Shown: in pieces, positions 1 to 8,710 of the stretch
Numbering within the stretch: position 1 is the stretch's first letter
How the letters are laid out: each line of letters opens with the position of its first letter
Origin: a virus
Lineage: Duplodnaviria > Heunggongvirae > Uroviricota > Caudoviricetes
DNA length: 8,710 nucleotides
Virus record (IMG/VR): IMGVR_UViG_2529292829_000011
Strand: one strand, 5' to 3'
Program-made: the position numbers and the translations under genes
Notes under the pieces: generated by a model
What the model was told of the DNA's origin: nothing
The model's database searches: none
Seen by the model: only the letters and a program-made list of their open reading frames with translations

Positions 1-384
1 GCCAAGTCAGGTGGCGTATTCCAGATTGTCCTGGGGGCTGCCGCCATTGCCGGATCATTCTTTACCGCCGGAGCCACCCTTGCAGCATGGGGGGCAGCCA
101 TTGGGGCCGGTGGTATGACCGGCATCCTGTTTTCTCTCGGTGCCAGTATGGTGCTCGGTGGTGTGGCGCAGATGCTGGCACCGAAAGCCAGAACTCCCCG
201 TACACAGACAACGGATAACGGTAAGCAGAACACCTATTTCTCCTCACTGGATAACATGGTTGCCCAGGGCAATGTTCTGCCTGTTCTGTACGGGGAAATG
301 CGCGTGGGGTCACGCGTGGTTTCTCAGGAGATCAGCACGGCAGACGAAGGGGACGGTGGTCAGGTTGTGGTGATTGGTCGCTGA
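1..384 (+). CDS. I: Tail assembly protein I, C-terminal part (5' end lies outside the window)
   Basis: Frame 1 is open from nt 1 to the TGA at 382-384. The translation (AKSGGVFQIVLGAAAIAGSFFTAGATLAAWGAAIGAGGMTGILFSLGASMVLGG...VLYGEMRVGSRVVSQEISTADEGDGGQVVVIGR) matches my recollection of the C-terminus of lambda gpI almost residue for residue. The 60-nt gap to the next start matches lambda I-J spacing as I recall it. The ORF track lists only the part from an internal Met (115-384). Confidence 0.85.
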   Translation, partial: AKSGGVFQIVLGAAAIAGSFFTAGATLAAWGAAIGAGGMTGILFSLGASMVLGGVAQMLAPKARTPRTQTTDNGKQNTYFSSLDNMVAQGNVLPVLYGEMRVGSRVVSQEISTADEGDGGQVVVIGR

Positions 385-402
385 TGCAAAATGTTTTATG
401 TG

Positions 403-424
403 AAACCGCCTGCGGGCGGTTTTG
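403..424 (+). terminator. GC-rich hairpin plus T-tract in the I-J intergenic spacer (terminator-like or RNA stability element)
   Basis: Read directly: AAACCGCC (403-410), loop TGCG, GGCGGTTT (415-422), an 8-bp perfect inverted repeat followed by TTTTGTCGTTT. Sits between the I stop (384) and the J start (445). Confidence 0.4.
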
Positions 425-444
425 TCGTTTATGGAGCGTGAGGA

Positions 445-3400
445 ATGGGTAAAGGAAGCAGTAAGGGGCATACCCCGCGCGAAGCGAAGGACAACCTGAA
501 GTCCACGCAGTTGCTGAGTGTGATCGATGCCATCAGCGAAGGGCCGGTTGAAGGTCCGGTGGATGGATTAAAAAGCGTGCTGCTGAACAGTACGCCGGTG
601 CTGGACACTGAGGGGAATACCAACATCGCCGGTGTCACGGTGGTGTTCCGTGCCGGTGAGCAGGAGCAGACTCCGCCGGAGGGATTTGAATCCTCCGGCT
701 CCGAGACGGTGTTGGGTACGGAAGTGAAATACGACACGCCGATCACCCGCGCCATCACGTCGGCAAACATCGACCGACTGCGCTTTACCTTCGGTGTGCA
801 GGCACTGGTGGAAACCACCTCAAAGGGGGACCGGAATCCGTCGGAAGTCCGCCTGCTGGTTCAGATACAACGTAACGGTGGCTGGGTGACGGAAAAAGAC
901 ATCACCATTAAGGGCAAAACCACCTCGCAGTATCTGGCCTCGGTGGTGGTGGATAACCTGCCGCCGCGCCCGTTTAATATCCGGATGCGCAGGATGACGC
1001 CGGACAGCACCACAGACCAGCTGCAGAACAAAACGCTCTGGTCGTCATACACCGAAATCATCGATGTGAAACAGTGCTACCCGAACACGGCACTGGTCGG
1101 CGTGCAGGTGGACTCGGAGCAGTTCGGCAGCCAGCAGGTGAGCCGTAATTATCATCTTCGCGGGCGCATTCTGCAGGTGCCGTCGAACTATAACCCGCAG
1201 ACGCGGCAATACAGCGGTATCTGGGACGGAACGTTTAAGCCAGCATACAGCAAAACATGGCCTGGTGTCTGTGGGATATGCTGACCCATCCCGCTACGGC
1301 ATGGGGAAACGTCTTGGTGCGGCGGATGTGGACAAATGGGCGCTGTATGTCATCGGCCAGTACTGCGACCAGTCAGTGCCGGACGGCTTTGGCGGCACGG
1401 AGCCGCGCATCACCTGTAATGCGTACCTGACCACACAGCGCAAGGCGTGGGATGTGCTCAGTGATTTCTGCTCGCGATGCGCTGTATGCGGTATGGAACG
1501 GGCAGACGCTGACGTTCGTGCAGGACCGACCGTCGGATAAGGTGTGGCCTATAACCGCAGTAATGTGGTGATGCCGGATGATGGGCGCCGTTCCGCTACA
1601 GTTCAGCGCCCTGAAGGACCGCCATAATGCCGTTGAGGTGAACTGGATTGACCCGATAACGGCTGGGAGACGGCGACAGAGCTTGTGAGAACGCAGGCCA
1701 TTGCCCGTTACGGTCGTAACGTCACGAAGATGGATGCCTTTGGCTGTACCAGCCGGGGGCAGGCACACCGCGCCGGGCTGTGGCTGATTAAAACGGAACT
1801 GCTGGAAACGCAGACCGTGGACTTCAGCGTGGGTGCGGAAGGGCTTCGCCATGTACCGGGCGATGTCATTGAAATCTGCGATGATGACTATGCCGGTATC
1901 AGCACCGGTGGGCGCGTGCTGGCGGTGAACAGCCAGACCCGGACGCTGACGCTCGACCGTGAAATCACGCTGCCATCCTCCGGTACCACGCTGATAAGCC
2001 TGGTTGACGGCAGGGATCCGGTCAGCGTGGAGGTCAGTCCGTCACCGACGGCGTGAAGGTAAAGTGAGCCGTGTTCCTGACGGGTTGCGAATACAGCGTT
2101 GGGGGCTGAAGTGCCGACGTGCGCCAGCGCTGTTCCGCTGCGTGAGTATCCGTGAGAACGACGACGGCACGTATGCCATCACCGCCGTGCAGCATGTCCG
2201 GAAAAAGAGCCATCGTGGATAACGGGGCGCACTTTGACGGCGACCAGAGCGGCACGGTGAATGGTGTCACGCCGCCAGCGGTGCAGCACTGACGCGAAGT
2301 CACCGCAGACAGCGGGGAATATCAGGTGCTGGCCGTGGGACACGCCGAAGGTGGTGAAGGGCGTGAGCTTCCTGCTTCGCCTGACCGTAGCAGCGGATGA
2401 CGGCCGTGAGCGGCTGGTCAGCACGGCCCGGACGACGGAAACCACTTACCGCTTCACACAACTGGCTCTGGGGAACTACAGGCTGACAGTCCGGGCAGTA
2501 AATGCGTGGGGGCAGCAGGGCGATCCTGCACCACCACCTTCCGGATTAACGCACCTGCAAAACCCGCCACCATTGAGCTGACGCCGGGGTATTTTCAGAT
2601 AACGGCGGTCCCGCGTCTTGCGGTGTATGACCCGACGGTACAGTTTGAATTCTGGTTCTCAGAAAAACGCATCACGAACACAGCACAGGTGGAAAAATCT
2701 GCCCGTTATCTGGGGGCCGGCAGTCAGTGGACTGTCCAGGGGAGCCGGATTAAGCCGGGGACGGATTTCTGGTTTTACGTGCGAAGCGTCAACCTGGTGG
2801 GAAAATCTGCTTTTGTGGAAGCCAGCGGGCAGCCCAGCAATGATGGTGAAGGGTATCTGGAAATTTTCCGGGGGCTGATAGATGAGACGCTTCTTGGTCA
2901 GGCACTGAAAGAGCGCATTGATGCTTCAGCGCTGCGTACGGAGGTCACGCAACTGGAAGAAGACATCCGTCAGCGGATGGACACGGATATCGCAGAAGTG
3001 ACCCGGAAAATCGGGAAGGCGGAAAACACTCTCACGCAGCTGGTTGCGAAAAAGAATGAGGACCAGGCACTGGCCATCGCGCAGGTGAACCAGAAAGTGG
3101 ACCGGGTGAGCAGTGAAATCTCACAGACTGTCAGCCAGGGGCAGTCAGAAAACGCCCGACAGATAGCACAGGTTCGCCAGTACGTGGATAAAAAAGGGAG
3201 TGAAATTACCTCGACCACGGATAAAAAGCTGGGTGATCAGGCCGTGACCATACAGCAAATCCAGCGGGTTCAGTCAGACACGCGCAATGAGCTGAATGCC
3301 ATGTATATGCTGAAGGTGCAGAAAACAAAAAACGGTATTCCCTATGTGGCCGGGATTGGGGCGGGGATTGAGGATGTTGATGGTCAGACCCTGAGTAACA

Positions 3401-4116
3401 TTCTGCTGCAGGCCGATCGCATTGCAATGATTACCCCGGAGAACGGTAACCCCACGCCGCTGTTTGTGGCGCAGGGGAATCAGCTGTTCATGAACGACGT
3501 GTTCCTGAAGCGACTGTTTGCGGTGAGCATCACGTCATCCGGTAATCCTCCGGCATTTTCCCTGACACCGGACGGGCGGCTGACGGCGAGAAATGCTGAT
3601 ATCAGCGGTAACGTTAATGCGAATTCCGGGACGCTCAACAACGTCACGATTAATCAGAACTGCCGGATCCTTGGAAAACTGTCAGCCAGCCATATTGAAG
3701 GCGATATTGTCAAAACGGTGGGTAAGGCTTTCCCGCGAAATGGAAGTTATGCCAGTGGCACGATAACCGTCACGGTTTATGATGATCAGGGATTCGACCG
3801 GCAGATTATCATTCCGCCGGTATTATTTCGTGGTACGAAACACCAGAATTTCAACAGTCATAACCAACAGTCATACTGGTATTCAACCTGTAAGCTGCAG
3901 GTACTGAAGAACGGACAGGAAATCTTTCAGCAACCCGCGACGGATGTCAGCAGGGTATTTTCATCCGTCATTGATATGCCTGCCGGACACGGCCATGTCA
4001 CCCTGACTTTCAATGTTTCTTCATATGGTGCTAATAAGTGGACGCCAACGACCAGTATCAGCGACCTTCTTGTTATTGTGATGAAGAAATCTACAGCCGG
4101 TATCAGTATCAGTTGA
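445..4116 (+). pseudogene. J: Host specificity protein J (tail tip / central tail fibre), disrupted by multiple frameshifts
   Basis: ATG at 445 is preceded by GAGG. The first 280 aa (frame 1, 445-1284) are near-identical to my recollection of the lambda J N-terminus (MGKGSSKGHTPREAKDNLKSTQLLSVIDAISEGP...). The J-like reading then continues in frame 2 (1265-1540, 1685-2056), frame 3 (2004-2222), frame 2 (2261-2581) and finally frame 1 (2506-4116, 536 aa, ending ...[15 protein letters not shown]). Codon-level reading shows short stretches in other frames in between (e.g. MAWCLWDMLTHP in frame 3 at 1257-1292). The 3672-nt span would encode about 1220 aa if intact. Confidence 0.85.
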
Positions 4117-4134
4117 ATTTTATAACCCCAATAC

Positions 4135-4162
4135 GGGCGCCAGAAATGGCGCCTTTTTTATT
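4135..4162 (+). terminator. Rho-independent terminator-like hairpin downstream of J
   Basis: GGCGCC (4136-4141), loop AGAAAT, GGCGCC (4148-4153), a perfect 6-bp GC stem followed directly by TTTTTTATT (4154-4162). Orientation fits + strand transcription; the reverse complement has no trailing T-run. Confidence 0.6.
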
Positions 4163-4183
4163 GCAGAAAAGCGAGAGGTAATT

Positions 4184-4783
4184 ATGCGTAAATTATGTGC
4201 TGTTATTCTGTCCGCAGTAGTCTGGCTGGTTGCCGCTGGTACGCCAGCGAGCGCAGCAGAACATCAGTCCACGCTGAGCGCGGGGTATCTTCATGCCCGT
4301 ACGAACGCTCCCGGTAGTGATGATCTGAACGGGATTAACGTGAAATACCGTTATGAGTTTACGGACATGCTGGGTGTTGTGACGTCATTCAGTTATGCCA
4401 ATGCCAAAGATGAGCAAAAAACGCATTACAGCGATACCCGCTGGCATGAGGATTCCGTGCGTAACCGCGGGTTCAGTGTGATGGCGGGGCCGTCTGTTCG
4501 CGTGAATGAATGGTTCAGCGCGTATGCGATGGCGGGTATGGCTTACAGCCGTGTGTCGACTTTCTCCGGGGATTATATCCGCGTAACTGACAACAAGGGG
4601 AAAACGCACGATGTGCTGACCGGAAGTGATGACGGTCGCCACAGCAACACGTCTCTGGCGTGGGGAGCTGGCGTGCAGTTTAACCCGACCGAATCCGTGG
4701 CCATTGATATTGCTTATGAAGTCTCCGGCAGTGGCGACTGGCGCACTGACGGTTTCATCGTGGGTGTCGGTTATAAGTTCTGA
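4184..4783 (+). CDS. lom: Lom outer-membrane beta-barrel protein (Ail/Lom/OmpX family), lysogenic-conversion-type moron
   Basis: 199-aa ORF with GAGAGG 7-12 nt upstream of the ATG. N-terminus is a signal peptide (MRKLCAVILSAVVWLVAAGTPASA/AEHQ). Near-identical over its length to my recollection of lambda Lom (STLSAGYLHA.TNAPGSDDLNGINVKYRYEFTD...SVMAGPSVRVNEWFSAYAMAG...GFIVGVGYKF), with a C-terminal aromatic residue typical of OM beta-barrels. Confidence 0.93.
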   Translation: MRKLCAVILSAVVWLVAAGTPASAAEHQSTLSAGYLHARTNAPGSDDLNGINVKYRYEFTDMLGVVTSFSYANAKDEQKTHYSDTRWHEDSVRNRGFSVMAGPSVRVNEWFSAYAMAGMAYSRVSTFSGDYIRVTDNKGKTHDVLTGSDDGRHSNTSLAWGAGVQFNPTESVAIDIAYEVSGSGDWRTDGFIVGVGYKF

Positions 4784-4814
4784 TTAGCCAGGTAACACAG
4801 TGTTATGACAGCAT

Positions 4815-4840
4815 GCCTGTTCAATCAGGCGGGCTTTTTT
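4815..4840 (+). terminator. Weak terminator-like hairpin downstream of lom
   Basis: GCCTG (4815-4819), loop TTCAAT, CAGGC (4826-4830), then GGGCTTTTTT (4831-4840). Only a 5-bp stem, with 4 nt between stem and T-run, so modest. Confidence 0.35.
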
Positions 4841-4851
4841 GTGGGGTGAAT

Positions 4852-7800
4852 ATGGCAGTAAAGATTTCAGGTGTACTGAAAGATGGGGCGGGTAAACCTG
4901 TCGTAAATTGTGCGATTGAACTGCGGGCCAGAAGAACCAGCCCGACCGTTGTGGCGCACGTTGTCGCCACTTGTGTGACGGACAATAACGGTGCTTATGT
5001 GATTGAGGCTGAGCCGGGGTATTACGAGGTTGCGCTTCACCGTAACGGCTGGCAGCCAACCCGTGTCGGGGATATTTATGTGGCACCGACTGATGCACCG
5101 GGGACACTGAATGCGTTTCTGGATGCACCAAAGGATAGTGATTTACGTCCGGAGGTGATGAAGCGCTTTGAGGAAATGGTGGATGCGGTTGCCCGGCAGT
5201 CGGAGCAGGTCACCAATGATCGTGAAAGGGCAGAGGCGGTAGCGGAGGCAGCAACAAACGCAGCGAACTCTGCTCTTGACAGTAAAAATAAGGCAGAAGA
5301 TCTAAAAAATAAGGCACAGCAAAATGCCGAAGCCGCTGCAGAAAGCGAACGACAGGCCGGGCAACATGTCGCTGATGCGCAGAAGATTAAGGGGGATTGC
5401 CAGACGCTGGCGGATAACGTACAGCAGAATGCAGAATCCGTTGCCGAAGATAAAAAGCAGGTGGCACAGCTGGCATCATCTGCCACACAGGATGCGGCCA
5501 GCGCAGAGCAGGCTGTCAAGGATGCTGACTCGATAGTCCGGAAAGCGGTCGATAAACTCGGTGAAGCTGCAACGCTGACCGGCGAGGCAAAAGCCAGCGC
5601 CGAAGCGGCAGCAAAAAGCGAACAGAACGCGAAACAGCACAGGGACGAGGCGCAACGGATAGTTGATGACCTGAAGGGAAGCAATGCTTCCACGACAGAA
5701 AAAGGCCTGGTGCAACTCTGTAGTGATACGGACAACGACAGCGAAGAACTGGCAGCCACACCGAAGGCCGTCAAAACCGTCATGGACGAGACGAAAACAA
5801 AAGCGCCGCTGGACAGCCCGGCATTCACCGGCACGCCCACCACACCAACCCCACCGGACGATGCTGCCGGTCTGGAAACAGCGAACGCGGCATTTGTCCG
5901 CAAACTGCTCGCTGCACTGGTTGACTCGTCACCGGAGGCCCTGGACACGCTGAACGAGCTGGCAGCGGCGCTGGGAAATGACCCGAATTTTGCGACGACA
6001 GTCACCAAAGCACTGGCAGGGAAACAGCCACTCAGTGACGTGTTAACCGCAATCAGTAATCTGGAAGAACGGGCAGATAATCTTCTGTGCTTTAATCAGG
6101 ACGGAAATGCTTCACTGTCTCCACTGTCAGAAAAAGCCCGGTCACTGCTGGCACAGGCCACAGTGGAAGCTATGCGCAATGAGCTTGAGCTGAAAAGCGC
6201 AGCGGTAATGGATATTCAGACAGACATTCACGACAGCACGAAAGGCCGCATTGCGCTTCCCGGTGCGTATGGTTACGGAATGACGGACGCCGGAGCGCGT
6301 TCAATTATTGCCAGCGATATGGCGACTGTAGCCAGAACCGCTCACAACCTGCACCCGGGACGCTATTACACCTTTGCCACACGAACGGAAGAAACAACCG
6401 GGATAACAGAAATTATCTGGCTGGATAATGGCCGGGCCGACAAAACCAGCCAGACAGCAACAAAGCTGGTTCTGTTTTTTGGAAAAGACGGACGGATTCT
6501 TATGACCGTTCGTGGCGATAATATCTCCGCCCCGGTCACCTGGACGAATCTGACGCCACAACTTGGCAATGCAGCACAGAAGGATGCGCAGGAGAATATT
6601 TACGACCGCACCGAAGGCCGTCTGGCGATTCCCGGCATGTTTGGATTCGGGAAAGTATTTTTCATCGGCGACAGGACCGAGTTTAAAACAGAGGCCGATT
6701 TTCTCCGCTGGGTAAAAACGGCAAATCCCGGACGCTATGCCGTTTATGCAGATACAAATGCGGTAATACAGGGCGTGCTGTTCAAGGGTACCGTTGAAAT
6801 TATCTGGCCGGAACCTCAAATCAGCCATGATACGGCATATGTGGCCAAAATCATTATTTTTTACGGTATTAACGGTCATATTTATTACAATCGCTACTGG
6901 ACTACCGGAGGTGGTTATCTGGTTGGCTGGGAAAACCTGAAAGTCAACGAGGCTTCACTCCGGGCACTGATTGAAACCCGAGCGCCACTGAACAGTCCGG
7001 CACTGACCGGAACGCCGTCCACGCCAACACCACCGGATGATGCAGCAGGTAATGAAATAGCCAATGCGGCGTTTGTCCGCAAACTGCTCGCCACGCTGGT
7101 TGGCTCATCACCGGAAGCCCTGGACACGCTGAACGAGCTGGCAGCGGCACTGGGCAATGACCCGAACTTTGCGACAACCGTCACTAATGCACTGGCAGGG
7201 AAACAGCCGCTTAATGACGTGTTAACGGCTGTCAGCAAGATAACACCGGAAGAAAACACACTGCCCTATTTCAGTGCAGATGGCAGGATTTTACTGGCGC
7301 AGTTGTCAGAAAAAGCCCGCGCATTACTGGCACTGGACACACCTGAAGCCATGCGCACGGAGCTTGAACTGAAAGCGGCTGCGACGATGGAACCCCAGAG
7401 CGATATCCGCGACCGCACACCGGGCAGACTGGCACTGTCCGGCATGCATGGATTCGGTCAGGCATTCACCAGTGCCGACGCTCTGACATTTAACGGGCAG
7501 GCCGATTTTGTTGAATGGCTGAAAAAGGCCGCCCCGGGGCGTTATGCGGTCAGTATTGCGGACTCTTCCATGCTGCTGGTTGGCACCAAGAAATTTAACG
7601 GCACCATTGATGTGATGTGGTCGCCCTTTGATAACGATGAGTCGGACACAATACGAAAATTCAAAACACTGCTGTGTTTTAACCAGTATTACGAAGGTGA
7701 GCATAGTATTCATTTCCTGACTTACCGCTTTAGTGGAAACAACTGGAATGCAACAGTAAGCCCTGTCATTTACGACGGCGATTCGCTGGCGTTCTTACTG

Positions 7801-8112
7801 TCCCGGACAGCAGGCTCAGGCTCATATTTCAAATACCCGGCAGTGGGTGTTCCAGTGCTGGCTGTTTATCGCGGAACAACTTCCGGGGATAAAGAAATCA
7901 ATATTGGCCTGGGTGATGTGGTGCAGGGGTCACAACTGGGCGGAGTTAATCTTTCGTGCTTAATATCTTCTGCTGGGGTTGGCTCCTACAATTCCGCACC
8001 GAGTGCAGGAGCTACAGGGTACACTTTCCCGGGGCGTTATATGGCGCTATCCGGGGTCAGGGACTCTAAAGGAATAACCGGTCGTATCTGCCTGTTTGTG
8101 CGCATCGAGTAA
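4852..8112 (+). CDS. stf: Side tail fibre protein (Stf-like), long modular variant
   Basis: Frame 1 ORF 4813-8112. I prefer the ATG at 4852 (MAVKISGVLKDGAGKPV...), because the lambda Stf N-terminus as I recall it begins MAVKISGVLKDG and a G-rich stretch precedes it. The ATG at 4813 lies inside the lom terminator hairpin. The N-terminal ~110 aa are lambda-Stf-like, followed by an Ala/Glu/Lys/Gln-rich coiled coil (about 5200-5700) and two conserved tail-fibre boxes (KAPLDSPAFTGTPTTPTPPDDAAG... and RAPLNSPALTGTPSTPTPPDDAAG...), each followed by ...ALDTLNELAAALGNDPNFATTVT.ALAGKQPL. Confidence 0.9.
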   Translation: MAVKISGVLKDGAGKPVVNCAIELRARRTSPTVVAHVVATCVTDNNGAYVIEAEPGYYEVALHRNGWQPTRVGDIYVAPTDAPGTLNAFLDAPKDSDLRPEVMKRFEEMVDAVARQSEQVTNDRERAEAVAEAATNAANSALDSKNKAEDLKNKAQQNAEAAAESERQAGQHVADAQKIKGDCQTLADNVQQNAESVAEDKKQVAQLASSATQDAASAEQAVKDADSIVRKAVDKLGEAATLTGEAKASAEAAAKSEQNAKQHRDEAQRIVDDLKGSNASTTEKGLVQLCSDTDNDSEELAATPKAVKTVMDETKTKAPLDSPAFTGTPTTPTPPDDAAGLETANAAFVRKLLAALVDSSPEALDTLNELAAALGNDPNFATTVTKALAGKQPLSDVLTAISNLEERADNLLCFNQDGNASLSPLSEKARSLLAQATVEAMRNELELKSAAVMDIQTDIHDSTKGRIALPGAYGYGMTDAGARSIIASDMATVARTAHNLHPGRYYTFATRTEETTGITEIIWLDNGRADKTSQTATKLVLFFGKDGRILMTVRGDNISAPVTWTNLTPQLGNAAQKDAQENIYDRTEGRLAIPGMFGFGKVFFIGDRTEFKTEADFLRWVKTANPGRYAVYADTNAVIQGVLFKGTVEIIWPEPQISHDTAYVAKIIIFYGINGHIYYNRYWTTGGGYLVGWENLKVNEASLRALIETRAPLNSPALTGTPSTPTPPDDAAGNEIANAAFVRKLLATLVGSSPEALDTLNELAAALGNDPNFATTVTNALAGKQPLNDVLTAVSKITPEENTLPYFSADGRILLAQLSEKARALLALDTPEAMRTELELKAAATMEPQSDIRDRTPGRLALSGMHGFGQAFTSADALTFNGQADFVEWLKKAAPGRYAVSIADSSMLLVGTKKFNGTIDVMWSPFDNDESDTIRKFKTLLCFNQYYEGEHSIHFLTYRFSGNNWNATVSPVIYDGDSLAFLLSRTAGSGSYFKYPAVGVPVLAVYRGTTSGDKEINIGLGDVVQGSQLGGVNLSCLISSAGVGSYNSAPSAGATGYTFPGRYMALSGVRDSKGITGRICLFVRIE
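5806..6290 (+). repeat. Intragenic direct repeat, copy 1 (conserved tail-fibre box module inside stf)
   Basis: About 480 nt that re-occur at 6985-7460 with high nucleotide similarity (by eye roughly 85% over the first 260 nt, including identical runs such as TTTGTCCGCAAACTGCTCGC and CCCTGGACACGCTGAACGAGCTGGCAGCGGC). Copy spacing is 1179 nt (393 codons), so the repeat is in frame. Confidence 0.8.
6985..7460 (+). repeat. Intragenic direct repeat, copy 2 (conserved tail-fibre box module inside stf)
   Basis: Second copy of the module described at 5806-6290; encodes APLNSPALTGTPSTPTPPDDAAGNEIANAAFVRKLLATLVGSSPEALDTLNELAAALGNDPNFATTVTNALAGKQPLNDVLTAV...SEKARALLA...EAMRTELELKAAATME. Confidence 0.8.
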
Positions 8113-8125
8113 CGGGGAATAAAAC

Positions 8126-8710
8126 ATGAAAATCAGAGCGGTAAAGGGCATCAGAAACGCCCATTATCTTGAAAATGGTGCGGTTGACTGCGAGGTGTTA
8201 TTTGAAGGTGAAACGGAATTCGTCCCGTATACCGCCATGCAGGATGATACCGCACCGACAGGCCAGCGCATCTGGGAAGAGTTGCAGAACGGCAAATGGG
8301 GCGAAATCGCCCCTTTCACTGTCACGCCGGAACTTATCGCCGCGGCGAAGGATGCCAAAAAGCAGGAAATCGAGGCATGGCGCACAGAACAGGAAGCACT
8401 GCCGTTCACCTTTGAATGGAACGGTCGCACCTGGAACGCTGGCCCCGACTCAATGGCCCGTCTTTATCCGGTAGTAATGGCGGCGAAATCCGATACGGCA
8501 CGAACCGCCCTTGCATGGGGTGATGCCGATAATCAACAGGTGAAACTGTCAATGCCGGAACTGGAAGAACTGGCGGCAGCAATGGCGCAGGCGCAGCTCG
8601 ATCGCAATGACGAGATTTATCGACGTCAGCGGGAGATGAAGGAAGAACTGAATAATCTGGAGGATTTGGGTTCAATCAGGAAACTGGTCGTTAGCTCAGA
8701 AAAACCTTGA
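8126..8710 (+). CDS. Tail-fibre-associated protein of uncertain function (occupies the tfa position; not a canonical lambda Tfa)
   Basis: Complete 194-aa ORF starting 13 nt after the stf stop, with its TGA at 8708-8710, the last three bases of the window. Same length and position as lambda tfa, but the translation does not resemble lambda Tfa as I recall it and lacks the C-terminal W..Y..L..RVD....WP motif of that chaperone family. The C-terminal half is acidic and helix-prone (ELEELAAAMAQAQLDRNDEIYRRQREMKEELNNLEDL). It reminds me of a family of unknown function (DUF4376-type) seen next to enterobacterial prophage fibre genes, but I cannot confirm that without a search. Confidence 0.6.
   Translation: MKIRAVKGIRNAHYLENGAVDCEVLFEGETEFVPYTAMQDDTAPTGQRIWEELQNGKWGEIAPFTVTPELIAAAKDAKKQEIEAWRTEQEALPFTFEWNGRTWNAGPDSMARLYPVVMAAKSDTARTALAWGDADNQQVKLSMPELEELAAAMAQAQLDRNDEIYRRQREMKEELNNLEDLGSIRKLVVSSEKP

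Follow-up and report, generated by a model that had tools for sequence, protein, structure and literature searches.

The tail tip gene J of a lambdoid prophage in the draft genome of E. coli 2785200 is interrupted by 30 missing single bases, and we conclude, with a probability of roughly 95%, that these gaps are a consensus artefact of the draft assembly caused by collapsed paralogs, not a real feature of the genome. The gene itself is almost certainly not truly inactivated. The stretch of DNA that we analyzed (the window, 8,710 nt) corresponds to bases 2–8711 of GenBank contig AQDU01000090.1 (67,225 nt, assembly GCA_000355575.2), to which an exact match of the fiber protein assigned it. It holds the tail-tip end of the prophage, with the gene order I, J, lom, side tail fiber and DUF4376, as follows:

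1–384, plus strand: 3′ part of tail assembly gene I; the contig starts inside the gene, and PF06805 is found in sister loci
445–4116, plus strand: J, a lambda-type tail tip / host specificity gene, fragmented by 30 missing bases
445–1252, plus strand: N-terminal part of J, free of indels in the alignments
1253–2528, no strand assigned: stretch of J with all 30 one-base gaps, read here as a collapsed two-copy segment
2529–4116, plus strand: C-terminal part of J with the Ig-like, tail-tip and receptor-binding domains, 0 indels and 2 mismatches against the sister prophage L129
4184–4783, plus strand: lom (Ail/Lom outer membrane protein), intact
4852–8112, plus strand: side tail fiber gene (stf-like), 1086 aa, intact and identical in sister genomes
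8126–8710, plus strand: DUF4376 ORF, 194 aa, intact

Beyond the DUF4376 ORF the contig continues with a tRNA-Ser(tga) gene and then hyaABCDEF-appCB. The tRNA gene (minus strand, 8853–8940 of L046, the locus that holds the window) lies about 140 nt past the end of the window and separates the last prophage ORF from hyaA. The prophage adjoins this tRNA-Ser gene, which is probably serT, and the hya operon, and the layout of prophage, tRNA-Ser and hya is repeated in five other assemblies. The longest ORF for the fiber gene begins at an ATG at 4813 and encodes 1099 aa; GenBank proteins of the identical gene start at 4852 and have 1086 aa, and the Pfam phage_tail_N match starts at residue 1 of the 1086-aa form. 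Just past gene I (398–425; aaaccgcctgcgggcggttttgtc) and just past J (4125–4160; gggcgccagaaatggcgcctttttta) lies a G+C-rich inverted repeat followed by a run of T, and judging by their sequence both elements look like intrinsic terminators.

As deposited, J is not one ORF: 445–1284 and 2506–4116 are open, with short fragments between them, making about six ORFs. We aligned the window J globally to four intact J genes, those of E. coli razor3, phage PhiR49_2, IMG/VR allele L074 and the sister prophage L129. Each alignment contained 30 gap columns, all of them one-base deletions with no insertions, and none gave a single uninterrupted J ORF. The alignments to L074 and L129 placed the gaps at the same 30 positions of the window:

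1253, 1291, 1473, 1488, 1547, 1584, 1601, 1654, 1685, 1687, 1690
2010, 2015 (twice), 2034, 2060, 2083, 2088, 2099, 2111, 2119, 2129
2197, 2208, 2288, 2292/3, 2294, 2333, 2335, 2528

A sequence-only reading of this DNA had described repeated frame hops in J within 1250–2535, and the 30 deletions between 1253 and 2528 confirm it; the places that it named as examples (1249–1260, 1287–1297, about 1472–1480 and about 1486–1496) are each one base short in our alignments. It had also called the flanking parts of J, lom, stf and the downstream (DUF4376) ORF intact, with which the ORFs, domain matches and alignments all agree. Because every event is a minus-one deletion, the reading frame walks from 1 to 3 to 2 to 1, and because 30 is a multiple of 3, the C-terminal part of J is back in the starting frame. 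The 30 events fall within about 1.28 kb; over the 13,996 nt that come after on the contig, comparison with the sister prophage shows 10 mismatches and no indel. This clustering is real and extreme, far beyond chance.

The bases are already missing from the record as deposited and were not lost afterwards, as the fragments of J are the submitter's own GenBank proteins for E. coli 2785200, EMW36606.1 (279 aa) and EMW36608.1 (123 aa). The same proteins rule out that ambiguity codes were stripped by the scanning pipeline. A stripping of ambiguity codes within the submitter's pipeline is possible.

The evidence that carries our conclusion comes from the positions of the deletions relative to natural variation in J. 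We assembled a panel of 84 intact copies (81 distinct) of a 1401-nt J segment from IMG/VR, complete E. coli genomes and phages, whose mutual alignment is gap-free. Of the 30 deletions, 26 could be placed on a column with a MAF of at least 0.05, compared to a null mean of 4.8 and a maximum of 15 in 20,000 random draws (binomial P about 2e-17). A polymorphic column was touched by all 30 deletions (null mean 10.6), and codon position 3 was possible for 25 of them. Sites that vary among other alleles are not an expected target of mutation or of random sequencing error, whereas a consensus made from two alleles would hit them. The sequence-only reading had noted that several indels fall in short homopolymer or dinucleotide runs; such a preference did not hold up, as 14/30 deletions lie in homopolymer runs of at least 2, compared to 40.4% expected (P = 0.30), and only 1/30 in runs of at least 3, compared to 10.2% expected. 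Asking whether indels fall on columns that are variable among intact alleles is a cheap diagnostic that needs no reads.

The retained bases point in the same direction, and from its sequence the window looks like a mixture of two J alleles that occur naturally. Across the retained columns of 1943–2345, two classes of alleles, L129/L130/L074 and L047/L048, are each only 1–2 mismatches from the window, and the two classes differ from one another at 13/18 of the deleted columns in this interval. We then compared the 1401-column segment with one representative of each class: A, the allele of L129, which is the same prophage at the same site, and B, the XH988 allele (L048). At all 64 A/B differences the window carries the A base (26), the B base (20) or a gap (18), and a third state never occurs; a gap is not the uniform outcome, as some of these differences were resolved to one of the two bases. 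The block 2060–2335 contains 14 of the gaps. The window then resembles B across the block 2344–2512 and matches A alone from 2527, the same place at which alleles of the B type diverge strongly. Among pairs of panel alleles, none accounted for all 30 sites. The best pairs explained 18–23 of them, and the best pair for the deleted sites explained 23 with 30 extra differences; the comparison by segments told more.

Filling the 30 gaps yielded a J of 1233 aa with no internal stop. The repaired protein differs from the sister J by 10 amino acids, the nucleotide changes comprise 31 synonymous versus 11 nonsynonymous changes, and all six gpJ Pfam domains are found in order, all above the gathering score. 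A gene that truly carried 30 frameshifts would not look like this, and J is most likely intact and functional in the genome itself.

Relatives of the prophage also have an intact J. An identical fiber protein is encoded in five other assemblies, in each case with the same hya operon downstream of it. L129 and L130 carry an intact J of 1233 aa, and L131 and L133 carry an intact partial J that reaches the contig end, so that the comparison with sister genomes carrying the prophage, which the sequence-only reading had put forward as a check, came out in favor of an intact gene. The deleted form itself was found nowhere else. None of the 30 deletion-junction 16-mers occurred in 132 other loci, and a 56-mer spanning six of the gaps had no match in IMG/VR or in JGI metagenomes. 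Among 11,764 J places in complete E. coli genomes, the best were 97.2–97.3% identical to the deleted form and still had about 29 extra bases. GTDB representatives, scanned with the C-terminal part of J, gave no matches other than lambda contamination and J genes that are more distant. Of 5,426 complete E. coli genomes, 4,563 contain this J segment, at a median of 2 and a maximum of 11 places per genome, and E. coli genomes typically have 2–3 copies of J.

These searches brought up several other loci. One assembly from the same project, also made with Celera (L132; AQEY01000007.1, GCA_000355295.1), has the same serT-hya prophage, with J beginning at the contig end. Its J lacks three single bases, at 994, 1291 and 1562, in runs of G4, A2 and A6, and these bases are present in L131 and L133, which are independent assemblies of the same allele. 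This suggests that, in this data set, consensus errors recur systematically in J close to contig ends, although the context in L132 is homopolymeric. Identically scoring lambda-type J genes turned up in assemblies of the unrelated bacteria Neobacillus, Leeuwenhoekiella, Shewanella, Pseudomonas, Oceanobacillus, Desulfosporosinus and Bradyrhizobium (L011–L019). Several of these contigs are about 48.4–48.5 kb long, and the coverage, for contigs whose names state it, is mostly near 1 (9.6 for one Pseudomonas contig), and the J genes on them look like contamination with phage lambda DNA. An Escherichia-type J was also found on two contigs of a 'Clostridiales bacterium' MAG bin (SFGJ01000067.1 and SFGJ01000116.1), one of them with 95% identity to the window J over query residues 2–132; mis-binning or contamination is the probable source.

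How could an assembly lose bases in this way? E. coli 2785200 is an ETEC isolate of Sahl et al., 2017, whose isolates were sequenced with 100-bp HiSeq 2000 reads and assembled with Celera Assembler (PMC5469772). The deletion stretch lies 1.2–2.5 kb from the end of the contig, which starts in gene I. We propose that strain 2785200 has two or more lambdoid prophages, with J genes that would be about 97–98% identical over roughly codons 270–700, and that a single multi-alignment took in the reads of both copies. Discordant columns would then have left the consensus empty, either through a gap call or through an ambiguity code that was later dropped, such that each SNP between the copies became a one-base deletion. 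That a gap and not a base would be emitted at SNP columns we infer by reasoning and from the Celera consensus alphabet. The series of deletions would mark the stretch in which the two copies, about 2.3% apart, are similar enough to merge, and it would end past about 2530 because the host-range / receptor-binding part of J is too diverged to co-assemble; beyond that point the contig would follow the unique serT-hya prophage. The tight clustering, which the sequence-only reading had considered unusual for a real inactivation and for an artefact alike, is what such a collapse predicts. In the literature on SNP columns emitted as gaps we found only the general signature of collapsed repeats, namely that dense, correlated SNPs in a read alignment mark collapsed non-identical repeats (Phillippy, Schatz, and Pop, 2008; PMC2397507).

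The start of the window differs from the rest. Relative to L129, the first 1250 nt contain 31 substitutions and no gaps, and the 6.2 kb past 2530 contain only 5 substitutions. The substitutions in the first 1250 nt reflect either a recombinational exchange of gene I and the N-terminal part of J or a chimeric contig start that derives from the other prophage copy. For a collapse to leave these 1250 nt free of gaps, the copies need to be identical there or the reads need to come from a single copy.

Genuine inactivation of J, by 30 real one-base deletions in a cryptic prophage that kept lom and the fiber genes, is extremely unlikely. In its favor, the GenBank entry as deposited does contain the deletions, its submitter gave the fragments protein annotations of their own, and prophage decay is common in E. 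coli. Neutral decay, however, should leave a mixture of substitutions, insertions, deletions and nonsense codons, and we saw 30 deletions, no insertions and, after repair, no stops, along with the 31 synonymous versus 11 nonsynonymous changes in the repaired gene. Mutation has no reason to favor polymorphic sites, yet 26/30 deletions could be placed on them (P about 2e-17), and J is intact in the sister prophages at that chromosomal site, with the deletion junctions in no other J examined. The sequence-only reading had left two options, inactivation in a cryptic prophage and an assembly or consensus artefact; the gaps at polymorphic sites, the intact sisters and the stop-free repair weigh against the former, and the latter is strongly supported. 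A form of real deletion that would respect the polymorphic columns is recombination between paralogs, which would yield a 1.3-kb heteroduplex from which aberrant repair removed one base per mismatch. We know of no pathway for such mismatch-directed one-base loss in a heteroduplex and regard this scenario as scarcely credible; if it were true, the gaps would be a scar of one-base deletions exactly at SNPs between paralogs.

Two further explanations also place the fault in the data. Random error of the sequencing chemistry, through miscalled homopolymers or sparse coverage at the end of a contig and with no second gene copy involved, would fit the location of the region 1.2–2.5 kb from the contig end and the three single-base losses in G4, A2 and A6 runs in the J of the sister-project assembly (L132). 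We nevertheless consider it very unlikely: the Illumina platform makes few indel errors, the deletions are not enriched in homopolymers (14/30 vs 40%, and 1/30 in runs of at least 3), and the first 1250 nt, which are closer to the contig end, have no indels. Random errors would also include substitutions and insertions and would not coincide with columns of SNPs between alleles. A mixed culture of two strains, in which two alleles of the same prophage J and not paralogs of one genome were merged, would produce the same signature of gaps at SNPs between alleles, and is a variant of the same artefact rather than biology. Two mixed strains should leave traces at other loci as well, but the neighboring 14 kb, unique chromosomal genes among them, has 0 indels and only 10 mismatches to the sister, and several copies of J within one genome are the norm, leaving a mixed culture with only a slim chance. 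The collapse of paralogous J copies within one genome remains our preferred reading.

If so, when an older overlap-consensus assembly of short reads merges a pair of prophage paralogs, ordinary SNPs between the copies can end up as a run of frameshifts. An intact tail-tip gene is thereby made to resemble a heavily decayed pseudogene, and its fragments become separate database proteins, as with EMW36606.1 and EMW36608.1. Counts of pseudogenes, 'cryptic prophage' calls and pan-genome gene clusters derived from such assemblies would inherit the error.

Three known systems help to place the window J. It resembles lambda gpJ (TipJ family) in its position after I and before lom and stf and, only after repair, in its domain order of FNIII-A_GpJ, Phage-tail_3, Ig_J, Ig_J_second, Phage_Tail_Tip and Ig_GpJ_C. 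Unlike lambda gpJ, the deposited gene is split into about six ORFs, and its receptor-binding C-terminal part is a less common allele, whose best full-length match among complete E. coli genomes is only about 86% identical. Decaying cryptic prophages, such as the defective lambdoid prophages of E. coli K-12, contain frameshifted pseudogenes, and the window shares with them a tail gene interrupted by frameshifts next to neighbors that are open. Unlike such pseudogenes, the window J has no insertions, nonsense codons or nonsynonymous excess, and its lesions are not common to relatives and lie on polymorphic third-codon positions. The window J is also like a collapsed near-identical repeat (PMC2397507): the sequence is multi-copy, the copies are a few percent apart and the stretch adjoins a contig end, the disturbed positions are exactly the differences between copies, the second of which we infer here, and the unique flank is clean. 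In the usual description of a collapsed repeat, the SNPs appear in the read pile-up and the consensus takes one base; here the deposited consensus lost the base, and frameshifts were the result.

Follow-up and report, generated by a model that had tools for sequence, protein, structure and literature searches.

The window, which was the whole 8,710-nucleotide stretch of the Caudoviricetes virus record IMGVR_UViG_2529292829_000011 under analysis, carried a tail-gene context in which I lay upstream of J, and lom, stf and tfa lay downstream. The features identified on it are listed below, and residue numbers (aa) refer to the translation of the open reading frame (ORF) at 2506-4116.

445..4116, + strand: whole gpJ reading region (tail tip attachment / host specificity), 1233 aa once the 30 missing bases are restored
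1254..2539, + strand: 24 small deletions (1-3 nt, 30 bases in total, zero insertions) breaking the J frame, from pairwise alignments with three intact J genes
2506..4116, + strand: the ORF singled out by the sequence-only reading, 536 codons plus stop, in the J frame only from about 2530-2540 on
2560..2868, + strand: FNIII-2, the second FNIII/Ig-like domain of J (PF24489 Ig_J_second, aa 19-121, E = 4.6e-40)
2839..3300, + strand: extended alpha-helical shaft (AHS), aa 112-265, matching lambda gpJ 809-861 plus about 101 inserted residues
2929..3234, + strand: AHS insert of about 101 residues not in lambda, from the alignment
3250..3672, + strand: central straight fibre (CSF, beta-prism; PF09327 Phage_Tail_Tip, aa 249-376, E = 4.4e-25)
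3673..4113, + strand: receptor-binding domain (RBD, Ig-like) of the A8/ev203/Stx1-phage class (PF12421 Ig_GpJ_C, aa 414-536, E = 6e-38)
4184..4783, + strand: lom, Ail/Lom outer-membrane protein (Pfam Ail_Lom, E = 2.7e-123)
4813..8112, + strand: stf, side tail fibre (Pfam phage_tail_N, Phage_fiber_2)
8126..8710, + strand: tail fibre assembly protein (DUF4376; PF14301), a 194-aa gene in relatives

The N-terminus of J, MGKGSSKGHTPREAKDNLKS, was the same as in lambda and E. coli J, the Pfam domain FNIII-A_GpJ was found in the first J fragment (445-1284), and positions 1-2600 showed 97% nucleotide identity to an intact annotated gpJ. In relatives, a 1233-aa J was located in the same gene context and a gene of 1086-1100 aa occupied the stf position; the true start of stf in the window is likely at 4852 (MAVKISG...). 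An identical Lom protein was present on many E. coli contigs, and the 1233-aa J adjoined it in all six of the matches listed. As the sequence-only reading had remarked, the J of the window was longer than that of lambda despite its deletions (3672 nt for 445-4116 vs 3399 nt), and all the peptide strings quoted there were present in the translation of 2506-4116. The statement that the last 536 aa of J are in one frame was borne out with one small correction. The ORF is real, but its first 8-11 codons are outside the J frame because the last upstream deletion falls at 2529-2539, at a position that depends on the reference, and the true J portion comprised about 525-527 codons. The GTG at 2506 was merely the first start codon past a stop and no start of J.

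Within 2506-4116, the Pfam domains followed the order PF24489 Ig_J_second, PF09327 Phage_Tail_Tip and PF12421 Ig_GpJ_C, by which the C-terminal series of gpJ was complete. The sequence search of the PDB returned A8 gpJ (9wca, E = 2e-183) as the top match and lambda J (8iyk) at E = 5e-139, and these sequence-level matches were regarded as decisive. The intact 1233-aa gpJ proteins of an E. coli genome (GCA_014579115.1) and of a metagenome contig were only 6 nt and 2 aa apart from the ORF over the last 525 codons. Both carried lom, stf and tfa downstream of J like the window, whereas J was uninterrupted in them and had 24 small deletions at 1254-2539 in the window; the first 2 kb of the window J represented a somewhat different allele from theirs. 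Thousands of database J proteins showed 87-98% identity across the entire ORF. The window as such was absent from complete E. coli genomes, in which the best matches reached 80% coverage and 86% identity. Given this near-identity to deposited and annotated J genes, the allele was an ordinary one, and the window J belongs, as a routine member, to the tail-tip protein class that is commonest in E. coli prophages. The view that it is a noteworthy or altered variant was not supported in the light of the intact near-identical J genes, the thousands of relatives at 87-98% identity, and the presence of the shaft insert in 13% of complete genomes.

The domains were then compared with those of known J proteins. 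Lambda gpJ (P03749; PDB 8iyk, 8xcg and further entries), which binds LamB, shared with the window the domain order FNIII-2, AHS, CSF and Ig-like RBD as well as the context I-J-lom-stf-tfa, and the identity was 67-69% in FNIII-2 and CSF (67% in CSF). The window differed from lambda in an AHS longer by about 101 residues, in an RBD of 46-47% identity with three loop indels, and in a predicted receptor other than LamB. The best PDB match, the A8 gpJ chimera (Brodel et al., Nature 2024, PMC11338833; PDB 9wca/9wcb, "A8 gpJ 713"), had an identical loop-length pattern and a near-identical C-terminal tail, but it contained the short AHS of lambda and about 21% of its RBD residues differed. The 1232-aa J proteins of PhiR49_2 (PV340570) and PhiR40_1 (PV340560) had the same long AHS, with an insert 97% identical to that of the window, and showed 93-100% identity through FNIII-2, AHS and CSF (FNIII-2 98% and CSF 93% for PhiR49_2), while their RBD belonged to a different class with 61-64% identity and lambda-like loop lengths. 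Conversely, the RBD class of the window was found in the Escherichia phages Lambda_ev203, 1H12, ev110, PhiR57_1, PhiR47_2 and 1W and in Stx1 phages such as Stx1_499, whose J of 1158-1160 aa, unlike that of the window, had a mid-length AHS with one 29-residue unit vs about 3.5; in FNIII-2 and CSF, the identity to the window was 68-72% for the ev203 group and 86% for Stx1_499. By these identities, the allele is a natural mosaic, in which FNIII-2, shaft and prism match PhiR49_2 and the RBD matches ev203, PhiR57_1 and the Stx1 phages. Each of the J modules was carried by viable phages.

The RBD of the window was 93-93.7% identical to that of ev203 and PhiR57_1, 89-92% to Stx1_499, 78-79% to A8 and 46-47% to lambda, and records with this RBD type at at least 80% nucleotide identity numbered 1130. 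The earlier description of a C-terminal domain related to, yet diverged from, that of lambda was correct on both counts, with the Ig_GpJ_C match on one side and the low identity to the lambda RBD on the other. Against the natural part of A8, 132 of 168 residues (79%) were identical, and all three loop indels that separate A8 from lambda were shared: the PRxxSYASG loop was 4 residues shorter, another loop was 5 longer, and the loop before WTPTT was 1 shorter. In A8, lambda J up to residue 964 is joined to the C-terminus of a natural E. coli gpJ. A recipient lacking both lamB and ompC receives DNA from A8 only if ompC is provided; wild-type lambda shows no such delivery (PMC11338833). Since the closest characterised relative uses OmpC and not LamB, a different receptor is likely for the window RBD; judged from this resemblance, the receptor would probably be OmpC and not LamB.

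It was considered whether the RBD uses another receptor, such as LamB, OmpF or some other outer-membrane protein, so that the likeness to A8 reflects only a shared scaffold. About one residue in five differs from A8, and a few RBD substitutions are enough to shift or broaden porin use, as in lambda (to OmpF) and phi21 (from LamB to OmpC and OmpF). Among the chimeras with C-termini from natural E. coli gpJ, A8 and 1A2 were characterised on a recipient without lamB, and these two differ in the OmpC variants that they accept (PMC11338833). However, both of these chimeras are OmpC users (PMC11338833), the window has the complete set of A8-vs-lambda indels, and its RBD is far closer to A8 than to lambda, so this alternative was given a minority chance, although an appreciable one. 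Phi21 was dropped as a natural OmpC-using J comparator because its native receptor is LamB and its use of OmpC and OmpF arose in laboratory evolution. The literature searches found no receptor experiments on the window RBD or on the phage RBDs 93% identical to it, no published receptors for ev203, 1H12, PhiR47_2 and PhiR57_1, and no paper describing 9wca/9wcb. The proposal of altered receptor specificity was sustained insofar as the tip has diverged from the LamB-binding RBD of lambda, and it was not supported insofar as a noteworthy variant was meant. The sequence-only reading had also held that near-identity to a J with a known receptor would make this an ordinary allele; A8 at 79% is strictly short of that, but the near-identity to J genes already deposited and annotated makes the allele ordinary all the same.

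Upstream, a single uninterrupted J frame of about 1130-1235 codons was not found, as 24 deletions interrupted it. In an alignment of 10 J alleles, 16 of the 30 deleted columns were polymorphic compared with 11% of the other columns (Fisher P = 3.6e-8), and between 2000 and 2200, seven of the ten sites that distinguish two allele types were the deleted ones. Over the 6.2 kb beyond the deletions, the window and an intact prophage were separated by about 10 substitutions, with indels absent. A 64-mer across six of the deletions had no match in GTDB representative genomes. The preference of the deletions for sites polymorphic between alleles suggested an artefact over decay. To our knowledge, no mutational process targets inter-allele polymorphic sites, whereas a consensus over mixed paralogous reads, or the removal of ambiguity codes, would hit such positions. 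An assembly or consensus artefact was the more likely origin of the deletion pattern compared with gene decay, and the real genome may carry an uninterrupted J.

The alternative is that J is a truly decayed pseudogene in a defective prophage, in which case the ORF at 2506-4116 would be an unexpressed remnant and its intactness incidental. Taken at face value, the sequence as given is that of a pseudogene, with 24 frame-breaking deletions across 1254-2539 and an ORF that opens on a GTG unrelated to the start of J. But the events were all deletions without an insertion and limited to 1.3 kb, the following 6.2 kb was free of indels, the polymorphic sites were strongly enriched among the deleted ones, and near-identical relatives had an intact J. 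Decay was therefore considered unlikely, and an artefact of assembly or consensus was retained as the better account.

The AHS of lambda, gpJ 809-861, is a three-helix bundle that refolds upon LamB binding (PMC11101478). In the PDB alignment, the match of the window J to lambda J broke at lambda 838 (query 141) and restarted at lambda 840 (query 244), and both flanks of the lambda shaft were kept. The region aa 114-270 was proline-free with 41% E/K/R/D/Q, and its hydrophobic periodicity peaked at 3.65 residues, a power equalled in 1 of 500 shuffles. Internal repeats of 29 residues were detected (offsets 29 and 58). An AlphaFold2 model of the 536-aa monomer, built from a shallow alignment of 23 sequences with a mean pLDDT of 47 and used for secondary structure only, placed helices at aa 127-137, 140-241 and 249-267 (nt 2884-3306); this low-confidence model weakly backs the helicity of the shaft. 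The canonical 3.5-residue heptad periodicity was not observed; the peak of 3.65 and the repeat of 29/8 = 3.63 were nearer to a hendecad or 29/8 period, and they suit a helical bundle or shaft more than the left-handed coil of classic heptads. Thus, the coiled-coil stretch pointed out earlier was real as a helical segment, "heptad-like" was approximate, and the segment was an expansion of the known lambda AHS and no new element.

The insert was present in 712 of 5426 complete E. coli genomes (13%), mostly at 95-99% nucleotide identity, and was annotated as gpJ in all the matches listed. Among 50,697 phage records, it was found only in PhiR40_1 and PhiR49_2, both of which are plaque-forming. The mid-length J alleles retained the last 29 residues of the insert, and the AHS sizes corresponded to J lengths of 1132, about 1159 and about 1233 aa, which differ by roughly 1 and 3.5 units of the 29-residue repeat. 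Tandem Repeats Finder detected no DNA-level tandem repeat in the shaft, so the 29-residue repeats were old and present at the protein level only. The reading of the segment as a novel insertion, either foreign or recently duplicated, that gives J a new function could draw on the lack of a counterpart in lambda J, of a Pfam model over the segment and of any description in the literature searched, but it was rejected as highly improbable, because the segment lies within the known AHS, is nearly invariant across many deposited J proteins, is shared by 13% of the complete E. coli genomes and by two plaque-forming phages, has an intermediate-length class with one unit, and is not recent by the lack of a DNA tandem repeat. 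As a tentative suggestion, in which we place rather little confidence, the AHS may be a modular length element with at least three natural sizes that reassorts independently of the RBD, and its length could set the reach through O-antigen or capsule to the porin or tune the refolding trigger of tail opening. No description of a shaft length polymorphism was found in the literature searched.

By analogy with the lambda structures, the gpJ fibre would be a homotrimer, its AHS a bundle of three helices and its beta-prism intertwined, and the bottom loops of the three RBDs would enter an outer-membrane porin that is itself trimeric. To judge from the 79% identity and the loop indels common with A8, this porin would most likely be OmpC and not LamB. 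The shaft would then refold, as proposed from lambda, by which the FNIII collar would be freed and the tail tip would open. At 0.15 nm per residue, the fibre would gain about 15 nm in length from the roughly 101 additional residues of the helical shaft.

The overall account, in which we place fairly high confidence, is that 2506-4116 encodes the C-terminal part of gpJ, the central tail fibre/tip protein of an E. coli prophage of the lambda-like kind, in a common allele already present in databases, together with the mosaic, receptor, shaft and artefact readings given above. The discovery value is small, as the sequence is essentially in public genomes already. The deletions give a warning that, where a prophage gene is present in several copies, what looks like a pseudogene can be an artefact of consensus building. 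The mosaic indicates that natural J recombination occurs near lambda residue 964, the conserved junction used by engineers for retargeting lambda particles, and the prediction of OmpC, not LamB, as probable receptor extends to a large set of prophage J alleles. The shaft, whose refolding opens the tail, adds an undescribed length polymorphism of gpJ.

The window comes from a lambda-like E. coli prophage, whose distal tail genes it carries in the following order:

115-384, end of tail assembly gene I
445-4116, plus strand, J
4184-4783, plus strand, lom
4813-8112, plus strand, side tail fibre gene (stf, 1099 codons)
8126-8710, plus strand, tail-fibre assembly gene (tfa, DUF4376)

The annotated tail genes of E. 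coli chromosomes followed the same order, as did six contigs with an identical Lom protein, in all of which J was an unbroken gene of 1233 aa. In five of six related contigs (L008, L009, L010, L012 and L013), hya-like genes for the small and large subunits of a NiFe hydrogenase adjoined the prophage at 11183-12304, downstream of tfa and about 650 nt past the tail end, which suggested a common chromosomal insertion site; another neighbour was found there in L011. The first ~125 nt aligned poorly with several relatives otherwise 96-98% identical, indicating a further mosaic boundary at the I gene (1-127, end of the K/I region). In stf, a 265-nt direct repeat was detected (5795-6059 and 6974-7238, 84% identity, 1179 nt apart). 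Since the protein carries a duplicated module (APLxSPAxTGTP...NDPNFATTV...) followed by three similar domains starting xDIxDxTxGRxAxxGxxGxG, the side tail fibre is made of repeated units. Its far 3' end (7850-8092) was the most variable stretch among otherwise near-identical relatives, which fits a fibre tip that binds receptors: alignments by BLAST broke there for L007-L010 and L012, L012 showed several 3-9 nt indels, and L013 matched throughout.

The open reading frame at 2506-4116 was present, and its translation contained exactly the peptide strings quoted in the sequence-only reading. In the PDB sequence search it matched lambda gpJ (8iyk, E = 5e-139), and the better match was 9wca, "A8 gpJ 713" (E = 2e-183). 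Three Pfam domains were assigned:

ORF aa 19-121, plus strand, Ig_J_second
ORF aa 249-376, plus strand, Phage_Tail_Tip
ORF aa 414-536, plus strand, Ig_GpJ_C

J was indeed longer than lambda J (span of 3672 versus 3399 nt). As the last frame-breaking deletion lies at 2529-2539, its position varying with the reference, the first 8-11 codons of the ORF are not J, and the in-frame J portion comprises about 525-527 codons.

Compared with three intact references, 30 bases were missing from 1254-2539 in 24 events of 1-3 nt each, outside homopolymers and with no insertions, while over 2540-8710 about 10 substitutions and no indels separated the window from L013. Among ten intact J alleles, 16 of the 30 deleted columns were variable, versus 153 of 1361 other columns (~11%; Fisher P = 3.6e-8), and at 2000-2200 the missing bases accounted for 7 of the 10 sites separating two main allele types. 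We know of no mutational process that removes positions polymorphic between alleles; such a loss would be produced by a consensus that collapses reads of two J paralogs, or by stripping out ambiguity codes. J-like places numbered a median of three per E. coli genome. Because the deletions favour polymorphic sites in this way, the J frameshifts are quite probably a consensus artefact and not decay. In the first 2 kb of J (445-2539), the allele differed from that of L013, the closest relative, by 53 substitutions, versus about 10 over the next 6.2 kb, and most resembled a PCP06022-type J; this conserved 5' part has thus been affected either by recombination or by the mixing of paralogs.

An altered receptor had been proposed for the diverged C-terminus. 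In the receptor-binding domain (RBD, aa 390-536), the window shared 47% identity with lambda, 64-65% with the E. coli PCP06022 / PhiR49_2 class, 78% with A8, 90% with Stx1_499, and 93% with ev203 and PhiR57_1; tblastn against phage records gave 93.7% identity to ev203, 1H12, ev110, PhiR57_1, PhiR47_2 and 1W. A8 consists of lambda gpJ to residue 964 followed by a C-terminus taken from a natural gpJ of E. coli, and was selected on a lamB-deleted recipient; in a lamB/ompC double deletion it delivered DNA only when ompC was supplied, a delivery not seen with wild-type lambda particles (PMC11338833). In its natural part, 132 of 168 residues were the same as in the window, and its three loop-length differences from lambda were all common to the window. 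On this resemblance, OmpC is the best-supported candidate receptor, held with somewhat better than even confidence because in lambda and phi21 porin use can shift with just a few changes in the RBD, and because the literature search found no published receptor for the closer phage relatives of this RBD.

The sliding identity profile revealed a mosaic of three zones, with 93-100% identity to PhiR49_2 over 2540-3514; ev203 was nearest over ~3590-3740 and 3890-4116 (85-99%), and Stx1_499 was nearer over 3740-3890. The similarity switch falls in a conserved stretch near lambda residue 964, the junction of the engineered gpJ chimeras. Over the last 525 codons, J of L013 (E. coli GCA_014579115.1) and of L012 (a metagenome contig) differed from the window by 6 nt and two residues (A71T, P316T), and thousands of deposited proteins were 87-98% identical across the full ORF, with the shaft almost invariant among them. 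The gpJ allele is an ordinary one, with a combination of common modules that had been deposited before. The observation on this ORF was correct, and half of its interpretation holds: the tip differs from lambda's and is probably not specific for LamB, but the allele itself is not unusual.

The coiled-coil segment also proved real. Residues 114-270 contained no proline and 41% E/K/R/D/Q, with a hydrophobic periodicity of 3.65 residues whose power was reached by 1 of 500 shuffles; internal repeats of 29 residues were found there, and a search for a repeat at the DNA level in this stretch found none. AlphaFold2 predicted, as a monomer and at low confidence (mean pLDDT 47), one unbroken helix at aa 140-241 flanked by helices at aa 127-137 and 249-267. 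The PDB alignment with lambda J ended at lambda residue 838 (query 141) and restarted at 840 (query 244). Because this break falls inside lambda residues 809-861, the alpha-helical shaft (AHS) of Ge and Wang (PMC11101478), the coiled coil is the known AHS with about 101 residues inserted where its two helices join. The lambda AHS is a three-helix bundle beneath the fibronectin-type (FNIII) collar; on RBD-LamB binding it flips and partly turns to beta-strands, the collar is released and the tip opens (PMC11101478).

At least three shaft lengths were found among natural J proteins: the shortest in lambda (1132 aa), a middle class of 1158-1160 aa with one added 29-residue unit (E. coli PCP06022, ev203, PhiR57_1 and Stx1_499), and a long class of 1232-1233 aa, to which the window and its relatives belong along with PhiR49_2. 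Of 5426 complete E. coli genomes, 712 carried the long insert, for the most part at 95-99% nucleotide identity and annotated as gpJ in all matches listed; among 50,697 phage records, only 2 had it. Since both of these phages have E. coli ECOR13 as recorded host, the long shaft can be presumed to function. The one mildly new angle on gpJ is that the length of its helical shaft varies in discrete steps, a polymorphism whose functional meaning would be putative.

Follow-up and report, generated by a model that had tools for sequence, protein, structure and literature searches.

The window, the whole 8,710-nt stretch of prophage DNA analysed here (IMG/VR record IMGVR_UViG_2529292829_000011), holds a side tail fibre gene, stf, in which one conserved box is encoded twice in the same reading frame. 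This raises the question of whether the gene has recently doubled part of itself or whether two boxes are an established feature of its family, and of what the two copies offer to recombination. A sequence-only reading had described a lambda-like anchor followed by two distal fibre units fused head to tail, had ascribed them to an in-frame 1.18-kb segmental duplication, and had proposed the repeats as joints for deletion, expansion and exchange of host range. That interpretation proves largely right in spirit, although a single 1.18-kb duplication at 85% identity overstates what is there.

Setting and anatomy of the fibre gene

Within a lambdoid prophage, the window takes up the distal end of the tail module, in the order end of gene I, J, lom, stf and a gene for a DUF4376 protein (Table 1). 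Two related loci with intact copies (L007 and L008) have the complete lambda-like tail gene order. Both the position of stf after J and lom and the PF08400 domain at the N terminus of its product are those of a lambda-type Stf, so the proposed lambda-like anchor is confirmed; residues 1–92 of this anchor also match a solved chain (PDB 9e7m, 'Tail fiber protein'; E = 4e-21). A second in-frame ATG lies at 4813, upstream of the start at 4852, and homologues begin at MAVKISG. The same 1,086-residue protein is found, identical, in six draft E. coli assemblies, where the prophage adjoins the hya operon. Compared with near-identical prophages, J of the window carries about 24–30 single-base deletions, and the quality of the record is doubtful.

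Table 1 Features of the window and of the Stf product. Positions are those of the window; residues are those of the respective gene product.
Feature	Residues	Position	Strand	Basis and remarks
J		445–4116		Split over several ORFs
lom		4184–4783		Ail_Lom, E = 2.7e-123
stf, side tail fibre gene	1–1086	4852–8112	+	ORF, 1,086 aa from ATG 4852; PF08400 at aa 1–131, PF03406 at aa 280–319
N-terminal anchor (phage_tail_N)	1–131	4852–5244	+	Pfam PF08400, E = 2.7e-42, 144 bits (cut-off 26.6)
Ala/Glu/Gln-rich shaft, presumed coiled coil	132–279	5245–5688	+	Composition; length differs among homologues
Phage_fiber_2 repeat	280–319	5689–5808	+	PF03406, E = 2.7e-15; matches Mu tail fibre S structures 5yvq and 8ju3
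Box 1 core	317–401	5800–6054	+	APLDSPAFTGTP ... LDTLNELAAALGNDPNFATT ... AGKQPL; matches PDB 9d93 gp4 tail collar fibre
Longest block identical in both copies		5938–5969 (partner 7117–7148)	+	32 nt, encodes ALDTLNELAAA
Copy-2-type patch within box 1		6001–6027	+	NFATTVT, family consensus EFATTIM; flanked by copy-1-type sites 5928 and 6030
Box 1 tail	402–452	6055–6207	+	... LSEKAR.LLA ... EAMR.ELELK.AA
Knob D1	453–570	6208–6561	+	D.T.GR.A.PG..G.G ... PGRY ... EIIW ... W.NL; aligns with D2 and D3
Knob D2	571–696	6562–6939	+	Third knob copy
Linker	697–709	6940–6978	+	KVNEASLRALIETR; connects knob D2 to box 2
Box 2 core	710–794	6979–7233	+	Repeat search, blastn, codon-wise comparison with box 1 core
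Box 2 tail	795–845	7234–7386	+	Codon-wise comparison with box 1 tail
Knob D3	846–972	7387–7767	+	30% aa identity to D1, 38% to D2
C-terminal tip	973–1086	7768–8109	+	Not related to D2
DUF4376 gene	194 aa	8126–8710	+	Pfam PF14301, E = 1.6e-16; directly after stf, where a tail fibre assembly gene would sit

The Stf product consists of the anchor, a coiled coil, the Phage_fiber_2 repeat, a first unit (box 1, D1 and D2), a linker and a second unit (box 2, D3 and the tip); 'knob', 'shaft' and 'tip' are names taken from sequence pattern and position only. The fibre is presumably a trimer; where the parts lie, and the relatedness of anchor and box to fibre proteins of known structure, suggest that the boxes may act as shaft connectors and the knobs as globular beads. 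The C-terminal tip, presumed from its position to be the receptor-binding end, occurs in at least three types, ~30% identical to one another. AlphaFold2 models of residues 315–710 and 700–1086, each from a 43-sequence alignment, reached a pLDDT of 41 and 40, too poor for fold searches.

The knob, present three times (D1, D2 and D3), begins with D.T.GR.A.PG..G.G and contains PGRY. Neither the knobs nor the box module match any Pfam model even at E values up to 10, NCBIfam yields only a spurious coiled-coil match, and a profile of the knob alignment finds only chance matches among PDB sequences (E > 0.01). Among 50,697 phage records, only 13 were found to contain the knob, those of the virulent phage Av-05 and the jumbo phage Goslar among them. 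A stretch of 221 nt of knob D1 is 80.6% identical in nucleotides to the tail fibre gene of Av-05, and the knob–linker–box joint of stf recurs in Goslar gp090 as well as in Av-05.

The product of the DUF4376 gene matches no tail fibre assembly (Tfa) family in Pfam, and by this measure stf is not followed by a Tfa-type gene; PHROGs labels the family 'tail fiber protein'. Given its position, the product is a putative chaperone. It is 73–95% identical in amino acids over all stf variants, and its N-terminal stretch changes with the type of tip.

The two copies and the age of the two-box layout

Direct, in-frame copies occupy 5800–6207 and 6979–7386, 1,179 nt or 393 codons apart. A repeat search pairs 5795–6059 with 6974–7238 at 84% identity and the same 1,179-nt spacing, a blastn self-comparison pairs 5802–6239 with 6981–7418 (76% identity, E = 1e-89), and blastp aligns ~260 residues of the protein with itself at 52% identity (E = 5e-74). 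For the two segments singled out by the sequence-only reading, 5806–6290 and 6985–7460, a global alignment gives 75% identity and a significant score (z = 34.7 over 200 shuffles). The two copies are thus present where they had been placed, and the three peptide motifs quoted for them are found in both; Rfam and Tandem Repeats Finder gave no result in or near the repeat.

The extent and uniformity of the repeat are another matter. Instead of ~85% over ~480 nt, identity is 75% over that length, with 84% limited to the first 255 nt and 61% in the 153 nt that follow. In the box core (85 codons or 255 nt; 5800–6054 versus 6979–7233) the copies agree at 84% of nucleotides and 87% of amino acids, with a codon-wise dS of 0.54; in the box tail (51 codons, the next 153 nt) these values are 61%, 53% and 1.3; and in the knob behind the tail the units share 30% of amino acids, with synonymous sites saturated. 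The left edge of the repeat is sharp, at codons 317 and 710 (nucleotides 5800 and 6979), whereas on the right the homology fades into the knob. The second half of the period is not duplicated: knob D2 and the C-terminal tip, the parts in question, are 23% identical in amino acids and not homologous, and the linker does not resemble what precedes box 1. Only ~260 of the 393 codons of the period are homologous, and 1.18 kb (1,179 nt) is the distance between the copies, not the length of duplicated DNA. What remains of the claimed segmental duplication is a pair of direct, in-frame copies 1,179 nt apart, the second beginning where unit 1 ends; a whole period duplicated at roughly uniform divergence, as in a simple tandem duplication, is not what the gene contains, half of the period being single and the divergence graded.

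A search with Stf residues 315–1086 returned 7,987 matches. The best 120 clusters (clustered at 90% identity; 82–100% identical to the query) are all of the two-box form, with boxes 391–394 residues apart, and their hosts are E. coli, E. marmotae, E. albertii and Salmonella. Strain A36 (complete genome), phage Rac-SA53 and 18 IMG/VR loci share the layout as well; megablast covers at least 80% of stf in only 2 of 5,426 complete E. coli genomes. Across genes, copy 1 is on average 97% identical to copy 1 in amino acids and copy 2 88% identical to copy 2 (0.92 and 0.91, respectively, for the nucleotides of the cores in 19 genes). Copy 1 and copy 2 share 71% of amino acids and 0.806 of nucleotides (cores, 19 genes), equally so when taken from the same gene and from different genes. 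Each copy is therefore orthologous across genes, and since identity between the copies of one gene is no higher than that between genes, while identity within each copy class is higher, the family ancestor already had two differing copies, which are not being globally homogenised. Global concerted evolution was considered and rejected on these grounds, only short patches having been converted.

All segments of stf are under purifying selection (pN/pS 0.12–0.47, in every case below 0.5). The boxes have the lowest pN (0.025–0.033), and two-box genes vary most in D2, in the tail of box 2 and in the tip (pN 0.12–0.15; 0.14 for D2 and 0.15 for the tip). The two-box layout is an old, conserved and selected architecture of the family, neither recent nor local; it is not particular to this genome and is shared by more than 120 protein clusters.

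One-box relatives, tip swaps and conversion patches

A scan of IMG/VR yielded 59 related prophage loci, whose architectures (B, box; K, knob) are BKKBK (18 loci), BK (about 22), BKK (about 6), KBK (4) and BBB (2). One- and two-module forms, the co-existence of which was to be checked in related prophages, do both exist, and in otherwise collinear prophages. Thus, gp69 of 'Actinobacillus phage vB_Apl-pPE4' (667 aa) corresponds to the two-box tail3 of Rac-SA53 (1,061 aa) minus exactly 1,182 nt, the two records being collinear. At informative sites it follows copy 1 of Rac-SA53 up to locus position 3632 and copy 2 from 3656, so that the switch falls within the LDTLNELAA codons, homologous to those of the 32-nt block that is identical in both copies of the window. 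Two further loci (L037 and L057) have the J–lom context and the D3–tip–DUF4376 end of the window (89–92% nucleotide identity) and lack one period. At a third, L042, 76 of 76 left-hand sites informative with respect to the window are of copy-1 type and 128 of 129 right-hand sites are of copy-2 type. L042 changes over between 5924 and 5928, and L037 and L057 do so between 5928 and 5937, in each case just upstream of the 32-nt block.

When single boxes are typed at diagnostic sites derived from 19 two-box genes, at least three classes of junction emerge (5826–5859, 5883–6060 and 6097–6141, the last of them in the box 1 tail), next to pure copy-1 and pure copy-2 types. This clean partition into left and right at diverged sites indicates that the one-box genes were derived by exchange between box 1 and box 2; an ancestral single box would show interspersed states, unlike the chimeric ones observed. 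With 32 nt as the longest stretch of perfect identity, deletion through RecA would be inefficient. Phage Rad52-like recombinases, however, are described in PMC3945230 as recombining diverged stf regions independently of RecA, which makes exchanges between the boxes plausible despite their 16–20% divergence. Of the proposal that the repeats are a substrate for both deletion and expansion, the first half is borne out by the footprints that deletions have left in the one-box chimeras; three-box expansions were found at none of the 59 loci. Long match spans had made four loci (L052, L053, L055 and L058) candidates for such expansions; all four turned out to be one-box genes following another fibre gene.

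The box also bounds exchanges of the distal end. Between the window and Rac-SA53, nucleotide identity is 85–98% from the coiled coil through the box 2 core; within box 2 it is 85% in the core and 73% in the tail, and beyond it falls to 46% in D3 (36% in amino acids) and 40% in the tip. As box 2 and the DUF4376 gene are both conserved, a variable distal cassette is bracketed by two conserved segments. The box therefore marks mosaic boundaries between differing fibre genes, at the Rac-SA53 breakpoint and in the chimeric single boxes, and its suggested role as a recombination joint is upheld both by the clean junctions of these chimeras and by the swap of the distal unit of Rac-SA53 at box 2.

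On a finer scale, the copy-2-type patch at 6001–6027 in copy 1 of the window, common to the window and two other loci (L015 and L019), is likely to be a gene-conversion tract; copy 2 of Rac-SA53 contains a long copy-1 tract. Owing to conversion patches, the copy pair of the window lies towards the upper end of the identity range (0.839).

Origin of the two units and comparison with known systems

We consider it highly probable that Stf is a modular fibre with two paralogous distal units in an old layout, in which the box doubles as an exchange patch. It is observed that the units are paralogous, that the layout is conserved and under purifying selection, that one-box derivatives are chimeras and that mosaic breakpoints occur; the course of events that may connect these findings is as follows. 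Box–knob units of the fibre family would long ago have been duplicated or fused head to tail, giving the two units, and the resulting layout would have been passed on ever since as a stable one, maintained by selection. No other part of the protein is as conserved as the box core, and this constraint would preserve enough DNA identity for the core to double as a homology patch at which deletions, tip swaps and conversions can take place. An exchange between box 1 and box 2, in the same gene or in two different genes, would remove exactly one 1,179-nt period and leave a single chimeric box, and recombination at box 2 and in the conserved downstream DUF4376 gene would exchange the receptor-binding tip, with short conversion tracts passing now and then between both boxes. 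The enzymes responsible would be those of phage or host homologous recombination, and the tip, helped by the product of the downstream gene, would bind the receptor. As to the first step, the proposed head-to-tail fusion stands in so far as the box–knob units are paralogous; whether the unit was duplicated in situ or two related fibre genes were fused, the sequence expected today would be identical. A single simple event does not fit the graded dS (0.54, 1.3 and saturated), which requires a later homogenisation of the core that is only partly documented.

Several other accounts of the gene have to be weighed against this one. A young and unstable duplication, or an error of assembly, confined to this genome might be suspected from the doubtful quality of a record with some 24–30 single-base deletions in J and from the two complete E. 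coli genomes in which megablast covers most of the gene; yet the identical protein in six independent assemblies, the recurrence of the layout in A36, Rac-SA53, the 18 IMG/VR loci and the 120 protein clusters of several species, and the divergence of the copies, which differ at 16–24% of nucleotides and are orthologous across genes, refute this account, and we give it almost no credence. Somewhat less improbable, though still very unlikely, is the view that the one-box forms are ancestral and that two-box genes arose repeatedly by unequal crossing-over at the box. Deletion and unequal exchange are reciprocal events, and one-box loci are at least as numerous as two-box loci in IMG/VR (about 22 versus 18). 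Single boxes, however, split cleanly at diverged sites into a copy-1 left and a copy-2 right part, and across the 19 genes each of the two copies forms a monophyletic group in terms of identity, which indicates a single origin.

The two boxes might, finally, have been acquired independently, when two unrelated fibre genes were joined, their likeness reflecting no more than universal conservation of the motif. The box is indeed widespread (18,503 matching proteins in a representative library of 1.84 billion, searched with box 1), a 120-nt sub-core is as close to the b2 element of phage P1 (86%) as to the other copy, possible parents of both kinds (BKK and BK) exist, and Goslar and Av-05, though unrelated phages, also have the knob–linker–box joint. 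Across all 255 nt of the core, by contrast, the copies are 81–84% identical to each other and only 65% identical to P1 b2 and 58–61% to the Goslar box, and the homology between them runs on through the 51-residue tail into the knob. Core identity and continued homology together point to one parent or to two closely related ones, and favour box–knob units that are paralogous, or were fused from closely related units, over units captured from unrelated fibres; independent acquisition is accordingly improbable, if less so than repeated unequal crossing-over. Within the preferred account of two old paralogous units, a further idea, about as improbable as independent acquisition, is that the knob pair, in particular the fast-evolving D2, could form a second ligand-binding site and make the fibre bivalent, recombination at the boxes then toggling host range between a long bivalent and a short monovalent form.

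The closest precedent for a doubled box is gene S of phage P1, in whose constant part Sc 'repeated elements b1 and b2' are annotated (NC_005856): this is the same box, twice and in frame. These elements go back to Sandmeier, Iida and Arber (1992), as cited in ref. 73 of PMC3945230. Boxes of both phages begin with KAP(L/I).SP and contain LDTL.E.AAA..NDPN(F/Y), and their homology is evident in nucleotides too, P1 b2 being 85.8% identical to box 2 of the window over 120 nt and 80.6% identical to box 1 over 124 nt; element b2 of P7 gene S likewise shares 86% of nucleotides with the box 2 core over 120 nt. The arrangement differs. In P1 the boxes are directly tandem, of 74 residues each, with a period of 222 nt and 60% nucleotide identity; in the window they stand 393 codons apart, with two knobs between them and an extra 51-residue tail on each. 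At least two boxes are present in 129 of the best 150 of the 18,503 representatives, a ranking that favours multi-copy proteins and does not measure prevalence; the commonest spacing among these 150 is 70–80 residues and 121 of 395 spacings are of 200 residues or more, subject to the same preference.

Lambda Stf and Rac StfR resemble the stf of the window in the PF08400 anchor (with a 49-aa-level match to PDB 9e7m over residues 1–92), the Phage_fiber_2 repeat and the position after J and lom; megablast matches between stf of the window and the stfR genes listed among its hits span only the first 60–80 nt. The tip and Tfa of lambda presumably differ from the box–knob–knob–box–knob–tip series and DUF4376 gene found here. 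Rac-SA53 tail3 (KU052037) and WP_240745489 of E. coli A36 have the same two-box architecture as Stf of the window, at 65% and 79% amino acid identity overall; both are encoded as the second fibre gene after Mu-like baseplate genes and carry a different anchor subtype (48–49% identity), and in Rac-SA53 D3 and the tip differ from those of the window. A literature search on Rac-SA53 and on PDB entry 9d93 found nothing useful.

That P1, P2, Mu, lambda and the T-even phages exchange fibre segments horizontally was described between 1989 and 1994, according to refs 71–74 of PMC3945230. In the gp37 adhesin of T4, duplications of small domains and recombination between 'His box' motifs are reported (Tetart et al. 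1996, 1998; refs 47 and 48 of PMC3157838). The likeness lies in conserved motifs within a fibre gene as sites at which receptor-binding segments are duplicated, deleted and swapped, with consequences for host range; motif and protein family are different, and the effect on host range is experimental in T4, whereas the stf family offers footprints in sequence. Repeated boxes in fibre genes being already known from P1 b1 and b2, this is no new kind of system. Specific to the present fibre family are the box–knob–knob–box–knob layout and the knob domain itself; the box and the knob, the latter limited to a few Escherichia phages, also deserve flagging as very common fibre elements that lack a curated domain model. 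For engineering new host ranges into lambdoid Stf fibres, the box core offers a fusion point that nature already tolerates. Beside P1 and T4, the stf family provides a clear, ordinary and well-sampled natural example of phage fibre shuffling at conserved shaft motifs, in which a two-box parent, precise deletions of one period with mapped junctions, tip swaps and conversion tracts can all be seen within one family.

Curation of the box module and of related records

No Pfam model matches either copy of the box module in the side tail fibre gene stf, even when E-values up to 10 are allowed, and no NCBIfam family was found to cover it in a search with the full-length stf protein. The module nevertheless has matches at E ≤ 1e-3 in 18,503 representative proteins, so a very common fibre element appears to be without a curated domain model in the Pfam and NCBIfam library copies used. 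In the databases, many copies of the stf protein (P0015, P0016, P0033, P0034 and P0037 among many others) bear ‘shikimate transporter’ as their source name, an evident annotation error now propagated through NCBI records. PP818812 (‘Actinobacillus phage vB_Apl-pPE4’) is named as a phage of Actinobacillus pleuropneumoniae, and its fibre region and integrase end are collinear with those of the E. coli phage Rac-SA53 at 89–96% nucleotide identity; judged from this likeness, its host assignment looks doubtful.

Reading frames of stf and J

An in-frame ATG upstream would lengthen the stf ORF by 13 codons, but we set the start at the downstream codon because all homologues and the called genes begin with MAVKISG. 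A Ser/Ala/Cys-rich antisense ORF of 310 residues overlaps the region encoding the Ala-rich coiled coil and the first box, and is most probably a side effect of the sense strand being rich in GCN codons.

The J gene is interrupted by about 24 single-base deletions and a few of 2–3 nt, which cluster within 1.3 kb. It is intact, at 1,232–1,233 residues, in two near-identical prophages (L007 and L008, 99% nucleotide identity) and in an E. coli reference (L006), and lom and stf of the window are free of deletions of this type. The damage looks like an error of sequencing or assembly in this region, or else like decay limited to J.

Features and loci considered in this section
Feature	Sequence	Coordinates	Strand
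J	window	445–4116	
J deletions	window	1254–2540	
Upstream ATG extension of stf	window	4813–4851	
stf start (MAVKISG)	window	4852	
Antisense ORF	window	5076–6008	minus
Box copy 1	window	5800–6207	
Box copy 2	window	6979–7386	
D1 segment matching Av-05	window	6271–6491	
stf–DUF4376 end and hyaA	L001	5667–10063	
stf–DUF4376 end and hyaA	L007	10001–14515	
Locus bearing on knob sharing	L012	3117–4754	
Locus bearing on knob sharing	L013	2982–6956	

Distal fibre modules in other phages

The same stf–DUF4376 end adjoins hyaA, across the same gap of ~655 nt, in two prophage types: one with a lambdoid J–lom arrangement like that of the window (L007), the other, in E. coli A36 (L001), with Mu-like baseplate genes. 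The A36 record has a tRNA-Ser annotated in this gap. Either the hyaA site is used by different phages with a common distal end, or the stf–DUF4376 end at hyaA is a resident remnant that has been recombined onto incoming phages.

Part of D1, the first knob domain of stf, is 80.6% identical over 221 nt to a tail fibre gene of Av-05, a virulent phage of the Vequintavirinae, and gp090 of the jumbo phage Goslar also has the knob–linker–box joint. Temperate and virulent E. coli phages thus have fibre modules in common.

Follow-up and report, generated by a model that had tools for sequence, protein, structure and literature searches.

Gp27 of the Alteromonas phage V22 is an experimentally proven intermolecular fibre chaperone: the V22 fibre, gp26, binds cells only if it is co-expressed with gp27, gp27 itself stays outside the final complex, and a C-terminal DUF4376 domain is the sole recognisable feature of the protein (PMC7289586). 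It is 195 aa long, is encoded 12 nt after the fibre gene and matches DUF4376 with 76 bits. A second DUF4376 protein, A5 gp9, co-purifies with its fibre and remains bound to it through size-exclusion chromatography in high salt, and the work on A5 produced models of trimeric “transient caps”, i.e., 3:3 caps, that are like the intramolecular chaperone domains of T5 and K1F (PMC10579305). The A5 fibre, on the other hand, folds without its DUF4376 partner (PMC10579305), and that partner is therefore not always essential. More distant hosts and other fibre types have supplied comparable pairs, e.g., the H-fibre of Campylobacter CJIE1, which needs a downstream DUF4376 gene for its function (PMC7882524), and the receptor-binding proteins of Fletchervirus phages; in both, a protein with a C-terminal DUF4376 domain is encoded directly 3′ of the receptor-binding fibre, co-expression is required for fibre function, and hybrid combinations of N- and C-terminal parts have been reported (PMC7882524, PMC10877375).

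Other fibre helpers reach a similar end with other domains. The intramolecular chaperone domains of T5 pb1 and the K1F endosialidase (Peptidase_S74) have been proposed to share with DUF4376 a shape, a “helical core plus beta-hairpin tentacle”, and a common role as the cap that trimerises the fibre at its distal end (PMC10579305). In the solved gp24-gp25 complex of the myocyanophage Pam3 the chaperone is a trimer in which the C-terminal helices pack as the core and the fibre tip is held by the N-terminal beta domains, and gp25 was reported to resemble TfaMu-type C-domains (PMC9608196). The classical helpers of the Caudo_TAP family (PF02413), lambda Tfa, TfaMu (Mu U) and P2 G, have in common a fibre-specific N-domain and a conserved helical C-domain that carries the motif W..Y..L..RVD..WP, and the helical C-domain of this type has been proposed as the driver of trimerisation (North et al. 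2019, as summarised in PMC9608196). It is against these precedents that we set a short open reading frame (ORF) in the position in which lambda carries tfa.

The window analysed, a stretch of 8,710 nucleotides from the viral record IMGVR_UViG_2529292829_000011 of IMG/VR, covers the tail-tip end of an E. coli prophage of the lambda-like type. It contains the 3′ end of a tail assembly gene (115-384), J (445-4116, with FNIII-A_GpJ, Ig_J_second, Phage_Tail_Tip and Ig_GpJ_C domains), lom (4184-4783; Ail_Lom, 410 bits) and, on the forward strand, the side tail fibre gene stf (4813..8112), whose product of 1099 aa matches phage_tail_N (144 bits, aa 14-144), Phage_fiber_2 (56 bits) and PHROG 2636, a tail fiber protein family. 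J is frameshifted in the window, and this particular prophage may therefore not make virions. Stf joins an N-terminus of the lambda type to a distal end that is not that of lambda: its last 250 aa gave no significant Pfam family, the best match being DUF6645 (E 0.063, under the cut-off of that family). Its distal 150 aa with the stop codon (7660..8112, forward strand), the presumed client of the chaperone, end in ...FPGRYMALSG...ICLFVRIE, with the TAA stop at 8110-8112. The ORF follows, so that the gene order J-lom-stf-ORF matches the J-lom-stf-tfa of phage lambda, and the ORF product and lambda Tfa have the same length, 194 aa each.

The ORF (8126..8710, forward strand) starts with ATG at 8126 and ends with TGA at 8708-8710, the final three bases of the window. 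The spacer that separates it from stf (8113..8125, forward strand) is 13 nt, as the earlier note had stated when it called the two genes tightly coupled, and includes a Shine-Dalgarno-like GGGGA (8114-8118) that lies 7 nt 5′ of the ATG; because of this tight spacing, the arrangement suggests that stf and the ORF are co-transcribed and that their translation is possibly coupled. The exact protein is present in the NCBI database as “DUF4376 domain-containing protein [Escherichia coli]” on 34 contigs, and its relatives form 1801 clusters at 90% identity, chiefly from E. coli but with members assigned to E. marmotae, Citrobacter and Salmonella, and 264 representatives at 50% identity. Since the exact protein recurs on so many contigs and related clusters are so numerous, the ORF is a real gene and not a chance frame. 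DNA similar to the cassette occurs in about 180 of 5426 complete E. coli genomes.

Searches with the ORF protein assigned it to one family. It matches Pfam DUF4376 (PF14301) over aa 73-177 with 61.1 bits against a cut-off of 25, and PHROG 1141 with E 7.7e-90; this PHROG and several GenBank records bear the labels “tail fiber protein” or “side tail fiber”. Scans against NCBIfam gave no matches for the ORF protein, and sequence searches of the PDB, whether with the single sequence or with a profile of 79 members, returned nothing usable. In the alignment of those 79 diverse relatives (A1), DUF4376 was matched by every member, and the ORF departs from the nearly invariant positions of the family, 16 in all, at two: D104 is N and P126 is R. 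The 14 that it shares include the signature I..RQR.MK. The relationship to the proven chaperone is seen at the profile level only, where the A1 profile aligned with V22 gp27 over 117 columns with an hhalign probability of 96.9% (E 1.5e-10) and about 24% identity over the DUF4376 domain.

The AlphaFold2 model of the ORF protein (mean pLDDT 95.7, pTM 0.82) has two domains. The N-terminal one, about aa 1-60 (8126..8305, forward strand), consists of strands 6-14, 20-26 and 33-37 and a helix, 44-54, at pLDDT 92-98, and is predicted from the model and from the tracking of identities described below to be the module that docks on the fibre tip. The DUF4376 domain (aa 73-177 by its Pfam envelope; 8342..8656, forward strand), a predicted generic module for oligomerisation or assembly, is modelled as three helices, 68-91, 107-120 and a long one, 143-177, that bears the I..RQR.MK signature, with hairpins 94-105 and 129-141 between them, and a further helix spans 181-186. 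The model thus has the helical body with protruding beta-hairpins of the DUF4376 class. A fold search of the BFVD with this model gave 45 matches at E <= 1e-3, and the named ones were mostly DUF4376 proteins.

In length (about 195 aa), in a DUF4376 domain placed in the C-terminal half, in a variable N-terminal part and in a spacing of 12-13 nt from the fibre gene, the ORF is like V22 gp27 and A5 gp9; it differs from them in showing no pairwise similarity to either at the BLAST level, and their N-domains and client fibres are unrelated to those here. It differs also in its E. coli host, in the lambda-type N-terminus of its fibre and in belonging to a clade without the GW(P) tail discussed below. 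Phages of different morphology have the fibre-plus-chaperone cassette of the V22 and A5 type in common, and in the same way the cassette studied here is common to lambda-like prophages and to prophages with baseplate genes. The CJIE1 and Fletchervirus partners share the placement and the C-terminal domain of the ORF and are separated from it by a distant host and another fibre type. The Peptidase_S74 domains are set apart by a PF13884 match, fusion to the fibre C-terminus and autoproteolytic removal, and by these marks the ORF protein is not one of them. Pam3 gp25 has the same architecture as that inferred for the ORF protein, and the ORF would follow the two-module logic that is seen in it and proposed for TfaMu, a variable N-domain on the fibre and a conserved helical C-domain that makes the trimer; gp25, however, is reported to resemble TfaMu-type C-domains and not DUF4376, and the structure searches found no match between the two in sequence or fold.

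The earlier note, made from the window sequence, had argued that the ORF is not a canonical Tfa, that the C-terminal motif of the Tfa type is missing and that the C-terminus is instead an acidic helical segment, and had proposed a Pfam search for Caudo_TAP (PF02413) and DUF4376 as the check. All of this has held. Direct reading of the C-terminus, ...SIRKLVVSSEKP, found neither W..Y..L..RVD nor WP, the part of the tail compared with the Caudo_TAP motif being ...EIYRRQREMKEELNNLEDLGSIRKLVVSSEKP, and residues 142-194, which take in the last two helices of the model, contain 12 D/E and 8 K/R and are net acidic. PF02413 was not listed for the ORF at E <= 1 in the Pfam scan that returned DUF4376, whereas in the same kind of scan lambda Tfa scored 147.6 bits and the Tfas of phiP27 and E. 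coli A36 78-81 bits against Caudo_TAP. BLASTP of the ORF protein against lambda Tfa gave no similarity (E 0.46).

Whether such proteins keep company with fibres was followed in both directions. The forward set comprised 83 loci that encode close relatives of the ORF: 80 from IMG/VR, phiP27 and two E. coli chromosomes. At 73 of the 83, there is a long 5′ ORF, roughly 390-1110 aa from stop to stop, whose end lies -8 to +14 nt from the DUF4376 start codon; at the 74th locus measured the gap is 83 nt and the 5′ ORF is an IS transposase, and the others were cut by contig ends or missed by the ORF rule. The first ten 5′ proteins to be read were all fibres, with differing N-termini, and every upstream fibre read has ...[PS]G.Y.[AGS]L..... 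and then [LA]F[VIM]R.. as its C-terminal motif. Among forward loci of the same fibre-tip clade as the window, the spacer was 13-14 nt in 39 of 39. The reverse search began from the fibre: this Stf tip is encoded at 37 loci, of which 34 extend 300 nt or more beyond the stop codon of the fibre gene, and every one of the 34 has a DUF4376 ORF that begins 13-14 nt after that stop. The ORF is thus anything but absent from loci with this type of stf, the co-occurrence check that the earlier note had proposed.

The surroundings of these pairs are varied. Of the 80 viral loci, 18 are lambda-like (with J, and with lom in 17) and lack Caudo_TAP in the roughly 6 kb of upstream DNA, and in the downstream DNA, that the analysis covered. 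At another 40, a Caudo_TAP gene immediately precedes the fibre that is paired with DUF4376, which makes two pairs of fibre and helper in a row. In phiP27 the order is fibre L54, Tfa L55, fibre L56 and DUF4376 protein L57, and E. coli A36 has the same two-fibre layout in a prophage with baseplate genes of the J/gp47 type. In E. coli 09-00049, a prophage of which has J annotated at full length, the ORF relative is followed by dinI and the chromosomal prfC, and since these come next there is no other chaperone candidate at that locus. The linkage to a fibre gene therefore spans lambda-like, Mu-like and other prophages that carry baseplate genes of the contractile-tail type, and it is strict in both directions.

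The linkage extends to the sequences of the proteins themselves. For 71 loci, the identity of either aa 1-70 of the ORF or its DUF4376 domain was compared with that of the distal 150 aa of the fibre encoded upstream. Identity over aa 1-70 followed that of the fibre tip closely (Spearman 0.84, p 7e-20), and when loci were classed by N-domain and tip identity, 39 were high for both, 32 low for both and none mixed; identity over the DUF4376 domain did not follow the tip (rho 0.16, p 0.18). Because only the identity of the N-domain tracks the tip, the N-domain and the tip move together, and the C-domain is free to recombine. E. coli A36 provides an instance: relative to the window its tip is 92.7% identical, its N-domain 95.7% and its C-domain 72.6%, and this pair of tip and chaperone sits on a fibre with a different N-terminus, one not of the lambda type. 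The tip and the N-domain are a unit that moves between fibres.

These results, together with the two-way linkage, bear out the fibre-related role that the earlier note had thought likely, and they decide between the alternatives it had left side by side, a different class of chaperone or an unrelated cargo gene: the first is supported, and the second falls with the synteny and the co-variation. We consider it highly probable that the product of the ORF is a fibre chaperone of the intermolecular kind and of the DUF4376 class, dedicated to this Stf, for which it does the job of Tfa from outside Caudo_TAP. In the mechanism that we envisage, the protein would be made with Stf from the same late transcript and just after it, and its beta-rich N-domain (about aa 1-60) would bind the C-terminal tip domain of Stf. 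The DUF4376 domain (aa about 66-180) would self-associate, most likely as a trimer, and self-association would set three Stf C-termini in register, such that the trimeric fibre could fold from its distal end. The ORF protein would then leave the tip, or may remain on it as a temporary cap.

That last step adjoins a different and, in our judgement, unlikely account, in which the protein is more than a transient folding helper, a structural component of the tip that the mature fibre retains, either as a cap at its distal end or as the receptor-binding adhesin itself, and would resemble gp38 of T2 and T6. The names attached to PHROG 1141 and to GenBank records could be read in its favour; they are automatic labels and not tests. 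The tight gene pairing fits it equally well, and it has precedents in A5 gp9, which as noted is not dislodged from its fibre by high salt (PMC10579305), and in TfaMu, which stays on the tip of the Mu fibre (as reported in PMC7289586). V22 gp27, however, comes away from its fibre and has no place in the active complex (PMC7289586), and an adhesin in contact with a receptor would be expected to be more variable than the tip it sits on, whereas here the reverse is seen: within the same tip clade, aa 1-70 of the ORF are 87-100% identical at loci whose tips are 57-99% identical. Retention on the tip is compatible with a chaperone role.

Very unlikely, to our minds, is the account in which the ORF is a much diverged Tfa and DUF4376 an expanded homologue of the C-terminal domain of Caudo_TAP, and yet there are points in its favour. 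The ORF has the gene position and the size of lambda Tfa, both families combine a variable N-domain with a conserved helical C-domain, and the usual ending of DUF4376 proteins, [YF]x[VIP]GW(P), recalls the ...I.WP..P of Caudo_TAP; the Caudo_TAP proteins from the loci fetched here end in ...Y.AI.WP..P. By our own, unpublished criterion for this ending, the W is present in 68 of 78 diverse family members and WP in 35. The two families also have N-domains in common, which came to light in natural chimeras. P0171 is 45% identical to the N-terminus of the phiP27 Tfa over its aa 1-96 and 33% identical to the ORF over aa 91-226, and aa 17-143 of P0161 match aa 12-134 of lambda Tfa (E 6e-18) before DUF4376 begins. 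P0171 is encoded in a Mu-like prophage (L084), in which it and a protein in the position of U′ follow alternative fibre ends on opposite strands with an invertase adjacent, an invertible cassette that matches the S-U / U′-S′ layout of Mu; the protein in the U′ position scores above the cut-offs of both Caudo_TAP (31 bits) and DUF4376 (65 bits). For the chaperone reading, what these natural chimeras show is that the DUF4376 domain is interchangeable with the conserved C-terminal domain of Tfa; the stretch for which it stands in is thus precisely the one with the W..Y..L..RVD..WP motif.

In hhalign comparisons of 79 DUF4376 proteins with 33 Caudo_TAP proteins the probabilities were 1.4% and 0.3%, values that do not support the published statement that DUF4376 is the C-terminus of TfaMu (PMC7882524). 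No Caudo_TAP label occurs among the top 50 BFVD fold matches of the ORF model, and the domains are built differently, that of DUF4376 being about 110 aa with two hairpins and the end of Tfa roughly 60 aa with two helices. The ORF itself lacks even the WP tail, and with its Pfam scan, its BLASTP comparison with lambda Tfa and the profile-profile comparison all negative, membership of Caudo_TAP is ruled out. Unlike Tfa, Mu U and P2 G, it has neither their motif nor any Pfam or profile similarity to them.

Some further DUF4376 proteins of unusual length were inspected. P0130 (315 aa, with a DUF4376 end) was considered as a fusion of fibre and chaperone and set aside, its N-terminal part being a fragment of J and the protein a deletion product of a decayed prophage. 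The N-terminal parts of the long proteins P0195 and P0265, for which Pfam gave DUF4376 only, look by eye like repeated N-domains of the Tfa type and not like fibre.

It is scarcely credible that the ORF is unrelated cargo, i.e., a moron or a defence or virulence gene at the end of the late operon, even though the region after stf/tfa in lambda-like prophages often holds cargo genes, the ORF is the final gene of the window, as it is of many predicted prophage contigs, and relatives are carried by P-Eib prophages (ORF-191A/C/D/E), because the two-way linkage to fibres across lambda-like, Mu-like and other baseplate-carrying prophages, the co-variation of the N-domain with the tip and the absence of any defence match in a PADLOC scan of the protein reject it; relatives also lie inside the invertible fibre cassette of a Mu-like prophage, and homologues are proven chaperones (PMC7289586).

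The chaperone reading can be taken further, with less assurance. The E. coli clade that includes the ORF is without the terminal [YF]x[VIP]GW(P) tail, which has been lost in this enterobacterial clade, and since the tail is missing there, the behaviour of the clade may differ. Possible, though doubtful, is the idea that DUF4376 arose independently as a second “assembly engine” of trimeric fibres, swapped freely with the C-domain of Tfa while the N-domain is kept, and that the enterobacterial clade without GW(P) behaves unlike the characterised marine members of the family. If this were true, proteins of the clade might, e.g., remain on the Stf tip as a cap that masks receptor binding or sets its timing, and engineered tips would follow a two-part pairing rule in which the N-domain provides specificity and either C-domain provides assembly.

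There is nothing out of the ordinary about the ORF beyond its poor annotation: it belongs to a chaperone class that was described in 2020-2023, and as that class is already known, no new biological question is opened by it. What is new is modest: linkage to this Stf tip is complete in both directions, the N-domain co-varies with the tip and the C-domain does not, chimeras exist that carry N-domains of classical Tfa, and the enterobacterial clade has lost the GWP tail. The practical side is that side tail fibres set host range, and their transfer between phages, or into tailocins and diagnostic reagents, requires the right folding partner. Those who clone fibres of this Stf class would miss that partner because its label is either “DUF4376 domain-containing protein” or, wrongly, “tail fiber protein”. 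The rule for them is a simple one: this fibre tip always goes with this gene, and the N-terminal 70 aa of its product go with the tip.

The DUF4376 gene (8126-8710, + strand), predicted to encode the chaperone of the side tail fibre Stf, closes the window, whose last three nucleotides, 8708-8710, are the gene's stop codon. Many other IMG/VR prophage contigs, those of the compared loci L003 and L004 among them, also end exactly at the DUF4376 stop or a few bases past it, and in E. coli 09-00049 no tail gene lies beyond the DUF4376 gene: a dinI-like gene comes next, and chromosomal prfC after that. The contig ends and the gene order in 09-00049 therefore place the DUF4376 gene at or adjoining the prophage end.

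Both the DUF4376 gene and stf (4813-8112) are intact; J (445-4116) is broken. When the window J was matched to the intact gpJ of locus L002, frame changes were found near 1272-1292 and near 2035, and from ~2035 to 2506 only short ORFs, spread over several frames, are present. Comparison with L003, a 98%-identical relative, showed 12 single-base indels clustered at 2141-2528. The breakage means either that the prophage is decaying or that this part of the window is of poor sequence quality. At one locus, L069 (~5093-5911), the ORF upstream of the DUF4376 gene, across a gap of 83 nt, encodes not a fibre but an IS-type transposase, and the fibre gene there has been displaced or disrupted by insertion. 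In the 315-aa family protein P0130, a J fragment (Ig-like region) runs straight into the C-terminal ~78 aa of a DUF4376 protein; this protein arose in a decayed prophage by a deletion that reaches from the remainder of J through lom and stf into the beginning of the chaperone gene.

The stf gene carries a 265-nt direct repeat at 5795-6059 and 6974-7238 (84% identity, spacing 1179 nt). At the protein level, the segment APLDSPAFTGTP...GKQPL is present in two copies and a module of ~125 aa, beginning D.....GR.A..G..G.G, in three, and it is because of these repeats and modules that the window Stf, at 1099 aa, exceeds relatives of 650-850 aa in length. The Ala/Glu/Gln-rich coiled-coil part of stf also contains, on the - strand, an ORF of 310 aa (5076-6008) whose product would be Ala/Ser-rich; this ORF is most probably an artefact of composition, produced by the repeats on the sense strand.

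Comparison of diverse members of the family (alignment A1, proteins P0121-P0269) revealed that 68 of 78 DUF4376 proteins end at their C-terminus in [YF]x[VIP]GW, extended to GWP in 35 of the 68, and that the E. coli clade, to which the window ORF belongs, is without this tail. The ending recalls the tail of the classical Tfa family Caudo_TAP, ...Y.AI.WP..P, and yet, despite this resemblance, profile comparison found no homology between DUF4376 and Caudo_TAP; the likeness may stem from convergence or from deep ancestry. A Mu-like prophage (GCA_009411145.1, locus L084) has a fibre cassette at 3860-7994 whose gene layout resembles that of the Mu G segment. A fibre gene (+) and P0171 (+), a chimera of a phiP27-Tfa-type N-terminus and a DUF4376 C-domain, come first; next, both on the - strand, are a second DUF4376/Caudo_TAP hybrid and an alternative C-terminus for the fibre, and a resolvase/invertase follows these. 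The positions of the Mu chaperone genes U and U' are filled in this cassette by DUF4376 proteins.

Relatives of the window ORF at 39-40% identity were found in the P-EibA/C/D/E prophages of E. coli ECOR-9 (AF151091, AF151674-6), where they are annotated ORF-191A/C/D/E in short records named after the eib immunoglobulin-binding protein genes. Aeromonas phage PX29 (GU396103 / NC_023688) and Pseudomonas phage Itty13 (MW460249 / NC_070969) have short genes, labelled tail fibre or hypothetical, whose similarity to the window ORF is confined to aa 5-95, in its N-terminal part (33-36% identity), and the PX29 protein, E5DQP8, is a fold match to it as well. From these N-terminal-only matches it follows that the N-domain circulates also without the E. 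coli-type C-domain.
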